NCBI GenBank assembly: GCA_017463185.1
Contig: JAFTPS010000013.1
Span: forward strand, 3,826-67,825
Direction: 5' to 3'
Source of the DNA: Alphaproteobacteria bacterium
Lineage (GTDB): Bacteria > Pseudomonadota > Alphaproteobacteria > Rs-D84
Length of the DNA stretch: 64,000 nucleotides
Positions within the stretch are counted from its first letter, which is position 1; every line of letters starts with the position of its first letter. Positions 1 through 64,000 of this stretch are shown here, one piece after another. Under the pieces are notes generated by a model. The model was not told the origin of the DNA, made no database searches, and saw nothing but the letters and a program-made list of their open reading frames with translations. The translations under genes and the position numbers were made by a program.

Positions 1-1385
1 GACGCACAACCGCAGAATATAATAAAAATGTTGGTGCGTATAACAGTCAACAAGGGAATATATTGATAAAAACTGCCCCACAGGGTGTAAATGTAAATAA
101 TAATAATCCGGGTGTTGATGGTCAACGTGGACACTATGCACGGTGGGATGCGACAACGGCAACTTGTTACATTCGTGTTGCGGCTTATAACAAAGATAAG
201 CATATTACCAACAGTTGGTTGTTCGGCGCGCTGGGGGATGATAAGCCGGCCGAGGTATGGAAAGCTGCGGGTGATACGTTCAGCTGTAATAAAGATTTGT
301 TTGGATTTTCCCTGATGAATGATACCAGCACAGTTGCCGTTGTTGGGGTTGGTGGTGGAACACTGGTTGGTGCGGGGGTTGGTGCTATTGCAGGACATGG
401 AAAGCGTGATTTTGATTGTACGCGTGAAAGTCATTTGAAAGAACTGACCGAACAATTGCGCGCCACGGGCAAGATTGGAACATTGAACCAATATTTGGAT
501 ATATCCGACCGCGTGTCCACAACCGGCGGCCAGATTACGGTGTCCCAGTGCGAAGCGATTTTGGATTTGTATAACACATATGATGAATATGCGGTTGCGG
601 TTGAAGCGTGCCAGGATGTAGAGGTTTATAGGGAAGAAGTGTCTTTGGAAATCAGCTTGGGTTGTGAAAATTATACAAATATAGACGAAGACTGTTTTGC
701 AGAACACGAAGTGTCAAAAGCCTGTGTCGGACACAACTTTAAATCGGCGCAAGAATGTCTGGATTTCCTGGCAAAAGAATTTATGGCCGGTGCAGGTGTG
801 TCGGGCGAATGCACGTTTAAGCCGTTTAATCTGGATAAATTAGAGGGTACTGGAATTTATTGCAGTGCCAGTGCCAGTACCGGTTGCCGTTTGCCAGGCG
901 AGATTCGCAAAGAACTGACCCCGTTGGATGGAATCTTTGAAAGCCTGACTATATTAAAAGGTGAAAAATCCAATATGGCAAAAAGTATTGGAATTGGCGC
1001 CGCGGTTGGTGCGGGAACGGGTGGCTTGGCCACGGCGATAACCGCGTTTGTTGAACGCAATAATATCAACTGTCGCGTTGGTGATGGTTTGGAACAGGTT
1101 GGTTTTGGTAAATCACATTCAATCGGTTCATTAAAAGATTTCTATGTAAAATGGAACTTGCGTCTGCCGGATACGGTGGCACCAACGGCGACGATTACCG
1201 ATTGTGCATCGTGGAAAAATACATGTGCGACATTTACTGATTTGGGGCAGTGTACCGCCGCGCAATTTAACTATAAACCAGTTGATGCGCCAACGGTCAC
1301 ATTGGTTCGTTCCGCTTGTGCGGTTTCGGGCAGTGCCTGTGTTGAAAATTATCCTGTTGCTAAGTCGTATGGCGCGTGTGAATAA
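1..1385 (+). CDS. Cys-rich secreted/envelope protein with two glycine-zipper segments, 5' end cut by window edge
   Basis: Frame starting at nt 3 is open from the window edge to the TAA at 1383-1385; the track start at 63 is an internal TTG. Many Cys. Gly/Ala zippers VAVVGVGGGTLVGAGVGAIAGHG and IGIGAAVGAGTGGLATAITAF. A terminator follows. Confidence 0.6.
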   Translation, partial: RTTAEYNKNVGAYNSQQGNILIKTAPQGVNVNNNNPGVDGQRGHYARWDATTATCYIRVAAYNKDKHITNSWLFGALGDDKPAEVWKAAGDTFSCNKDLFGFSLMNDTSTVAVVGVGGGTLVGAGVGAIAGHGKRDFDCTRESHLKELTEQLRATGKIGTLNQYLDISDRVSTTGGQITVSQCEAILDLYNTYDEYAVAVEACQDVEVYREEVSLEISLGCENYTNIDEDCFAEHEVSKACVGHNFKSAQECLDFLAKEFMAGAGVSGECTFKPFNLDKLEGTGIYCSASASTGCRLPGEIRKELTPLDGIFESLTILKGEKSNMAKSIGIGAAVGAGTGGLATAITAFVERNNINCRVGDGLEQVGFGKSHSIGSLKDFYVKWNLRLPDTVAPTATITDCASWKNTCATFTDLGQCTAAQFNYKPVDAPTVTLVRSACAVSGSACVENYPVAKSYGACE

Positions 1386-1386
1386 A

Positions 1387-1411
1387 AAATCCCCGAAAGG
1401 GGATTTTTTTG
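1387..1411. terminator. Rho-independent terminator, bidirectional
   Basis: aaaaaATCCCCgaaaGGGGATttttttt lies between convergent genes, with A-run and T-run flanks. Confidence 0.8.
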
Positions 1412-1462
1412 TGATAAGTATCTTGGATAAATTTTTTGCTAATTTTTGTTTTCTTGCGCTAA

Positions 1463-2038
1463 TTAAAATAAGCTTATTAAACCAATTCCTAAAATTGCTG
1501 CAATAATTGCACCAATGGTCAATGGCCAAAAGTATTTTTTTACAATTGCGTTTGCGCGTTCTTGGAAAAAATATAACAGTGCGGCGATAATCGCAAAGCG
1601 ACCTGTGCGGAATATTGCAGATACAGCTAAAAATAACCACAGTGGATAACCGATAAAGCCTAACCATATTGCCAGCAGTTTGTATGGAATTGGGGTGACC
1701 GCGGTCAGGACGATTATCATTATGCCGTATTTGCTGAACATTGGTTTGATTGTAGATTCTATCAATTCTGGGTTAGAGAATGTTTCAATCAGCCAGATTC
1801 CGACCGAATCGTACAGCCACATACCAATCATATATGCAATCGCACCACCGACAATGGACCCCAGGGCCGCCGCAATGGTGATTGGAATGGCGCGTTTCTT
1901 GTTCGCAATAATGGGTGGGGTCATAAATACTTCTGGTGGGATAAAAAGGAATATAGATTCGCATATGGTTAAAAAGAAAACCAACCACGAATATCCGCGT
2001 GATTCTGATTTTTGTAAAATAAATTCTGAAAATTTCAT
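1463..2038 (-). CDS. DedA/YqaA (VTT-domain) family membrane protein
   Basis: 191 aa and polytopic. N-terminal LVFFLTICESIFLFIPPEV and the G-rich AAALGSIVGGAIAY resemble the YqaA/DedA family. Confidence 0.65.
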   Translation of the reverse strand: MKFSEFILQKSESRGYSWLVFFLTICESIFLFIPPEVFMTPPIIANKKRAIPITIAAALGSIVGGAIAYMIGMWLYDSVGIWLIETFSNPELIESTIKPMFSKYGIMIIVLTAVTPIPYKLLAIWLGFIGYPLWLFLAVSAIFRTGRFAIIAALLYFFQERANAIVKKYFWPLTIGAIIAAILGIGLISLF

Positions 2039-2132
2039 TCCCTAATCCCTTTGCTTGAACAAAAATTTACTTGATTGTAATTTAATATTTACTAATTTAC
2101 AATAATAATAAAGCAAGACAGAGGCAAAAATA

Positions 2133-2495
2133 ATGGCAAAACGTCAATTTAATTCCAATCGTGGGGAACGTGTTGCGGCCAAGGTGCAAACCCTGGTGGC
2201 CGAGATTCTGCGTGATAATTATGGAGATGACCCGGTTTGTGCGGGTGTGTCGCTGGTGGGGGCGGTGGCGCACGGCGGATTACAATTTGTGCGTTTGTTT
2301 TATTATACGCGCAACACAGATATTGCAACGGTGCAGGCACGTTTGGACGAAATTACGCGCAGTGTGCGCTTTGAATTGGCGGCGCGTATGGACCAGAAAT
2401 ATGTCCCAGATATTAAATTTGCATATGATGATACGCTGGAACGTGCGGCACGTATTGACCAATTGCTGAATAATTTGGATGTGGGTAATGATTAG
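2133..2495 (+). CDS. rbfA: Ribosome-binding factor A
   Basis: 120 aa. RVAAKVQTLVAEILRD...VRFELAARM...YVPDIKFAYDDTLERAARIDQLL is the RbfA pattern. Confidence 0.8.
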   Translation: MAKRQFNSNRGERVAAKVQTLVAEILRDNYGDDPVCAGVSLVGAVAHGGLQFVRLFYYTRNTDIATVQARLDEITRSVRFELAARMDQKYVPDIKFAYDDTLERAARIDQLLNNLDVGND

Positions 2496-2901
2496 ACGGG
2501 TATTTAAGTTAGAGCGTGGATTGCTCTGGGATTGTTATTATATTGTGAATACTTTTATGGACGCTGGGTCCGGCGGGGAATGGGTGACATTAAAATATTT
2601 GGTGGATTCTGGGCAATCTGTTATGTTTGTTGATGAACGGGCAAATGGATTTGTAAATGGCTTTTTAATTGGAAATGTAAAATCAGACTGTGCTACGGTT
2701 GATAATTTATTTGTGGATAAAAAGGCGCACAGGGGCGGTATTGGGTCCGCTTTGCTGAAAGCTTATGAGGATTATTGTATTGGTGTTGGGGCGCGGCAAA
2801 TAAAACTAAAATCGCGACCAACCAAGCAGGCGTTGGAATTTTATCAAAAGCACGGATATGTTAAATTAAACTGGGAATACCAAATGCAGAAAAGTTTATA
2901 A
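2479..2901 (+). CDS. GNAT family N-acetyltransferase
   Basis: VDKKAHRGGIGSALLKAYEDYC...ALEFYQKHGY is an acetyl-CoA binding motif A. Overlaps the rbfA stop; an alternative start at 2488 is possible. Confidence 0.7.
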   Translation: MWVMIRRVFKLERGLLWDCYYIVNTFMDAGSGGEWVTLKYLVDSGQSVMFVDERANGFVNGFLIGNVKSDCATVDNLFVDKKAHRGGIGSALLKAYEDYCIGVGARQIKLKSRPTKQALEFYQKHGYVKLNWEYQMQKSL

Positions 2902-2958
2902 AATTTCACCTTGCGAATGCATGAATACTGGTATATCATTGCCGCATAAGGAAACTGA

Positions 2959-2981
2959 GTGGTTAGTGTAAGTGGTTAGTG
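2959..2981. repeat. Left inverted repeat of the four-helix-bundle gene cassette (GTGGTTAGTG-type)
   Basis: gtggttagtgtaagtggttagtg matches the reverse complement of 3339-3361 at 22 of 23 positions. Confidence 0.85.
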
Positions 2982-2997
2982 GCTAGTGGTGGAATAC

Positions 2998-3363
2998 ATG
3001 AAATCAGTCAAGGATTTAAAAGTTTATCAATGTGGATTTAAATTGACGATTGATGTATATAGGGTTACGGCTTGCTTTCCACCGAATGAACAATTTGGGT
3101 TAGTTTCACAGATGCGTAGGGCCGCTGTGTCTGTATGTTCTAATTTAGCAGAAGGGGCGGCGCGTGGAACAACGAAAGAGTATTTGCATTTTGTGTATGT
3201 AGCAAAAGGCTCGGCTGCGGAACTGGAAGCACAAATAGATTTAGCGACTGCATTAGGGTTTGTTGAAAAGGCCAAAGCAGGACAAATACATAAAGATATA
3301 ACGGAAGTTTTAAGAATGTTATCAGGATTGATTCATTCACTAACCACTAACACTAACCACTAA
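2998..3363 (+). CDS. Four-helix-bundle protein (23S rRNA intervening-sequence protein family)
   Basis: LKVYQ..F.L...VY.....[23 protein letters not shown]...GTTKEYLHF....GSAAELEAQ is the family signature. ATG at 2998 (the track start at 2986 is GTG). Confidence 0.8.
3339..3361. repeat. Right inverted repeat of the four-helix-bundle gene cassette
   Basis: cactaaccactaacactaaccac. It encodes the protein C-terminus (LTTNTNH) and pairs with 2959-2981. Confidence 0.85.
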
Positions 3364-3377
3364 CAACTGGTAATAAC

Positions 3378-5171
3378 ATGAAGCAATCTAATATCCGGAA
3401 TTTTTCAATTGTTGCACATATTGACCATGGCAAGTCCACTTTGTCGGACCGTTTAATTGAATTTACGGGCGGTCTGCAATCGCGCGAGATGAAGGCCCAA
3501 GTCTTGGATTCTATGGATATTGAACGTGAACGCGGTATCACGATTAAAGCGCAGACGGTGCGCCTGAATTACAAGGCAAAAAATGGCGAGGTTTATCAAC
3601 TGAATCTGATGGATACGCCGGGGCACGTAGACTTTTCGTATGAGGTGTCACGGTCGTTGGCCGCGTGCGAGGGGGCTTTGGTGTTGGTTGATGCAACCCA
3701 GGGGGTGCAGGCACAGACGTTGGCGAATGCGTATCTGGCGTTGGATAATGATTTGGAAATGTTACCTGTGTTGAACAAGATTGACTTGCCGTCCAGTGAT
3801 GTTGCCGCCACACGTGAACAGATTGCTGATGTTATCGGTCTGGATGCGAACGAGGCGTTAGCCGTATCGGGCAAAACCGGTGATGGTGTACCAGAATTAT
3901 TGGAAGAGATTGTAAATAAATTGCCCGCGCCGCATGGTGATGAAAATGCACCGACACGTGCGCTGTTGGTGGATTCGTGGTATGATTCATATCTGGGGGT
4001 TGTTATTCTGGTACGTGTGGTTGACGGTAATTTATCGCGCGGTCAGAAAATTAAATTTATGGCAACCGGGGCAGAATATGTTGTTGATAAAATTGGCTAT
4101 TTTACACCCAAAATGGTAAATGTTGATGCGTTACATACCGGGGAAATAGGTTTTATTATCACGGGAATGAAAACAATTCACGATTGCAAGGTTGGCGATA
4201 CAATCTGCGATTCGCGGGCGGAAAATATGAAAATGTTGCCCGGTTTTAAGCCGTCTGTGCCGGTGGTGTTTTCGTCATTCTTTCCGGTAGAGGCGGATGA
4301 TTATCCAACGTTCCGTGAAAGTGCGGAAAAGTTAGCTTTGAATGATGCTTCGTTTATGTTTACTGTTGAAAAATCATCTGCGTTGGGGTTTGGTTTGCGA
4401 TGTGGATTTTTGGGATTGTTGCACATGGAAATTATCAGTGAAAGATTGGCGCGTGAATTTAATCTGAATCTGATAAATACCGTGCCCAGCGTGCTGTACA
4501 AGATTCATTTGCGCGATGGCAGTGTCATAGATTTGGAAAATCCCGCTGATATGCCGGACCCAACACGAATCGCATCTATTGAAGAACCGTGGGTGCGTGC
4601 AACGATTATGATGCCCGATAAATATATGGGCGGAATTATGTCGCTGTGCTCGGAACGACGCGGAATCCAGGAAAATATTTCATATGTTGGTAATCGTGCG
4701 GTATTGGTATATCAGTTGCCGTTGGCGGAAATTGTGTTTGATTTTTATGACAGAGTAAAGTCTATTTCGTCAGGCTATGCGTCGTTTGATTATGTTGTAT
4801 TCGGATATCAACCATCCGATTTAGTAAAGGTTTCTATTCTGGTGAACGAGGAAAATGTTGAGCCTTTGTCATTTATGTGTCATCGGTCTTTTGCGGAAAA
4901 GCGTGGGCGTCAGATTGTTGAAAAATTAAAAGATTTAATTCCGCGTCATCAATTCAAAATTCCGTTGCAGGCAGCTATTGGTGGCAAGATTATTGCAAGA
5001 GAGACTATTGCTGCATATCGCAAAGATGTGACGGCAAAATGTTATGGGGGGGATATAACCCGTAAACGTAAATTGTTGGAAAAACAGAAAGAGGGTAAAA
5101 AGCGTATGCGTACCTTTGGTAATGTGGAAATTCCGCAATCGGCGTTTATCAATGCATTAAAGGTATCTTAA
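3378..5171 (+). CDS. lepA: Translation elongation factor 4 (LepA)
   Basis: 597 aa. [34 protein letters not shown] and the LepA-specific C-terminal region. Confidence 0.97.
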
Positions 5172-5182
5172 AAGGATTTATT

Positions 5183-5593
5183 ATGAAATGGTTTGATTAT
5201 TTGAAAAAAACACCTGTGGTACAAATTGTTGCAGATTGGCAGGAATACAGAAAATTAAAACAAGAAACTAATGCAGCACGGGATGATGCGGATTCTGCAT
5301 ATTTGTCTTTGAGACGATTTTATCCCATTGAAGCAAATATAAACAGTGGTAATGCGTGTGTAAAATGCAAACGAATTATTGATGACTTTGATGTTCTGAA
5401 TCAATCGCCGTGCAATTATTTTGTTGTATATTGTCCACATTTTGCGCCTCGGGACCAGGAAAAGAAATGTTCAAATAATTTGTGTGTGGGGTATCGGGCT
5501 AACAATCGTTATTATGATGCCAGGGTTCGGTATGATGCGTTAAAGGCAAAGTCTGATGCGTTTTGGAATAAAAAATTTGCAAATGTAAAATAA
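5183..5593 (+). CDS. Hypothetical protein with CxxC and scattered Cys
   Basis: 136 aa, good RBS (aaaagga), CVKCKR...C..(8)C...C....C. No family recognised. Confidence 0.5.
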   Translation: MKWFDYLKKTPVVQIVADWQEYRKLKQETNAARDDADSAYLSLRRFYPIEANINSGNACVKCKRIIDDFDVLNQSPCNYFVVYCPHFAPRDQEKKCSNNLCVGYRANNRYYDARVRYDALKAKSDAFWNKKFANVK

Positions 5594-5612
5594 AAATACA
5601 AAGGGGGCCGAA

Positions 5613-6620
5613 ATGGCGCACCAGTTTTATTTTAATCCGTATATCTTGGATAACTTGCCTGCGCCAAGTTCGGGGTTTGATGTTGTTCAGGATATGTCTG
5701 AGCCGCGGTTGCGTATGTATATTACCAGTCGTGGGGTTAAAACTTTCTTTGTGCGCAAACGTGTTCATGGCAAAGATAAGCGCATTTTAATTGGCAACTA
5801 TCCTGATATGGATATAGAGGATGCGCGCAGTGCGGTTCCCACACTGTTGCAGGATGCGATGAAAAAGCCACCCGTGCGTCGTAAAAAAATTACATTTAAA
5901 AAATTTCTGGATTTATATTTAACGAATCGGGTTCGCCGGGGCGAGGATTCTCATACCAAACTGGTGCGGGCAATCAATCGTCATTTGTCTGATTTGTTTG
6001 AAAAAAATATTTGTGAAATATCAGCAACTGATATTCAAAATGTGATTTCACAAATTGGTGGGCCAGCCATTGCAGCGCGTATGCAGGAATTATTGCAGAG
6101 TATTTTTAACTATGCGATAGAAACTGGGTATGTGAAAAAAAATCCAACCGCCAATATTCAAAAGGTTCCACAAAATCGCCGTGTGCGTCCATTAAATCGT
6201 GCGGGCTTGCATCGCTTGATTGCAGCCATAGACCAATATCCAGACCAGACATTGCGGGCGGCATTCTTTATGTTGATTTATGGTTTTGTGCCGCGCTCAA
6301 AAGTTTTTTCTATGGCGTGGGAAGATTTAGATTTTAATCACGATATGTGGTTGGGGCGACCTTTGTCGGACCGTGCCATTGTTTTGTTGCAGGATTTACC
6401 CCAGGATGGACATTGGGTTTTCCCGGGACGGGGCGGTATGCATTTGATGGACCCGCGTACAGCCTGGCGACGCGTTGCGGTGGCGGCTGGGATTCCGGGA
6501 TTGACAATGGATGATGTGTATAAATTCCTGATGCGTCAGTTGGTTTGGGCGTCCGACCGCGAGGATTTTCGTGCAAATATAAATTCATTGTTGGATGATA
6601 TATTTTCCCAAAACATATAA
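5613..6620 (+). CDS. Tyrosine-recombinase (phage integrase)-like protein, catalytic motifs degenerate
   Basis: The N-terminus (LRMYITSRGVKTFFVRKRVHGKDKRILIGNYPDMDIEDARS) looks like a P4-type integrase arm-binding domain. The C-terminal domain keeps box I (YGFVPRSKVFSMAWEDLDF) but has LTMDDVYKFL where HxLR is expected, and no terminal Tyr motif. Confidence 0.6.
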   Translation: MAHQFYFNPYILDNLPAPSSGFDVVQDMSEPRLRMYITSRGVKTFFVRKRVHGKDKRILIGNYPDMDIEDARSAVPTLLQDAMKKPPVRRKKITFKKFLDLYLTNRVRRGEDSHTKLVRAINRHLSDLFEKNICEISATDIQNVISQIGGPAIAARMQELLQSIFNYAIETGYVKKNPTANIQKVPQNRRVRPLNRAGLHRLIAAIDQYPDQTLRAAFFMLIYGFVPRSKVFSMAWEDLDFNHDMWLGRPLSDRAIVLLQDLPQDGHWVFPGRGGMHLMDPRTAWRRVAVAAGIPGLTMDDVYKFLMRQLVWASDREDFRANINSLLDDIFSQNI

Positions 6621-6752
6621 TTTACGCTTTGTCAAGCGTTTGTTATCGTTTGTTATAATTCCTTGACACGGTACCTATAAAATGATAGTTTATTAGATAA
6701 TGACGGTCATGGTATGGACCAGAAAGTTTAACATAAACAAAGGAAAAGAAAT

Positions 6753-6986
6753 ATGACAACTTTTGAAAAAGTAAAAAAAATCGTAGCTGAAAAACTGGGT
6801 GTGCCAGAAGAAAAAGTTACAGAAGAAGCAACATTCGTAAATGATTTGGGTGCTGATTCTTTGGATGTTGTTGAATTTGTTATGGAAGTTGAAAAAGAAT
6901 TTGACATCACAATCCCAGACGATGCAGCTGCGAAACTGGAAAAAGTTGGTGATGCAGTTAAATATATTGAAGAACACAAAAAATAA
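6753..6986 (+). CDS. acpP: Acyl carrier protein
   Basis: 77 aa. [26 protein letters not shown] contains the phosphopantetheine Ser motif. Confidence 0.96.
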
Positions 6987-7013
6987 TATTTGTTTCAGTA
7001 TATAAAAAACTTT

Positions 7014-7047
7014 ATCCGTCGGTGCAATTGTGCCGGCGGATTTTTTT
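7014..7047 (+). terminator. Rho-independent terminator or attenuator after acpP
   Basis: GC-rich hairpin tccgtcggtgcaattgtgccggcgga followed by T7. Confidence 0.6.
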
Positions 7048-7117
7048 ACTGCAATTTAATTATAAAAAGTTTATTATATGCCCGTATGTTAGTTAAAATA
7101 CATAAGGAAAGAATATA

Positions 7118-8368
7118 ATGAAAAGAGTTGTTATTACCGGAATGGGTATTGTTTCCCCCGTGGGGACCGGAATTGAATATGCATGGAAAAATATTTTGGC
7201 GGGTAAATCAGGGGTTCGCAAAATAGATACTTTTGATGTGTCTGACCTGGCGTCGCAAATCGCTGGTATTCCACAGCAGGGGACAGACGAAGGGATGTAT
7301 AATCCAGATGCAGTGGTTGATGCGCGTGAACAGCGCAAGTTAGATAAATATGCAGTCTATGGTATGGTTGCGGCAGATGAAGCAATCAAAGATGCGGGAT
7401 TGGATAAATATGATGGCGATATGACACGCGTTGGGGTGTCTATTGGCAGTGGTATTGGTGGTTTTAATACAATTTATGATAACTGTATTGAATTGCATAC
7501 TGGTGGTCCGCGTCGCGTTAGTCCGTTCTTTATTCCAAAGGGCATTATCAATATGGCGGCGGGCAATATTTCAATAAAGTATGGTTTAAGGGGGCCAAAT
7601 ATTTCTGTGGTGACGGCGTGTGCGACCGGTGCGCATTCTATTGGCGAAGCCGCACGTATGATTAAATATGGTGACGCAGATATTATGGTATGTGGTGGCA
7701 CCGAAGGTGCGGTCAGTCGTATTGCATTGGCGGGATTTTCCGCGATGAAAGCATTAAGTACGCGTAATGATGAACCTGAAAAGGCTTCACGTCCGTGGGA
7801 CAAAAATCGTGACGGTTTTATTATGGCCGAAGGTGCCGGTGTATTGGTTCTGGAAGAATATGAACATGCGGTTGCGCGTGGCGCAAAAATCTATGCCGAA
7901 GTTGCAGGGTACGGTATGTCCGGGGATGCGTATCACATTACTGCGCCCGCCCCAAATGGCGAGGGTGGCGCACGTGCAATGGCGGCCGCATTAAAGGATG
8001 CTGGCTTAAATCCGTCAGATGTTGATTATATAAATGCGCACGGCACATCAACGGGACTGGGTGATGTTGGTGAATTGGCCGCGGTTCAGGGATTGTTTGG
8101 TGATGTGCCGGTTTCTATGTCGTCAACAAAATCTATGACAGGGCATTTGTTGGGGGCGGCCGGTGCGGTAGAGGCTATTTTCTGTGCGCTGGCAATTCGT
8201 GATGGTATTGTTCCGCCGACAATCAACCTGGACGAACCAGAAGATGTCGTTGGCAACTTTGACCTGGTGCCGCATGTTGCAAAATCACGCAAGGTTGATG
8301 TTGCGTTGAGTAACAGTTTTGGCTTTGGTGGAACAAATGCATCTATTGTGTTGAAAAAATTAAAATAA
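7118..8368 (+). CDS. fabF: 3-oxoacyl-ACP synthase II
   Basis: 416 aa. VVTACATGAHSIG (active-site Cys), NAHGTSTGLGD, GHLLGAAG, SNSFGFGGTNASIV. Confidence 0.96.
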   Translation: MKRVVITGMGIVSPVGTGIEYAWKNILAGKSGVRKIDTFDVSDLASQIAGIPQQGTDEGMYNPDAVVDAREQRKLDKYAVYGMVAADEAIKDAGLDKYDGDMTRVGVSIGSGIGGFNTIYDNCIELHTGGPRRVSPFFIPKGIINMAAGNISIKYGLRGPNISVVTACATGAHSIGEAARMIKYGDADIMVCGGTEGAVSRIALAGFSAMKALSTRNDEPEKASRPWDKNRDGFIMAEGAGVLVLEEYEHAVARGAKIYAEVAGYGMSGDAYHITAPAPNGEGGARAMAAALKDAGLNPSDVDYINAHGTSTGLGDVGELAAVQGLFGDVPVSMSSTKSMTGHLLGAAGAVEAIFCALAIRDGIVPPTINLDEPEDVVGNFDLVPHVAKSRKVDVALSNSFGFGGTNASIVLKKLK

Positions 8369-8391
8369 GAATAATCGTTTTTTAATTTTTT

Positions 8392-8418
8392 ATCCCCCAG
8401 AAATTTTGGGGGATTTTT
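8392..8418. terminator. Bidirectional rho-independent terminator
   Basis: ATCCCCCagaaattttGGGGGAT with T-run, between convergent fabF and 8420-8875. Confidence 0.8.
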
Positions 8419-8419
8419 A

Positions 8420-8875
8420 TTATTTCTGATTTTCTTTCAGTCTGTAAATTATATTGAATAATTGTGCGGAATTGTCGGTCGTTTGAATTTTGCCAGTAAT
8501 ACGTTTTTCTGCCATATCTAGTGTCTTAAAGAATTTAGGTGAACGCACGCGTGTAATAAAGCGTTTCAAATCGCATTGTGTTTTATCCAATGCGCTGCCG
8601 ACTTCGTGTTTTGTTCTTTCGTCCAATAAACTGTGTTGCGGATTTAGTGATGTGCCGCGTTGCAGGCTAATATGACCCTTATATTTCATTTTTGGATATG
8701 TTCCAATTTTATATGGTGCTTTACAGGTTGCGCTGATAATCAGGCAATATGGGTAATCGGCCAGACCGCGTTTTGTAAATGTGTAAAGAATATCGTCGTT
8801 GCTGATATATGCGTCGGCTTGTGTGTCTTTGTCCATGATAAATGCGATTGCGATATCATAAATTTCGTTTTTCAT
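8420..8875 (-). CDS. Hypothetical protein
   Basis: 151 aa, RBS aagagg upstream of the ATG. No recognisable motif. Confidence 0.5.
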   Translation of the reverse strand: MKNEIYDIAIAFIMDKDTQADAYISNDDILYTFTKRGLADYPYCLIISATCKAPYKIGTYPKMKYKGHISLQRGTSLNPQHSLLDERTKHEVGSALDKTQCDLKRFITRVRSPKFFKTLDMAEKRITGKIQTTDNSAQLFNIIYRLKENQK

Positions 8876-8925
8876 TTTTTAACCTCTTATTTGTTATTCC
8901 TGTGATAGGTATAGCACAAAAAACA

Positions 8926-8953
8926 TTGTTTGTCAATAGGTAGGTTTTATAAT
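8926..8953 (+). promoter_or_regulatory. Sigma70-like promoter (TTGTTT-16-TATAAT)
   Basis: ttgttt at 8926-8931, tataat at 8948-8953. Positioned to start the GC-rich structured RNA. Confidence 0.4.
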
Positions 8954-8959
8954 TTATTT

Positions 8960-9250
8960 TTCCTTGTTTTTATGGGGCGGGTTTGGTAGAATTTTCTGTG
9001 AAACCATCAGGGATTGTGGTTTCGGGGCCTTAGAAAGCCTACTTTGCGCCGACACGGTGTTTGTGTCGTTCCCTACGCATAGTATGGGGCGCATTGTGCG
9101 CCATTTATTATGCACTAATCACCCGGACCTTTGTGTCGGGGTGCCGCCGGTGTATGCAACAGGGCGCATGCGCCCAAAGACCGGCGGGAACATGCAAAGT
9201 GTTTTTCTAACACCCCGACCGTCAATTCCATTGGCGGTTTTGTTTTTTAT
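8960..9250 (+). ncRNA. Candidate structured RNA (sRNA, or riboswitch-like leader of the VirB2-like gene)
   Basis: GC-rich island in AT-rich spacer. Hairpins at 9000-9023, 9050-9068, 9088-9102. Nested helices 9135-9143/9211-9219, 9144-9151/9180-9187 and 9162-9175. Intrinsic terminator 9218-9248 just before the RBS at 9255. Confidence 0.35.
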
Positions 9251-9265
9251 ACAAAGGGGTGAAAT

Positions 9266-9628
9266 ATGAAATGTCAAAAAATGCTTGTGGGACTGGCGTT
9301 ATCATTGGTTGTGATACCGGCGTTTGCCGCGGCGAATATTGATGGACTATGTGGACTGATTGCCGAAATGCAGGGAATTTTCAAAATTCTGCGGACATTG
9401 GCATTCGCGGGGGCGGGATTTATTCTGGCCAAATATGCGTGGGAAGCAATCAGTACTGGTAAATTAAATGGTGAAGCAGAACTTATCAAAGGGGTACAGA
9501 AAACAGGTATTCCAATGCTGGTGGGGCTAATTTTGCTGTTTATGATTGGCACTATATTACAGGTGCTAAGTTCTGCTTCTGGGGCCAGTGTGTTGGGGTG
9601 CAGTGACGAGTTGTTTCAAGGATGGTAA
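9266..9628 (+). CDS. Small membrane protein, TrbC/VirB2 pilin-like architecture
   Basis: 120 aa. Signal peptide (LALSLVVIPAFAAA) plus two hydrophobic helices separated by a short polar loop, as in T4SS pilins. Assignment rests on architecture only. Confidence 0.35.
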   Translation: MKCQKMLVGLALSLVVIPAFAAANIDGLCGLIAEMQGIFKILRTLAFAGAGFILAKYAWEAISTGKLNGEAELIKGVQKTGIPMLVGLILLFMIGTILQVLSSASGASVLGCSDELFQGW

Positions 9629-9643
9629 ATAAAGGGGGGTAAA

Positions 9644-9739
9644 ATGAGAATTACATATGAACATAAAAAGTGTATAGTTTATTATGTTGCCGTCGTTGCA
9701 ATATTGCTGTGCGGCGTTATGATTGGAATAGGGTATTAA
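9644..9739 (+). CDS. 31-aa single-TM mini-protein (not in ORF track)
   Basis: Strong SD aaagggggg 6 nt before the ATG at 9644. MRITYEHKKCIVYYVAVVAILLCGVMIGIGY, stop at 9737-9739, terminator immediately after. Confidence 0.4.
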   Translation: MRITYEHKKCIVYYVAVVAILLCGVMIGIGY

Positions 9740-9767
9740 AAATCCCGCCATTGGCGGGATTTTTTTC
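9738..9767 (+). terminator. Rho-independent terminator
   Basis: aaaaATCCCGCCattGGCGGGATttttttt. The hairpin is identical to the one at 32811-32837. Confidence 0.85.
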
Positions 9768-9768
9768 A

Positions 9769-9835
9769 GTGGTTAGTGTAAGTGGTTAGTGAATAGTGGC
9801 GGAATACATAAAAAGTTATTAGTGTTTTGTTATTA
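9769..9835 (+). repeat. Solo remnant of the four-helix-bundle cassette 5' end
   Basis: agtggttagtgtaagtggttagtgaatagtggcggaatacataaaaag aligns with 2958-3004, but ATG has become ATA and the ORF is gone. Confidence 0.75.
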
Positions 9836-9892
9836 TAATGTGTGATACGACCATCAACACTGGCATAAAATTAAAATCGCCACAGGGGCGAT
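9828..9892. repeat. Direct repeat copy 1 (about 65 bp, includes a terminator hairpin)
   Basis: The 49-bp core gatacgaccatcaacactggcataaaattaaaatcgccacaggggcgat is identical to 10001-10049. Flanks are partly conserved. Confidence 0.9.
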
Positions 9893-9896
9893 AAAA

Positions 9897-9990
9897 ATGT
9901 GTCGTGCCTGGGCTGTAATTCCCACCACTTTGTGGCGGGCCCCTTTCACTTCGCGTGCAAGCACGCCTCGTTCCGAACCACACATTATTG
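9897..9990 (-). ncRNA. Candidate small RNA between duplicated terminator modules
   Basis: GC-rich, about 95 nt. Hairpins CCCGCCAC-AAAG-GUGGUGGG and GCGUG-CUUG-CACGC on the minus strand. Followed by the same terminator that follows tRNA-Pro. Identity unknown. Confidence 0.25.
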
Positions 9991-10049
9991 CATAATGTAT
10001 GATACGACCATCAACACTGGCATAAAATTAAAATCGCCACAGGGGCGAT
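9984..10049. repeat. Direct repeat copy 2
   Basis: See 9828-9892. This copy lies directly downstream of tRNA-Pro on the minus strand. Confidence 0.9.
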
Positions 10050-10059
10050 TTGAATTTTA

Positions 10060-10136
<77 letters not shown>

Positions 10137-10266
10137 TTAAACAATGCGGACCTGATTATGCAATTAAAATTTATAAAAATCAATCTTTTTTGTTGAATTT
10201 TTCCCTTGTATTTTTGCCTTTATCGCACCATATTTATCTTTGCATACAACAAAAAAAGGAATAAAT

Positions 10267-11946
10267 ATGTTTGCATTACGTTTTTTACAAAAAAATAAAT
10301 TTGATAATTATGATGATTATCGTAAAAACGCAACGCCAACTGTTCCTGATAACTTTAACTTTGCGTATGATGTTATTGACGTTATGGCAGACGAGACGCC
10401 AGACAAAGTTGCATTGTTATGGGTCAACGACAGTGGTGAAAAGAAATCAATCACATTTAAGGCTTTGTCACGAATGTCAAATGCTGTGGCGAATTTTTTA
10501 AGTGCGCGTGGTTTGAAAAAGGGTGACACGGTTTTATTATTTTTGCGTCGTCGGTGGGAATATTGGGTTTTGATGATGGCGATGCATAAATTGGGGGTAA
10601 TTCCAATTCCGTCAACCAATCAATTAAAGGCCGAGGATATTGAATATCGTATTGATACCGCGGGTGCACGTGCAATTATTGCGTTTGATGATGGTATGGT
10701 TGTCGGAGAAATCAAATCTGCCATTGGGGACCGTGATGTCCAGCTGATTGACTGTGCCGAGATTTCAGACGCAGCCGAAAATGGAAATCCGAAATTGGAA
10801 CGCGTGCCGAATGAAACATTGGATACTATGGTGATTTATTTCACCAGTGGCACAACCGATTTACCAAAAATGGTGGCGCATAATTTTGCATATCCATTGG
10901 GACATATCAATACGGCTGTGTTCTGGCAAAGATTGACGGATGATGATATTCACTTTACATTGTCTGAGTCAGGTTGGGCAAAATGTTCGTGGGGTAAAAT
11001 GTATGGCCAGTGGTTGGCAGGTGCGACTGTGTTTGTGTTTGATTTCAGTCGTGTGTTTACTGCGCACGATTTGTTGACCGCAATTGCAGAAAATCGTGTG
11101 ACGTCGTTCTGTGCGCCGCCGACCGCGTATAAAATGATTATTCATGCGGATATGAGTAAATATGACCTGTCGTCGTTAAAGAAAGCCGATATTGCGGGTG
11201 AAGCCCTGAATCCAGAAGTTTATGAACGTTTCCTGGAAAAGACCGGTATCAAGATGCGCGAAGGTTTTGGTCAGACAGAAACCTGTGTAATGTTGTTTAA
11301 CAATGAATGGATTGAACCAAAACCAGGGTCTATGGGTATGCCTGCGGCCGGTTGGGATGTTCAATTATTGGATGAACGTGGTCGTCCGGTTGCTGATGGT
11401 ACGGTGGGTGAAATCTGTGTTTGCCTGAAAGATTCACGTCCGATCGGATTGTTCCAGGGGTATCACAAAAATGAAAAACTGACCGCGGCGGCATATCGCG
11501 ATGGTTATTATCATACGGGTGATGTCGCATACCGTGATGCGGATGGGTATTTCTGGTTCGTGGGGCGCAATGATGATTTGATTAAAAGTTGTGGATATCG
11601 TATCAGTCCGTTTGAGGTGGAAAGTGTTCTGTTGGAACATCCCGCCGTCCGCGAGGTTGCCGTCACCGGTGTTCCCGACGCGGCCCGTGGTCAGGCGGTT
11701 AAAGCAACCATTGTTTTGAATAAATATTTTCAGCCGACTGATGTTGTAATGCGTCAATTACAGGACCATGTAAAATCCCGCACGGCGCATTATAAATGTC
11801 CGCGTGTGATAGAATTTGTGGACAGCCTGCCGATGACTATCAGTGGGAAAATTCGTCGTGCGTTGATTCGCACCCTGGACAGTGCCAAGGAAACAATCGT
11901 TGACCCAGTTAAAAATACGATTGGCCTGGGCAAGAAAGAGGAATAA
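10267..11946 (+). CDS. AMP-forming acyl-CoA synthetase (medium-chain type)
   Basis: YFTSGTTDLPKMVAH (AMP-binding), GYYHTGDVAYRDADGYFWFVGRNDDLIK, SGKIRR. ATG at 10267 after aaaaagga. Confidence 0.85.
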   Translation: MFALRFLQKNKFDNYDDYRKNATPTVPDNFNFAYDVIDVMADETPDKVALLWVNDSGEKKSITFKALSRMSNAVANFLSARGLKKGDTVLLFLRRRWEYWVLMMAMHKLGVIPIPSTNQLKAEDIEYRIDTAGARAIIAFDDGMVVGEIKSAIGDRDVQLIDCAEISDAAENGNPKLERVPNETLDTMVIYFTSGTTDLPKMVAHNFAYPLGHINTAVFWQRLTDDDIHFTLSESGWAKCSWGKMYGQWLAGATVFVFDFSRVFTAHDLLTAIAENRVTSFCAPPTAYKMIIHADMSKYDLSSLKKADIAGEALNPEVYERFLEKTGIKMREGFGQTETCVMLFNNEWIEPKPGSMGMPAAGWDVQLLDERGRPVADGTVGEICVCLKDSRPIGLFQGYHKNEKLTAAAYRDGYYHTGDVAYRDADGYFWFVGRNDDLIKSCGYRISPFEVESVLLEHPAVREVAVTGVPDAARGQAVKATIVLNKYFQPTDVVMRQLQDHVKSRTAHYKCPRVIEFVDSLPMTISGKIRRALIRTLDSAKETIVDPVKNTIGLGKKEE

Positions 11947-11969
11947 AATCCCCCATTTGGGGGATTTTT
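11945..11969 (+). terminator. Rho-independent terminator
   Basis: ATCCCCCatttGGGGGAT followed by T5. Confidence 0.85.
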
Positions 11970-12030
11970 ACTAGTGAATGCTGAACAGTGAAAATGGAAT
12001 TTATAAAATATCGTCATATCAGCGCGGGCC

Positions 12031-12056
12031 TCTATCCACTAACGACTCGCCACTAA
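12031..12056. repeat. Degenerate remnant resembling the cassette right IR (CCACTAAC-type)
   Basis: tctatccactaacgactcgccactaat, shortly after a terminator. Confidence 0.4.
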
Positions 12057-12105
12057 TTTTATTTGTGGTTGCAATTTGGCTTTGTTTTGTAATAATCCAT
12101 ACACT

Positions 12106-13125
12106 ATGGCACGCAAGAGAGAGATTTTTCCAATTCGCGTTTTAATTCAGATGATAGTTATTCCGGTGCTGATTATAGTGATTGCGCTGGGGTATATGTT
12201 TTGTGTTCAATCAACGGTTAAAAACGATTCTGTGTACAGTATTTCCCGTGGTGATACCGTGTCGGGGACGGCGACGCAATTAGTGCGGCGTGGGTTGGTC
12301 GATTCGGAACAGGTTTTCAAAATGTCAGTGCGCCTGAATGGTGGTCAGATTCAAAGTGGTGAATATGATATACCTGCCGGGGCCAGTAGTTGGCACATTG
12401 CGCGTATGTTTGCACAGGGCGATGTTGCCGCCACAACGGTCGTTATACCAGAGGGCTTGACCATAATCCAAATTAAAAATTTATTGTTAAATGCGCCTGG
12501 GTTGTCTGGTGGGGTTGAATGCGCGGCGGACAATATGGCATTGGTGTGTGGTCTGCGCGATGGTGATATTTTCCCGGATACTTATCGTGTGGCAAAGGGG
12601 ACTGCGCGTTTGGCGGTGCTGGAACTGGCGCGTAAAAAAATGGTTTCTGTTAAAGAAGCGTGGGGAAAAACGAATCGCAGATTGCCAAAACCACTGCGGG
12701 ATTGGAATGATGTTATAACATTGGCGTCTATTGTTCAGAAAGAAACACCCCAGGCGCGTGAAATGCCAATTGTTGCCAGTGTTTATTTGAACCGCTTGAA
12801 TAAAGGGATGCGTTTGCAAGCCGACCCGACCGTTGTTTATGCTTTGACGGGCGGTCTGGGGGATATGCAGGGGGCACCACTGTTGCGGGGGCATCTTAAA
12901 ATTGAAAGTCCTTATAATACATATAGAAATGCTGGTTTGCCACCAGCACCAATTGCTAATGTGGGCCAGAATGCGATTCGTGCTGTGTTAAATCCTGCAG
13001 ATACAAATTATTTGTTTTTTGTTGCCGACGGGCAGGGTGGGCATAAGTTCGCACGCGACTATGAAACGCATATGAAAAATCATAATGACTGGCGTGTAAT
13101 AAAAAAAATAAAAAATAAAAATTGA
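12106..13125 (+). CDS. mltG: Endolytic murein transglycosylase MltG (YceG-like)
   Basis: N-terminal TM segment. ASIVQKETPQAREMPIVASVYLNRL, LQADPTVVYAL, SPYNTYRNAGLPPAPIANVG. ATG at 12106 (the track start is TTG). Confidence 0.9.
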   Translation: MARKREIFPIRVLIQMIVIPVLIIVIALGYMFCVQSTVKNDSVYSISRGDTVSGTATQLVRRGLVDSEQVFKMSVRLNGGQIQSGEYDIPAGASSWHIARMFAQGDVAATTVVIPEGLTIIQIKNLLLNAPGLSGGVECAADNMALVCGLRDGDIFPDTYRVAKGTARLAVLELARKKMVSVKEAWGKTNRRLPKPLRDWNDVITLASIVQKETPQAREMPIVASVYLNRLNKGMRLQADPTVVYALTGGLGDMQGAPLLRGHLKIESPYNTYRNAGLPPAPIANVGQNAIRAVLNPADTNYLFFVADGQGGHKFARDYETHMKNHNDWRVIKKIKNKN

Positions 13126-13382
13126 AAAACCGTCACTTGATTAAAAATAATAATTATTAAAAAGTATAACGAATTATAACAAATCTAAAAAATACCCAGG
13201 AAATCTGGGCGTTTGAAAATATTATGGGATTAAAATCCGATTCGCGTACGCGTGGGATAGTATCATATTTTTTTGGGTTTTGCAAAAATCTTTGGTGTTG
13301 CGGGCGGGATTTTGGTCCTGGTAAAATTGTAATAACTAGACCAAAAGCATCTAGTGGTTTAATCTTAACGAAAGGAAAGAAT

Positions 13383-14168
13383 ATGAAAAAATTAGCTTTA
13401 ACATCTTTATTGGCTGTATTTGCGGTATCTGGTGCACACGCGGCAAACATTATTGATGGTAATCCATTATACCGCCCAGGTGAAGGTCGTTTTTACAGCA
13501 ATTTTGCGGTAGAATCGCATTCAGAGGCAATTGAAGATTGGGGCATTACCGAAGAATTTGGCTATGGTATTACAAATGATTTGGCTGTATTTATGAAGAC
13601 AGGGGTGTCAGAAGCAGAAGGCTTTGATGCAATGTCTTGGGATGAATTTACAGTTGGATTAAATTATCGTGCGATTGATATGGGCAACTGGAAAGCTGAT
13701 GTGTATGGCGTGTACAGTTTGGACCCTGTATGGGGCGACCATGTTCCATTCTTGGACAAAGATATGACGGAATATACATGGACGTTAGGTATTCGTGGTG
13801 GTTATGTCGGTGAAGGTTGGACATTGGCCGGACATGTAGACTTTGACTATCTGAACAGCGAATCGTTCAACTGGGGTGACGATGGTATGCATAAATTGAG
13901 TGTCGGTGTTGATGGTCAGTTGGTGCTGTGTCCAAAATGGAACCTGATTGCAGGGGTTGAATATACCGGTGTTCTGGATGATGAAACACCAGCAGGTATT
14001 GAAATCAAAGACGCTGGTAAATGGACCGGTAAATTTGGCGCCAACTATAACCTGGACGAAACAAAATACATTGGTGCATATGTCATGGGTGAAATGGAAC
14101 ATTCTACCGGTGATTGGGAATGGGTTGATGGATTTGGGTTTGGTGTCAACTTTGGCATTGAATTCTAA
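13383..14168 (+). CDS. Outer-membrane beta-barrel protein (porin-like)
   Basis: ATG at 13383 after aaaggaaag. Signal peptide MKKLALTSLLAVFAVSGAHA, alternating amphipathic strands, C-terminal ...GVNFGIEF (terminal Phe). Confidence 0.7.
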   Translation: MKKLALTSLLAVFAVSGAHAANIIDGNPLYRPGEGRFYSNFAVESHSEAIEDWGITEEFGYGITNDLAVFMKTGVSEAEGFDAMSWDEFTVGLNYRAIDMGNWKADVYGVYSLDPVWGDHVPFLDKDMTEYTWTLGIRGGYVGEGWTLAGHVDFDYLNSESFNWGDDGMHKLSVGVDGQLVLCPKWNLIAGVEYTGVLDDETPAGIEIKDAGKWTGKFGANYNLDETKYIGAYVMGEMEHSTGDWEWVDGFGFGVNFGIEF

Positions 14169-14199
14169 AAATAAAATCTAATGGCGTGTCTGCGTCAAA

Positions 14200-14250
14200 G
14201 AACCGCAACCTTATGTGTATATTGTACACTGTGGTTGCGGTTTTTGTTTG
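14200..14250 (+). terminator. Rho-independent terminator (long hairpin)
   Basis: aaccgcaacc...ggttgcggtt followed by tttttgtttg. Confidence 0.7.
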
Positions 14251-14339
14251 CTGCTTTCTTTTGAATTTTTTACTAGTGCCGGATGCCGTGTACACCGACC
14301 GCTCTAAATTATTTTTATTTATTTTCCCAAGGCAGCGGT

Positions 14340-14972
14340 TTAATTTGTATAATAGCAATTGTTGCTGAATTCATATGTGCCGCTGGTATCTTGTATGGAT
14401 TGTGCGGATGGTATATAGCAGGAAGTTATTGAAGTCGCGCCACCAGATGCGGTTGTGCCATATACATCGCCGGATGATGGACAACGTGCACAAGTATTGC
14501 CGTTTTTATAATAGCCTTGGTTGCAACTAAATGTTGTGCCGCCATCACAGGTTGCGTTACTGGGGCAAATTGTGCAGCCTGTGGATGAAGATGTGGGGCT
14601 GCCATAATATCCGGTTTCGCAGGTGTAATCCTGTATTGTGTATGTGGTGCATTCGGCTGGTGTGTTGTAATCCTCTTTTTCTGGGCAGGTCGTAAATTCA
14701 ATTACGCGCCAGTTTGATGTTATAACATGTGAAGAATAATTAGTTGTTGTGGATGTTGGAACACCGCGATAGGGTAGCCATTCTTCACATTCCATCATAC
14801 ATGGGTCGTCCATTGTATACCAACCGCCTGAATCATTGATTGGTTGGCAGGCGCTGACGTCTACATAAGCGCACGGATTTATTGGGTAAAGGTTGGAATA
14901 TTGAGCGTATATGTTTTTTGTTGTAATACAGGCAATGCAAATATACGCACTTGTGATAATTTTTTTGTTCAT
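14340..14972 (-). CDS. Secreted Cys-rich protein with furin/ephrin-receptor-like (CxxGYY...CxxCP) repeats
   Basis: 210 aa, RBS aggag, signal-like N-terminus. CETGYYGSPTSSSTGCTICPSNATCDGGTTFSCNQGYYKNGNTCARCPSSG. Confidence 0.7.
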   Translation of the reverse strand: MNKKIITSAYICIACITTKNIYAQYSNLYPINPCAYVDVSACQPINDSGGWYTMDDPCMMECEEWLPYRGVPTSTTTNYSSHVITSNWRVIEFTTCPEKEDYNTPAECTTYTIQDYTCETGYYGSPTSSSTGCTICPSNATCDGGTTFSCNQGYYKNGNTCARCPSSGDVYGTTASGGATSITSCYIPSAQSIQDTSGTYEFSNNCYYTN

Positions 14973-15218
14973 TTGTTCTATCTCCTGTGTTTTTTGATTA
15001 AAAGCAAAAAACCGTCAATTTTTTTGACGGTCAGGAGGTTAGTAACAATCCATAGAATTGCGTGCTTATTTATGTATATCGCAACCCTCCTGACCGATGG
15101 TCAGGAGATTTTTTCGTCACAGACAATAAAAAAAGACGCGTTTTTGCGCCATTTTAAGTCTTGTTTGTTGACGCTATGGCAGAGGTTACTACGCCTCATC
15201 GTCAGAATACCTGACGAC
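14973..15218 (-). promoter_or_regulatory. Conserved structured 5' leader, copy A (homolog of 44365-44603)
   Basis: The minus-strand core at 15005-15115 is about four-fifths identical by eye to 44477-44588. It has a CUCCUGACC-nnn-GGUCAGGAG hairpin, a downstream CCUCCUGACCGUC, and a terminator hairpin with a U-run. Confidence 0.55.
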
Positions 15219-15224
15219 GTTTCT

Positions 15225-15253
15225 ATTCTATCAAATCAAGTTTTTTTATGCAA
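15225..15253 (-). promoter_or_regulatory. Sigma70-like promoter (TTGCAT-17-TAGAAT) for leader copy A
   Basis: Minus strand ttgcat at 15253-15248 and tagaat at 15230-15225. Confidence 0.5.
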
Positions 15254-15373
15254 TATTGAATTTAACAAGGGATGTTGTACGGATTAAAAATTTGTCATTG
15301 TTGTGAGTAGGGTAAAATCCTAATTTTTCGCGCTTTTCAAGCGGAAATCTTATATTTTTTTCCTAGTTTTTTC

Positions 15374-15402
15374 TTGACAATGCGGGGGGCTGAGTTTATA
15401 GT
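15374..15402 (+). promoter_or_regulatory. Sigma70 promoter of the str/ribosomal operon (TTGACA-17-TATAGT)
   Basis: ttgaca at 15374-15379, tatagt at 15397-15402. Confidence 0.7.
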
Positions 15403-15554
15403 ATGTTCGCTTTCCGTGTAAATAAGGAAGGTATAAAATACAGAAACCGCTTTGATTTTACAGATTTATAATCCGGCGTTAAGTCGTTGAAATAAGTCTG
15501 ATAGGCGGGGTTTGTGCAGACTAAAAAACGAGTAGAAAAACAAAGAGATTTTGA

Positions 15555-15926
15555 ATGCCAACAGTAAATCAACTGATTCGGAAACCTCGTAAAAAAGTCG
15601 TAGTGAAAAGCACTGCGCCTGATATGATGGAAAACCCACAGAAACGTGGGGTTTGCACTCGTGTTTATACGACGACTCCGAAAAAACCTAACTCGGCGCA
15701 GCGTAAGGTTGCCCGTGTAAAACTGGCAAACGGCCGCGAAGTAACTGCTTATATTCCTGGCGAAGGTCATAACCTGCAGGAACACAGCGTTGTTATGATT
15801 CGTGGTGGTCGTGTAAAGGACTTGCCTGGTGTTAAATATCACATTATCCGCGGTGTTTTGGATACCAAGGGTGTGGATGCACGTAAACAGGGTCGTTCTT
15901 TGTATGGTGCCAAAACCAAGAAATAA
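15555..15926 (+). CDS. rpsL: 30S ribosomal protein S12
   Basis: [10 protein letters not shown]...[16 protein letters not shown]...[13 protein letters not shown]. Confidence 0.98.
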
Positions 15927-16000
15927 TAAAAAATAACCACACGTATGTAATGTACGTGAGTAATTCGCACATGCGGATGAAGTGAAAAAGGAAAATAAAT

Positions 16001-16477
16001 ATGTCAAGACGTAAAGCTGCAACTAAACGTGAAATCTTGCCAGATTCCAAATATAATAATCTGGTTGTTGCAAAGTGTATAAATGTTGTTATGTGGGACG
16101 GCAAAAAAGAAGTTGCCGAAAACATCGTATATGGCGCATTGGATAAATTAAAAACATTGGCCAAAGATGGTAAAAGTGAATTGGATATGTTCCTGGAAGC
16201 GGTTGATGCTTTGAAACCATCAGTAGAGGTCAAAGGTCGTCGTGTAGGTGGTGCAACATATCAGGTCCCGGTTGAGGTAAGACCGGCGCGTCAGCAAACA
16301 ATGGCCCTGCGTTGGTTGGTTATGTTTGCGCGTAAACGTGGTGAACGCAGCATGGAAGACAGACTGTTTGGCGAATTGCGTGATGCCTTGAATGGTCAGG
16401 GGGGCGCATTTAAAAAGAAAATTGACACACATAAAATGGCAGAAGCGAACAAGGCGTTTGCTCACTTCCGCTGGTAA
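16001..16477 (+). CDS. rpsG: 30S ribosomal protein S7
   Basis: [18 protein letters not shown]...[19 protein letters not shown]...AHFRW. Confidence 0.98.
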
Positions 16478-16504
16478 TAAAAACAAAGGCAAAGGAAAGA
16501 TACA

Positions 16505-18586
16505 ATGTCAGTCGGAAAAACCGCACCTTTACATATGTACCGCAATATCGGCATTATGGCCCATATTGACGCGGGTAAAACAACAACTTCTGAACGTATC
16601 TTGTTCTATACGGGTAAAACATACAAAATTGGTGAAGTGCACGATGGTGGTGCAACGATGGACTGGATGGCCCAGGAACAGGAGCGCGGTATTACAATTA
16701 CATCTGCAGCAACAACTTGCTTTTGGCGTGACCATCGTATCAATTTGATTGATACCCCGGGGCACGTGGACTTTACAATGGAAGTGGAACGTTCTTTGCG
16801 CGTTCTGGATGGTGCAGTTGCGGTTTTTGAATCTGTGTCCGGTGTTCAGCCACAAACAGAAACAGTATGGCGTCAGGCCGACCGTTATGCGGTTCCGCGT
16901 ATTTGCTTTGTAAATAAAATGGACCGTATTGGTGGTAATTTCTTCCGCTGTGTGGATATGATTCGTGAACGCTTGGGGGCAAATCCATTGGTTCTGAATT
17001 TCCCAATCGGTGCAGAATCTGATTTCCGTGGCGTCGTTGATGTTATTGAAATGAAGGGTATTGTCTGGGAAGATGATATGGGTAAAGAACCACATATTAT
17101 TGAAATTCCTGATGATTTGAAAGAAAAAGCCCAGGAACTGCACGACAAATTGATTGAAGAAGTCGTGACATTGGACGATGAAATTATGGAAGCATATATG
17201 GAAGGGAATGTTCCAGATACAGCGACCATTAAAAAATTGATTCGCAAAGGTACAATTGGCCAGAACTTTAACCCGATTTTGTGCGGTACCGCGTTTAAGA
17301 ACAAGGGCGTTCAGCCATTGTTGGATGCGATTGTAGATTACTTGCCAAGTCCATTGGATATTCCTGCTATTAAAGGTACAAAAATGGACGGTGAAACGGC
17401 CGATGAACGCAAGCCGGACGCCAAGGAACCATTTAGTGCATTGGCATTTAAGGTTGCAAACGATCCATTTGTTGGAAACTTGATGTTTATCCGTATTTAT
17501 TCTGGTAAATTGGTATCGGGTTCGTACATTTATAATTCCAACCGTGATAAACGTGAACGTGTTGGTCGTATGCTGTTGATGCATTCCAATAACCGCGAAG
17601 AAATCAAAGAAGCATCGGCTGGTGATATTATCACATTGGTTGGTATGAAAGAAACAATCACAGGGGATACACTGTGTGATGAATCTAGTCCAATCTTGCT
17701 GGAATCAATCCACGTACCAGAGCCGGTTATGAGCATCGCAGTTGAACCCAAGACCAAGGCGGACATTGAAAAAATGTCTTTGGGGTTGCAAGCGTTGGCC
17801 AAAGAAGACCCGTCGTTCCGTGTATCGGTTGACGAAGAATCTGGTCAGACGATTTTGTCGGGTGTTGGTGAATTGCACTTGGAAATTTTGGTTGACCGCC
17901 TGTTGCGTGAATTTAAAGTTGATGTGAACGTTGGTGAACCACGTATTGCATATCGCGAAGCTTTCCGCAAGCCGGTCACAGAAGAATATACACACAAAAA
18001 ACAGTCTGGTGGTTCTGGTCAGTATGCCCAGGTTAAAATTGAATTTGAACCATTGGAACCGGGCCAGGGCTATGAATTTGAAAACAAGATTGTTGGTGGT
18101 GCTGTTCCAAAAGAATACATCCCAGGTGTTGAAAAAGGTTTGAAGATAGCGCAACAGACAGGTGTTCTGATTGGCTATCCAACAGTGGATTTCAAGGCTA
18201 CATTGGTGGACGGTAAGTATCATGAAGTTGACTCTAATGTATTATGCTTTGAAATTGCGGCGCGTGCTTGCTTCCGCGAAGCGATGAAGAAAGCATCACC
18301 GAAATTGCTGGAACCGATTATGAAACTTTCGGTCAACACACCGGAAGAATACGTCGGTGACATCATTGGGGACTTGAACAGTCGTCGTGGTCAGATCAAT
18401 GGTATTGAAACACAATTCGGTAACCAATTGATTTCTGCGTATGTACCATTGGCAAATCTGTTTGGGTACGTAAAAACATTGCGTTCTTTGTCGCAGGGGC
18501 GTGCAAATCCGTATATGGAATTGTCACACTATGACGAAGTCCCGACAAACGTTGCTGACGAAGTAATCAAGAAGCTGACGAAATAA
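16505..18586 (+). CDS. fusA: Elongation factor G
   Basis: 693 aa. [38 protein letters not shown] domains IV and V. Confidence 0.98.
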
Positions 18587-18632
18587 ATAACAAGAGTTTT
18601 AAACTAACAAAAACAAGCCTAAGGAGAAAACT

Positions 18633-19820
18633 ATGGCAAAAGAAAAGTATGTAAGAAGCAAACCGCACGTCAATATTGGTACGATTGGTCACGTTGACCA
18701 CGGTAAAACAACATTGACTGCTGCTATTGTTCACTACTATGGTGTTGGTGCTGATGCTGCAAAGGGCGTTGACCAGATTGACAATGCACCAGAAGAAAAA
18801 CAGCGTGGTATTACAATCAACACTGCCCACGTTGAATACGAAACAGAAACACGCCACTATGCGCACGTTGACTGCCCAGGGCACGCGGACTATGTTAAAA
18901 ACATGATTACCGGTGCGGCACAGATGGACGGTGCTATCTTGGTTGTTGCGGCGACTGATGGTCCAATGCCTCAGACACGTGAACATATCCTGTTGGCACG
19001 CCAGGTTGGTATTCCAAAAATCGTTGTTTTTTTGAACAAATGTGATTTGGCAAATGACGCTGAATTGTTGGAATTGGTTGAGATGGAAATCCGTGAATTG
19101 TTGTCTGCAAATGACTTTGACGGTGATAATGCTCCAATTATCCGTGGTTCAGCTGTTTCTGCTGTTGAAGGCAAAAACGACGGTTTGGGTAAAGAATCCA
19201 TTGATGCTTTGTTGAAAGCATGTGATGAATACATCCCAATGCCAGAACGTCCAGTTGACAAACCATTCTTGATGCCAATTGAAGACGTGTTCTCTATCAC
19301 AGGTCGTGGTACAGTGGTCACAGGTCGTGTAGAATCTGGTGTTATCAAAGTTGGTGACGAATGTGAAATCGTTGGTCTGCGTCCAACACAGAAAACAACA
19401 GTTACTGGCGTTGAAATGTTCCGCAAATTGCTGGATCAGGGTGAAGCCGGTGATAACGTAGGTTTGTTGTTGCGTGGTACCAAGAAAGAAGATGTAGAAC
19501 GTGGTCAGATTATCTGCAAACCAGGTTCCATCACACCACACACAGACTTTGAAGCTGAAGTTTATATCTTGACGAAAGAAGAAGGTGGCCGTCATACAGC
19601 ATTCTTCTCTAACTATCGTCCACAGTTCTTCTTCAGCACAACAGACGTAACTGGTACAATTACTTTGCCAGCAGACAAAGAAATGGTTCTGCCTGGTGAC
19701 AACGTTCGTATCACAGTGCAGTTGATTGCACCTATTGCTATGGACGAAGGTCGTCGCTTTGCTATCCGTGAAGGCGGACGCACAGTTGGTGCAGGTGTTG
19801 TATCAAAAATCATTAAATAA
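18633..19820 (+). CDS. tuf: Elongation factor Tu
   Basis: 395 aa. [40 protein letters not shown]. Confidence 0.99.
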
Positions 19821-19896
19821 TTAAACAGTCGTGGGCGGTGTAACTGAATTAAAAGTGTCAGTGATTACCGCCCAGACAACTATAAGGAAACGAATA

Positions 19897-20208
19897 ATGG
19901 TACCTGCATCTAAAATTCGCATCAAGTTGACGGCATTTGACCACAGAGTCTTGATGGAATCGGTAGAAGAAATCGTTAAAACAGCCAAGCGCACCGGCGC
20001 AGATGTCGTTGGGCCAGTTCGCTTGCCGACACTGATTCAAAAATTTACGGTAAACCGTTCACCACACGTTGATAAAAAATCACGCGAACAATTTGAAATC
20101 CGCAATCATAAAGCGGTCGTAGATATTGTGAACCCAACCCCTCAGACAGTAGATGCCTTGATGAAGTTGGATTTGGCGTCCGGTGTAGATGTAAAAATTA
20201 AATTATAA
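19897..20208 (+). CDS. rpsJ: 30S ribosomal protein S10
   Basis: ATG at 19897 after aaggaaa. [21 protein letters not shown]...HKAVVDIV is S10. The track ORF is extended 5' from a GTG. Confidence 0.95.
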
Positions 20209-20287
20209 AAAAATAATAAACTGTTAGTGTTGGTGGGGAAGTATTCTGAGCCCCGCTAACCTCTGACATAAACAAAGGCATAAAAAA

Positions 20288-21013
20288 ATGAAACGTAGCG
20301 GATTAATTACAACAAAAATAGGTATGACGCGTTTGTATGATGATGGCGGCGTCGCACATCCAGTCACAGTTTTGGCGGTTGGTGATTGCGCGGTCATTGG
20401 AAATCGTACGCAGGAAAAAAATGGATATGTTGCGAACATCTTGGGTTTGCGCGAAGCCAAGGCAAAACATGTTGCAAAGCCACAATTGGTTGCAGCGGAA
20501 AAGGCAGGTGTAAAACCGTATCGCAAGGTAGTAGAGTTCCGTGTATCTGACGATTGCATTATCCCAGTGGGGACTGCGTTGTCGGCGTCTCATTTTGTTG
20601 TCGGTCAGTTCGTTGATGTCCAAGCGACAAGCAAAGGTAAAGGCTTCCAGGGTGCTATGAAACGTCATAACTTTGGCGGTAAGGAAGCAACACACGGTGT
20701 TTTGAAAGCACATCGCTCTATTGGTGGTACTGGTATGCGTGAATGGCCGGGCCGCGTATTAAAGGGCAAAAAAATGGCGGGGCAGATGGGTAATGAAACC
20801 GTCACCGTCCAGAATTTGAAAGTATTTGGCACAGACGAAGCAGAAAACTTGATTTTCGTAGAAGGCGCAGTTCCGGGTTCTAACGGTACTTTCGTCTTGG
20901 TCACAGACGCAATCAAGAAAGAACACAAAGATTTGCCTGTTCCGACAAAATCTGTATCCACAGACCCTGTTGAAACAGAAACAGCAACCGAAACAGAAGC
21001 TGTGGCGGAATAA
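20288..21013 (+). CDS. rplC: 50S ribosomal protein L3
   Basis: GLITTKIGMTRLYD...FQGAMKRHNFGG...GRVLKGKKMAGQMG. Confidence 0.97.
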   Translation: MKRSGLITTKIGMTRLYDDGGVAHPVTVLAVGDCAVIGNRTQEKNGYVANILGLREAKAKHVAKPQLVAAEKAGVKPYRKVVEFRVSDDCIIPVGTALSASHFVVGQFVDVQATSKGKGFQGAMKRHNFGGKEATHGVLKAHRSIGGTGMREWPGRVLKGKKMAGQMGNETVTVQNLKVFGTDEAENLIFVEGAVPGSNGTFVLVTDAIKKEHKDLPVPTKSVSTDPVETETATETEAVAE

Positions 21014-21049
21014 TATAACAACAGCGACAGCAAGAGTGAGGTAATTAAA

Positions 21050-21670
21050 ATGCAATTAGATATTATAAATTTTGATGGCAAAGCAGTCGGCAAAGCAGAA
21101 TTGTCCGATGCTGTCTTTGGTTTAGAACCACGTGCTGATATTTTACACCGTGTTGTGACATGGCAACGTGCAAAACAACGTGCCGGTACACATGCTGTTA
21201 AAACTGTTTCTGATGTAGAAGGCAGCGGTAAAAAAGCCTTTAAGCAAAAGAAAACAGGTAATGCACGTCAGGGTGAAAAGTACAATGTTCATATGCGTGG
21301 TGGTGGTGTAGTTCACGGACCAGTTGTTCGCGATCACAGCATTGACCTGCCTAAGAAAGTACGTAGCCTGGGTCTGAAAATGGCTTTGTCTTCTAAGGTA
21401 AAAGATGGCAGCCTGATTATTATTGATTCTGAAAAATTGGCGGCGGCGAAAACAGGTGCATTTGCAAAACAGTTGAAAAAATTGGATATTGTATCTGCTT
21501 TGTTCGTTGGTGCAACAGAATTGGATGAAAACTTCAAGAAATCCGCGGCAAATATCGCAAATATTGATGCTTTGCCAACAATCGGTTTGAATGTACTGGA
21601 TATCTTGAAGCATGAAAAATTGGTTTTGACAGCCGATGCAGTCAAAGCGGTAGAAGCAAGATTGGCGTAA
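21050..21670 (+). CDS. rplD: 50S ribosomal protein L4
   Basis: 206 aa. HRVVTWQRAKQRAGTHAVKT...KQKKTGNARQG. Operon position. Confidence 0.96.
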   Translation: MQLDIINFDGKAVGKAELSDAVFGLEPRADILHRVVTWQRAKQRAGTHAVKTVSDVEGSGKKAFKQKKTGNARQGEKYNVHMRGGGVVHGPVVRDHSIDLPKKVRSLGLKMALSSKVKDGSLIIIDSEKLAAAKTGAFAKQLKKLDIVSALFVGATELDENFKKSAANIANIDALPTIGLNVLDILKHEKLVLTADAVKAVEARLA

Positions 21671-21695
21671 TCAATCAAGAATTGAGGTAAGCAAA

Positions 21696-22028
21696 ATGGC
21701 AGAAAAGAAAGTAAGTGCAGAGAAAAAAATCGTTGCGACCGCTGGTATTTATGATATACTGCGTCGTCCGATTATCTCGGAAAAGGCAGCAAAACTGTCT
21801 GAAAGCAATGGTGTGGCTTTTGAAGTTGCAGCAAATGCAACCAAAGAAGATGTTGCCCGTGCGGTAGAGGCAATTTACAATGTAAAACCAACCAAGGTGA
21901 ACATTGTTGTTGTTAAAGGGAAAGTTAAAACTTTCCGTGGTCGTGGTACAGGCACACAGCGCACTGTTAAAAAAGCGTATGTATCTTTGCCGGCAGATGC
22001 AAAACTGGATTTGTCCGCAAATATATAG
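21696..22028 (+). CDS. rplW: 50S ribosomal protein L23
   Basis: YDILRRPIISEKA...FEVAANATKEDVARAVEAIYNVKPTKVN. Confidence 0.95.
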   Translation: MAEKKVSAEKKIVATAGIYDILRRPIISEKAAKLSESNGVAFEVAANATKEDVARAVEAIYNVKPTKVNIVVVKGKVKTFRGRGTGTQRTVKKAYVSLPADAKLDLSANI

Positions 22029-22104
22029 TATAATAAACGGCCTTGGCAGAGAACCCAGAATATTTGGATGCTAGTGTCAAGGCATAAACAAAGGTAAGAA
22101 AAAA

Positions 22105-22938
22105 ATGGCATTAAAGCATTATAAGCCAACAACACCAGGTACACGTGGTTTGACACAGGTTGACCGCAGTGAATTGCACCGTGGTGCGCCGGAAAAGGCA
22201 CTGACAGTTGGTTTGAAGTCCAAAGGTGGACGTAATAATTTTGGTCACGTAACCGTTATGCATCAAGGTGGTGGTCATAAACGTAAATATCGTTTGATTG
22301 ACTTTAAACGCAAAAAGATGGATGTCCCTGCGACAGTTGTGCGTTTGGAATATGACCCAAACCGTACTGCTTTTATCGCATTGATTGAATATACAGACGG
22401 TGAACGTGCGTATATCCTGGCACCGCGTGATTTGAAAGCTGGTGATGTTGTTATTGCGGCTGCACACGCTGATATTAAACCAGGTAATGCTATGCCATTA
22501 AAAAATATGCCAATCGGTACAATCGTACATAACGTTGAATTGAAACCTGGTGCTGGTGGTCAGTTGGCTCGCAGTGCAGGGTGCTATGCTCAGTTGATGG
22601 GTAAAGATGGTGTTTATGCACAGATTAAAATGAACAGTGGTGAGTTGCGTAAAGTTCATTCCGAATGTTTGGCAACAGTTGGCAGCGTTTCCAATCCGGA
22701 CCAACGCAATGTCAACTTGGGTAAAGCTGGTCGCGCACGTTGGTTGGGCATTCGTCCGTCCGTACGCGGTATGGCTATGAACCCTGTTGACCATCCGATG
22801 GGTGGTGGTAATGGTCATTCTAAGGGCCACGAACCGGTATCACGTACAGGTATTCCAGCCAAGGGATATCGTACCCGTAGCAATAAACGTACTGCTAAGA
22901 TGATTATTCGCAGCAGACATTTGGCGAAAAAGAAATAA
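22105..22938 (+). CDS. rplB: 50S ribosomal protein L2
   Basis: 277 aa. [23 protein letters not shown]...[16 protein letters not shown]. Confidence 0.98.
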
Positions 22939-22957
22939 TAAGAAATAAACGGAGTAA

Positions 22958-23245
22958 ATGATGTCTCGTTCAGTATGGAAAGGTCCTTATGTTCATCCGT
23001 CTGTTTTGAAGAAAACAGCAACGGCTATTGAAAAAGATGACCGTAAACCAATTAAAACTTGGTCTCGTGGCAGCACAATTGTGCCACCAATGGTTGGATT
23101 GACGTTTGAAGTGCACAATGGTAATAAATTTATCCCTGTGTCTATCGTAGAAGATATGATTGGTCACAAGTTGGGTGAATTTGCGCCAACTCGTACTTTC
23201 AAGGGTCACGCAGCGAATAAAAAAGCCGCAGCAGGCAAAAAATAA
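22958..23245 (+). CDS. rpsS: 30S ribosomal protein S19
   Basis: [11 protein letters not shown]...[10 protein letters not shown]...[18 protein letters not shown]. The start may be the second ATG at 22961. Confidence 0.96.
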
Positions 23246-23259
23246 TAAGGTAAGCAGTT

Positions 23260-23664
23260 ATGACAGCAAGATATGGAATTAAAGAAAACCAGGTTCGTGC
23301 ATTCAATAAAATGATTCGCGTTAGCCATCAGAAGTTGAATCTGGTTTGCGATTTGGTTCGCGGTTTACCAGTTGAACGCGCGGTTGATGTCTTGAAATTT
23401 TCCAAGAAACGCGTTGCTGGGGAAGTGTTGAAGACTTTGTTGTCTGCGGTTGCAAACGCAGAACACAACAAAAACCTGCCGGTTGATACTTTGTATGTCA
23501 AAGAAATTTGGTGTGGCAAAGCGTTGACGATGAAACGCATTATGGCGGGACCACGTGGCAGTGCACGTCCGATTTTGAAACCATTCTCAAACTTGACAAT
23601 TGTTTTGGAATCTGGGGTTGCTCCTTCTAAGAAGAAAGCCGCAAAAAAGGAAACAACAAAATAA
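23260..23664 (+). CDS. rplV: 50S ribosomal protein L22
   Basis: VSHQKLNLVCDLVRG...VDVLKFSKKR...ANAEHN. Confidence 0.96.
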   Translation: MTARYGIKENQVRAFNKMIRVSHQKLNLVCDLVRGLPVERAVDVLKFSKKRVAGEVLKTLLSAVANAEHNKNLPVDTLYVKEIWCGKALTMKRIMAGPRGSARPILKPFSNLTIVLESGVAPSKKKAAKKETTK

Positions 23665-23755
23665 GGTAAGATGTGTGGGGCGGTATGGAATGAAATTTCC
23701 TGAATAAAGTCATCAGACTTCAAGAACGCCCCCATTAAATTTAAGGAAAAAGAAA

Positions 23756-24457
23756 ATGGGACAGAAAGTATCACCTATTTCATTGCGTGAGTTTATCAAC
23801 AAGATTACAGATTCACGTTGGATTGCAGGTAAAAAAGACTATGCGGCATTGTTGGCAGAAGACGTTAAAATCCGCAAGTTTATTGAAAAGAAATTAAAGA
23901 AAGCCGGCTTGGCCAAGGTTGTTATTGAACGCTTTGCCAAAAAGGTTGTCGTGACTATTCATACCAGCAGACCTGGTATGATTATTGGTAAGAACGGTGC
24001 TGATATTGAAGCTTTGCGTAACGATATCAAGAAACTGGTGAAAAATGACCAGGTTGTCGTAAATATTTACGAAGTTCGCCGTCCGGACCTGAATGCACAG
24101 TTGGTTGCGCAGAATATTGCGCAGCAGATTGAAGGTCGTGTTTCTTTCAAACGCGCTATGAAAAAAGCTGTGCAAAATGCTCAGAAAGCTGGTGCCCAGG
24201 GTATCAAAGTTATGTGCAGTGGCCGTTTAAACGGTGCTGAAATTGCGCGTAGCGAACAAATCCGTGAAGGTCGTATTCCATTGCATACTTTGCGTGCGGA
24301 TATTGATTATGCTTCTATCCAGGCAAAGACAACATACGGTGTTATCGGTGTTAAAGTTTGGATTTATACTGGTGATGTTGTAAACAAGGATAAGTTGGCC
24401 TCTGAAATGGCGCGCCCGACCGAATATGCCGGCAGCAGCGAAAGAAAACACAAATAA
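23756..24457 (+). CDS. rpsC: 30S ribosomal protein S3
   Basis: [11 protein letters not shown]...KH domain...[30 protein letters not shown]. Confidence 0.98.
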
Positions 24458-24494
24458 TAATTGTAGAAATTATTAGAAATAAAAGGTTTGTATT

Positions 24495-24908
24495 ATGTTA
24501 ATGCCAAAGAAAACAAAATTTCGCAAACAACACAAAGGCCGTATTCACGGCGTTGCGAAAGGTGGCAGCGAATTGGCGTTCGGTTCTTTTGGATTGAAGG
24601 CTATGTCACCAGAACGTGTTACTGCGCGTCAGATTGAGGCGGCACGTCGTGCAATCACTCGTCATATGCGCCGTATGGGTAAACTGTGGATTCGTGTATT
24701 CCCGGATGTTCCCGTCACCAAGAAACCAGCCGAAGTTCGTATGGGTAAAGGTAAAGGTGCGGTTGAATACTGGATTTGCCGTGTAAAGCCAGGTCGCATC
24801 ATGTTTGAACTGGATGGTGTAAAACCAGAAGTTGCATATGAAGCATTTGCGTTGGCGGCGGCAAAACTGCCGGTGAAAACCAAAGTTGTTGAACGCAAAA
24901 TAAACTAA
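24495..24908 (+). CDS. rplP: 50S ribosomal protein L16
   Basis: [16 protein letters not shown]...[12 protein letters not shown]. Confidence 0.98.
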
Positions 24909-24962
24909 TGGAATTGCGCACCCGGGGAATAACCCCGGGGCAGGGCAAAAAAGGTAGTTAAA

Positions 24963-25154
24963 ATGGCTGAAAAGAAAGTTGAAAACGAATTGACGATGGA
25001 AGCACTGGAAAGTAAATTGGCTGATTTGAAAAAAGAACAAATGAACCAACGCTTTCAGCACGCTGCTGGTCAGATGCCAAAAACACACGTTATGCGTCAG
25101 ACCCGTCGTGAAATTGCACGCGTAAAAACAAAATTGAACGCTGCAAAAAAATAA
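24963..25154 (+). CDS. rpmC: 50S ribosomal protein L29
   Basis: 63 aa. LADLKKEQMNQRFQHAAGQ...RREIARVKT. Confidence 0.93.
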   Translation: MAEKKVENELTMEALESKLADLKKEQMNQRFQHAAGQMPKTHVMRQTRREIARVKTKLNAAKK

Positions 25155-25314
25155 AAAAATTGCTGATTTTTGTTGAGATTTCTAAAATTTTAGATATTAT
25201 AGGCAGGGTCAGAAAAGTAAAAACAAGGATTTAGTCCGTGGGTTTTGTGCCGTAAAATATGAAATTTGGTGCTAAAATCCGCGGGTTAGATAAACAGTAT
25301 AAGGGACAATAGTT

Positions 25315-25584
25315 ATGCCAAGACGTATACTGCAAGGAACGGTTATCAGTACAGCAAACGATAAAACTGTCGTTGTAGAGGTGGAACGTCGTTTCCGTCA
25401 TCCGCTGTATGGTAAGTTCGTAAAGCACAATAAAAAATACAAGGCGCACGATGAAAACAATGAATATAAAATTGGTGAAATCGTAGCGATTGAAGAACAT
25501 CGTCCAATCTCTAAGACAAAATCTTGGGTTGTAAAGGGGCGCGTTGGTGTTTCCAAAGACGATGCAGTTGAAGTAGTTGACTAA
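25315..25584 (+). CDS. rpsQ: 30S ribosomal protein S17
   Basis: [31 protein letters not shown]...KAHDENN. Confidence 0.96.
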
Positions 25585-25691
25585 TAATCAACGGGTTCTT
25601 TGAGGTCGGTTCGGGAAAGTATAAGGCGACAGTCGGAACCCATAACAAAGCGGTGGGGGATTGCTCCGTGCGCAGGTAAAGGATTAAAGTT

Positions 25692-26066
25692 ATGATTCAA
25701 AATGAAACAGTTATGACGGTTGCAGACAACAGTGGTGCGCGTAAAGCAATGTGCATCAAGGTGTTGGGCGGTTCTCATCGTCGTTATGCAACAGTTGGCG
25801 ACAAAATTGTCGTTGCCATTAAAGAGGCCATTCCACGTGGTAAAGTTCAAAAAGGTACTGTACAGCGTGCTATTATCGTTCGTACAAAGTTCCCTGTCAA
25901 ACGTCCTGATGGTTCCATCATTCGTTTTGACGACAATGCGGTTGTTTTAATCAATAAAAACAATTTTGAACCAATTGGAACCCGTATCTTTGGGCCGATT
26001 GCCCGTGAAGTTCGTCGTAAATACGATGTGCAGAAAATCGTGTCTTTGGCACCGGAAGTAATCTAA
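25692..26066 (+). CDS. rplN: 50S ribosomal protein L14
   Basis: [18 protein letters not shown]...[11 protein letters not shown]...[10 protein letters not shown]. Confidence 0.98.
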
Positions 26067-26086
26067 TAACAGATGGAAGGCATAAA

Positions 26087-26389
26087 ATGAAAATTAAAAA
26101 AGGCGACGAAGTCGTAGTTATTTCGGGAAAATACAAAGGCGTTAAAGGCAAAGTTCTGGAAGCGCGCCCGTCTGAATCACGTGTTGTTGTTGAAGGTGTC
26201 AACCGTCGTAAATGGCACATCAAACCCACACAGGAACAGCCTGGTCATATCATTGACCGCGAAGCACCGGTTCATGTATCCAATGTTGCATTGGTTGACC
26301 CAAAAACCAAAAAGGCAACACGCGTTGGTTATAAAGTAGAAGCCGGTAAAAAGGTTCGCGTTGCAAAGAAATCTGGTGCTGAGATATAA
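26087..26389 (+). CDS. rplX: 50S ribosomal protein L24
   Basis: [22 protein letters not shown] (KOW motif). Confidence 0.96.
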
Positions 26390-26397
26390 GTAAAAAA

Positions 26398-26427
26398 TTG
26401 TTGCCCGCTGTTACGGGGACACAACAA
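26398..26427 (+). promoter_or_regulatory. Conserved hairpin CCCG-CUGUUA-CGGG immediately upstream of rplE
   Basis: ttgttgCCCGctgttaCGGGgacacaacaa. The same 14-nt core recurs at 28367-28388. Confidence 0.4.
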
Positions 26428-26440
26428 AAGGAATAAAGAA

Positions 26441-26986
26441 ATGCAAAGCAGATTGCGTGAAATTTATGAAAAAGAAATTGTGCCTGAATTGAAAAAAGAA
26501 TTCGGATACACAAATGAGTTGGCGGTTCCAAAACTGACCAAGATTGTTTTGAATATGGGGGTTGGCGAAGCTGTTTCTGATAAAAAGAAATTGGATTCCG
26601 CAGCGGCTGATTTGACCGCGATTGCAGCCCAGAAATCAGTTATCACACGTGCGAAAAAATCCATCGCGACATATCGTCTGCGCGAAGGTCAACCTATTGG
26701 TACCAAGGTGACACTGCGTGGAAAACGTATGTATGATTTCTTGGATAAACTGATTACAGTTGCTTTGCCACGTGTAAAAGACTTCCGTGGTCTGTCAAAA
26801 TCTAAATTTGATGGTCGTGGCAATTATGCGTTCGGTATCAAAGAACATCTGATTTTCCCGGAAATTTCCGTTGATAAAATTGATGCTATTCGCGGTATGG
26901 ATATCGTTATCGCGACAACAGCAAAAACAGATGACGAAGCACGTGCATTGCTGACCAAAATCGGCTTGCCATTGGTTTTGAAATAA
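26441..26986 (+). CDS. rplE: 50S ribosomal protein L5
   Basis: [16 protein letters not shown]...[23 protein letters not shown]. Confidence 0.98.
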
Positions 26987-27004
26987 TAAAAAAGGTTAAA
27001 AAAG

Positions 27005-27307
27005 ATGGCGAAATTAGCTTTAATCAACAAACAAAAAAGACGTGAAAAACTGGTCGCACAATATGCCAAAAAGCGTGAAGCGATTAAAGAAAAAATGTCT
27101 GTCAATGCAACACCAGATGAACGTATGGATGCAATGAAGAAATTGGCAAAATTGCCACGTAATGCAAACCCAACACGTCTGCGTAATCGTTGCAGCGTGA
27201 CCGGCCGTTCTCGTGGGTATTCCCGCTTGTTCGGTCTGTGTCGTCAGCAGGTTCGTACAATGGCAAGTGAAGGTAAATTGCCAGGTGTACGTAAATCTAG
27301 CTGGTAA
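27005..27307 (+). CDS. rpsN: 30S ribosomal protein S14 (long form)
   Basis: 100 aa. [21 protein letters not shown]...LPGVRKSSW. Confidence 0.97.
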
Positions 27308-27384
27308 AATAAAACAATCCAACTGTGGACAATGCAGTTGTGGAAACAGTGCAGGGCGTTGCCCTGTAACGTAAGGAGTAAAAG

Positions 27385-27783
27385 ATGTCATTATCACACC
27401 CAATCGGCGATATGGTTACCCGCATCCGTAATGGTCAAAATGCAGGTAAAGAAACAATCGTCGTTCCAAACAGCAAATTGCGTCAGGCAGTTTTGTCTGT
27501 GTTAAAAGATGAAGGTTTCATCACAGATTTCCGCATTGAACAAATTGACGAACATCGTTCTAATTTGGTCGTTGAATTAAAGTATGTCGGCGGAAACGGT
27601 GCAATCCAGGAAATTTCCGTAGTATCCAAACCGGGGCGCCGCGTATATTCTGGCAGTGCAAAAATGCCAAAGGTATTGAATGGCTTGGGTATTGCGATTG
27701 TCTCTACACCAAATGGGGTTATGACTGACCACAAGGCGCGTCTGATGAATGTCGGCGGTGAAGTATTGTGCAAGGTTATCTAA
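27385..27783 (+). CDS. rpsH: 30S ribosomal protein S8
   Basis: PIGDMVTRIRNGQNA...GIAIVSTPNGVMTD...GGEVLCKV. Confidence 0.98.
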   Translation: MSLSHPIGDMVTRIRNGQNAGKETIVVPNSKLRQAVLSVLKDEGFITDFRIEQIDEHRSNLVVELKYVGGNGAIQEISVVSKPGRRVYSGSAKMPKVLNGLGIAIVSTPNGVMTDHKARLMNVGGEVLCKVI

Positions 27784-27802
27784 TTAAAGTGAGGATTTAG
27801 TT

Positions 27803-28354
27803 ATGTCTCGTGCAGGAAAATATCCAATTAAATTGAAAGACGGCGTATCGGTCGCAATTGTGGACAATGCGTTGGTCGTCAAAGGCCCAAAGGGTGAATT
27901 GAATTTGCCACTGAATACAAAAAACGCTGGCTTGGTTGATATAGCGATTGAGGCTGACCAAGTTGTTATCACACCAAAAGATGCCGAGGATAAGGCTTCT
28001 CGTGCAATGTGGGGAACAATGGCGCGTAATGTTCGCAGTGCAGTGGAAGGCGTTTCAAATGGTTTTGAAAAACCTATGTATATGAAGGGTGTTGGTTACA
28101 AAGCATCGGTGAAGGGTAATCAGTTAGTTTTGGTTGCTGGCTATTCTCATGATGTTGTTATGGACATCCCAGCGGGTTTAACCGTTGTTATGGGTGATGC
28201 GCCAACAGAATTTACTGTCAAGGGTATGGACAAGTGTTTGGTTGGTCAGTTTGCGGACAAAATTCATAAGGTACGCAAGGCAGATCCGTACAAGGGTAAG
28301 GGCATCTTCTATAAGGGCGAAAAGATCCGTCGCAAAGAAGGTAAAAAGAAATAA
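27803..28354 (+). CDS. rplF: 50S ribosomal protein L6
   Basis: MSRAGKYPIKLKDGV...VKGPKGEL...PYKGKGI.YKGE. Confidence 0.97.
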   Translation: MSRAGKYPIKLKDGVSVAIVDNALVVKGPKGELNLPLNTKNAGLVDIAIEADQVVITPKDAEDKASRAMWGTMARNVRSAVEGVSNGFEKPMYMKGVGYKASVKGNQLVLVAGYSHDVVMDIPAGLTVVMGDAPTEFTVKGMDKCLVGQFADKIHKVRKADPYKGKGIFYKGEKIRRKEGKKK

Positions 28355-28366
28355 TTGTTAAACTTT

Positions 28367-28388
28367 GATTCCCGCTGTTACGGGAATC
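28367..28388 (+). promoter_or_regulatory. Second copy of the CCCG-CUGUUA-CGGG hairpin, upstream of rplR
   Basis: gattCCCGctgttaCGGGaatc in the rplF-rplR spacer. Confidence 0.4.
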
Positions 28389-28408
28389 GGAAAAAAGGGA
28401 AAAAGAAA

Positions 28409-28765
28409 ATGTTGAAACATTTGAACTCGGAAGAAAGACGCACGTTAGCAAATCGTGGTGCGTTGAAAAGAAAAAATCCTGGCAAGATTCGTTTGTCAGT
28501 TTTCCGTTCTGGCCGTCATATTGAAATCCAGGCCATTGATGACACCAAAGGTCACACAATCTGTGCTGCATCTTCTAAGGAAAAGGGATTTGCTGGTAAA
28601 GGTTGGAATGTTGCCGGTGCTGAGCTGGTTGGCAAGGCGTTTGCTGAACGTGTAGTTGCGGCAAATGTTGCTGACAATTGTTATTTTGATCGTGGTGGTT
28701 ATCGTTATCACGGTCGTGTAAAGGCACTGTGCGAAGCAATCCGCGCTGGTGGCGTTAGAATATAA
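28409..28765 (+). CDS. rplR: 50S ribosomal protein L18
   Basis: ATG at 28409 after aaaaggga. [18 protein letters not shown]...[15 protein letters not shown]. Confidence 0.95.
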
Positions 28766-28788
28766 TTTGAATAAGACGGAGTATTATA

Positions 28789-29343
28789 ATGGCACGTTTT
28801 GATGATAAAAAATTGCAGACGGATAATTTGGTAGATAAGTTGGTTTCTATCAACCGTGTATCTAAGACTGTAAAGGGCGGTCGCAATATGTCTTTTTCGG
28901 CCTTGGTTGTGGTCGGTGACAAAGCAGGTCGCGTTGGTTTTGGTAAAGGTAAAGCATTGGAAGTTCAGTCCGCTGTACAGAAAGCGACAAAAGCTGCCAA
29001 GGCTAAAATGATTCGTGTTCCTTTGAAAGAAGGTCGCACATTGCATCACGATATTGCATCTAAATATGGTGCAAGCAAGTTGGTTGTACGCAGTGCTGTT
29101 CCTGGTACTGGTATAATTGCTGGTGGTGCGTTGCGTGCGGTATTTGAATGCTTGGGCGTCCAGGACGTTGTTGTAAAGTCCCAGGGGTCAAATAATCCAA
29201 ACAATATGATTCGTGCAGCTTTCTTGGCGTTTAATAAAATGAATTCGCCAAAAACAGTGGCGGCGCGTCGTGGTAAAACTGTGGCTGAAATCATTGCTGG
29301 TCGTGATGGCAAGAAAGTAGAAGTTGCCGAAGAAGCAAAATAA
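28789..29343 (+). CDS. rpsE: 30S ribosomal protein S5
   Basis: [38 protein letters not shown]. Confidence 0.98.
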
Positions 29344-29372
29344 TCTGGGTAAAGATAATAGGAGTTTTAATT

Positions 29373-29552
29373 ATGGCTAAAATAGTTGTAAAACAGGTTA
29401 AAAGTACTATCGGTCGCCCAGAAGCACAGGTCAAAATAGTGAAAGCTTTGGGCCTGGGGCGTATCGGTAAAACCAAGGAAATTACAGATTCTGAATCTGT
29501 TCGTGGTATGGTTGCCAAAGTTTCTCATTTGGTTGAAATCGTTGAAAAATAA
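29373..29552 (+). CDS. rpmD: 50S ribosomal protein L30 (59 aa, below the track cutoff)
   Basis: aggag RBS, then MAKIVVKQVKSTIGRPEAQVKIVKALGLGRIGKTKEITDSESVRGMVAKVSHLVEIVEK. Expected position between rpsE and rplO. Confidence 0.9.
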   Translation: MAKIVVKQVKSTIGRPEAQVKIVKALGLGRIGKTKEITDSESVRGMVAKVSHLVEIVEK

Positions 29553-29629
29553 AAATTAAACCGAGTATGTAAACAACACTTGTTTATATGCGACAAAGAA
29601 CTACATAGGTAGTTATAGGAGTAAAAGAA

Positions 29630-30088
29630 ATGAAATTAAATGCATTGATGGATAATTTTGGTGCCCGTAAGGATGTTAAACGCGTTGGTCGCGGTATGGC
29701 GTCTGGTTATGGCAAGACAGCAGGTCGTGGTCACAAAGGTCAGAAATCGCGCAGCGGTTCCCGCAAGCAGGCGACTTTCCAGGGTGGTCAGATGCCGATT
29801 TTGCGTCGTTTCCCAAAATTTGGTTTTAACAATCCGTTTGCTAAGGAATATGTAACTATCAATCTGGGCGATATTGAAAAATTTATTGCGTCTGGCAAGA
29901 TTGATGCAAGCAAAGATATTACTGTTGATTCTTTGTTGGCTGCAAAAGTTATCAATCGTAAAATGGATGGTTTGAAAGTTTTGGCTAAGGGCGAAATCAA
30001 AAACGCTGTAAATGTTGTTGCGGACAAGTGGTCCAAAGCAGCAGAAGCCGCGATTGTAAAAGCCGGTGGCACAATTAAAAATAACTAA
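29630..30088 (+). CDS. rplO: 50S ribosomal protein L15
   Basis: RVGRGMASGYGKTAGRGHKGQKSRSG. Confidence 0.97.
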   Translation: MKLNALMDNFGARKDVKRVGRGMASGYGKTAGRGHKGQKSRSGSRKQATFQGGQMPILRRFPKFGFNNPFAKEYVTINLGDIEKFIASGKIDASKDITVDSLLAAKVINRKMDGLKVLAKGEIKNAVNVVADKWSKAAEAAIVKAGGTIKNN

Positions 30089-30129
30089 TTGTTTTATATT
30101 TGCACCTGGGGGAACCTGGGTGCAAGTCA

Positions 30130-31467
30130 ATGGTTAAAATTCATAACGCAATGAAATTCTTAAAAAACTTTTTCGGTAACCTTAGTGATTTGCAGAAGCG
30201 TATTCTGTTTACGTTGGGGGCACTTATCGTTTATCGTATTGGTTCGTTTATTCCGTTGCCTGGTGTAAATGCATCCGCTGTTTTGCATTTATTCAGTGGC
30301 GATAATGGAATGATGGGAATGTTTGATATGTTCAGTGGTGGCTCTCTGTCACGTATGTCTGTTTTGGCATTGAACATTTTCCCGTATATTTCCGCTTCTA
30401 TTGTTTTGCAGTTGTTGACAGCAACCAGCAAATCTTTAAGCGAATTACGTAAAGAAGGTGAATCTGGTCGTATCAAAATAAACCAGTATACACGTTATTT
30501 GGCGGTGTTTTTGGCGGTTGTACAGGGATGGGCCGTTATTCGTGGGCTTGAAGCGATGGCCCCTGTCAATGGTGTTTCTGCGGTTGTAAATCCGGGTTTT
30601 GCGTTTGAATTATCCGCTATTATTGCATTGGTTGGCGGTACAGTATTTGTTATGTGGCTGGCCGAGCAGATTACCGCACGTGGTATCGGACAGGGTGCAT
30701 CTTTGCTTATCTTTGCGGGGATTATTGCCGAAGTGCCGGGTGGACTGGCCAAGGTTTTCTCGCTGGGGTCGGTTGGACAGATTTCACCGGCTATGATTGC
30801 ATTGATTGTTGTGTTTGTGGTTGGCATTGTAGCGTTGATTGCGTTCTTTGAACAGGCTCAGCGTCGTATCCAGATTTTATATCCACGTCAGGTTATGGCA
30901 AATGGTGTTATGAATACTAATGCATCGTATTTGCCAATTAAAATCAATATGTCTGGCGTTATGGGACCGGTGTTTGCTTCGTCTATTATGATGTTGCCCG
31001 CATTTGTTCAGCGTTTTGTGCAAAGTGAAAATCTGTGGGTTCAGAATGTTATGGCATTCTTTACCTATGGTACGTGGTCATATATTATTACATTTACGGT
31101 ATTGATTGCGTTCTTTGCATATTTTCAGACGGCGGTTATTTTTAATTCTGAGGAAACCAGTAATAATTTGAAAAATGCTGGTGGTTATATCCCGGGGGTT
31201 CGTCCGGGCGAACAAACAATTCATTATCTGGATAATGTTGTTTCCCGTACGACGGCGATTGGTGTGGCGTATCTGATAGTTGTGTGTGTGTTGCCTATTA
31301 TTTTGAATACCCACGCGGGGATGCCTTTGGCAATTGGAGGAACCAGCGTTTTGATTGTGGCGGGCGTTGTGCTGGATACAATGAATCAGGTTCAGTCATA
31401 TTTGGTGGCAAAACAATATAGTGGCGTTATCCAAAAGGCACAAAAGAAAGGTCGTTTCCGTGGCTAG
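30130..31467 (+). CDS. secY: Preprotein translocase subunit SecY
   Basis: 10-TM protein. LQKRILFTLGALIVYRIGSFIPLPGV, ITARGIGQGASLLIFAGI. Start uncertain: ATG at 30130 or 30151; the track start at 30100 is TTG. Confidence 0.95.
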   Translation: MVKIHNAMKFLKNFFGNLSDLQKRILFTLGALIVYRIGSFIPLPGVNASAVLHLFSGDNGMMGMFDMFSGGSLSRMSVLALNIFPYISASIVLQLLTATSKSLSELRKEGESGRIKINQYTRYLAVFLAVVQGWAVIRGLEAMAPVNGVSAVVNPGFAFELSAIIALVGGTVFVMWLAEQITARGIGQGASLLIFAGIIAEVPGGLAKVFSLGSVGQISPAMIALIVVFVVGIVALIAFFEQAQRRIQILYPRQVMANGVMNTNASYLPIKINMSGVMGPVFASSIMMLPAFVQRFVQSENLWVQNVMAFFTYGTWSYIITFTVLIAFFAYFQTAVIFNSEETSNNLKNAGGYIPGVRPGEQTIHYLDNVVSRTTAIGVAYLIVVCVLPIILNTHAGMPLAIGGTSVLIVAGVVLDTMNQVQSYLVAKQYSGVIQKAQKKGRFRG

Positions 31468-31623
31468 GTCCGTGGGACGATAAACAAAGATTTGACTTTT
31501 GTCGTGTTTTGTATAAAATTATGCGGCAAAATAAAAATAGCCCACGATAAAAAAATCTTGGGTTTGGGTATCGGGGTGCGGGTGGACTCGCGCTTCGCAG
31601 TTAAATAAAAAGGAAAATAAAAA

Positions 31624-32001
31624 ATGGCACGTATAGCAGGTGTTAACATTCCGACAGAAAAGCGCATTGAAATTGCGTTGCAATACATTCACGGTATTGG
31701 GCCAGCAAAAGCGGCACAAATTTGTGAAGCGTTGAAATTAAAAGACGGTTTGCGCGCAAAAGATTTGACGGACGCGGATGTTATCAAAATTTCTAATTAC
31801 ATAGAAGAAAACTTTAAAGTAGAAGGTGATGTTCGTCGTGAAGTTACAATGAACATTAAACGTCTGCAGGATTTGAAAACCTATCGCGGTATTCGTCATC
31901 GTAACCGTTTGCCGGTTCGTGGTCAGCGTACACAGACAAATGCTCGTACCCGCAAGGGCAAGCGCGTGGTAGTCGCTGGTTCCGCAACCAAGGGGAAATA
32001 A
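31624..32001 (+). CDS. rpsM: 30S ribosomal protein S13
   Basis: [26 protein letters not shown]...[22 protein letters not shown]. Confidence 0.98.
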
Positions 32002-32162
32002 ATTTAATCTAATGTCATATCTGCTTGTTGGTGGCTCGCTCGTGTAGCATTTGTACACTTCGCTCGCCAACAACGGCGCATCTATAACATTATCTTAAAT
32101 TTAATAATAAGGTAGAGATTAACACCATAGTTAATTGAAGACATCTAGAAAGGTAAAATAAA

Positions 32163-32546
32163 ATGGCAGTTACAAAAGCTAAAAAGAAAGTTGTAAAAAA
32201 AGTATCGCACGGCATTGCACACGTTGTTGCGACTAATAACAATACACGTATTACAATCACAGACCAGTCTGGTGCCGTGTTGACCTGGGCCACCGCTGGG
32301 GCAAATAATTTTAAGGGCGCGAAAAAGTCCACACCATATGCCGCAACAATCGTTGCAGATGCAGTTGGTAAAAAAGTCGCCGAAATGGGTATGAAAACAG
32401 TTGATGTTTTGATGCGTGGTATTGGTCAGGGTCGTGAATCTGCTGTACGTGGATTGGCAAACGCCGGTCTGATTGTGCAGTCCATTACCGATACAACGCG
32501 TATTCCGCACAATGGGTGCCGCCCAAAGAAAGTGCGTCGCGTGTAA
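32163..32546 (+). CDS. rpsK: 30S ribosomal protein S11
   Basis: GIAHVVATNNNTRITITDQSG...KGAKKSTPYAA...DTTRIPHNGCRPKK.RR. Confidence 0.98.
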   Translation: MAVTKAKKKVVKKVSHGIAHVVATNNNTRITITDQSGAVLTWATAGANNFKGAKKSTPYAATIVADAVGKKVAEMGMKTVDVLMRGIGQGRESAVRGLANAGLIVQSITDTTRIPHNGCRPKKVRRV

Positions 32547-32549
32547 TAA

Positions 32550-32578
32550 AAATCCCGCCAACGGCGGGATTTTTTTTA
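32550..32578 (+). terminator. Strong rho-independent terminator directly after rpsK
   Basis: aaaaATCCCGCCaacGGCGGGATtttttttt. Confidence 0.9.
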
Positions 32579-32597
32579 TCGTCATTCGTTATTAGTA

Positions 32598-32706
32598 TAT
32601 TCTTTTTTGTCATTGCGAGCGAACGCGCCTGCCATACGAAGCCTTGGCGTAGTGTGGTGGCAAACCAGTAAATTAGTGTAAGTTGTTAGTGGATAGTGTT
32701 GAAATT
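32598..32706 (+). repeat. Degenerate remnant of the four-helix-bundle cassette 5' region
   Basis: gtcattgcgagcgaa...taaattagtgtaagttgttagtggatagtgttgaaat is similar to 2936-2996. No ORF. Confidence 0.5.
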
Positions 32707-32810
32707 CCGGGGTGGGGGGGGGAAAAGATAGAAATACCAATCCCCCACCCAGGTTTTACTAATTCACTGTCGTTCATAAGTAAAACCGTCCCGCCCCACA
32801 AGGGGGCAGG

Positions 32811-32837
32811 GAAAATCCCGCCATTGGCGGGATTTTT
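32811..32837 (-). terminator. Terminator of the Cys-rich operon (hairpin identical to 9738-9767)
   Basis: ATCCCGCCattGGCGGGAT just beyond the stop at 32840, with A and T runs on both sides. Confidence 0.75.
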
Positions 32838-32839
32838 GA

Positions 32840-35800
32840 TTATTTACATTTCCCGGCAACGACCTGGACATTTACACGGCGACAGCTTTCGTCGTTTGGT
32901 TGCGGATAGGTTGCCTTTGGACATTCGGTCTCGCCCGCGCCACTGGTTTGTATATTGGCGGCAGGGATGGTGTTATTCTTGATCAATACATTTTTGACTG
33001 CATTGGCACGGGCCAGGGACAGACGGGGGTTGTTCCAGGTGCTGTCCTCTTTGAATTGTGTACGGTCGGTATGTCCCGTGATTTTAACACAATAGTCGTT
33101 ATTCTTTAACAAATCGCTTTGTTCCGACAATTTGTTATTAAAGTCATCTAAGAATGCTTCGGCTTTGTTGTTGCTTATCTTTGCGCTGCCACTGGCAAAA
33201 GTCGTGTCGGCCTTGATATTAATTTCAGCAATAACATCGTCTTTGGTAAGTATAGTGGCGATTTCTTCACACGTGCCGTTGTTATCCAAATCCTGATATC
33301 CGGTTTTGCAGACGCATTTATTATCTTTGATTTCTTTGTTTTCAGCGGTACTGCAAACACATTGTGCATTATCTTCAGTAAAGCCGTTGTTATAATCACA
33401 GTCGCAAATATTTTGACTGTCCGCCACCGCATATTGCGCACAGGTACAATCGGCACTGGTTGGATTTTTGACCAGGCCCGTATAGTTGCATTCTTGGGCT
33501 TTTTCAATGCATTGGCCATTGGACTTTACGCGTGGAGGCGTGCATTCACAGGCATCTTTATTTATGTTTACCGTGTATCCATTGGTACAATCCACACAAC
33601 CCTGTTCCATATTGAAATATGCATTTTCGTTTGTGCAAGTACAGTTTGGTGCGGTGCCAGACCCCGTTGTACCAGTAAACTCAGAACACTTTTTCACGGG
33701 CAGGCTGCGCTGTTCCTGTTCAACCTGTTGGAAAATTTGTTTCAATGGTTCGTATTTTGCCAGAATTTCATCTGTTTTATCTTGTTTGTTTTTTCCGGAA
33801 TTGATGGCCAGGTTTCCCGCCAAAGACGCAACCGCGCCTGTACCCGCAATGATTAAACCGGTCTTTTTCTTGTCCGCGGTGTCGGCCTTTTGTTGTGCCC
33901 AAGCCACCGCGTCCGCCGATGTTTCATCCGACAGTGCGCGTGCCAATGATGTGTATGCACCACCCGTTTTTCCGGTCGCGATATCGTCATAAAGACCGGT
34001 TTGTGTTTTGTCAAATACTACCTCGGATTCAATGCCGGGGCGCATATCCAGTGCCGTTTTGCGAATTTTCAAATCGGATGCCAATTGTAGATATTCGGCG
34101 TATAATGGTGTCAGTTCATTGCCACCCGGTAATTCAACCGCCATTTCACCGCCAACAATGTTTTTCCCCCCACCATAGTTGCAATGCATTGTGGCCAGGT
34201 ATGCTTTCATATCTTGTTCGGCATCTTCGTCGGCGGATTGTTCGGCGGACGCGGACATAGTCTGCATCAAACCAATACCGGTTGCGCCCATTCCAACCGC
34301 ACCCAATAATTTATTTTCGGTGGATTGTTCCTTGTCCTTCATTTTTTGGGCGTTTTCACGTAATTCGGCAATTTGTTTTTCCGAATCTTCTTTGGATAAT
34401 TTAGCCTTAGGATTCTCGGTGCATGATTTTTTATCATCGCTGACGCTGTACCCGCTTTTGCATTCATCAATTATGCAGACTTCTGAATTGGATGCGGTGT
34501 CAAATTCACGATGTGCCTTTTTGGCGTTTTCCGGTTTGTCAGCGCAGTCGCCCCCAATAGAAATACATGCGCCTTTTGATACCTCAAAACCACTGGCACA
34601 GGCGGTGGCATAACATTTACCTTTCTTTAATTCACCGGCGGTGGCGTTTTCAATTGCCTTTACCTGGGATTCAGAGCAGGGACCTTCGCTGACCTCGCAC
34701 TTGGTGCCGTTATTATCAGGCAAGTATCCGTCATTACACTTTTTAATTACGCAGGTCAGTTTATTATTGACCATTTCGTATTTAGCCGTTTTGACATTTG
34801 GGTCATCGTGGGTGCATGTTTCGCCCGATAACTTTTCACATTTGTTTGTGGTTTCGTTTAATTTATAATTATCGGCACATTTGGTAATTTTGCAATATGT
34901 TTTGCCGTTATCACCGCAGGCCTTGGTTGCGGCAACTGCATTCTTGGGCAGTTTGGGTTTTGTGTTGCTTGTGCAGGCTGTGTCGGTAATTGTCACACAT
35001 TTGCCAGATTTAACTTCGTAGCCGCATTTACATTCGGTTGCGATACATTGTTCTTTTTCATCAATCCCGGTTTCCACCGCATTTGGATGCTGCTTTTGTT
35101 GGTCTGCGGTACAGGATTTTAATTTTTCAATACATGCATCGCCATTTTCGTCTGGTTTCCAGCCTTCTTTACATTCCAGTACACGACAGGCCTCGTATTG
35201 GCCATTGCAATAGCGTTGGGTTTTTGTTGCGTGTTCTGGAACACTGATGCATTTTGTTCCCTTGTTGCATATACCATTTTTTAGGTCGTATCCACATTCG
35301 CATGCACTGGCAACACATTTTGTTTGTTCGCCAACCATTTGCCAGGTGGCAGCGGTTGCGTTGCTTGGTTTTTGATTACTGGTTATACAGTTCCGACCAA
35401 TATTGCTGGCTGTGATATTGACTTCATTAAGTGTTATGACAGTTGGTTTTAATTTAATTGATAATTTTGTGCTGGGGGATACAGTTGTAGTTTCATAACC
35501 CATATAGGATATTGTTATTTGCTGGTCCGCGGGGAAGTTATCCATTTTGAAAAAGCCGTTTACATCGGTGGTAGTGCCTATCTCCGTTGTTTTTTCCGGA
35601 ATAACGTGTGCACCGATAACTGGTTCACTGTTTTCGTCCAAGATAGTACCCGAAATAGTCATTGTTTCGGCAGATGTCGCCGTGTTGGCCGCATTTATAG
35701 TTGCAGAATTATTTTGACCAAATATTTGTTTGCACGCTTGGTCAATCCACTGTGTTTTTTCAGCTTCTGATACGTCTAATATTAACGTGTGGATATCATT

Positions 35801-36136
35801 ATTCTTTGCATCACATGCAATTTGCCCGTATGCGGTGGCAAAATCATTCCGTCGTTGTTCTGTAATCAGTACATCCATCGCACAGGGGGCGCAATTTTCG
35901 GGCAAATCACCAACACTACATGTATATGATTCATAGTTACATGTAAATTTATGTTGTTCTGTAAACGGTTTATTAAATTCTGCACGCAGTGGTGTTTTGC
36001 AAGAATCAGGCAGTTTGCTGTACTTAAAGGCGAGAAATCCATCTGTCTGTCTATTTTTTACACATTCGTCTGTATACGCCATTGCGGGCAGGGTAGTAAT
36101 ACCGAATATTGAAAAGAAAACTAATAATTTTTTCAT
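32840..36136 (-). CDS. 1098-aa secreted mosaic protein: CarboxypepD_reg-like domain, EGF-like Cys repeats, glycine zippers, C-terminal OmpA-like peptidoglycan-binding domain
   Basis: Signal peptide MKKLLVFFSIFGITTLPAMA. ISGTILDENSEPVIGAHV...GFFKMDNFP...ISYMGYET (aa 161-232). At least 9 CxCxxG(Y/F/W)x4-8C units. FASGSAKIS...ITGHTDRT...NPRLSLARANAV...CRRVNVQV is OmpA_C-like. I hand-counted about 63 Cys. Confidence 0.75.
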   Translation of the reverse strand: MKKLLVFFSIFGITTLPAMAYTDECVKNRQTDGFLAFKYSKLPDSCKTPLRAEFNKPFTEQHKFTCNYESYTCSVGDLPENCAPCAMDVLITEQRRNDFATAYGQIACDAKNNDIHTLILDVSEAEKTQWIDQACKQIFGQNNSATINAANTATSAETMTISGTILDENSEPVIGAHVIPEKTTEIGTTTDVNGFFKMDNFPADQQITISYMGYETTTVSPSTKLSIKLKPTVITLNEVNITASNIGRNCITSNQKPSNATAATWQMVGEQTKCVASACECGYDLKNGICNKGTKCISVPEHATKTQRYCNGQYEACRVLECKEGWKPDENGDACIEKLKSCTADQQKQHPNAVETGIDEKEQCIATECKCGYEVKSGKCVTITDTACTSNTKPKLPKNAVAATKACGDNGKTYCKITKCADNYKLNETTNKCEKLSGETCTHDDPNVKTAKYEMVNNKLTCVIKKCNDGYLPDNNGTKCEVSEGPCSESQVKAIENATAGELKKGKCYATACASGFEVSKGACISIGGDCADKPENAKKAHREFDTASNSEVCIIDECKSGYSVSDDKKSCTENPKAKLSKEDSEKQIAELRENAQKMKDKEQSTENKLLGAVGMGATGIGLMQTMSASAEQSADEDAEQDMKAYLATMHCNYGGGKNIVGGEMAVELPGGNELTPLYAEYLQLASDLKIRKTALDMRPGIESEVVFDKTQTGLYDDIATGKTGGAYTSLARALSDETSADAVAWAQQKADTADKKKTGLIIAGTGAVASLAGNLAINSGKNKQDKTDEILAKYEPLKQIFQQVEQEQRSLPVKKCSEFTGTTGSGTAPNCTCTNENAYFNMEQGCVDCTNGYTVNINKDACECTPPRVKSNGQCIEKAQECNYTGLVKNPTSADCTCAQYAVADSQNICDCDYNNGFTEDNAQCVCSTAENKEIKDNKCVCKTGYQDLDNNGTCEEIATILTKDDVIAEINIKADTTFASGSAKISNNKAEAFLDDFNNKLSEQSDLLKNNDYCVKITGHTDRTQFKEDSTWNNPRLSLARANAVKNVLIKNNTIPAANIQTSGAGETECPKATYPQPNDESCRRVNVQVVAGKCK

Positions 36137-36166
36137 TTGTGTACCAACTGTTGTTATGTTGTTATT

Positions 36167-38065
36167 TTATCGTGTCCCCAGTGTGCGTGACCCCAGGTTG
36201 AAACTTGTGCCACCTGTTCCACCCAAACCAGACGATGGTTTTAATGTCGTGTTTAGCTTCAAGGTGCATTTACCATCTTTGTATTCTTGTGTTTGTGGGT
36301 CGCATTCACATAACATTGTTTTATTATTCCATTTACCGCCATTTGTACAGTCACAGGTATAAACATTCCATATCCCCTTAGCAAGTTCACAAGCAGTCTT
36401 TTGGGAACTGATATCTGCTGGTTTTTCACCATCGGCATATTCTTTACAGGTTTGTGTCCAATCGTCCCAACGGGCATTATCACCGCATTGTGGGTCTTTG
36501 CAAATGCCGTCTTCCCATTTGCCTTTGGCTTTTTTGCAATTTTTCTGGGCGGTTTTATCATCGGGACGGTCGGATGAATCATTGTCTGTACCCCCCCCTG
36601 AATCCTTTGATTTTACGCATTTATTTTTTGTGTTATCCCATGTTTTGTTGTTGTCACATTGTGCGCCAGTACATGTGTTAGTGGCAGAATCCCATGTTCC
36701 CTTTGCTTTTTCGCAACGCTTTTGGGCCTTGTCTGGTTTGTTATCGTCTTCGTCGTCATCGTCGGCGTTTTGGTCACTATCGTTGCCACTTGCGTCGGAT
36801 GCGCCGTCGCCATAGTTTTCATCATATTCTTTTTCGGCTTTTTTCAGGGCCTTTTCAGCCTTTTGACGGTCCAGTGCGCGGTCTATTGCGCCCGATGTTA
36901 TCGCGCCCACGCCCATACCAACACCGGAACCCAACATTGCCGATGATGCCGCCGTCTGGGACCGGGTCAGACGATATGCGTTTTCTTTGAATGTTGTTAC
37001 ATCTATGCCAAACCAATTTTGGGTGCAATCAAATGTTGAACCGGCGTATGCTTTCTTGGATGCAAACAGTGTGTTATCATCGCCAGCATAGAAATTCACA
37101 GTGTATACGCAATCCAGTGTACGTTCATCAAACGTTGCCCCCAGGCGTTGGCAGACCGATGCCATTTTATCGCGCAATTCATACAGGCGTTTTTCATCGG
37201 CTGCGACCTGTTTTTCCGCATCCAGGCGCAGTGTGCCAAACACATTCATTGTACGTGCGGCCAGGCCACTGTCTTGTTCGCGACAATCGTTGGCAATTTT
37301 TTTACATTTTTCAATTGCTGCATCGCCCGCCTTTTTCCCCAGGCATTTTGAAAATGTTGTACCACATTCGGTGACGATACAATCGTTATAATTATTTCCA
37401 CAATCAACAATTGCGTTATATGCGGAAATTTTTGCATTCATATCGCGGTCAGCCTTGATTTCCGCTGCAAAAATCGCGTATTCGTGCCCAGTACAGGTTA
37501 AATCACGACGGCACGCATCCATTTTTGTGCCCCACATAGTATCGGTATCGCCCGCGCATTTTGAAAAATCGTTTCCACATTTTGATTTCATACATGCACG
37601 CAACCCGGAATCACAGGAATTTGCGCCAGCGGCCACGGTTGATTTTTTTGCCGCGTCTGTTATGGATTGGGCATCCAATGCTGCACGCTGATTTCGTACC
37701 ATTTCGGCCAGGGAACTGGCCCCACCGTCCGTTCCCGATGATGTTGTTTTATCCAGAACGGTATCAAATTGGTCGGTTTTATCCTCTATTATAACTTCTT
37801 CGGCAACTTCTGTTTCCTCAACCTCTGGTTCGGTGGTGGTTGTCGTTGTTGTGGATGCAGATGTGTTATTGTTTGCCTTGTTCGTGGTGGTCATTGTTGG
37901 CATACGCGATGCGGCGGATGTATTGCCACGCGATACGGCAACGCGCCCACGCTGGGCCACAGCGGCATCAGATGTGCCGATACAAATCGTCCACACCAGG
38001 CCACAAATGGCAATGCGGGCGCAACTAAATAAAACTTTGTTAAAAAATGTTTCTGGTCTGGTCAT
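36167..38065 (-). CDS. 632-aa secreted Cys-rich protein with T/N/E-rich linker, glycine zipper and three C-terminal Cys/Trp repeats
   Basis: Signal-like N-terminus ending SDA|AVAQ. Cys domain at aa 150-245 is paralogous to the 296-aa neighbour. AMLGSGVGMGVGAITSGAI. Three CxKAKGxW...C...C...W...C repeats. Confidence 0.7.
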   Translation of the reverse strand: MTRPETFFNKVLFSCARIAICGLVWTICIGTSDAAVAQRGRVAVSRGNTSAASRMPTMTTTNKANNNTSASTTTTTTTEPEVEETEVAEEVIIEDKTDQFDTVLDKTTSSGTDGGASSLAEMVRNQRAALDAQSITDAAKKSTVAAGANSCDSGLRACMKSKCGNDFSKCAGDTDTMWGTKMDACRRDLTCTGHEYAIFAAEIKADRDMNAKISAYNAIVDCGNNYNDCIVTECGTTFSKCLGKKAGDAAIEKCKKIANDCREQDSGLAARTMNVFGTLRLDAEKQVAADEKRLYELRDKMASVCQRLGATFDERTLDCVYTVNFYAGDDNTLFASKKAYAGSTFDCTQNWFGIDVTTFKENAYRLTRSQTAASSAMLGSGVGMGVGAITSGAIDRALDRQKAEKALKKAEKEYDENYGDGASDASGNDSDQNADDDDEDDNKPDKAQKRCEKAKGTWDSATNTCTGAQCDNNKTWDNTKNKCVKSKDSGGGTDNDSSDRPDDKTAQKNCKKAKGKWEDGICKDPQCGDNARWDDWTQTCKEYADGEKPADISSQKTACELAKGIWNVYTCDCTNGGKWNNKTMLCECDPQTQEYKDGKCTLKLNTTLKPSSGLGGTGGTSFNLGSRTLGTR

Positions 38066-38087
38066 AGTGGTTCATATGCCTTTTGTA

Positions 38088-38978
38088 TTATTTAATTGTT
38101 CCGCAGGCAACTTCATAGAATTTGCACAGCAGTATTGCCATTGATTTTTCAGCCTCAAACCCGGGGGCGCATTTGTTTATCATATTGCTTTCGCATACGG
38201 TTTCAACGCATGCGTCGCGCGTGCCATTGTCCGCACAGCCCGATTTGATGTCGGCCAATTTCTTGTCACGGGCGGATTTGTATGACGCTGCCAGGTTGGT
38301 GATGTTAGCCTCTGCATTCTTTATTGCGTTATCGCGGTCGGTTGATAATTTTGTACGAATATCCGCCAGGTACGCATCGCACCCCGTGGCGGCAACACTG
38401 CATTCAGCAAAGAATTTATCAAAATCCGCGTTTTCACCGCACGCACGATAATCGCCGGTACATTTATTATCCTTTATCAGGCAAGATTTAACCTCTGACT
38501 GACAGGCGGATTGGGTTTTTGCCTTTTTCGCGGCCTTGGCCAAATTGGCCATTTCTGCCGATATCCCGGCGGCCTTGCATGATTGTTCAATCAAACTGTC
38601 GTATGTTTCGGATACATCGTCTGCGGTACAACCTGTGACCTTTTTAATACATTGTGCGGTTGCCCACGCATAGCGTTCGCCTGGGTCATCGGGTGCCTTT
38701 TTTAAATCCTTGGCTGAAATGTTATATTTCGCAGACGAGCCAACGGATACACTGCGCATACCGTTATCGGTTGGCGGTGTGCCCGCGCCGGATGTGCCGC
38801 AATACTGGCACCGGGCGGCCGGATTTGTTGATACGTTTATCGCACACGCAGAATCCAGGCATCGTGTCAAATTTGCGCGTGAACATGTCGCTGCCGCCTG
38901 GGCCGTAGCCACGCAAAGCGTCAACAGCAAAGCCATAAAGGCGGTTTTGCAATCAAAATGTAGTTTTGTGTTTTTCAT
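38088..38978 (-). CDS. 296-aa secreted Cys-rich protein (first gene of the operon)
   Basis: Signal peptide ...LLLTLCVATAQA. About 20 Cys in the mature part. Domain at aa 158-272 is paralogous to aa 150-245 of the next gene. Confidence 0.7.
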   Translation of the reverse strand: MKNTKLHFDCKTAFMALLLTLCVATAQAAATCSRANLTRCLDSACAINVSTNPAARCQYCGTSGAGTPPTDNGMRSVSVGSSAKYNISAKDLKKAPDDPGERYAWATAQCIKKVTGCTADDVSETYDSLIEQSCKAAGISAEMANLAKAAKKAKTQSACQSEVKSCLIKDNKCTGDYRACGENADFDKFFAECSVAATGCDAYLADIRTKLSTDRDNAIKNAEANITNLAASYKSARDKKLADIKSGCADNGTRDACVETVCESNMINKCAPGFEAEKSMAILLCKFYEVACGTIK

Positions 38979-38995
38979 ATTCTCTCTTGTGCCTG

Positions 38996-39024
38996 ATTAT
39001 ATCAAAAAAGCAAATGCAGCGCAA
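38996..39024 (-). promoter_or_regulatory. Candidate promoter of the Cys-rich operon (TTGCGC-17-TATAAT with extended -10 TG)
   Basis: Minus strand ttgcgc at 39024-39019 and tgatataat ending at 38996. Implies a very short leader. Confidence 0.4.
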
Positions 39025-39060
39025 AGGAAAAACAGAACAACAAAAATTTTTATCAAATGA

Positions 39061-39089
39061 TTGACAAATGACAAAAGTTTGTCTATATT
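39061..39089 (+). promoter_or_regulatory. Sigma70 promoter (TTGACA-17-TATATT)
   Basis: ttgaca at 39061-39066, tatatt at 39084-39089, upstream of 39123. Confidence 0.6.
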
Positions 39090-39122
39090 AAAGACATAAA
39101 ACCAATAAAAAGGATTATAAAA

Positions 39123-47867: not shown

Positions 47868-47941
47868 TGGTTGGGGCAGCTGGATTCGAACCAACACTGA
47901 CGGAGTCAGAGTCCGGAGTTCTACCATTAAACTATGCCCCA
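47868..47941 (-). tRNA. tRNA-Gln (anticodon CUG)
   Basis: 74 nt. UGGGGCA acceptor (U1-A72 as in bacterial tRNA-Gln), anticodon loop CUCUGAC, GGTTCGAATCC T-arm, encoded CCA. Confidence 0.9.
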
Positions 47942-48106
47942 ATGCCCGGCTATTATATGCATGACGATTACATTTTGCAAGCACAAAATTTAACACTTTT
48001 CACGGAAATTCACTAAACCCAACGGACACGACAAATTATTCACTGCTTTCCTGTGGATTTTTTGAAACCAACCCCTATGCTGAATTTATAACCAAAAGGA
48101 CATTCA

Positions 48107-48253
48107 ATGACAGAAAAATTACTCACCCCAAATCAACTGGCAGAAAACCTTGGGATCAAACCCTTCACCCTGTTGCAATACAGAATGAATGGCAAAGGGC
48201 CAAAATATATCAAATTGGGACACCTGGTGCGAAATAGGACTCGCCCCCAGTAA
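48107..48253 (+). pseudogene. AlpA/excisionase-type HTH gene, apparently truncated (48 codons)
   Basis: MTEKLLTPNQLAENLGIKPFTLLQYRMNGKGPKYIKLGHLVR then a premature stop. The normal family continues for about 15-20 more aa. Confidence 0.5.
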
Positions 48254-48341
48254 CAACATGTCGCACTGGTTCACGTCTGCCGGCATAGAACCCCAGCAAG
48301 AACAGAGCTGGAACGATTAAAAGCACGACTCTGTCTTTCAT
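48210..48341 (-). CDS. Possible 43-aa hydrophobic peptide (not in track)
   Basis: MKDRVVLLIVPALFLLGFYAGRREP.... The SD GGGAG 3 nt upstream is sequestered in the hairpin ACUCCC...GGGAGU (48342-48387). Convergently overlaps the alpA-like remnant. Confidence 0.25.
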   Translation of the reverse strand: MKDRVVLLIVPALFLLGFYAGRREPVRHVVTGGESYFAPGVPI

Positions 48342-48629
48342 CGACTCCCACATAAAAGACCACTCAACAAAGTGAGTGGTCGGGAGTTGAACAGTTCAAG
48401 AACAGAACTCCGTGCTTTCGGGATAAATCCCTATGGTATGGCAACGGCATCCCGACCAGAGTCGGGACATTAGAAGTTAAAGTTCTTGGGTGTTCAAACC
48501 CGTTTACACTTATAATGTCGCTTGTGCAATAAAATGCACAAGAACATTCTACTATAAAATATTAAAAAATCACCCCTGACATATTTTCTATTTTTATCAA
48601 GATTTCTTTGGTTTTTATTCATATAAAGT

Positions 48630-48658
48630 TTGTTTTTACCCCGTTTTTATGATACAAT
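48630..48658 (+). promoter_or_regulatory. Promoter (TTGTTT-17-TACAAT with extended -10 TG)
   Basis: ttgttt at 48630-48635, tgatacaat at 48650-48658. Confidence 0.5.
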
Positions 48659-48663
48659 ATTTG

Positions 48664-48848
48664 CCGACACAGGCGACTGTGTTGGGCGTTACAACCCATA
48701 ACATTAGGTGTCCGTGGGGACACAAAAAACCTCTAACCTTTGGTTGGAGGGCGGCGAATATACCGAATAAGCCCGCTATTTCCTAATGTTATAGTTGTAA
48801 ACCTCCAACCACCAAAGAATGCCTGTGTGGAATTAAACGGAGAGTAGC
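48664..48848 (+). promoter_or_regulatory. Highly structured leader RNA (multi-helix junction), riboswitch or attenuator candidate
   Basis: 9-bp hairpin with GCGA tetraloop (48664-48685). About 20-bp closing helix 48688-48708/48782-48802 enclosing three hairpins. Downstream ACCUCCAACC (48801-48810) can alternatively pair with 48742-48751. Confidence 0.4.
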
Positions 48849-49118
48849 ATGACAAAACAGAAACAACCCAGCAAAACAATGACCCTGCCAAAAACTCTGT
48901 GGGGATTTTATTTTAAGCACGCAATTCACGGTAATGGCTGGATGATTCTGGCAGGTGCAATTTTATCATTTGTTGTTGCTTTTGACCGAGTATTACAACC
49001 ACTTATTCAAAGTTGGACGGTGGCAGAGTTGCTGGAAGAACTGCGACCCGCGATTGAGATAATACCAGACAATCACATTAAACTGCGAATGATGGGGGGT
49101 ACGTACGGCTCTGCGTAG
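48849..49118 (+). CDS. Hypothetical 89-aa membrane-protein fragment (possibly the N-terminal piece of a transporter)
   Basis: LWGFYFKHAIHGNGWMILAGAILSFVVAF looks like one TM segment. Short and isolated, so a gene remnant is likely. Confidence 0.3.
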   Translation: MTKQKQPSKTMTLPKTLWGFYFKHAIHGNGWMILAGAILSFVVAFDRVLQPLIQSWTVAELLEELRPAIEIIPDNHIKLRMMGGTYGSA

Positions 49119-49194
49119 GCCACCTGAACAAGCAAATACGAATTCTGGAACAAGCACTCGGCAAACCAACATTTGTAGATATAAAGGCATAGAT

Positions 49195-49731
49195 ATGACA
49201 GACAAACCAAAAACACTTTATCATGGATCGCAACATGAAATTACAGATGGTTTTATCAGAATGAAACCTGGACGTATTGACGGTATGCGCACACCAATAA
49301 CTGCGGCTTTTGCAACCCCAAGTTACAGACACGCACGATTGTATGCCGTCATGCGAATAATTTCTAATGGATGGAAAGCGCCCACAGAAATAGACACACT
49401 GTATGTTGAATGTATAAATCCAAATATTACAAAACAAAAGGCGTATGTGTACGAAGTTTCTTCGGACGGTTTTATCCCAGATGGCGATGATTATTATTGC
49501 CTGAACGATGTGCCAATCTTGAAAACCTATGAAATTGATGTTATGCAAGAAATCAGAAATGGGAACATCAAGGTATATGTCCTGCAAGATAAAGTAAATT
49601 TTGACGGTCTGTCAGATGAAGAAAGTCTGGCTTTGTGGCAAAAAACAAAAAGGACCGGACATTTTGAACGATATATTCCAGAAGAACCCAAAAAAACTTT
49701 AACCTTTTTTGATAAAGGTCTAGATAGATAA
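49195..49731 (+). CDS. Hypothetical protein, YHGS-motif family, paralog 1
   Basis: 178 aa. KTLYHGSQHEITDGF...AAFATPSYRHARLYA...AYVYEVSS...IKVYVL aligns with the next gene. Confidence 0.55.
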   Translation: MTDKPKTLYHGSQHEITDGFIRMKPGRIDGMRTPITAAFATPSYRHARLYAVMRIISNGWKAPTEIDTLYVECINPNITKQKAYVYEVSSDGFIPDGDDYYCLNDVPILKTYEIDVMQEIRNGNIKVYVLQDKVNFDGLSDEESLALWQKTKRTGHFERYIPEEPKKTLTFFDKGLDR

Positions 49732-49747
49732 ACCTAAGGAATATCTT

Positions 49748-50353
49748 ATGAAGAAAGATGCATTTGAATATGGATCCAAACAAATAGAATCACGCACGTT
49801 TTATCATGGTTCCGCAACAAAAATAGACGGTGATTTTTTAGAACCCAAAGAACAATTTAACAGTGTTCAAAACAAACGTGTTGTCGGTGCATTTGTTACA
49901 TCAGATGCAGATTATGCAAAATTCTTTGCACTGGTAAAATGCTTGTCTGGTCGCGGTCAATGTAAGTTGCATGGCAAGAAAATATTCTTTGAACGAATAT
50001 CTGACAGTATAAAGCCAGAATTCAACTTGTATACAGTCGTCGAACAACCAGACGAAAAATTTATTCACGACAAAGGCACAGAATATTATTCGCCAACACC
50101 AATCAAGATATCCAAGCGGCAAACTTGTAATACGGTTGATGAAATAGAAAAGTTGGGGTATGAAATATACGTGCTGAACGAGCCATTAAAAAGCAAACCA
50201 AACAAACAGTCTAATGACAATTCACACGTTCAATCTGAAATGCACCAGGCGATTGCAAACGGTGCGTATCATCGTGTAGATGTTGCGGATTTAATCAAGC
50301 AACAAAAATCAAAAAGTATATTTCAGAAATTATTTAATTGGCAAAAAGATTAG
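49748..50353 (+). CDS. Hypothetical protein, YHGS-motif family, paralog 2
   Basis: 201 aa. RTFYHGSATKIDGDF...GAFVTSDADYAKFFA...NLYTVVEQ...YEIYVL. Confidence 0.55.
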   Translation: MKKDAFEYGSKQIESRTFYHGSATKIDGDFLEPKEQFNSVQNKRVVGAFVTSDADYAKFFALVKCLSGRGQCKLHGKKIFFERISDSIKPEFNLYTVVEQPDEKFIHDKGTEYYSPTPIKISKRQTCNTVDEIEKLGYEIYVLNEPLKSKPNKQSNDNSHVQSEMHQAIANGAYHRVDVADLIKQQKSKSIFQKLFNWQKD

Positions 50354-50354
50354 G

Positions 50355-50396
50355 AACTGTCTTTGAATTTGATATAAATAGATTTGCATAAAGGAA
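50355..50396 (+). repeat. Direct repeat copy 1 (about 43 bp)
   Basis: aactgtctttgaatttgatataaatagatttgcataaaggaaa versus 50882-50924 aacagtatttgagtttgatataaacagatttgcataaaggaaa. Confidence 0.85.
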
Positions 50397-50402
50397 AACA
50401 AT

Positions 50403-50918
50403 ATGAACGTGAAAATCAGAAATGCGGTGCCAGATGATGCGGCCGCAATACAAAAGATTATTGCAACCGGATATCGGCGGTCTTTTGCAGGCCTGCACAG
50501 TCCAGAATACCTGGAACAGAAGATTCAGGAATATTTAAGTCCGGCCAGAATTGAAAAAATGGCAAACATAATCCGCAATGAAAATTCTGTGAACATTGTT
50601 GCAGAAAATGAAAACGGTGTCGTCGTTGGCTCGGTCGGTGGAATGCAGGACGACAATAACAACTGGGAACTGATTGCGTTATACGTGGACGAAAATGTAA
50701 TTGGCGATACCAAGTTTGCACTATCACTGGTTCAAGAATTTGCCAAACGCATCAAGGATGCCGGTGCAACAACATTTACCACAGGCACATTGACCGGCAG
50801 TCGCGTATGCCGGCTGTACGAATTACTGGGTGGTAAAAAGATAAAAGAATATATCAACGAACGGCGCGACAACGTATCAGAAACAGTATTTGAGTTTGAT
50901 ATAAACAGATTTGCATAA
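50403..50918 (+). CDS. GNAT family N-acetyltransferase
   Basis: 171 aa. IRNAVPDDAAAIQKI...LIALYVDENVIGDTKFALSLVQEF...YELLGGKK. Confidence 0.7.
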   Translation: MNVKIRNAVPDDAAAIQKIIATGYRRSFAGLHSPEYLEQKIQEYLSPARIEKMANIIRNENSVNIVAENENGVVVGSVGGMQDDNNNWELIALYVDENVIGDTKFALSLVQEFAKRIKDAGATTFTTGTLTGSRVCRLYELLGGKKIKEYINERRDNVSETVFEFDINRFA

Positions 50919-50924
50919 AGGAAA
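50882..50924 (+). repeat. Direct repeat copy 2 (covers the GNAT C-terminus and the next RBS)
   Basis: See 50355-50396. Confidence 0.85.
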
Positions 50925-50929
50925 TGTAA

Positions 50930-51190
50930 ATGAAGCCAATAATTGGGGAATTTTTGGGCTATGCATGCGGATTCTGCACAACGATTGCTTTTCTGCCCCA
51001 GACGATAAAATCAATACGCAGTCGCAATGTGTCGGGGCAGTCGCTGTCAATGTATGTAATATACTGTATCGGGCTGATTTTCTGGATACTGTATGGGGTA
51101 TATTTACACTCGTTCCAGATGATACTGTTCAACGGCATTACATTAGTTATATTGTATCTAATTATCGCAAATATGGGACATAAAAAATGA
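50930..51190 (+). CDS. SemiSWEET (PQ-loop) transporter
   Basis: 86 aa, three TM helices, FLPQTIKSIRSRNVSGQS PQ-loop motif. Confidence 0.8.
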   Translation: MKPIIGEFLGYACGFCTTIAFLPQTIKSIRSRNVSGQSLSMYVIYCIGLIFWILYGVYLHSFQMILFNGITLVILYLIIANMGHKK

Positions 51191-51735
51191 AACGGCACTT
51201 TTACTTTTTCAGACATGGCCAAACAAATGAAAACAAGGCCGGCGCAACATACGGCAACGCGCTTGAGGCATATCTGACCCCGGACGGTATTGCCCAGGCG
51301 GAAAAACTGAGGGCGTATCTGGCGGATAAAAATATAGAAATCGTCTATTCCAGTCCATTGCACCGCGCCATTGAAACAGCGAAAATCGCAATCAATAACC
51401 CAGAAATTAAAATCAAAACAGATGACCGACTGATTGAAACGACCTTTGGATTCTGGTATGGAGAAACGGACGAAATTCAACAAAGAATCAATGATAATTT
51501 CAATCGCATAAAATCATGTTTGGATGACATTATCGCAAATGACAGCCGTACCAACATCGCAATCGCATCACATGGTGGGGTCACACGTGCATTGTGCTAT
51601 GCATGCGGTCAAAAAATCGGCGAAATCAAAAACTGTCAGTGTTTTCATTTTGTGCTGAACGGCGATCAGTGGGAATTTATTGAAGAATTTGATACCGGCA
51701 TAGTTGTTCACAACAAATCAGACATGCCAAAATAA
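51187..51735 (+). CDS. Histidine phosphatase family protein (PGAM-like)
   Basis: FFRHGQTNEN (RHG motif), IASHGGVTRAL. ATGA overlap with the upstream gene. Confidence 0.8.
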   Translation: MKRHFYFFRHGQTNENKAGATYGNALEAYLTPDGIAQAEKLRAYLADKNIEIVYSSPLHRAIETAKIAINNPEIKIKTDDRLIETTFGFWYGETDEIQQRINDNFNRIKSCLDDIIANDSRTNIAIASHGGVTRALCYACGQKIGEIKNCQCFHFVLNGDQWEFIEEFDTGIVVHNKSDMPK

Positions 51736-51746
51736 AAGGACACAAA

Positions 51747-52019
51747 ATGAAATATGTTAAAGATGGTGCAGAATGTAAACCCCAAGAATTAAGTATATTG
51801 GAAACACTGCAAGAACTGGAAGATGTGGTTCATATTGCAAAAACAATGTGTCGCAGCATTCATAAAGATGGCGGTACGCCGGATTCCGCGCGCGGGGATG
51901 CCAAATATGCCCATACCAATCTGGACGAGGCAGAAGAATATATATCATTCCTGCGTAAGAAAATAAAAATTGCGCTGGAACACGTACCAACCTACATAAA
52001 AAAACAGGAATACTTGTAA
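51747..52019 (+). CDS. Hypothetical protein
   Basis: 90 aa, RBS aaaagga. No motif recognised. Confidence 0.45.
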   Translation: MKYVKDGAECKPQELSILETLQELEDVVHIAKTMCRSIHKDGGTPDSARGDAKYAHTNLDEAEEYISFLRKKIKIALEHVPTYIKKQEYL

Positions 52020-52046
52020 CAAACCGCCCGATGGGCGGTGTTTATT
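52018..52046. terminator. Bidirectional terminator (near-identical to 53296-53325)
   Basis: aacaAACCGCCCgatGGGCGGTgTTtatttt. Confidence 0.8.
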
Positions 52047-53253
52047 TTACAACAAGTCTGACCTTGTTCAAAATCCAGAACAGCAATCCAGACATAATCA
52101 GCAAAAATACCAATGTTGTGGTAATGCCATAACCGTCCATTAAAAATTTTGCCGCAATCAGCATTACTGCACCACATAATGTGCCGACCATGGCACGTGT
52201 GGACAAAACCGTACCACGTTCAACAGAACGAATACTGTGGTGTATCAGTGTATTGTACTGCAATCTGTTCAATCTGTTAATAGATGGCACAGTTGCCATA
52301 ATTGCGCATGCAACATAAACCACCGCCATATTTGATGTATGTATTGCAACCAGCCCCATTATTGCCGCAACAATAACTGCAAAGATTGTTATTACAGACG
52401 CACGTATTTCCCCCAGTTTTTCACATATCTTGTACGCGTACTTGGAAAAGAATATGCCCGAAAATTGATTCACTGCGAAATACACACCGAACAAGGCAAC
52501 CGGCACGTGGGCGGTTTCCATAATCGGCTGCATAATCCATAACAGTACAATCGTAAAAGCGCCAAACATGGACGGGAACAAAATTAAATTCCGCAGTTTT
52601 GAATTTTGCAATGTTTTATACGTTATCCCAACGGCATCCGCAACGGCGGTTTTGTTTTTGACAGTGCGCTTAACCTCTAATAATTCCGGCAGGAACAAGA
52701 ACGCAAACACGCACATTACTGCAAACAATACTTGGAACCATAATAATCCAGATGCGCCCAAGGCAACAAACATAACACCGCCCAGGATAGATGCGATAAA
52801 TTCTGCAATACTGGCCCAGGTCATGATGCCGCCAAATTCTTTCAAGAATTGTTTCTGGCTTTTATTGCGTTTCATCAGGTCGTATGTGTATGCCTCCAAC
52901 GTGCCAGAAAATAATGCACTGCTGATACCCAGTAAAGCCTCGCCGGCGACAATTGCCCAGAATCCATAGGCGGCGGCAATGGTTGCAAACCCCATAATTG
53001 AACACAGCGCACCAAAAATCATTACACGGCGGCGACTGAAACGGTCGGACAAATATCCCGATGGAATTTCAAACAAAAATGCCGCCAGTCTGAAAATACC
53101 CTGGATTAAAAAGAAATCACCAACGGTTATGCCGCGCCCAGTATAAACCAATACAATTACGGGTATAACCGGCATAAAATTACGAAAGAACCACCCGATA
53201 CGCAACAGGCGTAATCCACGTTTAACAGATAATGATTTTGGACTTTTTTTCAT
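52042..53253 (-). CDS. MFS transporter
   Basis: About 12 TM segments. GYLSDRFSRRRVMIFG matches the MFS loop 2-3 motif. ATG at 53253 preferred over the TTG at 53277. Confidence 0.8.
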   Translation of the reverse strand: MKKSPKSLSVKRGLRLLRIGWFFRNFMPVIPVIVLVYTGRGITVGDFFLIQGIFRLAAFLFEIPSGYLSDRFSRRRVMIFGALCSIMGFATIAAAYGFWAIVAGEALLGISSALFSGTLEAYTYDLMKRNKSQKQFLKEFGGIMTWASIAEFIASILGGVMFVALGASGLLWFQVLFAVMCVFAFLFLPELLEVKRTVKNKTAVADAVGITYKTLQNSKLRNLILFPSMFGAFTIVLLWIMQPIMETAHVPVALFGVYFAVNQFSGIFFSKYAYKICEKLGEIRASVITIFAVIVAAIMGLVAIHTSNMAVVYVACAIMATVPSINRLNRLQYNTLIHHSIRSVERGTVLSTRAMVGTLCGAVMLIAAKFLMDGYGITTTLVFLLIMSGLLFWILNKVRLVVK

Positions 53254-53295
53254 ATTCGGAATTTTATCATATTTCAAGGAAATTGTCTAATTTAA

Positions 53296-53325
53296 ACAAA
53301 CCGCCCGATTGGGCGGTGTTATTTT
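53296..53325 (-). terminator. Terminator after the kinase-like gene
   Basis: AACCGCCCgattGGGCGGTgTT with a U-run on the minus strand. Confidence 0.75.
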
Positions 53326-54092
53326 GAATGGGGGCGCAACGCGATATTATGATAATTGCTTTCGTACAATTTGCGCGCGGCATCGGATTTTAAGACCTCT
53401 AAGGCACGCGGTTTCAGTTTTAATTGTTCCGCGCATTTCACACCACGCGACCGGGCGGCACGCATCAATTTGCCCATAATTTTTAATTCCAGTTCATAGT
53501 ATTCGGCATTATCGGGCATATCCGGAATATCGGTCAATAACAACAAAATCAAATCACCAATGTTGCGAATGTTTTTAACCGGGCGCAGGTCAATAATATG
53601 AAACCGCCCAGTCCCCGCATCAAACAGCATATTGCCTTCGGATGGGTCAATTGTGAAATTGGTCGTAGCCAAATGATTCAAATCATCAACCAGTTTGTTA
53701 TACGCACTTTGTGGCGCAGATGCCATTATGCGCATTTTTTCAATCGCCACAGATACCGCATCGGCCTGTTGTTGGGCGGTCAATGGTTCTTCGACCAAAT
53801 TATTTGTTGGGATGCCATCAACCTTTTTACAGACAGACAACACCACAGTTCCGGATATTGGGTCTGTTAGATTATACAATGGCTGTCCAAAATTGCGGCG
53901 ACCATGTACATTATCAGCACGCATGTAACGATACGCGCCGGATGACAGTTTGTCCCAAAACGCTTTATCAATCTTGACAGTATGCGGTACACGCACAACA
54001 TAAGAACCTGCATCGTATGTGGTGGCCTCGGTCCCCGAACCAATCGGTTTTTGTGAAATTGCGGACAAGATTTCAGAACTATTAAATTGCAT
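53319..54092 (-). CDS. Atypical protein-kinase-like / phosphotransferase-fold protein
   Basis: PIGSGTEATTYDAGSYVVRVP (Gly-loop-like), TIDPSEGNMLFD (D-x4-N catalytic-loop spacing), FHIIDL (DFG-position Asp). Confidence 0.5.
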   Translation of the reverse strand: MQFNSSEILSAISQKPIGSGTEATTYDAGSYVVRVPHTVKIDKAFWDKLSSGAYRYMRADNVHGRRNFGQPLYNLTDPISGTVVLSVCKKVDGIPTNNLVEEPLTAQQQADAVSVAIEKMRIMASAPQSAYNKLVDDLNHLATTNFTIDPSEGNMLFDAGTGRFHIIDLRPVKNIRNIGDLILLLLTDIPDMPDNAEYYELELKIMGKLMRAARSRGVKCAEQLKLKPRALEVLKSDAARKLYESNYHNIALRPHSK

Positions 54093-54673
54093 TACTTAGC
54101 CTTATATTCCGATTTTAGTTTCGAAAACAACAGATGATTCATATATGTGCCATCTGGCATTTTATTCGCAGCACGTTCAACACCATCCAGTTGATAGCCA
54201 GCCTTTTTAATCGAATTTACCGAACAAACATTGCCCTCCATCGCCTGACGACAGATACGATTTACCCCCAGTTCTTCAAAACCCAATTTATCAATCAGCT
54301 TATGCACTTCCTGATTAAAGCCTTGGCCGCGAGCAGATTTAATAAACCATACACTGGAACACTGTATCGTATCACAATGGTCTATGTAGTGAAACCGCTG
54401 ATATCCAACGAATTTGCCATTATGAAAGATATACCAGACAACGCCGTCTTTATAACCTGCCTCTCGCTGCATCAATTTTAACAGTTCATCAACAGATTCT
54501 GGCAAATGATTTTTGTATGATGCTGAATACCGCATATACTGATAATCGGCTGGATTTTCATTTTTCAACACATCCCACAACATCTGTGCGTTCGCAATAG
54601 TTGGCTTTAATACACGCAATTCCAAGCGTTCTGTTTTTATATCGTGATTAAATATTTCATAAAATTTTTCCAT
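54092..54673 (-). CDS. GNAT acetyltransferase (RimJ/RimL-like)
   Basis: 193 aa. LELRVLKP...VGYQRFHYID...ARGQGFNQEV...LGVNRICRQAMEGNVCSVNSIKKAGY. Confidence 0.75.
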   Translation of the reverse strand: MEKFYEIFNHDIKTERLELRVLKPTIANAQMLWDVLKNENPADYQYMRYSASYKNHLPESVDELLKLMQREAGYKDGVVWYIFHNGKFVGYQRFHYIDHCDTIQCSSVWFIKSARGQGFNQEVHKLIDKLGFEELGVNRICRQAMEGNVCSVNSIKKAGYQLDGVERAANKMPDGTYMNHLLFSKLKSEYKAK

Positions 54674-54730
54674 CTGCTTTTTCCTTTGATTATCCCAACA
54701 ATTTTATCATAAAAATCCCATATTCCCAAA

Positions 54731-54756
54731 TAAAAAGCCCCCAATCGGGGGTAATT
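54731..54756 (-). terminator. Terminator after the HExxH gene
   Basis: CCCCCgattGGGGG followed by cuuuuuauuu on the minus strand. Confidence 0.8.
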
Positions 54757-55569
54757 TTACTTTCGGTTTTCTAGCATTTGCTTCATCATAATTTGCAGTG
54801 TCTGTCGCGTTGCATTTTCATATTCATAACGCAACAATTTCAATTTTTCTCTTAACTTTTCAGGTACATCACAGCCAGAGTTGTACAATCCACGACCATT
54901 AAAAGTTAAATATGCACCCCCAACTGAATTAAAATTCTTGGAATACTGGGGTTGCAAACTGCCTAACAAATGTTGTTTTATTGTATCGTCATTCTGACCG
55001 GCACAAGCAAGCACGATACGGCGTTGAATCTGTTGCATGTGTTGGGCAAGGTACCAATTTTTTCTGCTCAACAAATCGTCAATGCCGTACGAAACCGCCA
55101 TACAAACCTCATCAAATGTTGGAACGCCTGTACCAAGATATGCGGTTGCATATGCAGAAACTTCATCAAGAGCATACAGTCCCGATATTTCATAATAGTT
55201 TTTCATGGTAAACAAAGGGTTGCCATATTTAGCATTTTCCAGATGTTTTGTTTCATGTGCAATCGTCTTTGGCTCTTCCATCCTCAATAATTCTGCAGTT
55301 TCCCGAATAACATCATCTGGCCCCAGAATTAAATCCGGTGCGATTTCATAACGGTAAACTATAACATCATTGCTGCCATAACAAGTGTCCCCACCAATCA
55401 TTGGCTGCCTTCCAGAACGATACGCATCGATATTTAAACTATTTATCGTCCTATTCACATATATAATTTTAACCTGTTTTTCGGGTTTGTTTTGTGGCGC
55501 ATCAAGAACAGACGACTGATTTGTCGTCTTTGGTTTAAAAAAATTCAAGATTTTTTCTATCGTTGCCAT
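54757..55569 (-). CDS. Hypothetical protein with HExxH zinc-metallopeptidase motif
   Basis: 270 aa. TIAHETKHLENAKYG contains HETKH at 55243-55257. No signal peptide obvious. Confidence 0.5.
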   Translation of the reverse strand: MATIEKILNFFKPKTTNQSSVLDAPQNKPEKQVKIIYVNRTINSLNIDAYRSGRQPMIGGDTCYGSNDVIVYRYEIAPDLILGPDDVIRETAELLRMEEPKTIAHETKHLENAKYGNPLFTMKNYYEISGLYALDEVSAYATAYLGTGVPTFDEVCMAVSYGIDDLLSRKNWYLAQHMQQIQRRIVLACAGQNDDTIKQHLLGSLQPQYSKNFNSVGGAYLTFNGRGLYNSGCDVPEKLREKLKLLRYEYENATRQTLQIMMKQMLENRK

Positions 55570-55576
55570 AGTAAAA

Positions 55577-55607
55577 TTATTGACAACAAAACACTCTTTG
55601 TCAATAA
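55577..55607. promoter_or_regulatory. Perfect 9-bp inverted repeat forming mirror-image divergent promoters
   Basis: TTATTGACA-13 nt-TGTCAATAA. Each strand reads TTGACA-17-AATAAT. Confidence 0.45.
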
Positions 55608-55674
55608 TTTAATTATGAAATTTCCACAAAATATGCTATAATTACTGGGACAAAATTAAAATACAGGACAAATT

Positions 55675-64000: not shown

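Follow-up and report, generated by a model that had tools for sequence, protein, structure and literature searches.

Background

The four-helix-bundle proteins of PF05635/TIGR02436 are among the commonest uncharacterized families of small bacterial proteins. Some of their genes lie within 23S rRNA genes, in the loops of intervening sequences (IVSs), and these ORF-bearing IVSs have been called 'selfish' elements of obscure origin since the 1990s. Heptanucleotide repeats dispersed through bacterial genomes—STRR, GGGAATC and others—are a puzzle of their own: to our knowledge, neither a function nor a partner protein has been assigned to them. Dispersed repeats of another kind do have a partner. 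In REPIN-RAYT systems, a short repeat scattered around the genome also occurs, in inverted copies, on either side of one vertically inherited, single-copy gene; the RAYT protein is an HUH (Y1-type) transposase, and the REPs are single palindromic units.

The IVS of Coxiella has tandem GACAGAT heptamers in its 5' part, ahead of the start of the S23p gene, and it is closed by a 28-bp terminal stem that RNase III cuts in the middle (PMC4990558). Dispersed heptamers have been described in Xanthomonas (GGGAATC) and Nostoc (GGGGAYT) (PMC4692102), and in Beggiatoaceae (TAACTGA; PMC4679880). For Xanthomonas, Rehm et al. report 186 dispersed GGGAATC arrays, including 70 convergent pairs, and make no mention of a PF05635 gene (PMC4692102). 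Geobacter metallireducens has paired arrays of hepta- or octanucleotides, for which an 'unidentified global regulator' has been postulated (PMC2700814). Several pieces are thus known already: PF05635 itself, its occurrence both in rRNA IVSs and outside them, the Coxiella IVS heptamers, and the dispersed heptamers of Xanthomonas, Nostoc, Geobacter and Beggiatoaceae. Searching the three heptamer papers by term (PMC4692102, PMC2700814, PMC4679880) found no link to PF05635. Nor did we find, in a literature that included few subscription journals, any paper that ties heptamer repeats to PF05635/S23p genes other than that of the Coxiella IVS, that describes PF05635 genes in general as lying within inverted heptamer arrays, or that identifies the arms of PF05635 genes with the dispersed heptamers of their genomes; a prior description is possible.

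Here we describe a PF05635 gene that lies not in rRNA but directly ahead of lepA, enclosed by inverted arrays of heptamers. The enclosure proves to be standard for the family, inside rRNA and out, and in several lineages the heptamers that enclose the gene are also those dispersed around it.

The cassette ahead of lepA

The gene was found in a 64-kb stretch of alphaproteobacterial DNA (the window); its features are collected in Table 1. The protein scores above the curated cut-offs of both family models—Pfam PF05635, 23S_rRNA_IVP (E 2.7e-35; 121.2 bits against a cut-off of 33.8), and TIGR02436, 'four helix bundle protein' (112.6 bits against 24)—and is thereby a member of both. PF05635 is its sole Pfam hit, and the domain ends at residue 110. 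The nearest solved structure is XCC0516 of Xanthomonas campestris (PDB 2GSC, E 1.7e-21), which is reported to be a homopentamer. Translation most likely starts at ATG 2998 rather than at GTG 2986, because all orthologs begin MKSVK; the longer N-termini that databases give (MVSGGIMKS...) come from translating the 5' arm. Tblastn detects no other PF05635 gene in the 64 kb. The whole window is also free of rRNA by Rfam, in agreement with the first-pass annotation, which had placed the gene outside any rRNA; neither does any Rfam family match the cassette, even at E = 1, nor any defence-system model (PADLOC). A search of the window for RNase III signatures found none, a result that carries no weight either way.

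Table 1. Features of the lepA-proximal cassette, its neighbours and its dispersed relatives (window coordinates)
Feature	Position	Strand	Description
rbfA	2133-2495		upstream neighbour
GNAT gene	2479-2901		upstream neighbour
Promoter-like site	2911..2939	+	sigma-70-type, TTGCGA-17-TATCAT, from promoter scan; adjoins outer side of 5' arm; putative role
5' arm	2958..2995	+	tandem AGTGGTT / AGTGTA array, G-rich, C-poor; core 2958-2981 pairs with 3338-3361
Shine-Dalgarno-like site	2988..2993	+	GGTGGA, 5-10 nt before ATG, within weaker 5'-arm extension; predicted from sequence, putative role
Four-helix-bundle gene	2998..3363	+	121 aa, PF05635 / TIGR02436; final 7 codons and stop within 3' arm
3' arm	3331..3368	+	tandem CACTAAC / CACTAA array, reverse complement of 5' arm; core 3338-3361
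lepA	3378..5171	+	Pfam GTP_EFTU and LepA_C; ATG 14 nt after four-helix-bundle stop
Solo 5'-arm copy	9768..9809	+	42 nt, 93% identical to 2958-2999; no gene
Degenerate array	12030..12055	-	opposite orientation (TAGTGGCGAGTCGTTAGTGGATAGAG on minus strand); same repeat as cassette arms
Degenerate solo array	32673..32700	+	TTAGTGTAAGTTGTTAGTGGATAGTGTT; same repeat as cassette arms

The core arms that a repeat search identifies are 24 nt long, 96% complementary (23 of 24 positions pair), and 356 nt apart. They are the same repeat that had been recorded at first pass as 2959-2981 pairing with 3339-3361 at 22 of 23 positions, and a weaker extension lengthens them to 38 nt at 71% complementarity (2958-2995 / 3331-3368). 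Both are tandem arrays, the left arm being built of AGTGGTT/AGTGTA units and the right of CACTAAC, with periods of 7 and 13; Tandem Repeats Finder (TRF) reports period 7 at 2958-2990 and at 3338-3368. The right arm doubles as coding sequence, as the first-pass annotation had noticed: its codons read CTA ACC ACT AAC ACT AAC CAC, or LTTNTNH, and are followed by TAA at 3361-3363.

Arms of this quality are rare at other boundaries. Scored as an ungapped inverted repeat, the pair reaches 21, whereas 624 random positions of equal geometry reach 13 at most, and of 552 boundaries of real genes no more than 1.3% score as high as 12. Folding was a check proposed at the outset; for 2940-3380 it gives a minimum-free-energy (MFE) structure in which the long-range stem is closed (z = -3.66), and none of 100 shuffled sequences is as stable. 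RNAalifold predicts the long-range stem again from 12 orthologs, with 97.3% of 264 cells paired. The arm-enclosed PF05635 gene ahead of lepA is confirmed as a real feature.

Transcription is predicted to start ~10 nt before the 5' arm, from the promoter-like site at 2911-2939, and 'GGTGGAAT', at the Shine-Dalgarno-like site, is kept in the closest orthologs. We found no terminator-like site in 3338-3400, and no terminator between the four-helix-bundle gene and lepA. An intrinsic terminator or attenuator of the familiar kind—a short GC-rich hairpin followed by a U-run—was considered and rejected, there being no such site at the 3' arm and the loop being 356 nt long.

Orthologs and vertical inheritance

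The genome records closest to the window are metagenome-assembled genomes (MAGs) named Candidatus Enterousia, and others from uncultured gut Alphaproteobacteria. We compared 13 orthologous loci from other gut alphaproteobacteria, and in all of them the order is rbfA-cassette-lepA. Identity to the window is 91-97% for LepA and 63-84% for the four-helix-bundle protein, and lepA begins 6-28 nt past the four-helix-bundle stop codon every time. The GNAT gene, in contrast, is shared by the window with just one orthologous locus (L021), and the two GNATs are only 36% identical. The -35/-10 pair of the window, exact or slightly altered, occurs in 11 of the 13 orthologous loci, with a conserved 'TGCCGCA' after it; the promoter-like site is missing from the other two (L027 and L028), where rbfA abuts the 5' arm, instead.

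The four-helix-bundle protein is under purifying selection (median dN/dS 0.13 over 62 pairs). Divergence at neutral sites is near saturation, dS between the window gene and its relatives being 0.7 to above 1.5, and despite this the non-coding 5' arm has been kept upstream of all the orthologs. The LTTNTNH tail, similarly, is kept in homologs down to ~57% identity. Because of the synteny across 13 loci, the purifying selection, the retention of the 5' arm and the conserved promoter on its outer side, the window copy appears to be old and vertically inherited: by its sequence, an expressed first cistron of the lepA transcript and not a recent insertion.

The suggestion made at first pass, that this is a self-contained cassette, stands insofar as the cassette is an architectural unit throughout the family, but it does so with no sign of recent mobility, the synteny extending over 13 loci. 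The window copy was examined as a recently mobile element, and dismissed as such by its fixed position between rbfA and lepA in the 13 orthologous loci and the lack of a conserved target-site duplication. It was examined, too, as a MITE or insertion sequence, and rejected. The cassette has no transposase domain, the orthologs do not conserve the AACTG that flanks the window copy on either side, and the position, again, is fixed.

Inverted arrays across the PF05635 family

To see how general the arrangement is, we fetched 80 PF05635 loci from genomes of Alphaproteobacteria, Chitinophagaceae and other Bacteroidota, Burkholderiales, Geobacteraceae, Saccharibacteria and others. Each was given the score of its strongest ungapped inverted repeat, with one arm sought in the 150 nt ahead of the start codon and the other around the stop. 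Among 78 PF05635 loci, 64% score 12 or more. For random positions of matched geometry in the same loci (n = 624) the proportion is 0.8%, with none at 14 or above, and for the boundaries of ORFs of at least 250 aa (n = 552) it is 1.3%; PF05635 loci and random positions differ with a Mann-Whitney p of 5e-30. By the same ungapped score, about one third of PF05635 loci have no clear inverted repeat.

The arrays follow a common plan. Their period is mostly 7, sometimes 13 or 14, and over 50 loci the arms are typically ~25 nt long and the loop ~398 nt, with ~25 nt between the left arm and the ATG and a right arm that sets in close to the stop codon. In 23 of these 50 loci the right arm and the ORF overlap; in the other 27 the whole arm comes after the stop. 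That the C-terminal tail might be a functional peptide in its own right was rejected on this account. The unit itself is specific to the lineage (ATTAGTC, GTCGTTR, TCGGGAT, AGGCRCG, GGCAATR, GGCAGAC, GGAGAGT and others), and the two arms are matched to each other: with the ortholog clade left out, left and right arms score 12 or more against each other in 59% of loci, versus 4.4% of pairs drawn across loci. Paralogs within one MAG can even bear different arms (L022 and L043). What hardly varies is polarity. In 59 of 60 distinct loci, it is the arm ahead of the gene that is rich in G and poor in C on the coding strand, with 708 G against 137 C overall.

The same layout extends to plasmids and viruses. 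Nostoc, for example, pairs eight copies of GGGAGTA with five of TCCCTAC on a cyanobacterial plasmid; Anabaena sp. 90 pairs GGTGACA with TGTCACC around a gene between cas6 and cas4; and most of 20 viral contigs have a gene enclosed by inverted arrays. A Pseudanabaena copy departs from the rule, its flanking heptamers being direct rather than inverted. This copy, and the third of loci without a clear inverted repeat, run against reading the arms as an RNase III stem. Inverted-array enclosure is, in short, the standard PF05635 architecture inside or outside rRNA, and not a peculiarity of the window locus. The first-pass annotation had been wary that the arms might prove to be a generic repeat, which they are to the extent that, in this lineage, they are also dispersed between genes with no PF05635 gene attached; the inverted-array geometry, however, is tied to PF05635 across bacteria.

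The survey bears on two other explanations for the locus. The first makes the stem a leader or attenuator that controls transcription or translation of lepA, with the small ORF incidental. The position of the cassette, between a conserved promoter and a lepA gene that follows at the same short range in every ortholog, is what one would expect of such a device. But the gene-plus-arms unit is found beside quite unrelated genes—accB-accC, cas6-cas4, and nrdA-nrdB, where it is on the opposite strand—as well as within 23S rRNA; no U-run follows the stem; and an incidental ORF should not be under purifying selection. We consider lepA control improbable.

The second explanation is coincidence: either a slippage-prone, generic repeat happens to flank the gene left and right, or the protein's need for its C-terminal tail is all that keeps the 3' arm. 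Dispersal of the repeat in this lineage suits the one version, and conservation of LTTNTNH among homologs suits the other. Against both stand the contrast between 64% of PF05635 loci and ~1% of controls, the matching of arms within loci, the 27 of 50 loci in which the 3' arm lies outside the ORF, the Pfam domain that stops at residue 110, short of the tail, and the persistence of a non-coding 5' arm while synonymous sites became saturated. Coincidence or tail constraint is highly improbable, and we regard it as essentially refuted. By the family-wide data, then, both explanations are disfavoured.

Comparison with 23S rRNA intervening sequences

That the gene has the geometry of a 23S rRNA IVS was the central claim of the first-pass annotation, and it agrees both with the published anatomy of the Coxiella element and with an IVS that we compared directly. 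In Azospirillum lipoferum 4B (plasmid AZO_p2; locus L111), a PF05635 ORF for which there is no annotated CDS lies inside the LSU rRNA gene identified by Rfam, ~1,150 nt from its start. Its arms (3439-3474 / 3872-3907) are 36 nt long, 86% complementary and separated by a loop of 397 nt, and they consist of 7-nt CAGAGGA/CGGATGA units, with the G-rich arm upstream.

ORF-bearing 23S IVSs and the window cassette have in common a PF05635 ORF in the loop of a long stem, units of ~7 nt, a G-rich upstream arm, and a loop of ~360-400 nt. The window element has the S23p/PF05635 ORF in its loop; complementary termini that close a long stem around it, in the MFE fold and in the RNAalifold consensus alike; and, like the Coxiella and Azospirillum elements, tandem heptamers in the 5' portion of its stem. 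It is not inserted in 23S rRNA, at the helix 9, 25 or 45 region, but is flanked by GNAT/rbfA and lepA. There are other differences. The window copy is the first cistron of the lepA transcript, unlike the IVSs of Coxiella burnetii, Leptospira and Azospirillum, and its ORF is intact and under purifying selection, whereas that of Coxiella is reported to be decaying and probably untranslated (PMC4990558). Excision by RNase III has been shown for the Coxiella IVS; the window stem is known from its sequence and predicted fold. By anatomy, the window cassette and rRNA IVSs of the Azospirillum/Coxiella type are one kind of element that has different hosts, and the window locus is an IVS-type cassette that resides in an mRNA leader rather than in rRNA.

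Dispersed copies of the heptamers

The repeat that encloses the gene is not confined to it. With one mismatch allowed, AGTGGTTAGTG has 11 matches in the 64 kb against 0.69 expected, and these fall at four sites, the cassette included (Table 1). Tandem units of 6-7 nt at several intergenic sites are what defines STRR-like repeats, and the window has them. One solo array, at 9768-9809, comes directly after a terminator-like hairpin and spans the position of the former start codon, where ATG has become ATA. Relatives have more solo arrays, and 'empty' inverted pairs as well, usually abutting rho-independent terminators; L026 has five solo arrays, for instance, and L025 one empty inverted pair. 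Solo arrays beside terminators are unexplained by a processing stem and, as such, speak against the RNase III reading of the arms.

The phenomenon is not peculiar to this clade. In 15 of 43 loci, 16-mers cognate to the arms turn up beyond the cassette as well; we calculate that ~0.01 per locus would be expected. In Xanthomonas, the XCC0516-type gene that lies between accB and accC is flanked by inverted, GGGAATC-type arrays—the published repeat—and further GGGAATC arrays are present in the same 20 kb. Nostoc edaphicum pNe_5 has AGGGAGT arms and, within 50 kb, a solo array and an empty pair besides. In at least three lineages, then (this clade, Xanthomonas and Nostoc edaphicum), the same heptamer both flanks the PF05635 gene and is dispersed. 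In none of the loci do the extra arrays flank a second PF05635 gene. Most Bacteroidota and Burkholderiales loci, on the other hand, have no cognate array within 10 kb on either side of the gene.

The window arms resemble the dispersed heptamers of cyanobacteria (STRR), Xanthomonas, Nostoc, Geobacter and Beggiatoaceae in being tandem 7-nt units, mostly intergenic and often in convergent pairs. They differ from the published descriptions of those repeats in that, at PF05635 loci, the arrays enclose a gene. The Xanthomonas XCC0516 group is the closest parallel: its gene, too, sits in inverted heptamer arrays, inside a housekeeping operon, but the heptamer is GGGAATC there and AGTGGTT in the window.

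These copies raise an alternative to the processing stem, laid out much as REPIN-RAYT systems are: a protein-plus-repeat system in which the four-helix-bundle protein is a trans factor that recognizes its cognate arrays, in DNA or in RNA. The flanking arrays would be 'home' or operator copies, solo arrays and empty pairs would be targets or spread copies, and the hairpin would be a by-product. A gene bracketed by inverted copies of a dispersed repeat is indeed what we see, given the solo arrays of the window and its relatives, and the arrays of Xanthomonas and Nostoc. Dispersal of the flanking heptamer in three unrelated lineages, the excess of cognate 16-mers, the absence of second genes from the extra arrays, and the different arms of paralogs L022 and L043 all favour it. 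Opposing it are the Bacteroidota and Burkholderiales loci that have no array nearby, and the strict polarity of the arms which, with a promoter outside the 5' arm, points to a role at the level of the transcript. The protein is a further difficulty. There is no HUH (Y1-type) transposase here, PF05635 being the sole Pfam hit, but instead a small helical bundle with no known catalytic motif, and the repeats are tandem heptamer arrays instead of REPs.

What the protein does have is a suggestive relative. Its fold and family are homologous to those of the Avd proteins of diversity-generating retroelements (DGRs) (NF033474, E 2.9e-5; PHROG 3206, E 3.8e-9), and Avd proteins bind nucleic acid and a polymerase. 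The window protein was not accepted as an Avd itself: its NF033474 score is 24.3 bits against an equivalog cut-off of 80, and no reverse transcriptase was called near the gene, either in the window or in the orthologous loci, nor does a template/variable repeat pair adjoin it. DGRs have a pair of template and variable repeats, and a reverse transcriptase adjoining Avd, whereas the neighbours of the window gene are rbfA, GNAT and lepA. The global regulator postulated for the paired arrays of Geobacter metallireducens (PMC2700814) would also accord with a trans-acting protein. On balance we think the protein-plus-repeat reading rather doubtful for the window locus; it is compatible with RNase III processing of the stem, and the two are not exclusive.

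Pairing in RNA or in DNA

How the arms vary bears on whether they pair in RNA. In the alignment of the stem from 12 orthologs, every one of the six variable pairs changes to G.U when read on the sense strand, in 16 cells altogether, and just one cell is of the C.A type; such changes point to pairing in the sense RNA, because the same pairs would be mismatches on the other strand. Double compensatory changes are absent from this alignment, which has only one-sided changes to G.U, and the orthologs are related to one another. Likewise, the sense arm duplex is the more stable in 10 of 11 loci of the ortholog clade, loci which are not independent.

The family as a whole gives a different picture. 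Among 60 distinct loci, arm mismatches are G.U in 80 cases and A.C in 65 (p = 0.24), and when the arms alone are folded into a duplex, the sense strand is the more stable in 31 loci and the antisense in 29. Duplex energies for the whole flanks were discarded; they were dominated by noise, and controls were very stable, too. This lack of a family-wide preference for the sense strand is a further point for the protein-plus-repeat reading and, because the RNA signals from G.U/A.C counts and duplex energies are weak, a role at the DNA level fits the family equally well. Pairing at the RNA level is likely at the window locus, and unproven across PF05635.

Separately, three features point to the transcript: the promoter's position outside the arm, the strict polarity of the arms on the coding strand, and the stem that RNAalifold predicts.

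A possible mechanism

Our preferred reading of the locus, which we rate at about an even chance, is that 2911-3368 constitutes a complete, hairpin-enclosed cassette—promoter, 5' array, PF05635 gene and 3' array—placed before lepA and acting as an mRNA stem processed by RNase III. The two arrays would pair in the mRNA to form a duplex of ~24 bp, or of up to 38 bp with mismatches, and RNase III would cut it, a step for which the precedent is the ORF-bearing 23S IVSs. Cutting would separate the four-helix-bundle message from that of lepA, and leave the host operon intact. It would also strip the four-helix-bundle ORF of its 5' leader and its stop-codon end, and the protein would then be made only from transcripts that had escaped processing. 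Since the 3' arm lies inside the last codons of the gene, a ribosome translating them would melt the stem, so that translation and processing might compete. Being tandem, the arms could pair in several registers, and the stem could survive slippage. More speculatively, the protein may act on dispersed arrays as well, because the same heptamer is dispersed elsewhere in the lineage.

Implications

Some oddities of annotation find an explanation here. The strange C-terminal tails of these proteins (LTTNTNH, TNTSTNTSTNH) and their false N-terminal extensions (MVSGGI...) are translated arms.

A broader proposal, which we offer tentatively and think less probable than not, is that PF05635 genes and tandem-heptamer arrays make up one widespread, two-part system, in which the protein is a trans factor that binds the arrays, regulates through them, or propagates them. 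If this is true, each gene's own heptamer would be the 'orphan' repeat dispersed in its genome—STRR-type repeats, GGGAATC, the paired sites of Geobacter and AGTGGTT among them—and ORF-bearing 23S IVSs would be copies that had landed in rRNA, and that survive there by virtue of the RNase III stem that their arms make.

For the gut alphaproteobacterial lineage, expression of lepA appears to be coupled to a cassette of this kind. For the family, the finding that most PF05635 genes lie within lineage-specific, inverted heptamers joins three puzzles—a protein family, the rRNA IVSs and the dispersed heptamers—that have been separate until now.

Cassettes and arrays in other lineages

Four-helix-bundle cassettes, PF05635 genes with flanking heptamers, lie within the type I-D CRISPR-Cas loci of two cyanobacteria, Anabaena and Pseudanabaena. 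The heptamers that flank the Pseudanabaena cassette are direct, not inverted: the upstream array has about 16 units of AAAAGCT, the downstream one about 10 of AAAAGCC. The cassettes of Nostoc and Calothrix are opposite in strand to both of their neighbours, and are therefore antisense inside apparent operons. In Xanthomonas, the XCC0516-type PF05635 gene is present as an insertion, and its arms consist of the heptamer GGGAATC. This heptamer was catalogued genome-wide in 2015 as a G-quadruplex-forming repeat, with the XCC0516-type gene unmentioned (PMC4692102).

Some database homologs of the window protein (P0002, P0012, P0017, P0022 and P0024) begin with N-terminal extensions such as MVSGGIMKS... 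and MVSGAAQMKS... These extensions are the translated 5' arm; the start codons have been mis-called.

One of the 552 control genes—real ORFs scored for flanking inverted repeats—is itself flanked by inverted arrays, of the TTTTTAC type (score 27). It encodes 348 aa and belongs to a Chitinophagales MAG. Inverted heptamer arrays can thus, on occasion, enclose a gene outside PF05635.

Positions of the features discussed
Feature	Locus	Coordinates	Setting
GNAT gene	window	2479-2901	overlaps end of rbfA
Integrase-like ORF	window	5613-6620	between lepA and acpP-fabF
58-nt direct repeat	window	9835-9892, 9992-10049	copies 157 nt apart
tRNA-Pro(cgg)	window	10060-10136	minus strand
AMP-binding gene	window	about 10300-11950	after fabF
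Arrays bordering AMP-binding gene	window	9768, 12030	
Array bordering AMP-binding gene	L011	6941	
Palindrome AATCCCGCCAnnGGCGGGATTTTT	window	9738-9764, 32548-32574, 32811-32837	
Reverse complement of GCGGAATCCCACTGCGCCAAGGCTTCGTGGGACAAG	window	32620-32672	adjoins degenerate array at 32673
GCGGAATCCCACTGCGCCAAGGCTTCGTGGGACAAG	L023	375-440, 719-800, 1007-1080	
XCC0516-type gene	L106-L110	10001-10330	between accB and accC
Control ORF	L088	11690-12736	
Cassette	L103, Anabaena sp. 90 pANA02		between cas6 and cas4
Cassette	L104, Pseudanabaena galeata pPg_01		between cas6 and cas4
Cassette	L100, Nostoc edaphicum pNe_5		between two ribonucleotide reductase subunit genes
Cassette	L101, Calothrix sp. 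PCC 7716		between two toxin-secretion genes

Surroundings of the cassette in the window lineage

Of the 14 compared loci, only the window and its relative L021 have a GNAT gene between rbfA and lepA. The two GNAT copies are only 36% identical, yet LepA is 97% identical. Beyond lepA, among housekeeping genes, comes an integrase-like ORF that is syntenic in all examined relatives; its orthologs match Arm-DNA-bind_3 and Phage_int_M, part of these matches being weak. Further on, a direct repeat with copies 98% identical lies directly upstream of tRNA-Pro(cgg); it resembles a duplicated attachment site or tRNA flank.

Heptamer arrays as apparent parts of larger repeats

The AMP-binding (acyl-CoA synthetase-like) gene is on the plus strand in the window and in its relative L001, and is inverted, relative to these, in two other relatives, L010 and L011. 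Its borders carry heptamer arrays.

The terminator-like palindrome AATCCCGCCAnnGGCGGGATTTTT occurs three times in the window, where chance predicts no copy; for two of the three, a heptamer array lies no more than about 110 nt away. A second conserved element, GCGGAATCCCACTGCGCCAAGGCTTCGTGGGACAAG, comes after solo arrays—those without a PF05635 gene—in relatives, with three copies in L023; in the window it adjoins an array as its reverse complement. Because GCGGAATCCCACTGCGCCAAGGCTTCGTGGGACAAG is found beside solo arrays in both L023 and the window, the heptamer arrays of this lineage appear to be building blocks of larger repeat elements that lie between genes.

Follow-up and report, generated by a model that had tools for sequence, protein, structure and literature searches.

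Introduction

Several described RNA systems come close to the leader reported here. In the trp leader, with its 1:2, 2:3 and 3:4 logic, and in many riboswitch platforms of Firmicutes, a middle segment can pair with either neighbor, and terminator and antiterminator compete. T-box leaders (RF00230) are large multi-helix leaders with a competing antiterminator and terminator, and many copies serve one functional class of genes, those for aminoacyl-tRNA synthetases and amino acids. The c-di-GMP-I (GEMM-I) riboswitches, which consist of two hairpins with a tetraloop-receptor, occur in many copies per genome upstream of secreted, pilus and surface genes and often act through terminators. The CcsR or 'cuckoo' small RNAs (RF02791) of alphaproteobacteria carry CCUCCUCCC motifs in hairpin loops and form tandem arrays.

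In this study, a 64-kb stretch of DNA (the window) was analyzed. We are fairly confident that positions ~8998-9248 of its plus strand form a ~250-nt cis-acting 5′ leader, a transcription attenuator with a two-state RNA switch that belongs to a multi-copy family. Its likeness to the trp leader and the Firmicute platforms lies in the middle box, G2, which pairs with either neighbor (C1 or C3), and in the overlap of C3 with the 5′ arm of a terminator just before the Shine-Dalgarno (SD) sequence, an arrangement of read-through-only expression. It differs from trp-type attenuators in having no leader peptide, and from known attenuator and riboswitch platforms in a sensor domain that matches no Rfam family and in a second conserved layer, in which the long-range helix P2 is set against G0:C0 plus the hairpin P7.

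The leader resembles T-boxes as a large multi-helix RNA with competing terminator and antiterminator helices and many copies before a functional gene class. However, its antiterminator is an uninterrupted helix of 8-11 bp without the bulge that T-boxes use for the tRNA acceptor end, no specifier-loop-like element was recognized, no Rfam T-box match was obtained, and the downstream genes encode secreted proteins instead of aminoacyl-tRNA synthetases or amino-acid functions. With c-di-GMP-I riboswitches it shares the many copies 5′ of secreted and surface genes and the use of terminators, but it has no sequence or structure match to them in Rfam, and its architecture is a long-range closing helix with a 4-6-helix junction. 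The CcsR RNAs are similarly alphaproteobacterial, with C-rich anti-SD-like boxes and a sometimes tandem arrangement (here in locus L143). In contrast to CcsR, the C boxes of the leader are paired in stems and its copies stand directly before genes; the sole Rfam CcsR1 match in the window is sub-threshold (22.6 bits, 44686-44740, minus strand) and lies outside the leader copies.

An earlier note on this DNA, made from the sequence alone, had seen no signature motif of tmRNA, RNase P, SRP, 6S, cobalamin, TPP, FMN or c-di-GMP elements. Scans with Rfam 15, by gathering threshold as well as by E-value, gave the leader no match. Over the whole window, gathering mode returned only two tRNAs and an Alpha_RBS element. 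The E-value scan covered 8800-10200, 44250-48650 and 14900-15320, which hold four copies, and gave scores of at most ~23 bits inside the copies, against thresholds of 35-118. ARAGORN found no tmRNA.

A structured leader with a predicted promoter and terminator

The leader RNA occupies 8995-9253 (+). It is a multi-helix RNA whose intrinsic terminator ends 7 nt before the SD of gene 9266-9628. Its parts are as follows.

8964..8992 (+), conserved sigma-70-type promoter (predicted); hexamers and spacing kept in the alignment of eight relatives
9000..9023 (+), P1 hairpin, GAAACCAT / GTGGTTTC with loop CAGGGATT; common to both folds
9024..9047 (+), 5′ strand of the long-range helix P2; covariation in 8 relatives and 63 copies
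9049-9055/9063-9069 (+), peripheral hairpin P3; compensatory changes in 8 relatives
9077-9084/9106-9113 (+), peripheral hairpin P4 with inner stem 9088-9093/9097-9102; compensatory changes in 8 relatives
9120..9143 (+), P5 or "hairpin A", C1 CACCCGGAC (9120-9128) paired with G2 GTCGGGGTG (9135-9143)
9144-9151/9180-9187 (+), P6 hairpin with inserted stem 9162-9167/9170-9175; P6a 100% paired
9189-9192 and 9200-9203 (+), arms of the switch hairpin P7 (AACA and TGTT), flanking the P2b 3′ strand (9194-9199)
9211..9219 (+), C3 box CACCCCGAC; pairs with G2 (9 bp) or, via CCCC 9213-9216, with G0
9217..9248 (+), intrinsic terminator; stem 9217-9225/9231-9239, loop TTCCA, U-run to 9248
9254-9259 (+), SD AAGGGG (GGGG at 9256-9259), then ATG 9266 and gene 9266-9628

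The plus strand of 8950-9255 folded at -117.2 kcal/mol in RNAfold, compared with -94.9 ± 5.2 kcal/mol for 100 dinucleotide shuffles (z = -4.3), none of which folded as well (0/100). This fits the GC-rich, multi-hairpin character given to the region before, and the hairpins lie where they had been placed. The minus strand folds comparably (z = -4.8), and covariance model R1 scores it at 30 bits. Because both strands fold about equally well, folding energy by itself cannot assign the strand; the plus strand was assigned from the putative promoter, the U-run and the surrounding genes. Among eight close relatives, 87.9% of alignment cells were paired, compared with 42-48% when the partners were slid. 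Covariation, which the earlier note had named as a check, was found as compensatory (both-side) changes in 31 of 70 pairs, a number reached by none of 500 shuffles. The structured non-coding RNA is real, lies directly 5′ of gene 9266-9628 and has a predicted promoter and terminator of its own.

The 5′ strand of P2 is composed of G0 (GGGG, 9024-9027), P2a (9030-9037), C0 (GCC, 9037-9039) and P2b (9042-9047), and the P2a 3′ strand (9203-9210) comes after the P7 arms. All six P2b pairs changed on both sides in the eight relatives, and P2a likewise covaries; G0 covaries with C0 in the main group (GC in 32, AU in 20). In 63 distinct copies, P1 had 96.7% of its cells paired and 7/7 pairs changed on both sides, and P7 was 97.8% paired, with one pair read as UA in 33 and AU in 30. 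The P7 arms take ~10 different sequences and keep their place 6-8 nt 5′ of C3. Four of the eight P6a pairs changed on both sides in the eight relatives. The P6 loop motif TATnCAACA...AAAG is conserved and reads GAATATATTGAATAAGC in the main group; 21 main-group copies all share the AATAAG of this loop. The P3/P4 region (9049..9113) is variable or absent in paralogues, and shorter copies lack P4. A kissing interaction between the P1 and P6 loops, which were compared by eye in alignment A6, was discarded for want of systematic covariation.

The terminator scan returned GACCGTCAA/TTGGCGGTT followed by TTGTTTTTT at 9217-9248, in agreement with the terminator first described for this region, and the terminator is kept in relatives with compensatory changes. 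The last 3 nt of C3 are part of its stem. C3 is also complementary to the downstream SD, but this is uninformative, since any SD complements CCUCC.

The conserved promoter has a -35 hexamer TTGTTT (8964-8969), a 17-nt spacer and an extended -10 element TGgTAGAAT (8984-8992). In the relatives its consensus, TTGnnn-17-TGnTAnAAT, lies just 5′ of the conserved region, where conservation begins at ~8994-8997, and the predicted transcription start is ~8998-9000. An equivalent promoter is present ~8 nt 5′ of P1 in every paralogous copy. The promoter proposed earlier, TTGTTT(8926-8931)-16-TATAAT(8948-8953), is present in its letters but is not kept in relatives, and the promoter scan omits the hexamers of 8926-8953, of which the -35 matches in only 3/6 positions. 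Because the conserved promoter is 8964-8992 and not 8926-8953, the RNA would be ~250 nt in length, not the ~290 nt first estimated.

The 101-codon ORF 8964-9269 had been judged spurious, and relatives do have stops in the corresponding frames. Matches in tblastn switch frames among relatives, and the closest relative has 82% DNA identity but only 53% protein identity. The ORF has no RBS, and its TTG start coincides with the -35 hexamer. A protein-coding reading was rejected since the frame is not kept in relatives. Leader-peptide attenuation was rejected as well, with no conserved small ORF in the relatives or in the copies inspected. Where P1 meets G0, many copies carry GCGGGG or ACGAGG in place of the AUG-containing GAUGAGG.

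Two mutually exclusive folds

The leader has two mutually exclusive folds, and both covary. The terminator fold comprises the long-range helix P2, the hairpin C1:G2 and the terminator. The antiterminator fold comprises a G2:C3 helix of 8-11 bp that reaches 3-5 nt into the terminator stem, together with two small local hairpins. In 63 main-group copies, the terminator-fold set (P1, G0:C3, P2a and P2b) was 89.0% paired, with a covariation of 0.626 compared with 0.185 after shuffling (0/500). The antiterminator-fold set (P1, G0:C0, G2:C3 and P7) was 97.6% paired, a fraction inflated by the fitting of alignment A7 to the antiterminator structure, with a covariation of 0.527 compared with 0.168 (0/500); the P2 counts on A7 are free of such fitting. 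The two sets overlap at alignment column 43 and columns 225-226. Pair counts were taken from per-sequence helix searches and the model-based A7, the all-subfamily MAFFT alignment (A5) being misregistered in its 5′ half. On 21 copies, RNAalifold chose the antiterminator fold unaided.

The C3:G2 helix was 99.8% paired in the 63 copies, and 4/9 of its pairs covaried. In 24 of 25 copies it is a contiguous helix of 8-11 bp that has 3-5 nt in common with the terminator stem, and G2:C3 complementarity is kept by at least six box sequences (CACCCCGAC, UCCCGACC, CCUCCUGACC, CCUCCUGGCC, CCUCCAACC and ACUCCAACC). In the target leader, G2 (9135-9143):C3 (9211-9219) encloses P6a and P6b, and is the nested three-helix domain 9135-9219 that had been recognized before. 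This domain and the terminator stem (9217-9239) share 3 nt and thus compete in the antiterminator/terminator style. P7 is incompatible with a complete P2, because some of its nucleotides also belong to P2a and the P2b 3′ strand lies within it.

In the full-length RNA, the antiterminator fold lies on average 13.4 kcal/mol above the minimum free energy (MFE). Before the 3′ arm of the terminator exists, it is still 7.6 kcal/mol costlier and is the MFE in 0/24 copies. P5 is present in the MFE fold, and for 22/24 truncated transcripts the MFE structure has G2 paired upstream. In these models, P5 (C1:G2) acts as an anti-antiterminator. Because the energy models favor the terminator fold, the default state is probably the terminator fold with the genes off; such models omit pseudoknots and tertiary contacts, so this default is something we infer only.

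Proposed mechanism

By its sequence, the leader has the features of an intrinsic-terminator attenuator: a hairpin and U-run before an ORF, and a conserved alternative helix predicted to sequester the terminator 5′ arm. A unit would run from promoter through leader to intrinsic terminator, with the SD and start codon 7-25 nt on, and given this layout the controlled gene would need read-through of the terminator. In the terminator fold, P2 (G0:C3, P2a and P2b) would close the multi-helix junction, C1 would lock G2 in hairpin A, and the terminator would form. In the antiterminator fold, G2:C3 (9135-9143:9211-9219) would take 3-5 nt of the terminator 5′ arm, G0 would fold onto C0, and the P2b 3′ strand would be looped out in P7. 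An effector, perhaps a small molecule in the manner of a riboswitch or else a factor that binds RNA, would stabilize the antiterminator fold, and read-through would turn the genes on. The regulon switched on would consist mostly of secreted or surface proteins. The leader thus probably decides between a stop and read-through into genes that are mostly for secreted proteins. No candidate effector-binding pocket was identified in the leader family.

A multi-copy family in gut alphaproteobacteria

That the region is one member of a family could not be seen in the earlier note; the covariance models R1 and R2 found five copies in the 64-kb window and ~75 overall. Model R1 gave ~30 copies in 80 genome loci. 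R2 added the window copies at 44356-44595 (its match spans 44364-44587) and 48666-48836, together with 36 copies from metagenome contigs and 3 from contigs of viral collections. The ~70 copies outside the window come from gut MAGs of the Candidatus Enterousia/Rs-D84 type, from contigs of gut metagenomes and from the three viral contigs. From these matches, the leader appears to be an undescribed multi-copy family of Rs-D84/'Candidatus Enterousia'-type gut alphaproteobacteria. A search of the plasmid collection with the leader (blastn, distant mode) gave no match. The other copies in the window are as follows.

14995..15227 (-), paralogous copy; R1 E = 1e-6, R2 140 bits; 5′ of ORF 14972..14340 (-)
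44356..44595 (+), paralogous copy; R2 120 bits; 5′ of ATG 44604
48353..48530 (-), paralogous copy, short form; R1 E = 9e-12; back to back with copy 48666..48836
48666..48836 (+), paralogous copy; R2 84 bits; 5′ of ATG 48849

ORF 14972..14340 (-) codes for a Cys-rich protein of 210 aa whose N-terminus is signal-peptide-like, and the product of the gene at ATG 44604 also has such an N-terminus. The short copy 48353..48530 (-) precedes a 43-codon membrane-peptide ORF. The gene at ATG 48849 is a fragmented ABC transporter, and in L224 the orthologous leader stands before an ABC transporter that is intact (595 aa). Nearly all copies have the terminator-then-ORF layout. The exception is copy 48666-48836, whose weak terminator has no U-run, so termination cannot be the sole output in every copy.

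The density is 5 copies per 64 kb in the window. The relatives were sampled as 10-kb pieces, and the figure of ~1 copy per 15-25 kb for a genome is extrapolated from the loci sampled. This copy density is unusually high. Genomes of this lineage have been reported to be below ~1 Mb (PMC12306168). Rs-D84/Enterousia is an uncultured, metabolically dependent order of gut alphaproteobacteria.

An SD and ORF follow on the same strand within ~10-70 nt in 60 of 71 copies, while the other 11 have no detectable ORF. By a hydrophobicity heuristic, 43 of those 60 proteins have a signal-peptide-like hydrophobic N-terminus, and many of the downstream proteins are Cys-rich. A family of small XRE-like HTH proteins is encoded directly 3′ of ~9 copies. 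Three of the 11 copies with no detectable ORF belong to a tandem array in L143; each has a terminator and promoter-like sequence.

What may operate the switch

A small-molecule riboswitch would be a special case of the attenuator, and we put it forward tentatively. The multi-helix junction, possibly pseudoknotted via G0:C0 and P2a, would be a metabolite or ion aptamer, and its ligand would stabilize the antiterminator. The large conserved architecture of 180-250 nt, with an invariant unpaired AAUAAG in the P6 loop, and the two conserved, covarying and mutually exclusive folds are in keeping with this, and the ~8 kcal/mol of stabilization that the antiterminator needs is a plausible ligand contribution. 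Many copies per genome stand before functionally related genes, the same pattern as that of c-di-GMP-I riboswitches in some bacteria. However, the gene context points to no ligand, since what lies downstream are genes of uncharacterized secreted proteins instead of a single pathway's enzymes or transporters. There is wide variation among copies in the peripheral helices and even in the boxes, and no Rfam riboswitch is similar.

Factor-dependent antitermination is possible but doubtful. Here an RNA-binding protein or other macromolecule would read the P1 loop (GUGUU/GUAUU) and the P6 loop and stabilize the antiterminator. BglG/SacY, ANTAR, PyrR and TRAP are known factor-dependent control systems of this kind. 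A large regulon with few conserved loop motifs would suit such a factor. It would have to read shape or loops, in the way of protein antiterminators, because the paired boxes differ between copies of one genome. The XRE-like HTH proteins 3′ of ~9 copies could belong to the same circuit, but HTH proteins usually bind DNA, and no candidate RNA-binding regulator was identified in the window or the loci. Moreover, no ANTAR-type dual hexaloop or RAT-like element was recognized, and the Rfam PyrR binding site scores 17 bits on the wrong strand.

If the attenuator reading is true, the family would be a new class of cis-regulatory RNA: a candidate orphan riboswitch, or else a leader on which factor-dependent antitermination acts. 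It appears to coordinate genes for secreted, often cysteine-rich, proteins in a little-known uncultured gut lineage. The leader-defined regulon would be a direct handle on proteins that are deployed together, and the identity of the effector would indicate the environmental or host signal that is sensed. Two covarying exclusive folds would also provide a clean natural model of how an RNA switch is constructed. More speculatively, and with considerable reserve, we suggest a new riboswitch class or ligand-sensing RNA switch with tens of copies per ~0.8-1 Mb genome, which would put much of the Rs-D84/Enterousia secretome under one host- or community-derived signal through a two-layer switch (P2 against G0:C0 and P7; C1:G2 against G2:C3) not previously described.

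An independent trans-acting small RNA seems improbable. The terminated transcript of ~180-250 nt would then itself be the product, for example with CCUCC-type boxes acting against SD sequences, and the adjacency of genes would be incidental. The leader does have its own predicted promoter and terminator, the C1 and C3 boxes resemble an anti-SD, and the 11/71 copies with no detectable ORF, those of the L143 array among them, agree with a stand-alone product. However, 60/71 copies lie on the same strand ~10-70 nt from an SD and ATG, with no space for a further promoter; each fold keeps the C boxes paired instead of exposing them in loops; and a covarying antiterminator over the terminator would have no purpose in a constitutively terminated small RNA. 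The L143 copies themselves fit stand-alone small RNAs and stacked attenuators equally, and a dual cis and trans role of the leader is possible. The earlier note had offered an independent small RNA or a terminating riboswitch; the riboswitch-like terminating leader fits far better than a purely independent small RNA.

A mobile or repetitive element (MITE- or REP-like) would account for many copies per genome, and a protein-coding ORF 8964-9269 for a 101-codon frame that overlaps the next gene start in an ATGA arrangement, but both are very improbable, since the copies are too diverged for DNA repeats (the repeat finder leaves the five window copies ungrouped and pairs only parts of those at 15k and 44k), carry compensatory base changes relative to one another, are oriented to gene starts (60/71) and show no terminal inverted repeats or target duplications, while the ORF has the missing RBS, the start on the -35 hexamer and the interrupted frame described above.

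The gene behind the target leader

Under the preferred attenuator reading, gene 9266-9628 would be transcribable by read-through only, because there is no promoter between the terminator and its SD. Its product is 120 aa long, begins with a signal-peptide-like segment and has two hydrophobic helices. It had been labeled VirB2-like, but only this topology resembles a pilin. The protein matched no Pfam or NCBIfam family, and its 32 homologues, none of which has a Pfam domain, form a nameless family. A profile of the protein found no pilin among PDB sequences (best E = 0.96, TatC), the AlphaFold model (moderate, pLDDT 65) is a generic helical hairpin with a best Foldseek PDB match of E = 3.5, and no T4SS genes flank the gene. 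The leader is not found on all homologues of the gene. It is present at the closest ones and at L005, L017 and L029, and partially at L020, and distant homologues have ordinary upstream regions. Because only some homologues carry it, the leader is a modular cassette and not a feature of the 120-aa gene family.

Structured leader upstream of the gene 9266-9628

The gene 9266-9628 (+) and the divergently oriented ORF 8420-8875 (-) are separated by 390 nt of intergenic DNA, in which the G+C content reached 56%, against a background of approximately 37-45%. The folding energy of 8950-9255 (+) calculated with RNAfold was -117.2 kcal/mol, compared with -94.9 ± 5.2 kcal/mol for dinucleotide shuffles (z = -4.3, 0/100 as good), and the opposite strand folded equally well (z = -4.8). 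The terminator scan showed an intrinsic terminator at 9217-9248 (GACCGTCAA/TTGGCGGTT plus TTGTTTTTT), directly followed by the SD sequence GGGG (9256-9259) and the ATG at 9266. The structures described for this hairpin region in the earlier note, including a nested domain at 9135-9219, were all correct according to RNAfold and the terminator scan.

In the alignment of relatives, conservation of the target began at approximately 8994-8997, and a conserved CTTGT-17-TAnAAT preceded the conserved block.

8964-8969 (+), TTGTTT, and 8984-8992 (+), TGgTAGAAT: predicted promoter of the target, conserved in the alignment of relatives

From this promoter, the predicted start is approximately 8998-9000 and the RNA is approximately 250 nt. 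The hexamers of the promoter proposed earlier (TTGTTT-16-TATAAT, 8926-8953) exist, without conservation in relatives. The 101-codon ORF 8964-9269 had been regarded as spurious, and the data agree. Its TTG "start codon" is the -35 hexamer of the conserved promoter, the matching frames in relatives contain stops, tblastn matches of its product switch frames, and identity to the closest relative is 82% in DNA but only 53% in protein.

Relatives and distribution of the leader family

A scan limited to one genome per species yielded 143 relatives; 80 loci were retained, every one from a gut MAG with the label Alphaproteobacteria or "Candidatus Enterousia". This lineage has been described as the uncultured order Rs-D84, whose genomes are mostly smaller than 1 Mb (PMC12306168). 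With blastn and nhmmer, the intergenic element was kept upstream of the 120-aa gene in the closest relatives (loci L001, L002, L003, L004, and L017) and was partial in L020. L003 carried a second, divergently oriented copy, and L022 and L023 carried more copies elsewhere. The covariance model R1, which represents the close subfamily of the target, detected approximately 30 copies across the 80 loci, and the majority of these do not adjoin the 120-aa gene. A second model, R2, was built on 21 copies of the main group. With filters off, R2 detected exactly five copies in the window, namely the target and the following:

14995-15227 (-): leader copy (R1, E = 1e-6)
44364-44587 (+): leader copy added by R2
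48353-48530 (-): leader copy (R1, E = 9e-12)
48666-48836 (+): leader copy added by R2

A pattern scan followed by the R2 filter gave 36 further copies in metagenome contigs, all gut- or rumen-type by contig name, and 3 copies in a viral collection. The target had no match in a plasmid collection. No Rfam family was matched by any leader copy scanned. The leader falls outside every described family tested and probably represents a new one. Divergent back-to-back pairs approximately 100-135 nt apart were observed at two unrelated loci, window 48353-48530(-)/48666-48836(+) and L003 4310-4561(-)/4665-4926(+).

Common architecture and two conserved folds

From 5' to 3', a unit consists of the promoter, P1, G0, the P2a 5' strand, C0, the P2b 5' strand, P3 (and P4 in some copies), hairpin A, P6, P7 with the P2b 3' strand, the P2a 3' strand, C3, the terminator, the U-run, the SD sequence, and ATG.

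Helices (P) and boxes (G, C) of a leader unit
P1: covarying stem of 7-9 bp, loop GUGUU/GUAUU, or GGGAUU in the subfamily of the target
G0 box: GAGG/GGGG
C0: CCUC/CCC
Hairpin A: C1:G2, e.g. CUCCUGACC:GGUCAGGAG
P6: loop GAAUAUAUUGAAUAAGC (conserved); alternatively a form carrying an inserted stem, found in the target
P7: arm of 4-6 nt, P2b 3' strand, complementary arm
C3: near-copy of C1, within which the terminator 5' arm begins

For the close subfamily, RNAalifold predicted 61 pairs from 8 sequences, 27 of them with compensatory changes. The hand-curated subfamily structure (P1, long-range P2 in three segments, P3, P4, P6, and terminator) was 87.9% paired; both sides had changed in 31 of 70 pairs, and 0/500 shuffles were as good. 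When the partners were slid, pairing fell to 42-48%.

A second fold is also conserved. A contiguous G2:C3 helix of 8-11 bp, extending 3-5 nt into the terminator stem, is possible in 24 of 25 copies, and the complementarity is maintained across at least 6 different box sequences. In the target it is as follows:

9135-9143 (+), GUCGGGGUG, with 9211-9219 (+), CACCCCGAC: G2:C3, the terminator stem starting at 9217

The P7 arms are complementary in approximately 10 variants (CAAU/AUUG, CUAU/AUAG, AACA/UGUU, AAUCA/UGAUU, UCAU/AUGA, AGUUC/GAACU, and others), and their distance to C3 is fixed. P7 is incompatible with P2b because no linker is left to span a helix of 6-8 bp; P7 and P2a have two nucleotides in common. 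G0 has two alternative partners, C3, which closes P2, or the local C0. In 63 copies G0:C0 covaries (GC:32, AU:20, GU:8), and the partner of G0 in C3 remains U (GU:40, AU:20).

Scores for both folds came from 63 distinct copies of the main group. The antiterminator fold, comprising P1, G0:C0, G2:C3, and P7, was 97.6% paired with a covariation score of 0.527 (0.168 shuffled, 0/500), in an alignment that was fitted to this structure and thus favours it, not the terminator fold. The terminator-fold core (P1, G0:C3, P2a, and P2b) was 89.0% paired and covaried strongly (0.626 versus 0.185 shuffled, 0/500) though the alignment was fitted to the other structure. The antiterminator fold was also picked by RNAalifold on an independent MAFFT alignment of 21 copies, where hand counts agreed.

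Predicted default state and proposed switch

The unconstrained MFE structure of full-length copies was the terminator fold. Forcing G2:C3 cost 13.4 kcal/mol on average (range 4.9-20.1), and the remainder was then predicted with the G0:C0 and P7 hairpins, in agreement with the covariation. In transcripts ending before the terminator 3' arm, the antiterminator was on average 7.6 kcal/mol worse and appeared in 0/24 MFE structures. Nearest-neighbour models leave out pseudoknots, tertiary contacts, and kinetics; within these limits, they predict termination by the leader unless the antiterminator fold is stabilised. With 1 nt between G0 and the 6-7 bp P2a, we infer that G0:C0 and the P2a core could sterically form an H-type pseudoknot.

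In kind, the element would be a terminator/antiterminator leader. The simplest reading using all the evidence is that the family is a cis-acting transcription attenuator with a two-layer conformational switch. The attenuator would probably be OFF by default and be switched ON by an effector. This effector may be a small molecule, making the leader a riboswitch, or it may be a protein or RNA of an antitermination system. The terminated RNA may also have a dual role and act as an sRNA.

Genes downstream of the leader copies

In 60 of 71 copies, an SD sequence and start codon followed on the same strand after approximately 10-70 nt. A signal-peptide-like hydrophobic N-terminus was found in 43 of these 60 products by a heuristic, which required a 10-residue stretch among the first 35 residues to have a Kyte-Doolittle mean of 2.0 or more. 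Many products are cysteine-rich, and they belong to several unrelated families without names. The 120-aa protein encoded by 9266-9628 has 32 homologues, none with a Pfam domain. Its distant homologues are without the leader, so we consider the leader a portable cassette and not part of this gene. The earlier designation "VirB2-like" was not supported: no family or PDB sequence was matched, the AlphaFold model (pLDDT 65; a signal helix and a helical hairpin) had no significant PDB fold match, and no type IV secretion genes lay near the gene. In 9645-9766, a hydrophobic ORF of approximately 31 codons follows the gene, ahead of a strong terminator (9738-9766) with near-identical counterparts at 32543-32576 and 32806-32839.

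A second recurrent class (approximately 9 copies) precedes XRE-like helix-turn-helix proteins of 72-106 aa, a family with no homologue in the window. Such proteins lie directly behind the leader in loci L119, L130, L090, L045, L017 (7619-7768), and L143 (5135-5288). Behind one copy type lies an ABC transporter gene. Its L224 orthologue is intact (595 aa); in the window, the gene following the copy 48666-48836 (48849-50353) looks broken into several ORFs (89, 178, and 201 aa), and it may be a pseudogene or reflect misassembly.

No ORF was detected behind 11 of the 71 copies, including three of the four tandem copies of L143. In this metagenome contig (Ga0073906_1009298), four head-to-tail copies, each with a promoter-like sequence and terminator, fit within 850 nt (156-1000); an ORF follows the last copy only, and a fifth copy lies at 5135-5288(-). 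The tandem could represent stacked attenuators or an sRNA array. Behind two ORF-less copies, very G+C-rich hairpin-forming sequence was observed, e.g. CCCCTCTGGCTAGAGGGGTGCCGGGTAGCACCCGGCGGGG, at L091 (~3800-3862, -) and L140 (~490-562, -), which may be another structured RNA.

Other features of the window

A 58-nt direct repeat (98% identical, 9835-9892 and 9992-10049) flanks a G+C-rich segment of 99 nt (9893-9991) and adjoins the 3' end of tRNA-Pro(CGG) (10060-10136, minus strand). Both copies contain a terminator-like hairpin, and the pair could stem from duplication of an att-like site or be what is left of a small insertion. A dispersed repeat (AGTGGTTAGTGTAAGTGGTTAGTG...) was present in at least 4 places: 2958-3003, 9768-9813, 32668-32713, and, inverted, 3335-3366. 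The copy at 9768-9813 is directly 3' of the terminator closing the 9266-9740 transcription unit. The 335-aa ORF 5613-6620, upstream of acpP-fabF, has the N-terminal and central domains of phage integrases (Arm-DNA-bind_3, Phage_int_M) and only a marginal catalytic-domain match, and is possibly a degenerate integrase. In-frame tandem repeats were found at 45484-46381 (93-nt units, ORF 44829-46622) and 57097-58586 (216-nt units, ORF 55675-58710), which suggests repetitive surface proteins.

Follow-up and report, generated by a model that had tools for sequence, protein, structure and literature searches.

Stand-alone copies of a four-helix-bundle cassette arm in an alphaproteobacterial chromosome as probable members of a clade-wide extragenic repeat family

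To our knowledge, neither the ORF-bearing IVSs of rRNA nor the large PF05635 protein family has been assigned a function since the 1990s. The STRR sequences of heterocystous cyanobacteria are intergenic tandem arrays of 7-nt units, and we know of none that is tied to PF05635 genes or to terminator junctions. In the 23S rRNA of Coxiella burnetii, an IVS with a 28-bp terminal stem and an S23p ORF in the loop is excised by RNase III, and tandem heptamers, whose copy number varies between strains, lie upstream of that ORF (PMC4990558). The REPIN literature interprets singlets as doublets in decay and notes A and T runs beside some doublets; the gene associated with them is present in a single copy, is inherited vertically and has repeats of its own type on its flanks (PMC3337134). 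Finally, the Avd protein is structurally related to PDB 2GSC (PMC10053308).

The window analyzed here, meaning the whole stretch of 64,000 nt, is a bacterial chromosome segment that carries lepA, fusA, tuf, ribosomal-protein operons and two tRNAs. An Rfam search of the whole window, including 9740-10260, returned only tRNAs and Alpha_RBS as known RNA families, and no rRNA. Between a promoter-like box and lepA, the window contains a cassette (2958-3366) with the following parts:

2911..2939, + strand: promoter-like box TTGCGA-17-TATCAT, upstream of the cassette
2958..2992, + strand: left arm of the IVS-type cassette, units GTGGTTA / GTGTAA / GTGGCTA (arm profile E=1.2e-8)
2998..3363, + strand: four-helix-bundle protein gene, 121 aa, with PF05635, TIGR02436 and 2GSC matches
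3335..3366, - strand: right arm, an inverted array that reads CACTAACCACTAACACTAACCAC on the + strand (arm profile E=7.7e-10)

The ORF belongs to PF05635 (E=2.7e-35, 121.2 bits) and TIGR02436 (112.6 bits) by their curated cut-offs of 33.8 and 24, and matches PDB 2GSC, a solved pentameric four-helix-bundle protein, with E=1.7e-21. Against the Avd models it scored far below the cut-offs (NF033474, 24.3 bits with a cut-off of 80; PF22296, 17 bits), and the called genes of L001 around the cassette include no reverse transcriptase; the ORF shares only distant homology with the Avd of diversity-generating retroelements and does not qualify as a DGR Avd. The arms are 24 nt long and 96% complementary, and a predicted 23-bp stem (2958-2981/3338-3361; dG -127 kcal/mol, z=-3.9) closes the whole ORF, which it encloses in both the minimum-free-energy and the centroid fold. 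The right arm also encodes the C-terminal SLTTNTNH* of the protein and ends 12 nt before the lepA ATG (3378). Terminal inverted repeats that form a long stem around a PF05635 gene in the loop, of 23-24 bp here, are shared with the 23S rRNA IVSs of Coxiella and Leptospira, as are, in the Coxiella case, tandem heptamers upstream of the ORF. Unlike those elements, which are inserted in helix 25 or 45 of 23S rRNA, the cassette follows the promoter-like box and precedes the lepA start codon, which places it in the 5' leader of the lepA mRNA, and its relatives stand before rnhA or between sdhA and sdhB. An identical 121-aa protein is encoded on a metagenome scaffold and on some short contigs of related samples.

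Comparison with related genomes revealed three states of the rbfA-lepA spacer. The order promoter box, arm, four-helix-bundle gene, arm and lepA is found in the window, in L090 (80% protein identity), in L111 (70%) and in P0020 and P0032 (63%), and the site is filled in L113 and L116 as well. In L040 the promoter box is followed directly by lepA, and in L078 a single arm makes up the whole spacer; both still carry arms without having the lepA-site cassette. The promoter-like box is kept in relatives with and without the cassette (L040, L090, L111, L113 and L116). In all five clade members tested (the window, L090, L111, P0020 and P0032), the gene occupies the same lepA-leader site. Because filled, empty and arm-only states occur alongside synteny down to ~63% identity, the cassette is, by this comparison, an old resident of the lepA site that is occasionally lost, not a recent arrival. 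No target-site duplication was evident at the filled versus the empty lepA site or at the T-run junctions described below. A Rickettsiales relative (56% identity) has the same cassette build before rnhA, and the arm-encoded TTNTNH terminus is present in ~30 of the 46 closest homologues, down to ~57% identity, in a set retrieved through the protein. Within such loci, retrieved through the protein and not the arm, conservation at the lepA site is higher in the arms than in the ORF between them.

The initial annotation had described a copy of the left arm and the first codons of the gene at 9769-9835, and had read it as a cassette with its ORF deleted. This region has two parts:

9738..9766, + strand: intrinsic-terminator-type hairpin AAAAATCCCGCC-ATT-GGCGGGATTTTTTT, read directly, ending 1-2 nt before the array
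9768..9813, + strand: solitary 'left-end' copy made up of array AGTGGTTAGTGTAAGTGGTTAGTGAATAGTGG and extension CGGAATACATAAAA; the extension corresponds to the SD/ATG region of the cassette, with ATA in place of ATG

Exact copies of the 23-mer GTGGTTAGTGTAAGTGGTTAGTG stand at 2959-2981 and 9769-9791, and an inverted copy with one mismatch at 3338-3360, whereas 0 matches are expected in shuffles. From 9768 to 9813, 42 of 46 nt (91%) are identical to the left end of the cassette at 2958-3003, a stretch that covers the SD-like GGTGGA and the start codon; the match reaches through GG(C/T)GGAATACAT(A/G)AAA, where the ATG of the cassette is ATA. A profile of arms from other genomes recovered the copy, with its matching segment at 9764-9803 (nhmmer, E=1.5e-9). 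The described resemblance therefore holds up to 9813; past this point similarity to the cassette is undetectable, and neither tblastn nor a profile HMM found a remnant of the four-helix-bundle ORF beside the solo copies, including the sequence from 9814 onwards. We also tried to extend the homology past 9813 by way of a deletion (AAAAGTT(T)AT) and rejected this alignment, which has no statistical support. The hairpin is 91% identical to the terminator at 32543-32576 and has the same build as 32548-32574; our terminator scan missed it by counting its A and T tracts as stem.

Outside the window, 3.4 kb upstream on its contig (L001:1579), there is a third left-end copy, which joins a terminator in the same way and carries the extension GGTGGAAGGCAT. 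Solo copies of the window, of L001 and of several other genomes bear the extension GGYGGAAxxCAT(G), whose counterpart in the cassette comprises the SD and the start codon; this extension argues that at least this extension-bearing subfamily would derive from the cassette left end, which fits the earlier proposal. Of the filled and empty sites whose comparison the initial annotation had suggested, the lepA site thus provides filled, empty and arm-only examples, and the 9769 copy is present in L207, the one other strain-level contig read in this presence/absence check, nine further contigs with the neighboring gene having been collapsed as similar and left out.

Several observations concern the tRNA-Pro gene next to this copy. 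A 58-nt direct repeat, 98% identical, at 9835-9892 and 9992-10049 includes the tRNA-Pro terminator, stands beside tRNA-Pro(cgg) (10060-10136, - strand) and flanks a GC-rich insert of 99 nt that matches nothing in Rfam. The corresponding tRNA-Pro of L019 has its 3' end and terminator duplicated around an unrelated insert of ~250 nt. From their sequence, these duplications around inserts look like att-site scars of integrated elements. The array lies upstream of the tRNA in L019 and downstream of it in the window. An inversion between the 9769 and 12031 sites was considered for the flipped tRNA-Pro/AMP-ligase block of L019 and rejected, since the arm orientations do not fit and the 12031 site is not significant.

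We carried out the search for the arm across genomes that had been proposed earlier, using an exact match to the 23-mer and one genome per species, and it uncovered a dispersed family. The 23-mer was found in more than 107 stretches, with 45 assemblies among the matches listed; 39 of these 45 are MAGs of gut or rumen Alphaproteobacteria (Candidatus Enterousia and relatives), and the other six listed are Frigoriglobus, another Planctomycetota, Nitrospinota, Prevotellaceae, Terriglobales and Stigonema. One MAG holds at least 14 exact copies, and a search of 2.9 million viral contigs gave 0 matches. The four-helix-bundle gene was detected by tblastn and profile HMM in only 3 of the 107 arm-bearing 8-kb blocks listed (L026, L090 and L111). 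The loci were chosen by the exact 23-mer, which biases copy conservation and the shares of solo and paired copies; they come from MAGs and metagenome contigs, not closed genomes, with genes called as crude long ORFs and terminators found by a simple detector.

Defining an array as at least three AGTG cores spaced by 6 or 7 nt, we identified 180 arrays in the retrieved loci. Their units alternate between 7 and 6 nt, (GTGGTTA)(GTGTWA)n, in an array sequence also written GTGGTTAGTG, and some arrays are expanded to 9-26 units. Almost all are intergenic (178 of 180 outside long ORFs), and 55% have an inverted partner within 800 nt, across spacers mostly of 14-105 nt. The cargo between arms varies: there is a recurrent core of ~40 nt, and there are small hairpins, further repeat modules and, in occasional cases, unrelated small genes. 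Arms within doublets were no more complementary to each other than arms from different loci (p=0.15), so selection for pairing finds no support here. Clustering of 1,760 ORFs over ~800 kb revealed no recurrent transposase-like gene near the arms, just housekeeping and surface-protein families, and no insertion sequence was found in the sampled arm loci.

Some of these loci have features of their own. The rpoB-rpoC spacer is an arm hairpin in five rumen Alphaproteobacteria (L006, L024, L032, L106 and L109), where the CACTAAC-strand arm immediately precedes the rpoC ribosome-binding site, whereas the loop and the distal arm are variable; the invariant arm in five species was considered as proof of purifying selection and rejected, as the loci were picked by exact arm match. 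An inverted-repeat module, GATAAATAAAAGTTTAG / CTAAACTTTTATTTATC, is nested in arm pairs around a GC-rich structured core (L025, L108, L014, L075 and L055), and the right-hand arms at these loci can be other heptamer arrays (TGCCTTA; CTGCACT/CTGAACT). In the Stigonema MAG (L065), 26 tandem GTGGTTA units at ~866 are followed ~100 nt on by an inverted GTTAGTT/GTTGGTT array, an STRR-like arrangement; the 8-kb block contains no four-helix-bundle gene. STRRs are the nearest purely sequence-level analogue of our arrays, both being intergenic tandem heptamers, in host clades that differ.

Compared with random intergenic positions, the arrays lie next to a terminator 6-10 times as often. An array starts within 8 nt of a T-run in 22 of 180 cases compared with 28 of 1284 random intergenic positions (p=1e-8), and a terminator hairpin follows within 12 nt of the array in 28 of 180 compared with 22 of 1284 (p=4e-14). 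In 19 of 23 terminator-adjacent cases the T-run passes straight into AGTGGTTAGTG (TTTTT|AGTGGTTAGTG), and the window copy has one extra C at this junction. Solo arrays just after gene 3' ends lie mostly in sense orientation (37 sense versus 12 antisense, p=5e-4), a bias that could equally reflect the replication strand. Of the terminator-targeting mobile element, with later decay, that the initial annotation had suggested, the positional bias is thus upheld, and the decay of whole cassettes is weighed below. As a separate observation, the terminators of the window share one bidirectional form, A5-8 TC(C/G)CC..loop..GG(G/C)GA T5-8, and a repeat finder groups them as a family (1381-1410, 9738-9766, 11945-11970, 32548-32574, 32811-32837, 43685-43710, 44203-44232 and 46612-46648).

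Three weaker relatives had been described along with the 9769 copy, one of left-arm type at 32598-32706 and two of right-arm type at 12031-12056 and 44274-44306. We ranked the four sites by a window-wide local-alignment scan and by an nhmmer profile built solely from 114 arms of other genomes. The relevant features are:

32609..32667, + strand: a different recurrent intergenic module, GTCATTGCGAGCG...GGCAAACCAG (also written GTCATTGCGAG...), not an arm, adjoining the degenerate array
32673..32705, + strand: degenerate stand-alone array TTAGTGTAAGTTGTTAGTGGATAGTGTTGAAAT, in the spacer between terminators 32548-32574 and 32811-32837
12031..12056, - strand: claimed right-arm remnant CTATCCACTAACGACTCGCCACTAA, no statistical support
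44274..44306, - strand: claimed right-arm remnant, same as background

The left-arm relative narrows to 32673-32705, where 29 of 33 nt are identical to the arm and the local score is 46 against a window background of at most 23; 32673-32699 matches the profile with E=0.11. Judged from this alignment, it is a plausible degenerate copy of the arm. In L079 an intact arm stands directly after the orthologous rplQ terminator, with the degenerate array of the window placed 100 nt further on. The remainder of the described relative is the module at 32609-32667, which has 21 copies in six other loci, often beside arms (e.g. L088 and L089). This module takes the form GTCATTGCGAGCG...GGCAA(A/T)CCAG, and a second nested module, AATTCCGGGGTGGGGGGGGG, lies at 32703-32722 and in three other loci.

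The two right-arm relatives fell away. At 12031-12056 the local score of 28 is just over background and the profile match (12032-12043, E=5.9) is not significant; at 44274-44306 the score of 22 equals background, there is no profile match, and the orthologous spacer of L088 contains no array. The arm profile places neither site in the array family, and both appear to be chance resemblances, 12031 only probably so. Doubts about the significance of the weaker remnants were thus justified for these two sites, whereas 32673-32705 stays plausible. The placement of all four sites downstream of a terminator was correctly observed, as T-run hairpins precede each of them (9738-9766, 11945-11968, 32548-32574 and 44200-44235). 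At the two insignificant sites this proximity says little, since a terminator is present in every spacer that follows a gene; both real solo copies of the window lie between two facing terminators.

Just past the 44274 site, a strong promoter-like site (TTGAAA-17-TATAAT with TG) precedes a non-coding stretch of ~230 nt (window 44330-44585) that is 77% identical to L088. The stretch ends in a terminator-like hairpin at 44482-44500, and ~90 nt of it recur inverted at 15021-15111. It is a candidate small RNA or leader; the only Rfam match nearby is a sub-threshold CcsR1 match further on, at 44686-44740.

Taken against the known systems, the cassette resembles an S23p-type IVS without the rRNA location, and its arms behave like REP/REPIN sequences without a Y1 transposase or palindromic units. 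As in the REP/REPIN systems of Pseudomonas and Enterobacteria, the arrays are extragenic and occur as singlets and inverted doublets. As with a RAYT, the four-helix-bundle gene is at a single site per genome checked, is vertically inherited and is flanked by an inverted dispersed repeat, and the pairing of gene and repeat type is lineage-specific, as in REPIN-RAYT systems. The flanked gene, unlike a RAYT, is a PF05635 member with no known nuclease or transposase motif and no Y1 (HUH) transposase character, and the arms, unlike REPs, are direct tandem arrays of 6/7-mers that are not self-complementary and do not form an imperfect palindrome with a GTAG head. The abundance of arms without the gene also sets them apart from IVSs, for which we found no such report in the IVS papers. 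MITE-type elements (Correia/NEMIS, RPE, ERIC/BIME) offer a further likeness, being small, non-coding, nested and modular, with inverted ends and an intergenic location near gene ends, and some copies of them, as of our arrays, supply stop codons or terminator-like hairpins. Unlike MITEs, the arrays have ends built from tandem sub-repeats of variable length, and neither a target-site duplication nor a parent insertion sequence was found at the sites and loci sampled.

We consider it probable that 9768-9813 and the degenerate 32673-32705 are stand-alone members of a clade-wide extragenic repeat family, REP/REPIN-like in behavior, and not decayed cassettes. The same repeat, as an inverted pair, makes up the predicted stem around the PF05635 gene in the lepA leader; under this interpretation the solo copies would be REP/REPIN-like offshoots of the cassette ends, copied or converted by a putative trans-acting activity. 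Arrays may then be tolerated where they do least harm, which in the window would be the untranscribed gap between facing terminators, and paired copies as well as the cassette may fold into long RNA hairpins of the kind that RNase III cuts in rRNA IVSs. Mobility of the arrays is a plausible hypothesis.

A less probable account, which nevertheless deserves some weight, treats the arrays as cis-elements of the host, that is, RNA or DNA signals produced by slippage and maintained in particular spacers by selection or gene conversion. They might be hairpins at 3' ends or between cistrons, sites of processing or protein binding, or leader sequences. Such a role would suit the sense-strand bias at gene 3' ends, the slippage that tandem expansion to 9-26 units shows, and the greater conservation of the lepA-site arms than of the ORF between them in the protein-retrieved loci. 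Orthologous spacers of different species also carry arrays (rpoB-rpoC in five, the rplQ terminator in the window and L079, and the lepA leader), but the rpoB-rpoC conservation is an artefact of how the loci were retrieved, and array positions shift between relatives, as at tRNA-Pro in L019 and the window. Moreover, the solo copies of the window stand beyond terminators, where little transcription is expected, and many different cargoes lie between the arms.

It is improbable that a mobile four-helix-bundle cassette inserts by terminators, loses its ORF and leaves solo arms behind. Decay of this kind would explain why 9768-9813, L001:1579 and solo copies of other genomes keep the post-arm extension with the SD-like GGYGGA and ATG or ATA, and it would accommodate the filled, arm-only (L078) and empty (L040) states of the lepA site. 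However, no solo copy has an ORF remnant beside it, for each cassette among the matches listed there are more than 30 arm-only sites, and the gene keeps to one inherited site in the five clade members, which together argue against serial decay of whole cassettes; most copies, besides, are short-spacer doublets, which ORF loss does not produce. The earlier reading of the solo copies as cassettes with the ORF deleted is therefore one we do not retain. Chance or low-complexity resemblance is a far-fetched explanation overall, which holds for 44274-44306 and probably for 12031-12056 but is excluded for 9768-9813 by the shuffles and the profile match and is unlikely for 32673-32705, the window having four unit clusters (the two cassette arms, 9771 and 32671) where 0.03 are expected.

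Beyond this clade, we collected 80 diverse PF05635 genes (40-52% identity) from metagenomes, 69 of which were testable, and looked for inverted repeats with one arm in the 110 nt upstream and the other at the ORF end or downstream of it, with ORFs of 90-250 aa from the same loci as controls. Inverted arrays surrounded 43 of the 69 PF05635 genes but none of the 94 control ORFs (p=1e-21). Among the 43, the arms consist of tandem 7-mers in 30 and of 8-mers in 13, with lineage-specific units such as GGGACTA, GGCGAGT, GTGGCCA, AGGGGTC, GTGACGA and AGTTTCG, and the right arm starts inside the ORF in 17 of 43. In Paludibacter propionicigenes WB4 (CP002345; L201 10001-10375) the PF05635 gene has inverted (AGTTACG)n arms, and the same build was found in Pirellulimonas nuda (GGGGCGA) and in a further contig (AGAAGCG). 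Arm 11-mers recur outside the cassette in 12 of 44 loci, compared with 3.3% in cross-locus controls, and about 6 of the 12 recurrences are clearly distant stand-alone arrays or doublets without a second gene. With 43 of 69 genes set between inverted arrays, the arm copies of the window can be read as a local instance of a wider gene-in-array pattern. In a literature search that was incomplete, we found no link between PF05635 genes and inverted heptamer arrays or dispersed stand-alone arrays outside Coxiella.

More speculatively, and with decidedly less confidence than we place in the repeat family itself, PF05635 proteins may be trans-acting partners of lineage-specific heptamer-array repeats in the manner of RAYTs and REPINs. 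The partner in such a system may be a pentameric nucleic-acid-binding protein that is not a transposase; 23S IVSs would be the subset that landed in rRNA, and the arrays at 9768 and 32673 would be non-autonomous copies. Housekeeping operons (lepA, rnhA and sdhA-sdhB) carry the gene-in-hairpin unit in their leaders or between cistrons, most PF05635 members tested have arms made of lineage-specific 7-mer or 8-mer arrays, and in at least one clade the arms double as a genome-wide extragenic repeat with a precise terminator junction. The IVS question thereby becomes testable through protein-array binding, RNase III excision from mRNA and array movement, and the annotation of a very common 'hypothetical' gene, as well as of a repeat family in gut Alphaproteobacteria, gains a practical rule.

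A few observations at these and other loci stand by themselves. The Paludibacter cassette lies between sdhA (flavoprotein subunit) and sdhB (iron-sulfur subunit) in an operon for succinate dehydrogenase / fumarate reductase. In L204 (ERZ25039500 contig_14418), a 154-aa ORF at 7726-8190 has a weak Y1_Tnp (IS200-like) match and is located 2 kb from a PF05635 cassette, which makes it a possible RAYT-type partner; in the same region are another PF05635 gene, several toxin-antitoxin genes and additional (AGAAGCT)n arrays. Within the window, the ORFs 44829-46622 and 55675-58710 contain diverged in-frame tandem repeats of ~93 nt (45484-46381) and ~216 nt (57097-58586), respectively, and by their repeats look like repeat-domain proteins.

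Follow-up and report, generated by a model that had tools for sequence, protein, structure and literature searches.

PF07699 (Ephrin_rec_like, formerly GCC2_GCC3) is the Cys-rich repeat of Eph-receptor-like, ELAPOR and SCUBE-type proteins and of many protist surface proteins, and is represented in Pfam by a profile of 48 positions with a gathering score of 23.1 bits. Like the saposin-like domains, whose fold occurs in membrane-active proteins, it is mostly eukaryotic. Nearby systems are the furin-like repeats of R-spondin and of the Cys-rich regions of EGFR and the insulin receptor, as well as the cysteine-rich domains of the TNF receptors. The Giardia VSP (PF03302) and the ciliate Cys-rich surface antigens resemble the protein family described below in being multi-gene, exported and Cys-rich, with CXXC-type motifs, and in joining a hypervariable N-terminal part to a conserved C-terminal end. 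At the RNA level, attenuating leaders and riboswitches share with the leader described below a 5' UTR that extends from the transcription start, a covarying fold of several helices, a terminator hairpin and U tract immediately upstream of the Shine-Dalgarno (SD) sequence and a potential for mutually exclusive alternative pairing.

The locus compared here with these systems lies within a window of 64 kb, which is the whole stretch of DNA that was analysed. The picture that emerges, and that is regarded as fairly probable, is one of an exported, disulfide-rich protein which belongs to a modular and variable family, carries a constant module of the PF07699 type and is expressed under the gate of a leader RNA. 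The features of the gene and its product are as follows.

14340..14972, minus strand: coding sequence of a 210-aa Cys-rich protein (list of open reading frames and translation; start ATG, stop at 14340-14342)
14904..14972, minus strand: residues 1-23, putative Sec-type signal peptide, read from the sequence (MNKK, hydrophobic core, IYA before the Q that would follow cleavage)
14622..14903, minus strand: residues 24-117, variable N-terminal part with 6 Cys, which has a counterpart only in P0001
14547..14621, minus strand: residues 118-142, short repeat CETGYYGSPTSSSTGCTICPSNATC, a unit present 0-3 times in relatives
14418..14525, minus strand: residues 150-185, CNQGYYKNGNTCARCPSSGDVYGTTASGGATSITSC, equivalent to PF07699 profile positions about 13-48 (alignment to P0207 and P0180)
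14343..14417, minus strand: residues 186-210, conserved tail YIPSAQSIQDTSGTYEFSNNCYYTN, predicted beta hairpin (pLDDT 94-98; tails of 160 relatives)
14981..14986, minus strand: Shine-Dalgarno AGGAGA, 8 nt upstream of the ATG (sequence; CAGGAG conserved in leader alignments)
14201..14242, no strand assigned: hairpin AACCGCAACC...GGTTGCGGTT between the 210-aa gene and a convergent OMP-like gene (read from the sequence)

The gene is real and its product has an N-terminus of the export type. Both the open reading frame and the peptide with the C-x2-G-Y-Y...C-x2-C-P pattern that had been named in the original prediction were confirmed by the translation, by 31 homologs and by an identical protein called on 17 public contigs, where the neighbours are always rpsL and the OMP-like gene of 261 aa; none of the neighbouring genes suggests a function for the protein. 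The peptide corresponds to residues 118-168 of the 210-aa protein. The motif occurs in it twice, at residues 118-142 and 150-185, and the six-frame translation of the 64 kb window contains no further copies.

Judged by eye, the N-terminus MNKKIITSAYICIACITTKNIYA, followed by Q, resembles a Sec signal peptide, and a K-rich, hydrophobic N-terminus with a positive n-region and a small-x-small site pattern was recognised in the same way in the window protein and in nearly all of its relatives. Cleavage would be expected between IYA and Q, and the sequence makes it likely that the protein is exported and disulfide-bonded. There are 17 Cys in all, 15 of them past the presumed cleavage site; since this number is odd, intrachain pairing of every Cys of the mature protein is impossible. 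The C-terminus (...NNCYYTN) is polar and has no hydrophobic segment. In AF2 predictions based on 150 sequences, most of residues 70-210 reached a pLDDT of >90 and formed short beta hairpins, while residues 68-118 were predicted as a three-stranded beta sheet (model 2, pLDDT mostly 80-94 from residue 70). Downstream of the gene, the terminator scan returned a partial match at 14237-14254, which overlaps the hairpin at 14201..14242, and this hairpin is probably a terminator common to both convergent genes.

The repeats were originally proposed to be of the ephrin-receptor-like (GCC2_GCC3) or furin-like type. Scored alone, the window protein gives no PF07699 or furin-like match in Pfam even at E<=10, and no NCBIfam model was matched; its sole Pfam/NCBIfam match, 'MSC', was discarded as a low-complexity artefact. 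This result, and the position of most of the 150 relatives below the PF07699 threshold, would fit a convergent resemblance, in which beta hairpins stapled by disulfides, with a high content of G, Y, S and T, look alike without common ancestry. The biased composition of the window protein (T 15%, S 12%, Y 10%, C 8%, G 8%) points the same way, as do the non-significant fold searches described below and the spread of weak matches, relatives included, over EGF_MSP1_1, VSP, TNFR_ELAPOR1 and EGF_laminin. Convergence is nevertheless considered unlikely, because five relatives exceed the curated PF07699 threshold, namely P0207 (38.4 bits), P0180 (31.5 bits, profile positions 1-48 of 48), P0110 (31.3 bits, in three stretches), and P0209 and P0210 (25.3 bits each). 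In three of these five the whole 48-position profile is covered, with E down to 1e-9. Moreover, PF07699, detected at E<=0.1 in 9 of the 150 relatives, is the commonest Pfam family among them, that is, the one which the most members match, and the matches always fall on one and the same module, the most conserved of the protein. The constant module of P0008 and P0126 covers PF07699 positions 13/14-48 with scores of 19.6-19.7 bits.

In direct alignments with the PF07699 segments of three relatives, the window protein is 56% identical to P0207 over 70 aa (E 5e-12, scaled to 1e12 residues), 59% to P0180 over 63 aa and 44% to P0110 over 117 aa. Hence, residues 150-185 are homologous to a bona fide PF07699 unit and the ephrin-receptor-like reading holds by transitive homology, as the relatives to which the protein aligns pass the threshold themselves; in other words, this part of the original prediction is supported through relatives and not by the score of the window protein itself. 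Across 150 sequences, C150, C161, C164 and C185 are invariant and G153, Y154, Y155 and P165 are conserved to >=90%; the units themselves were aligned in A6 and A7. From these alignments the constant module can be described as a diverged PF07699 unit followed by a family-specific tail, and residues 118-142 are a shortened copy of the first half of such a unit. The kind of domain is one already known; its bacterial version is new and has no annotation in current family libraries.

The spacing C-x2-G-x-Y...C-x2-C-P...G-[AS]-T-x3-C is common to PF07699 proteins and to the family described here, and both are extracellular, the latter by prediction. In contrast to the known PF07699 proteins, those of the family are bacterial, very small (80-320 aa) and built of only 1-4 units; the run of units is always followed by a 25-residue tail which ends in CYYTN and lies outside the PF07699 profile, and a eukaryotic context, such as a transmembrane segment or a kinase, is lacking.

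The furin-like alternative fared worse. None of the models Furin-like, Furin-like_2 and GF_recep_IV was matched by the window protein or by the 150 relatives. When a profile of the repeat unit was compared with PDB sequences, the furin-like (FU) repeats of R-spondin-2 ranked first, and this best trace was non-significant (E 0.15-0.8). A profile of the whole family retrieved from the PDB only an antibody CDR with 'CARGYYGSS', which was set aside, and P0110 found nothing among PDB sequences. The fold search with AF2 model 1 placed EphA2 and TNF receptors on top at non-significant scores; with model 2, Foldseek gave non-significant and unrelated matches, with no EphA2 or TNF receptor among them.

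A word-indexed search with the window protein revealed 31 homologs at E<=0.01, the best of which is 83% identical. All of them originate from alphaproteobacterial MAGs and are either unnamed or listed as 'hypothetical protein', and none carries a precomputed Pfam domain. When 1.84 billion cluster representatives were searched with a profile, 1616 clusters (at 50% identity) were reached at E<=1e-3 and 755 at E<=1e-10. No description of the protein family or of the leader RNA was found in the literature.

Members of the family share one layout, in which a signal peptide is followed by a hypervariable Cys-rich N-terminal part, by short repeats and by a near-invariant end of 50 residues. The short repeat has the consensus C-x2-G-Y-Y-G-x8-C-x2-C-P-x-N-A-T-C and occurs in 0 to 3 or 4 copies per member, while the consensus of the 50-residue end is C-x-R-C-P-S-S-G-G-V-Y-G-T-T-A-x-x-G-A-T-S-I-T-S-C-Y-[IL]-P-S-G-T-x-F-S-D-S-T-G-S-G-T-Y-T-x-x-C-Y-Y-T-N; the tails of 160 relatives yield CYY[TSK][NEK] as the C-terminal signature. 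Minimal members of 78-113 aa consist of hardly more than the signal peptide and the constant module. P0062 has a saposin-like domain as its N-terminal part (SapB_2 at 26.3 bits, gathering score 21). Residues C118, C133, C142, C150, C161, C164, C185 and C206 are invariant or nearly so across 150 relatives; the Cys pattern of the C-terminal half is thus kept among homologs.

A search for the tail motif (tail alignment A3) in bacterial and archaeal contigs, with one genome per species, detected 24 loci. The titles of 22 of them are alphaproteobacterial, Rickettsiales or Candidatus Enterousia; of the two others, one is an 'uncultured proteobacterium' and one a Bacteroides fragilis bin, which is suspected to be a mis-binned contig. 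At least five copies were present in one MAG among these loci, and synteny around the paralogs is not conserved. The family is large, lineage-restricted and multi-copy, and named records place it in uncultured gut Alphaproteobacteria only (Candidatus Enterousia and relatives). Taken together, the statements on homology and on the family are made with high confidence.

The term 'eukaryote-style', applied to the repeats in the original prediction, invites the question of whether a eukaryotic donor, for example a protist of the gut or the host animal, passed the module on laterally before it expanded in the bacterial lineage. Both PF07699 and saposin-like domains, each mostly eukaryotic, are found in the family. 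The host bacteria are moreover predicted to be partner-dependent (PMC12306168). Against such a transfer, searches of 5.8 billion and 1.8 billion proteins returned no close eukaryotic homolog, the named hits all being alphaproteobacterial MAGs, and the two-unit profile A7 retrieved from a large protein database short family members only and no eukaryotic proteins. The likeness to the eukaryote-derived profile is remote (25-38 bits), the family is deeply diversified, and its genes are equipped with bacterial promoters, leaders, SD sequences and signal peptides. Lateral transfer is accordingly judged improbable. Since no close eukaryotic homolog was found, 'eukaryote-style' is to be understood as a type of domain and not as a hint of recent transfer.

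Despite the likeness to Giardia VSP noted above, matches to VSP were seen in relatives only, the best at 15.9-19.6 bits (E 5e-4 to 6e-3), all of which are below the gathering score of 31.4 bits. In addition, the bacterial family has neither the C-terminal transmembrane helix nor the CRGKA tail. There is also no sign of a VSP-like expression of one copy at a time, because every copy of the family comes with a promoter and a leader of its own.

The region upstream of the gene, together with similar elements elsewhere in the window, contains the following features.

14973..15217, minus strand: structured 5' leader RNA, copy A, about 235-245 nt (nhmmer, alignments A4 and A8, RNAalifold)
15002..15032, minus strand: intrinsic-terminator-like hairpin of the leader, GACCGUCAA...UUGACGGU, followed by U6 (terminator scan; helix 10)
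15225..15253, minus strand: putative sigma-70-type promoter TTGCAT-N17-TAGAAT, directly upstream of leader copy A (same place in aligned copies)
44370..44613, plus strand: leader copy B, followed by an ORF for a 67-aa protein with signal peptide and by a repeat protein of 597 aa (sequence, nhmmer)
48715..48840, plus strand: leader copy C, diverged and partial (nhmmer, E 4.5e-7)

The conserved leader of the original prediction (copy A) does exist, as its stretch at 15007-15111 (minus) is 81% identical to 44477-44586 (plus) of copy B. Copy B precedes 44604, and the diverged copy C precedes 48849. An HMM built from four leader copies matched upstream of 17 of the 24 loci found through the protein, and a 19-base leader pattern was encountered in 114 metagenome stretches. 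The first ORF downstream of the leader has a signal-peptide-like N-terminus in almost all cases, and about half of these ORFs clearly belong to the Cys-rich repeat family; among the remaining ones are genes for further small Cys-rich proteins, for larger repeat proteins and for peptides of 66-67 aa of the type ...TSYVDTAV...PTPPLP. The genes of the family are tightly linked to the structured leader RNA.

In upstream-extended alignments a conserved promoter, cTTGnnn-N17-TATAAT, ends about 6 nt before the leader element, and because the TATAAT promoter directly precedes it, the element is a 5' UTR. A second candidate promoter within the leader (TTGAAT-N17-GATTGT) was rejected, its -35 box not being conserved in the window copies and the upstream TATAAT being far better conserved. 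An invertible promoter between inverted CCUCCUGACC boxes was likewise dismissed, as their spacing is only ~55 nt and covariation at the RNA level is the better fit.

Could the element instead be an independent small RNA gene which merely adjoins the genes of the family? Its own promoter and an intrinsic terminator placed about 20-30 nt before the SD would allow this, and a terminated transcript of ~210 nt is plausible as a small RNA. Between this terminator and the SD, however, there is neither room for a promoter nor a conserved one. The orientation of the element is fixed, the distance from it to the start codon of the first ORF is 44-62 nt in most of ~90 scored loci, its CUCCUG boxes are complementary to the downstream SD and the layout is exactly that of riboswitch and attenuator leaders. 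An independent small RNA is therefore regarded as very improbable.

The range of ORFs found behind the leader also bears on a reading of the family as secreted toxins or bacteriocin-like effectors, with the variable N-terminal part as toxic payload and the constant tail as a module for delivery or receptor binding. The predicted products are small, Cys-rich and exported, their N-terminal parts are swappable and in one case saposin-like, a fold of membrane-active proteins, and further ORFs downstream of the leader are small Cys-rich peptides as well. Set against this, no conserved adjacent gene for immunity, transport or processing was seen in the inspected loci, the N-terminal part of the window protein resembles no toxin family of Pfam or NCBIfam, and the gene had no match in phage and plasmid collections. 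A toxin family thus appears rather unlikely, and variable surface or secreted proteins are the preferred reading.

The leader itself is a structured RNA supported by covariation. RNAalifold gave an identical fold for 17 and for 73 copies (the latter of <92% pairwise identity), with about seven covarying helices and an intrinsic terminator. The fold comprises a 5' hairpin, a long-range helix of GGGG.UGAGAAC with GUUCUCA.CCUC, a second long-range helix in which two variable 4-nt boxes are paired with each other, a long hairpin ending in GGCGCGC/GCGCC, a CUCCUGA/UCAGGAG hairpin and a hairpin with the conserved loop GAAUAUAUUGAAUAA. Counted on a structure that came from the very alignment being scored, the paired cells amounted to 96.4% (85.2% in shuffles and 35-52% in slid controls), compensatory changes were seen in 37 of 59 pairs, the cells with double changes numbered 532 (150 in shuffles, 44-72 in slid controls) and the covariation score was 0.387 (0.167 in shuffles, 0.05-0.09 in slid controls). 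None of the 500 shuffles reached the observed values by any measure. The terminator (helix 10) is 98% paired, with compensatory changes in three of its seven pairs, and the minimum-free-energy z-score of copy A is -7.4. A simple three-segment attenuator, composed of local GAGG...CCUC and ACAAU/AUUGU hairpins, was discarded, for covariation places these segments in the long-range helices P2 and P3.

As regards a switch, the SD-like box GGUCAGGAGG could form an alternative pairing of 10 bp with the downstream CCUCCUGACC box in all 73 copies, and the latter box overlaps both the long-range helix and the foot of the terminator. This alternative (antiterminator) helix is nearly invariant and thus offers too little variation to be confirmed by covariation. 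Three copies have a changed SD-like box for which the 5' box compensates and the 3' box does not, while in L004 and in copy C of the window all three boxes are altered jointly (CCTCTAACC / GGTTGGAGGG / CCTCCAACC in copy C). In the minimum-free-energy fold the CCUCCUG box pairs with the real SD (CAGGAG / AGGAGA). Such a layout would suit a switch of the attenuator or riboswitch-like type together with masking of the SD, and switching by it may be presumed.

Compared with known attenuating leaders and riboswitches, the present one differs in several respects. It corresponds to none of the 4227 families of Rfam 15: a search of the whole window at gathering thresholds detected two tRNAs and Alpha_RBS only, and the region 14900-15560 gave chance-level matches at E<=10, the best with 19.5 bits against a threshold of 39. 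It precedes genes for exported proteins rather than metabolic ones, and its SD and anti-SD-like boxes are repeated three times. The original statement that this leader controls the gene is strongly supported as far as the association goes, since most genes of the family are preceded by the leader and the leader is a covarying structured RNA; the control as such is inferred.

In the mechanism proposed here, transcription would start at the sigma-70-type promoter and proceed through the ~235-nt structured leader, the CUCCUG boxes of which are complementary to two targets, an SD-like box within the leader and the Shine-Dalgarno of the gene. Given the terminator and these boxes, a signal-dependent gate on expression, by attenuation, SD masking or both, is probable, and regulation by the leader seems likely. 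The protein made would follow the plan of a signal peptide, a swappable hypervariable N-terminal 'payload', 0-3 short repeats and a constant C-terminal module. The constant module may serve all members as a scaffold or handle by which they fold, attach to the surface or are exported, while the variable part would be turned toward a partner cell or the environment as the functional or antigenic face. A bolder proposal, which must be called doubtful, is that the leader represents a new signal-sensing class of RNA (a riboswitch, or an attenuator that responds to a protein or an RNA) that switches on a whole regulon of variable, eukaryote-like Cys-rich surface or secreted proteins at the host/partner interface of obligately partner-dependent gut Alphaproteobacteria (Rs-D84 / Enterousia), with the ephrin-receptor-like module and the CYYTN tail as a lineage-specific handle for display or export.

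Pfam and NCBIfam annotation does not reveal the family, whose underlying domain is known chiefly from eukaryotic surface proteins. The bacterium that carries the gene is an uncultured gut alphaproteobacterium with a reduced genome (Candidatus Enterousia and relatives, order Rs-D84). The genomes of Enterousia and of the order Rs-D84 are <1 Mb in size (PMC12306168). Members of both groups have no TCA cycle or respiration and are short of many biosynthetic pathways, and an obligate life as symbionts or parasites is predicted for them; they are widespread in the guts of humans and animals, and no means of interaction with their presumed partners is known (PMC12306168). It is tentatively suggested that the proteins function as a set of variable surface or secreted proteins of a partner-dependent bacterium, which is a possible rather than a probable role. 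The leader RNA, well supported and with no Rfam family, provides a handle for finding the whole regulon and, by experiment, the signal that triggers it, and the multi-copy, hypervariable family of predicted exported proteins is a concrete candidate for the partner interface of Rs-D84 and Enterousia.

The conserved leader is a structured 5' UTR of approximately 235 nt in which about seven covarying helices were recognised (leader RNA alignment A8), and it carries an intrinsic terminator as well as boxes resembling a Shine-Dalgarno/anti-Shine-Dalgarno pair. A comparison of this leader with Rfam returned no match. Three copies lie in the window:

14973-15217 (-): copy A, upstream of the Cys-rich gene
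44370-44613 (+): copy B
48715-48840 (+): copy C

A pattern scan detected the leader in 114 metagenome stretches, where the genes located 3' of it encode proteins with signal peptides. Copy C is diverged, lacks the U-tract terminator, and its three boxes are altered jointly (CCTCTAACC / GGTTGGAGGG / CCTCCAACC). The ORFs found behind copies B and C are as follows:

44604-44807 (+): 67-aa signal-peptide ORF (...TSYVDTAVSSKVDT...PTPPLP), preceded by copy B
44829-46622 (+): 597-aa signal-peptide protein, following the 67-aa ORF
48849-49118: 89-aa ORF 3' of copy C, with an N-terminus that is not signal-peptide-like

The 597-aa protein contains about ten 31-aa repeats (IPENLFAGIxGAPAxxMF), and a 66-aa counterpart of the 67-aa ORF was found at L045, a locus outside the window; neither the 67-aa ORF nor the 597-aa protein matched any Pfam family. 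At locus L004 of another genome (5707-5982, +), a two-gene unit sits behind the leader, its first gene encoding a 91-aa protein with 13 Cys residues and no relation to the Cys-rich family, and its second a 134-aa member of that family (P0002).

Among the remaining genes of the window, the following were annotated:

13224-14168 (+): OMP-like, beta-rich protein with a signal peptide, convergent neighbour of the Cys-rich gene
46646-47725 (-): choloylglycine (bile salt) hydrolase family protein with a signal peptide (CBAH, E 2.4e-64)
55675-58710 (+): ResIII/DEAD helicase-like protein, 1011 aa

The OMP-like protein, annotated as 261 aa in public assemblies, had no match in Pfam, and its gene keeps an unchanged position on contigs bearing the Cys-rich gene. 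The presence of a bile salt hydrolase family protein fits a gut habitat. The C-terminal third of the helicase-like protein consists of tandem repeats of about 72 aa (216 nt) each (repeat families D1, D2 and D6). Other repeats were mapped at the DNA level:

2958-3003, 9768-9813 and 32668-32713: three copies of a 46-nt repeat, AGTGGTTAGTGTAAGTGGTTAGTG...
9835-9892 and 9992-10049: a pair of direct repeats of 58 nt, with 98% identity and 157 nt apart

The 46-nt copy at 9768 sits right behind a hairpin that resembles a terminator (AAAATCCCGCC...GGCGGGATTTTT type, 9733-9766), and the copy at 32668 has such hairpins on both sides. Repeat families D8 and D10 cover this repeat together with the hairpins. 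A tRNA gene (10063-10136) lies just downstream of the 58-nt repeats.

Regarding the Cys-rich family itself, some members have a saposin-like domain as their variable N-terminal part (SapB_2, 26.3 bits versus a gathering score of 21); examples are relative P0062 and, at locus L139, the ORF that follows the leader. Saposin-like domains are known mainly from eukaryotes, like the other domain type of this family. N-x-T sequons are conserved in the family (protein alignments A5-A7; window 14547-14621, -), N-A-T being placed within C-P-x-N-A-T-C, and N-G-T within S-T-N-G-T-S-G-C in many relatives; they may be glycosylation sites or Asn turns with a structural role. The mature window protein (14340-14972, -) has 15 Cys residues, and by a crude count 110 of 172 relatives likewise possess an odd number past residue 25, which suggests a free or intermolecular Cys.

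Follow-up and report, generated by a model that had tools for sequence, protein, structure and literature searches.

Copy A and related leaders in the window

Five related leaders lie in the window, that is, in the whole 64,000-nt stretch of DNA that was analysed: copies A and B, a class-2 leader, a class-3 leader and a mini leader. Copy A, which we read part by part from the sequence, occupies positions 15006-15253 of the minus strand with its promoter included, between the gene for a 210-aa, Cys-rich orphan protein with a signal peptide (14340-14972, minus strand) and the divergent rpsL-rpsG-fusA-tuf cluster. The promoter (15225..15253) has a −35 element TTGCAT (15248-15253) and a −10 element TAGAAT (15225-15230) separated by a 17-nt spacer; the −35 element is weak, and because only three of its six positions match TTGACA, a consensus promoter scan made no call there. 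The transcript would begin with a 5'-terminal hairpin, P1 (CGUCGUCAG / CUGACGAUG, 15197..15219), which is followed by a segment (15180..15197) made up of the strand Y (GAGGC), the 5' strand of P2b (UAGUAAC) and J2/3 (CUCUG). Y has two possible partners, CCUC of the 3'X strand described below (helix P2a) or, locally, J2/3 (helix P2alt). Next come the 5' strand of P3 (CCAUAG, 15174-15179) and P4 (CGUCA, 15169-15173, with UGACG, 15115-15119), which encloses P5, a terminator-like hairpin with a U7 run (GGCGCAAAAACGCGUCUUUUUUU, 15128-15150) that was flagged by the terminator scan. Beyond an A-rich linker (15108-15114), hairpin P6 (15086-15107) is formed by 5'X (CUCCUGACC, 15099-15107), the loop AUC and X' (GGUCAGGAGG, 15086-15095), and is followed by P7, a hairpin with an AU-rich loop (15058-15084). 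The segments GCAAU (15057-15061) and AUUGU (15045-15049) can pair with each other to give P3alt, an alternative to P3, and between and beside them lie the 3' strands of P3 (CUAUGG, 15050-15055) and P2b (GUUACUA, 15040-15046).

The leader ends with the 3'X strand (CCUCCUGACC, 15029-15038), which overlaps T2 (GACCGUC-aaaaaaauu-GACGGUUUUUU with a U6 run, 15006-15032). T2, likewise flagged by the terminator scan, has the makeup of an intrinsic terminator, with a stem (15032-15010) of nine pairs followed by UUUUGCUUUU. The Shine-Dalgarno sequence CAGGAG (14982-14987) and the ATG at 14972 follow on the same strand. T2 lies just 33 nt from the start codon, which leaves no room for a promoter belonging to 14340-14972 itself.

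Copy B (44330..44586, plus strand, promoter included) has the same order of parts: a near-consensus promoter TTGAAA-17-TATAAT (11/12 matches), P1 (44365-44386), Y (44387-44391), 5'X (44481-44489), X' (44493-44502), 3'X (44553-44562) and T2 (44559-44586). It scored 171.8 bits with the covariance model described below. Its T2 was not flagged by the simple terminator scan, but falls in the same alignment columns as T2 of copy A. Downstream on the plus strand lies an operon whose first ORF (44604-44807) encodes a 67-aa secreted peptide and whose second (44829-46622) encodes a 597-aa secreted protein of 31-aa repeats. A preliminary description of this DNA had given both loci one layout, with a promoter at each leader, and every part that it listed was found where it had been placed, although the −35 element of copy A is weak. 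It had also placed a downstream pairing strand over the terminator stem, and 3'X indeed shares 4 nt with T2 in each copy (15029-15032 in A, 44559-44562 in B). The weak hairpin with a U-run that it reported is present as P5; however, this hairpin is not the whole of the 5' half, being nested in P4, and the 5' half pairs with the 3' half.

Copies A and B are 85.7% identical from 5'X to 3'X and 79.4% identical from the linker to the terminator end, compared with a mean of 48.8% and a maximum of 55.8% for shuffled sequence, which bears out the earlier estimate by eye of a core about four-fifths identical. A 22-nt palindrome (CTCCTGACCNNNGGTCAGGAGG) occurs within the window at these two copies only, and none of 100 window shuffles contained a match. 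In the flanks upstream of the promoter and at the starts of the coding sequences, identity is 50-53%. The likeness is limited to the leader and therefore does not stem from a segmental duplication carrying the gene, an explanation that the preliminary description had named as one that would count against its reading. The 5' halves of the two copies are 58% identical with compensatory changes; they are structurally homologous and pair with the 3' half. The P2b strands, for example, are UAGUAAC/GUUACUA in A and UGAGAAC/GUUCUCA in B, and those of P3 are CCAUAG/CUAUGG and CAACAAG/CUUGUUG, so that sequence differs and pairing is kept. The P7 loop GAUAUAyAUAAAUAA is common to A and B as a private variant within one genome.

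The class-2 leader (48655..48835, plus strand) is a third, diverged copy with 5'X CCUCUAACC, X' GGUUGGAGG and 3'X CCUCCAACC; it matched the covariance model with 34 bits (E 5e-9), lacks a clear U-tract after T2 and is followed by an 89-aa ORF. The class-3 relative (8989..9248, plus strand) is a weak match of 14.6 bits, and its architecture was read from the sequence: 5'X CACCCGGAC (9120-9128), X' GUCGGGGUG (9135-9143) and 3'X CACCCCGACC (9211-9220) with a terminator. The ORF downstream of it (9266-9628, plus strand) encodes a 120-aa membrane or secreted protein, and class 3 was also found at L145:842-1067. The mini leader (48355..48479, minus strand) follows the same logic, with GUCCCGAC-ucug-GUCGGGAU, about 63 nt, and then CUCCCGACC overlapping a terminator GACCACUCA..UGAGUGGUCUUUU; it scored 21 bits, with P1 and T2 alone matching. 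A filter-free covariance-model scan of the window gave no further strong copies, and no leader was seen upstream of the autotransporter-like ORF at 39794 or the OMP-like ORF at 13224.

Two sets of helices

Minimum free energy folds of copies A and B gave one structure, State A together with T2, with z-scores of −7.6 (A) and −5.0 (B), in which the 5' half is joined to the 3' half. From the 5' end, State A consists of P1, the sequence GAUG, Y, P2b, an internal loop, P3, a four-way junction and T2. P2a is the pairing of Y (GGGGU) with ACCUC of 3'X, and P2b has 7 bp; an internal loop of CCGUU opposite GAUU separates P2b from P3 (6-8 bp). The four-way junction is made by P3, P4, P6 (5'X:X') and P7, with an A-rich J4/6 and a conserved J7/3, CACAAUU. 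P4 (GCGUC../..GACG) encloses the terminator-like P5 in class 1, P7 carries an AU-rich loop (GAAUAU..AAUAAG), and T2 lies directly 3' of the State A junction elements. In the family alignment a conserved −10-like (T)ATAAT stands about 5 nt upstream of P1.

In the model-based alignment of 101 distinct sequences, 94.4% of 5560 cells were paired according to State A, a count that relatedness inflates over the number of independent events because all family sequences come from one bacterial order. When the partner columns were slid by 1-3 positions, only 36-48% of cells were paired, and none of 500 shuffles reached the observed value. Double changes were found at 54 of 63 pairs, so that the covariation check that had been proposed gave an abundant signal, and RNAalifold marked 27 of 47 pairs as covarying. 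P1 showed double compensatory changes at all eight of its pairs (99.2% of cells paired), P2a and P2b at 9 of 12; at the four variable positions of P2b complementarity was perfect in 15/15 sequences comprising nine variants. P3 has dozens of compensating variants. The loop of P6 ranges from 3 to 12 nt and its stem covaries between classes, all five pairs of P7 covary, and in T2 five of seven pairs covary with GGUUUU nearly invariant. The U-run of P5 is conserved in class 1 and absent in class 2. Since G-U pairs are frequent in P1, P2a and T2, and the matches lie on one strand, the structure is one that operates at the RNA level. A conserved, structured fold with covariation is what is expected of an aptamer-type domain of a riboswitch.

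The same strands form a second set of helices. X' can form a 10-bp helix with 3'X, longer than P6 by a single G-C pair; it is 97.8% paired in the alignment, support that comes down to a few independent changes between classes. All three X segments differ in step from class to class: 5'X CUCCUGAcc, X' ggUCAGGAGG and 3'X CCUCCUGACC in class 1; CUCCAACC, GGUUGGAGG and CCUCCAACC in class 2; and CACCCGGAC / GUCGGGGUG / CACCCCGACC in class 3 (window 9120-9220 and L145b). Within classes, locus L189 carries matched insertions in all three (5'X CUCCUGAAC, X' GGUUCAGGAGG, 3'X CCUCCUGAGCC), L202b combines X' GGUUGGAGU (GGAGU) with 3'X ACUCCAACC (ACUCC), and in 16 class-1 sequences an A-to-G variant, CCUCCUGGCC, keeps the pairing through G-U. 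P3alt, formed by ACAAU and AUUGU from either side of the 3' strand of P3, is 98.9% paired, and in diverged copies it takes the forms CUAU/AUAG, GAUA/UAUC and GAAUC/GAUUU. P2alt (Y:J2/3) is 97.7% paired, as GGGU:ACCC in class 1, GAGG:CCUC in copy A and GGAG:CUCC in L139; at L139:8794 Y is GGAGCU, 3'X is AGCUCC and J2/3 is CUCC. The helices specific to this State B are less variable than those of State A.

P3alt shares two nucleotides with P2b, and P2b is linked to 3'X by AA only; the short link makes X':3'X incompatible with P2b and P3, and the State A and State B helices are therefore mutually exclusive. As is generic for attenuators, X':3'X is a conserved helix that takes up part of a terminator strand and cannot form together with the terminator. 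The co-variation of the X triad, with the maintenance of the further alternative helices, argues that both conformations are under selection. The preliminary description had read the leader as an attenuator with mutually exclusive helices, CUCCUGACC:GGUCAGGAG or GGUCAGGAGG:CCUCCUGACC; both are kept across more than 100 homologues, as is the terminator, with the X segments changing together by class, and the comparison supports that reading and its extension from one toggle to three. P1, the long-range helices and the pairings Y:J2/3 and ACAAU:AUUGU were not mentioned there.

Several other pairings and readings were considered and set aside. AGGAGG in X' and CCUCC in the X copies could suggest that Shine-Dalgarno/anti-Shine-Dalgarno mimicry is the essence of the switch, but class 3 uses GUCGGGGUG/CACCCCGAC; AGGAGG is dispensable, class 3 having GUCGGGGUG in its place. 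An invertible DNA segment or DNA cruciform is opposed by the frequent G-U pairs, the one-strand matches and the terminator context. A pseudoknot between the P1 loop (GUGUU) and RCAC 3' of P7 is complementary, but on inspection loop variants (GUAUU) are uncompensated. Competition between the P7 loop and distal P4 for GUAUU is AU-rich and indistinguishable from chance.

Distribution and downstream genes

Relatives were collected in two scans. One used the hairpin pattern on one genome per species and returned 119 loci, 14 of them with the full element; all 14 lie in Candidatus Enterousia or gut Alphaproteobacteria MAGs, and the remaining loci were unrelated repeats in Chloroflexota or chance matches. 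The other used a pattern from P2a/P2b only, blind to the hairpin, and returned one IMG/VR contig and 82 metagenome loci, four of these being chance matches. The preliminary description had proposed a search with a covariance model; such a model, built from 57 sequences, yielded further copies, with 111 matches among the DNA gathered, most of them at 160-224 bits and the full-length ones on one strand only. Enterousia/Rs-D84 MAGs and gut metagenomes contain the leader several times per genome, and several copies may lie on one contig (at least three on a 935-kb contig and at least three on a 278-kb contig). At two loci, L140 and L178, the strands of P2b/P3 do not match, which may reflect chimeric assembly of different copies. 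The uncultured order Rs-D84, to which Enterousia belongs, has genomes of 0.75-1.0 Mb (PMC12306168).

The leader was compared with Rfam 15 (4227 models, including T-box, PyrR, SAM, c-di-GMP-I/II and gut-1). At the gathering threshold the whole window gave just two tRNAs and Alpha_RBS; copies A and B gave chance-level matches at E<=10, the best with 22.6 bits against a 52-bit cut-off; and eight related loci gave tRNAs alone. The scan with Rfam and Infernal that had been proposed thus returned no family, in line with the earlier remark that the motif belongs to no recognised class. In the full-text literature searched (Enterousia, Rs-D84 and motif strings) the motif is undescribed, the matches being genome descriptions and unrelated primers. 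On sequence comparison, the leader probably represents a new family of terminator/antiterminator switches whose triple toggle and regulon are both unusual.

Behind 76 unique copies, a same-strand gene begins soon after T2, with a gap to the Shine-Dalgarno sequence or ATG of mostly 14-60 nt. A signal-peptide-like N-terminus was seen in 61 of the 76 downstream proteins; their median Cys content is 7.4%, and it exceeds 4% in 57. These proteins are diverse, and Pfam and NCBIfam assigned no family to those compared, the proteins encoded behind copies A and B included. At L139:8615-9380 three tandem copies lie without an ORF behind them. Taken together, these downstream genes suggest that a gut symbiont with a reduced genome uses the leader for a surface or secretome programme.

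A proposed switch, its rivals and known systems

What is maintained across the copies is both helix sets, the overlap of the terminator with 3'X and a constant position relative to promoter and gene. The best explanation, which we consider quite likely, is that the leader, a cis-acting, promoter-proximal RNA of about 220 nt, acts on the secreted-protein gene behind it as a terminator/antiterminator switch with two states, the termination and read-through steps being ones that we infer. In the closed State A, P1 would be formed, P2a (Y with CCUCC of 3'X) would be stacked on P2b and P3, and the four-way junction would be in place; the GACC end of 3'X would remain free, so that T2 would form and transcription would stop 14-60 nt before the start codon. 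In the open State B, Y would fold back on J2/3 (P2alt), ACAAU would pair with AUUGU around the 3' strand of P3 (P3alt), and X' would leave 5'X and pair with the whole of 3'X (10 bp); with the 5' arm of T2 occupied, RNA polymerase would read through.

Nearest-neighbour estimates for the forced X':3'X pairing were +7.4 ± 3.0 kcal/mol at the decision point, when 3'X has just emerged, and +12.1 ± 3.2 kcal/mol for the full-length leader (n=84 in both cases). The minimum free energy structures of the growing transcript passed through P2alt and ended in State A with T2. Because State A has an advantage of 7.4 ± 3.0 kcal/mol when the decision falls, we infer from the modelling that termination would be the default state, and with State A so favoured, read-through would need an effector. 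Such an effector might favour State B by capturing 5'X and the A-rich linker or, alternatively, by stabilising the junction of X':3'X, P7 and P3alt. A dedicated RNA-binding factor and a small-molecule signal seem roughly equal in likelihood for this role.

If the signal were a metabolite or second messenger bound by the RNA itself, the aptamer would be either the State A junction, with its conserved J7/3, J4/6 and P7 loop, or the State B junction. The large, multi-helix, covarying fold with an expression platform would suit such a riboswitch, and so would the many copies before surface or secreted-protein genes. c-di-GMP and cGAMP riboswitches are similarly distributed, before genes for surface and secreted proteins. 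The reduced genome of 0.75-1.0 Mb (PMC12306168) would also favour regulation at the RNA level. However, where State A leaves conserved nucleotides unpaired, State B pairings account for most of them, so that few remain for a pocket, and class 3 has the toggle architecture with other X-triad and P7-loop sequences, which is unusual for a single ligand pocket. Moreover, the closing helices P2a, P2b and P3 amount to about 19 bp, and State A should form without a ligand. Although the fold equals many aptamers in intricacy, on balance the sequence weighs weakly against direct binding of a small ligand, and we regard a riboswitch as rather unlikely. Antitermination dependent on a protein or sRNA, in the manner of PyrR, BglG-RAT or LoaP, is a possible reading that we hold with reserve: a trans factor would drive State B or processive read-through. 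It accords with the predicted default of termination, by 7.4 kcal/mol, and with the succession of an anti-antiterminator (P6), an antiterminator (X':3'X) and a terminator (T2); pyr leaders work by this logic. State B would leave the A-rich linker and 5'X single-stranded, the P7 loop GAAUAU..AAUAAG is conserved in both states, and with one such factor many unrelated genes could be coordinated as a regulon. Yet copies A and B matched no Rfam protein-binding leader at E<=10, and the X sequences differ by class, so that a sequence-specific partner would have to differ too. Candidate binding parts for such a factor are 5'X with the A-rich linker, the P7 loop or the X':3'X helix.

The remaining readings are less likely. 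Most copies lie 14-60 nt from the Shine-Dalgarno sequence or ATG of a same-strand gene, with no space for another promoter, and the conserved alternative helix that masks the terminator arm would be purposeless in a pure sRNA; a family of stand-alone sRNA genes of about 220 nt, ending at T2 and acting in trans with downstream expression as incidental read-through, is therefore improbable, despite the strong promoter, the terminator predicted to be efficient and the tandem copies in L139 without an ORF behind. Recent spread of a dispersed repeat or mobile promoter cassette (MITE-like), or a DNA-level inverted repeat for recombination, would account for the several copies per genome, the private variants common to copies in one genome and the apparent chimeras L140 and L178. 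We consider it very improbable, since P2b and P3 differ between copies by compensatory rather than random changes, G-U pairs and one-strand matches point to RNA, the orientation to the gene is constant, and terminal repeats and target duplications were not seen in the copies. In 68 of 84 copies an ORF (MGC...) starts at the conserved GAUG, as a ribosome-mediated leader-peptide attenuator would require, but the A and U of this AUG are paired in P1 and covary away in the other 16, no Shine-Dalgarno sequence lies upstream, length and sequence are not conserved beyond the structure-fixed nucleotides, and A and B read the hairpin in different frames, which makes this reading scarcely credible.

The terminator/antiterminator switch proposed here has counterparts among known systems. 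As in the S-box (SAM-I) leaders, a multi-helix junction is present whose closing strands form the anti-antiterminator, the antiterminator shares a strand with an intrinsic terminator, and the element is promoter-proximal with several copies per genome. Unlike the S-box, it has no sequence or Rfam similarity to that class, X' comes from the internal hairpin P6 and not from the closing helix, three toggles are coupled (Y, X' and ACAAU, each with two partners), and the genes are those of secreted orphan proteins and not of a metabolic pathway; a ligand may not exist. The pyr attenuators of Bacillus, which respond to PyrR, resemble it in that the 5' strand of the antiterminator is held in an anti-antiterminator hairpin, without which the antiterminator would mask the terminator. 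The G-rich strand GGUCAGGAGG is loosely reminiscent of the PyrR binding loop UCCAGAGAGG. The leader is, however, twice as large, with long-range helices, and has no link to pyrimidine genes; the Rfam PyrR model did not match at E<=10, and class 3 is without the G-rich motif. T-box leaders are likewise long (about 200-250 nt), structured and multi-copy, with a choice between terminator and antiterminator, the latter stabilised by a trans-acting RNA. In contrast to them, inspection by eye showed neither a T-box sequence nor a specifier loop, no match came from the T-box model of Rfam, and the downstream genes are not aminoacyl-tRNA or amino-acid genes. The c-di-GMP (GEMM-I/II) and cGAMP riboswitch regulons, with many copies before surface, adhesion, pilus or secreted-protein genes, offer an analogy of regulon type only; the leader does not resemble them in structure or sequence, and no Rfam match to them was found.

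Taken further, the evidence is compatible with the leader being an RNA switch of a new class that senses a signal, either a small molecule or a dedicated factor, and coordinates the whole variable Cys-rich secreted and surface repertoire of Rs-D84, a proposal that we hold tentatively and somewhat short of an even chance. If it is true, the leader would be the master control of the host- or partner-interaction programme of Rs-D84, and a rare RNA switch, with three toggles, both of whose conformers are recorded in covariation. Few bistable RNAs have evolutionary support for both of their conformations, and the leader could serve as a natural model for coupled strand exchange. It adds a large structured RNA family (>100 members, about 220 nt), absent from Rfam, in a lineage for which metagenomes are the only source. 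In these bacteria, which have about 900 genes, the family singles out a regulon comprising dozens of orphan proteins that are Cys-rich and have signal peptides; that regulon points to genes important to the bacteria in the gut and to one control point for them, and the identity of the effector would open the question of what Rs-D84 organisms sense. The covariance model of the leader is usable as a probe with which to annotate the secretome regulon in gut metagenomes.

Sequence shared by the leaders and the ribosome-binding sites

The Shine-Dalgarno sequence of the leader-controlled genes is CAGGAG in 27 of the 35 class-1 copies having AGGAG, and in the window such Shine-Dalgarno sequences precede leader-controlled genes at 14982-14987 and 44813-44818. 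The same hexamer forms the core of X', the leader segment proposed to pair with either 5'X or the terminator-overlapping 3'X, and is the complement of CUCCUG, which is present in both of these partners. CAGGAG occurs at 11 sites in the window, six of which lie inside leaders, while two are the Shine-Dalgarno sequences of leader-controlled genes. The shared CAGGAG may provide an additional translational layer of control, or may be a leftover of cassette duplication.

Related leaders in the window and the genes behind them

A class-3 relative of the leader is located at 8989-9248 (+), with GUCGGGGUG as X' and CACCCCGACC as 3'X. The ORF behind it (9266-9628) encodes a protein of 120 aa that has hydrophobic segments in addition to a signal peptide; by eye this protein resembles a VirB2/TrbC-type pilin, and it was without a match in Pfam or NCBIfam. 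We also observed a short leader of approximately 125 nt at 48355-48479 (-), divergently placed relative to the class-2 copy at 48655, that follows the X-X'-X logic of the main leader: its 5' hairpin is composed of GUCCCGAC and GUCGGGAU, and CUCCCGACC, about 63 nt 3' of the hairpin, overlaps the terminator GACCACUCA..UGAGUGGUCUUUU. A small minus-strand ORF lies downstream. The 597-aa secreted protein encoded behind copy B, the plus-strand leader of the window, carries repeats of approximately 31 aa (93 nt; 45484-46381) with the consensus ..CSGLTGSIPENLFAGI.GAP...MF..TF. It looks like a leucine-rich-repeat surface protein, and no model in Pfam or NCBIfam matched it.

Leader copies in two loci outside the window

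In locus L139 (8615-9380), three diverged leader copies are arranged in tandem, each with a -10 box of its own, between clpX upstream and a small HTH-like gene downstream. No substantial ORF was found behind any of the three; they might represent leaders in decay or RNAs that stand on their own. A single full class-1 leader was detected in locus L120 (10387-10602), where it is followed by a gene for a 162-aa Cys-rich secreted protein. The contig in question is 12 kb long and is listed as a viral sequence (IMGVR_UViG_3300010163_000459); it may represent a prophage, or a fragment of Enterousia that was misclassified.

Other RNA elements and repeats

Upstream of the rpsM-rpsK-rpsD region, an Alpha_RBS element (the alpha operon ribosome-binding-site leader) was assigned at 31568-31656 (+) with a score of 38 bits, exactly the Rfam gathering threshold. 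A coding repeat array at 57097-58586 (families D1, D2 and D6) consists of 5-6 copies of a unit of approximately 216 nt (72 aa), 60-73% identical to one another. The short intergenic repeat AGTGGTTAGTGTAAGTGGTTAGTG is dispersed in both orientations (2958-3003, 3335-3366, 9763-9813 and 32668-32713) and often adjoins terminator hairpins of the AAAAATCCCGCC..GGCGGGATTTTT family (families D5, D9 and D11; pairs I3-I7). Finally, a direct duplication of 58 nt with 98% identity (9835-9892 and 9992-10049; family D13) lies immediately upstream of the tRNA at 10063-10136.

What the first reader, a model, noticed from the sequence alone, without database searches (positions are those of the whole stretch)
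37331..38507. A Cys domain of about 100 aa shared by the 296-aa and 632-aa proteins, a candidate new domain family
296-aa protein, aa 158-272: SACQSEVKSCLIKDNKCTGDYRACGENADF...ECSVAATGCDAYLADIRTKLSTDRDNAIK...SGCADNGTRDACVETVCESNMINKC. This aligns with aa 150-245 of the 632-aa protein: NSCDSGLRACMKSKCGNDFSKCAGDTD...ACRRDLTCTGHEYAIFAAEIKADRDMNAK...VDCGNNYNDCIVTECGTTFSKC. Cys spacing and the DRD(N/M) motif are conserved. I do not recognise this pattern as a named domain.
Basis: seen in the sequence. Interest (0 to 1): 0.6.

Follow-up and report, generated by a model that had tools for sequence, protein, structure and literature searches.

The report
New six-cysteine helical module family
Two neighbouring secreted proteins of an uncultured, reduced-genome gut alphaproteobacterium (Candidatus Enterousia group) share an undescribed cysteine-rich helical domain built from a repeated six-cysteine module of about 48 residues, which also occurs in a third large protein family of the same lineage; its function is unknown but probably structural in the cell envelope.

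Summary
BLASTP of the two proteins is not significant (E 0.2). Profile-profile comparison is, and it strengthens as profiles deepen: hhalign probability 35, then 55, then 70% full length, and 92% (P 8e-7) domain-only. All 12 Cys and the R-D motif align in register. Column-shuffle nulls are never reached, even with Cys columns fixed (z 7.2).

The true unit is a six-Cys module of about 48 aa: C-x6-C-x4/6-C-G-x-D-[FYW]-x2-C-x12-14-C-x5-6-C. B has two clear copies. A has one clear copy plus a degenerate second block.

No Pfam, NCBIfam or PDB-sequence match, and no convincing fold match. The module also occurs in a third family (about 945 aa, 38 Cys, at least 1,156 clusters) that is absent from this window.

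A and B are adjacent in 78 of 80 Enterousia loci and in 5 of 5 divergent loci. B is sometimes fused to OmpA or to C-type modules.

Function is inferred only: a probably disulfide-stapled scaffold in a peptidoglycan-tethered envelope complex. It is a solid new lineage-restricted domain family of moderate interest.

The parts
38088..38978 (-). Gene A, 296-aa secreted Cys-rich protein (20 conserved Cys). It has a signal peptide of about aa 1-28 (…ATAQA|AATCS), an N-terminal 8-Cys region at aa 29-140, and the C-terminal 12-Cys domain.
   Evidence: ORF. The family has 712 clusters, all unnamed or hypothetical. Only 66 representatives at 50% identity in 1.84e9 proteins. The AF2 model is all-alpha, and aa 156-296 have pLDDT of about 90 or more.
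38097..38510 (-). A 12-Cys domain (aa 157-294): module 1, a long linker helix, and a degenerate module 2.
   Evidence: hhalign aligns A 153-296 to B 145-265. Domain-only P 7.9e-7, probability 92%. The 12 Cys are kept in 226 of 230 unique A domains.
38370..38510 (-). A module 1 (aa 157-203): C159-x6-C166-x6-C173-x6-C180-x12-C193-x6-C200, with core CTGDYRAC.
   Evidence: Module 1 of A against B module 1: P 7.2e-8, 95%. Against B module 2: P 9.3e-7, 91%. Against D-family modules: P 1.2e-7, 94%. Module HMM hit at 52 bits.
38244..38369 (-). It is about 26 aa longer than in B.
   Evidence: AF2 helix 201-250. R215 is invariant in the close A alignment A1. It aligns with B D206-R207-D208.
38097..38243 (-). 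A second six-Cys block (aa 246-294): C248-x8-C257-x4-C262-x7-C270-x14-C285-x6-C292. It is positionally equivalent to B module 2 but divergent.
   Evidence: Its six Cys align in register with B C222..C261 in the full-domain alignment. On its own it is not significant: P 0.026 against B module 2, and P 0.18 against A module 1.
36167..38065 (-). Gene B, 632 aa. In order: signal or anchor peptide, Thr/Glu-rich spacer, 12-Cys domain, coiled coil with beta-hairpins, Gly-zipper-like segment (aa about 377-395), acidic spacer, and three C-terminal Cys/Trp repeats of a different kind.
   Evidence: ORF. The family has more than 1,030 clusters with no Pfam. Conserved core is aa about 94-410. The AF2 model has pLDDT 55 overall and 66-84 in the domain.
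37478..37621 (-). B module 1 (aa 149-196): C151-x6-C158-x4-C163-x6-C170-x14-C185-x5-C191, with core CGNDFSKC.
   Evidence: Module HMM 53 bits. B module 1 against B module 2: P 5.6e-6, 86%, with 1 of 150 shuffles reaching the score for the shallower profiles.
37409..37477 (-). B linker helix (aa 197-219) with D206-R207-D208 invariant or nearly so.
   Evidence: Invariant columns. D206 is invariant and R207/D208 are at least 90% conserved in the deep alignment.
37268..37408 (-). B module 2 (aa 220-266): C222-x6-C229-x4-C234-x6-C241-x12-C254-x6-C261, with core CGTTFSKC.
   Evidence: Module HMM 52 bits. All 12 Cys are invariant in 173 unique B domains.
32840..36136 (-). Gene C, 1,098 aa, third gene of the cluster. 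It has a signal peptide, a CarboxypepD_reg-like domain (aa 160-245), many short Cys repeats, Gly-zipper-like segments and a C-terminal OmpA-like peptidoglycan-binding domain (aa 979-1082). It carries no copy of the six-Cys module.
   Evidence: Pfam and NCBIfam. No module or domain HMM hit. C modules follow B in most loci. B-C fusions exist: P0209, P0221, and the gene downstream of A in L084.
32811..32837 (.). Perfect 12-bp GC-rich hairpin 3 nt after the C stop codon. It is the likely terminator of the C-B-A transcription unit.
38979..39122. A 144-nt divergent intergenic region between A and the 238-aa gene on the + strand, with weak sigma-70-like matches on both strands. It is the presumed promoter region of A-B-C. 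A-B are spaced by 22 nt and B-C by 30 nt.
   Evidence: These are consensus matches only, not evidence of function.

Best explanation
SHOWN:
- A (296 aa) and B (632 aa) are paralogous in one region, a previously undescribed all-alpha Cys-rich domain.
- Its building block is a six-Cys module of about 48 aa with consensus C-x6-C-x4/6-C-G-x-D-[FYW]-x2-C-x12-14-C-x5-6-C. The domain is two such blocks joined by a long helix carrying a conserved R-D.
- B has two recognisable modules from an internal duplication. A has one canonical module and a degenerate second block.
- The module is confined to gut-associated, reduced-genome Alphaproteobacteria of the Candidatus Enterousia / Rs-D84 type. It also occurs at least twice in a third family (D, about 945 aa).
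- A and B are adjacent, sometimes overlapping by 4 bp, wherever A is found. B is followed by, or fused to, OmpA-type peptidoglycan-binding modules.

INFERRED:
- All these proteins have Sec-type signal peptides, so the domain folds outside the cytoplasm.
- The 12 near-invariant Cys form six disulfides that staple short helices into a rigid scaffold. C166-C193 is probably one pair.
- The domain has no catalytic signature. It most likely acts as a structural or protein-protein interaction unit of an envelope complex: soluble A docks on its paralogous domain in B, and B is tethered to peptidoglycan through C in trans, or through an OmpA domain in cis.

My confidence in the homology and new-family part is about 0.9. 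For the disulfide-scaffold and envelope-complex mechanism it is about 0.35.
For: Homology:
- hhalign A against B gives probability 35% (P 4e-4), then 55% (P 1.2e-4), then 70% (P 4.3e-5) as profiles deepen.
- Domain-only: P 7.9e-7, 92%. A module 1 against B module 1: P 7.2e-8. A module 1 against B module 2: P 9.3e-7. B module 1 against B module 2: P 5.6e-6.
- Nulls: observed 38.4 against 12.4 +/- 2.4 for all columns shuffled, and against 14.6 +/- 3.3 with Cys columns fixed, 0 of 100 each. Earlier nulls were 0 of 150.
- The A-domain HMM picks B as the only other hit among 560 window ORFs (E 4.8e-4, next 0.63).
- Cross-family HMMER hits to divergent members reach 24 bits.
- Helix order agrees in two independent AF2 models.

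Selection on Cys: 226 of 230 unique A domains and 173 of 173 unique B domains keep all 12. The one clean double loss is C166 with C193.

Third family: the module against D gives P 1e-7 (94%) and 6e-6 (85%). B against D gives 81%. D has at least 1,156 clusters and no Pfam.

Linkage:
- B is next to A in 78 of 80 loci and in 5 of 5 divergent loci, three with a 4-bp overlap.
- B is fused to OmpA in 2 of the 21 B-family members scanned, and in the gene downstream of A in L084.
- P0221 is a fusion of B and C modules, and P0209 is fused to CarboxypepD_reg.

Host biology: Rs-D84 has genomes under 1 Mb, a predicted partner-dependent lifestyle, and peptidoglycan genes (PMC12306168).
Against: - Pairwise BLASTP is not significant.
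- An exhaustive HMMER profile search with the close A alignment found no B protein, so the link is visible only with profile-profile methods or deep profiles. hhalign probabilities for short Cys-rich profiles are not well calibrated.
- A's second block is not independently related to any module (P 0.026 to 0.18).
- The B model has low confidence (pLDDT 55).
- No coordinates were available, so no disulfide map was obtained. The pairing hint rests on a single sequence.
- Nothing shows directly that disulfides form. The host is a strict-anaerobe-type organism reported to lack respiratory chains. No Dsb-type gene is in this window, though the window is only about 7% of the genome.
- Compartment, A-B binding and the structural role are all inference.
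Confidence: 0.6

Rival explanations
1. The resemblance is convergent. Two unrelated Cys-rich secreted proteins happen to have similar Cys spacings and composition, so there is no common domain.
For: BLASTP E is 0.2. The exhaustive HMMER search with the close A profile finds no B. A's second block is not significant on its own. Cys-rich profiles can inflate profile scores.
Against: The score stays 7 SD above a null that keeps all Cys columns in place, so non-Cys columns contribute (G-x-D-[FYW], R-D, hydrophobic positions). The score rises with profile depth. Divergent A members carry B's x4 spacing. Cross-family HMMER hits appear. Helix order is the same in both models. The two genes are always adjacent, as expected for a tandem duplication.
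Confidence: 0.07
2. The domain is homologous, but its cysteines bind metal (Zn or Fe-S clusters) instead of forming disulfides. It would then be a periplasmic or secreted metallo- or redox module rather than a disulfide-stapled scaffold.
For: The host lineage is anaerobic, fermentative and lacks respiratory chains (PMC12306168), which would make DsbB-type re-oxidation difficult. Absolute Cys conservation fits metal ligation equally well. No Dsb gene is seen in the window.
Against: The spacings (i, i+7 on helices, with a C-x6-C loop) do not match classical Fe-S or zinc-finger motifs (own knowledge). There are no conserved His partners. The signal peptides imply Sec export of an unfolded chain. 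The one natural variant loses exactly two Cys together, the behaviour expected of a disulfide pair. AF2 folds the A domain confidently without a cofactor. No Pfam metal-binding family is hit.
Confidence: 0.15
3. The domain is homologous and disulfide-rich, but the proteins are surface-exposed or released adhesins or effectors. They would mediate attachment to, or nutrient acquisition from, a partner cell, possibly by lipid or membrane interaction in a saposin-like manner, rather than acting as an internal envelope scaffold.
Confidence: 0.2

Closest known systems
Twin Cx9C / Cx3C helix-loop-helix (CHCH-type) domains
   Same: Short alpha-helices carry paired Cys at a fixed helical periodicity (here i, i+7), presumably stapled by disulfides. 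The module is small and cofactor-free, and is used as a structural unit outside the cytoplasm.
   Different: There are six Cys per module, not four, with Cx6C spacing rather than Cx9C or Cx3C. An extra C-G-x-D-[FYW]-x2-C loop is present. The setting is bacterial and Sec-exported, not the mitochondrial intermembrane space. No Pfam CHCH hit. The comparison is from my own knowledge of the family and connectivity was not determined.
Saposin-like proteins (SAPLIP: saposins, granulysin, NK-lysin)
Chlamydial cysteine-rich envelope proteins (OmcA/OmcB outer-membrane complex)
   Same: By analogy only: Cys-rich secreted envelope proteins in a reduced-genome, partner-dependent bacterium, encoded next to each other and thought to give a disulfide cross-linked envelope.
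   Different: No sequence relationship (no Chlam_OMP6 or other Pfam hit). OmcB is beta-rich whereas this domain is all-alpha. Enterousia retains peptidoglycan genes. Intermolecular cross-linking was not tested.
Glycine-zipper/OmpA-like envelope lipoproteins (YiaD type) and OmpA C-terminal domain proteins
   Same: C, and some B orthologues, end in an OmpA-like peptidoglycan-binding domain (Pfam PF00691, 54 bits in C; 2 of 21 B members). B, C and D have Gly-zipper-like segments, with a weak Pfam Gly-zipper hit in L083.
   Different: This describes the partners and context, not the Cys domain itself, which has no counterpart in those families. The NCBIfam YiaD hit covers only the OmpA part and is far below cut-off (45 against 175 bits).

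Membership tests
Any Pfam-A / NCBIfam family | hmmscan score at or above the curated gathering threshold over the Cys domain | tested here: not met
   There are 0 significant families for A and B. None is shared among 42 A-family members or 21 B-family members, apart from OmpA in the two fusions. D-type proteins also have none. Profile-profile search against Pfam or InterPro was not available.
Any protein of known 3D structure | Sequence-profile or fold similarity to a PDB chain | tested here: not met
Proposed new six-Cys module family (A, B, D proteins) | Six Cys with spacing C-x6-C-x4/6-C-x6-C-x12-14-C-x5-6-C and core C-G-x-D-[FYW]-x2-C | tested here: met
   A module 1 and B modules 1 and 2 match the module HMM at 52-53 bits. 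Pairwise hhalign probabilities are 86-95%. D modules give 85-94%. A's second block keeps the Cys in register but is not significant alone.
Proposed new six-Cys module family (A, B, D proteins) | Similarity beyond Cys positions and composition | tested here: met
   With Cys columns fixed, the column-shuffle null is 14.6 +/- 3.3 against an observed 38.4, with 0 of 100 reaching it.
Proposed new six-Cys module family (A, B, D proteins) | Common fold (all-alpha, same helix order) | tested here: inconclusive
   DSSP strings of the two AF2 models agree helix for helix in the aligned register. However, the B model has pLDDT of only 66-84 in the domain, and no coordinates were available for superposition.
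Disulfide-stapled domain (CHCH-like / saposin-like kind) | Cys form intramolecular disulfides with defined connectivity | not testable with these tools
   Only indirect evidence exists: signal peptides, an even Cys number, near-absolute conservation and one paired loss of C166 with C193. No coordinates or experimental data.
CHCH twin-Cx9C family | Two Cx9C (or Cx3C) motifs on antiparallel helices | tested here: not met
   Spacings are Cx6C and Cx4C. No Pfam CHCH hit.
OmpA-like peptidoglycan-binding proteins (context: C, and some B orthologues) | PF00691 domain above threshold | tested here: met
   C aa 979-1082 scores 54 bits against a cut-off of 27.2. The best E among B-family fusions is 1.2e-16. 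A and the window's B do not meet it.

The most novel reading that the evidence does not exclude
The module-bearing proteins (A, B and D, with the OmpA-anchored C) form a lineage-specific, disulfide cross-linked envelope lattice or attachment structure. It would be functionally analogous to the chlamydial cysteine-rich outer-membrane complex but built from an unrelated all-alpha six-Cys module. It would underpin the partner-dependent (epibiotic or parasitic) lifestyle of Rs-D84 / Candidatus Enterousia in animal guts.
Probability: 0.15. Interest if true: 0.7.

Novelty: new variant of a known kind. Interest (0 to 1): 0.42.

Why it matters
The module defines about 3,000 or more protein clusters (at least 712 A, 1,030 B and 1,156 D at 90% identity) that are currently all labelled hypothetical. 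They come from a widespread but uncultured gut and rumen lineage with genomes under 1 Mb, where every retained gene is likely to matter.

A named domain model would annotate these proteins at once. It would flag a conserved A-B-C envelope gene cluster linked to peptidoglycan, and give a concrete handle (recombinant A is small and predicted with confidence) for studying how these probable obligate symbionts build their surface. It is also a possible new small disulfide-rich helical fold.

The biological pay-off is uncertain, because no function can yet be assigned.

Tried and rejected
- BLASTP of A against B: not significant, so it is insufficient as a test.
- Exhaustive HMMER search of 1.84e9 representatives with the close A alignment: only A-type proteins were found, with no B and no other architecture. 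The A family as such is therefore narrow.
- The search for related loci with the deep alignment A3 failed because it had no conserved stretch. It was repeated with A1.
- AFDB fold libraries were unavailable.
- The B structure came out at low confidence, so no fold search was run on it.
- Disulfide mapping by correlated Cys loss: the Cys are almost never lost, leaving a single informative sequence.
- A second block against A module 1 or B module 2: not significant, so an internal duplication in A is not demonstrated.
- A N-terminal motif against the D N-terminus: suggestive by eye but weak (P 0.005).
- Protein C, the 238-aa protein and the 1,297-aa protein were scanned for the module, with no hit.
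- I looked for Dsb or thioredoxin genes in the window and found none, which is uninformative at 64 kb.
- Literature: only general genomic descriptions of Enterousia / Rs-D84, with no mention of these proteins.
Full report
**What is there.** The coordinates cover parts of two adjacent minus-strand genes: A (38088..38978, 296 aa) and B (36167..38065, 632 aa). A third gene, C (32840..36136, 1,098 aa), follows. A-B are separated by 22 nt and B-C by 30 nt. A perfect 12-bp GC-rich hairpin sits 3 nt after the C stop codon. All three proteins begin with Sec-type signal sequences, which can be read directly from the sequence (for A...LTLCVATAQA|AATCS).

**Is the similarity more than chance?**
- Plain BLASTP says no. 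The best co-linear segment has E = 0.2.
- A Smith-Waterman test with residue shuffling is marginal: p about 0.007 for the domain segments, and z about 3.7 full length.
- Both proteins have large families: 712 clusters for A and more than 1,030 for B.
- With close-homologue profiles, hhalign aligns A 150-217 to B 142-209 (P 4e-4, probability 35%).
- An exhaustive HMMER search supplied divergent A members, and these were added to the A profile. Several of them carry B's C-x6-C-x4-C spacing. The alignment then extends over the whole domain: A 151-292 to B 143-261, P 1.2e-4, 55%.
- Five divergent B orthologues were recovered next to divergent A genes and added to the B profile. The full-length comparison then reaches P 4.3e-5 and 70%.
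- The domain-only comparison reaches P 7.9e-7 and 92% over 117 columns.
- In the printed alignment all 12 Cys of A pair with the 12 Cys of B. A's D214-R215-D216 pairs with B's D206-R207-D208.

Cys-rich profiles can mislead, so I built empirical nulls.
- Shuffling all columns of the B profile gives 12.4 +/- 2.4 against an observed 38.4.
- Shuffling only the non-Cys columns, with the Cys skeleton kept, gives 14.6 +/- 3.3.
- In both cases 0 of 100 shuffles reach the observed score. Earlier runs gave 0 of 150.

The A-domain HMM run against all 560 ORFs of the window finds B as the only other hit (E 4.8e-4, next best 0.63). Plain HMMER also crosses the families for divergent members, at up to 24 bits.

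**Anatomy.**
- The unit is a module of about 48 aa with six Cys. The HMM consensus is SENACDNEIRSCMTTRCGADFSKCEEDADFDRAFSACSVEATGCDGFES.
- B contains two copies that are significantly similar to each other (P 5.6e-6, 86%).
- A's first block matches both B modules (P 7e-8 and 9e-7).
- A's second six-Cys block lies in the equivalent position with the Cys in register, but it is not significant on its own (P 0.026 to 0.18).
- The blocks are joined by a long helix carrying the conserved R-D. This helix is about 26 residues longer in A.
- AlphaFold2 predicts A as all-alpha. Residues 156-296 have pLDDT of about 90 or more, with helices at 156-167, 183-196, 201-250, 252-265, 275-284 and 287-295.
- The B core model is poor overall (pLDDT 55) but reaches 66-84 in the domain. 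It shows the same helix order in the aligned register.
- The cysteines are under extreme constraint. All 12 are kept in 226 of 230 unique A domains and in 173 of 173 unique B domains.
- The only clean natural variant lacks C166 and C193 together, a hint that these two are bonded.

**Distribution and context.**
- The A family was confirmed at 241 stretches in the GTDB species-representative genomes. Nearly all are gut or rumen MAGs labelled Alphaproteobacteria bacterium or Candidatus Enterousia.
- Divergent members come from other 'Alphaproteobacteria/Rickettsiales bacterium' MAGs.
- Rs-D84 / Enterousia are described as having genomes under 1 Mb, without TCA cycle, respiratory chains or standard transporters. 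They retain rod-shape and peptidoglycan genes and are predicted to be obligate symbionts or parasites (PMC12306168).
- In 78 of 80 loci B directly follows A; the two exceptions end at a contig edge. C-type modules follow where sequence continues. A 1,297-aa protein is divergently encoded upstream in 75 of 80 loci.
- In five of five divergent loci a B-family gene again follows A, three times with a 4-bp overlap.
- B is fused to an OmpA domain in L084, to C-type modules plus OmpA in P0221, and to CarboxypepD_reg in P0209.
- C carries CarboxypepD_reg and OmpA domains but no six-Cys module.

**A third family.**
- Module-HMM hits in the fetched loci revealed further large Cys-rich proteins. These are D (about 945 aa, 38 Cys) and a shorter paralogue D2, found in 39 of 80 loci at variable positions. 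Three tandem paralogues of about 715 aa lie upstream of A in L083.
- Profile comparison confirms at least two modules in D: P 1e-7 (94%) and P 6e-6 (85%). The whole A domain aligns at 88% and B at 81%.
- D has at least 1,156 clusters, all hypothetical, with no Pfam domain. No D gene is present in this window.

**Mechanism.**
- Shown: homology, modular architecture, export signals, extreme Cys conservation, obligatory A-B adjacency, and the B-OmpA/C fusion and linkage.
- Inferred: the domain folds in the periplasm or beyond. Its 12 Cys form six disulfides that staple short helices into a rigid scaffold. Lacking any catalytic signature, it serves as a structural or interaction unit. Soluble A may dock on its paralogous domain in B, and B may be tied to peptidoglycan by C or by an OmpA domain in cis.
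- I put this mechanism at about 0.35 and the homology and new-family claim at about 0.9.
- Rivals: convergence (0.07, contradicted by the Cys-fixed null); metal or Fe-S binding instead of disulfides (0.15, favoured by the anaerobic host lacking a respiratory chain, disfavoured by the spacing, the absence of conserved His and the paired Cys loss); and a surface adhesin or effector role in partner interaction (0.2).

**Verdict.** It is of moderate interest. It would annotate thousands of hypothetical proteins and points to a conserved envelope gene cluster in an uncultured symbiont lineage, but no function is established.

Noticed in passing
L027:13568-16402; L083:1479-7965; 39 of 80 fetched loci: There is a third (D, about 945 aa, 38 Cys) and a fourth (D2) family of large secreted Cys-rich proteins carrying at least two copies of the same six-Cys module. 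They lie near the A-B-C cluster in many genomes but are absent from this window. D has at least 1,156 clusters, all hypothetical.
   Followed up: yes
window 36260-36715 (- strand; B aa ~450-600) and 32840-36136 (C): B's C-terminus has three copies of a different repeat, C-x4-G-x-W-x5-6-C-x3-C-x5-W-x7-C. C has about eight or more copies of a roughly 22-aa C-x3-C-x2-G-[YFW]-x5-8-C repeat. Neither matches Pfam.
   Followed up: no
window B aa 377-395 (~36880-36937, - strand); C aa ~612-630 and ~775-795; L083:1479-3617 aa 648-698: Gly-zipper-like segments recur in B, C and D-type proteins. Only L083 u1 gives a sub-threshold Pfam Gly-zipper_OmpA hit (23.9 bits). This suggests membrane-embedded or oligomerising segments.
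   Followed up: partly
window 38805-38894 (A aa 29-58) vs L027 D aa 117-150: A's N-terminal motif CSRANLTRCLDSACAIN..ARCQYCG resembles the N-terminal C-x6-C-M-D-x-F-C..R-C-x-C motif of D-type proteins. A aa 99-134 also aligns with D (59%). A may be a compact version of a unit repeated in D. The N-terminal match itself is weak (P 0.005).
   Followed up: partly
window 32548-32574 and 32811-32837: Two nearly identical 12-bp-stem hairpins, AAAATCCCGCCA(AC/TT)GGCGGGATTTT, lie 236 nt apart. One ends the + strand ribosomal S13/S11 operon and the other ends the - strand C-B-A cluster, so they look like convergent terminators with a shared sequence.
   Followed up: partly
window 39794-43687 (+), likely start 39959; and 39123-39839 (+): A 1,297-aa (1,242 aa from the likely start) protein with a weak ankyrin-like N-terminus and no other Pfam hit, preceded by a 238-aa protein with PTKPTKP repeats. 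Both are divergently transcribed from A. The large gene is conserved in 75 of 80 loci and the small one was detected in 45 of 80.
   Followed up: partly
window 37990-38065 region (B aa ~33-58) and D N-termini: B and D-type proteins share an Arg/Ser/Ala-rich stretch just after the signal peptide (B: AAVAQRGRVAVSRG...RMPT; D: AARAASRGNARSSG). It may be a sorting or anchoring motif.
   Followed up: no
window 5613-6620; 10060-10136; 46646-47725: An integrase-like ORF (Arm-DNA-bind_3 plus Phage_int_M) lies a few kb from tRNA-Pro. A choloylglycine (bile-salt) hydrolase family gene lies next to tRNA-Gln, which fits a gut habitat. The rest of the window is housekeeping: LepA, FabF, MltG/YceG, EF-G, EF-Tu, ribosomal proteins, SecY and glycosyltransferases.
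   Followed up: partly
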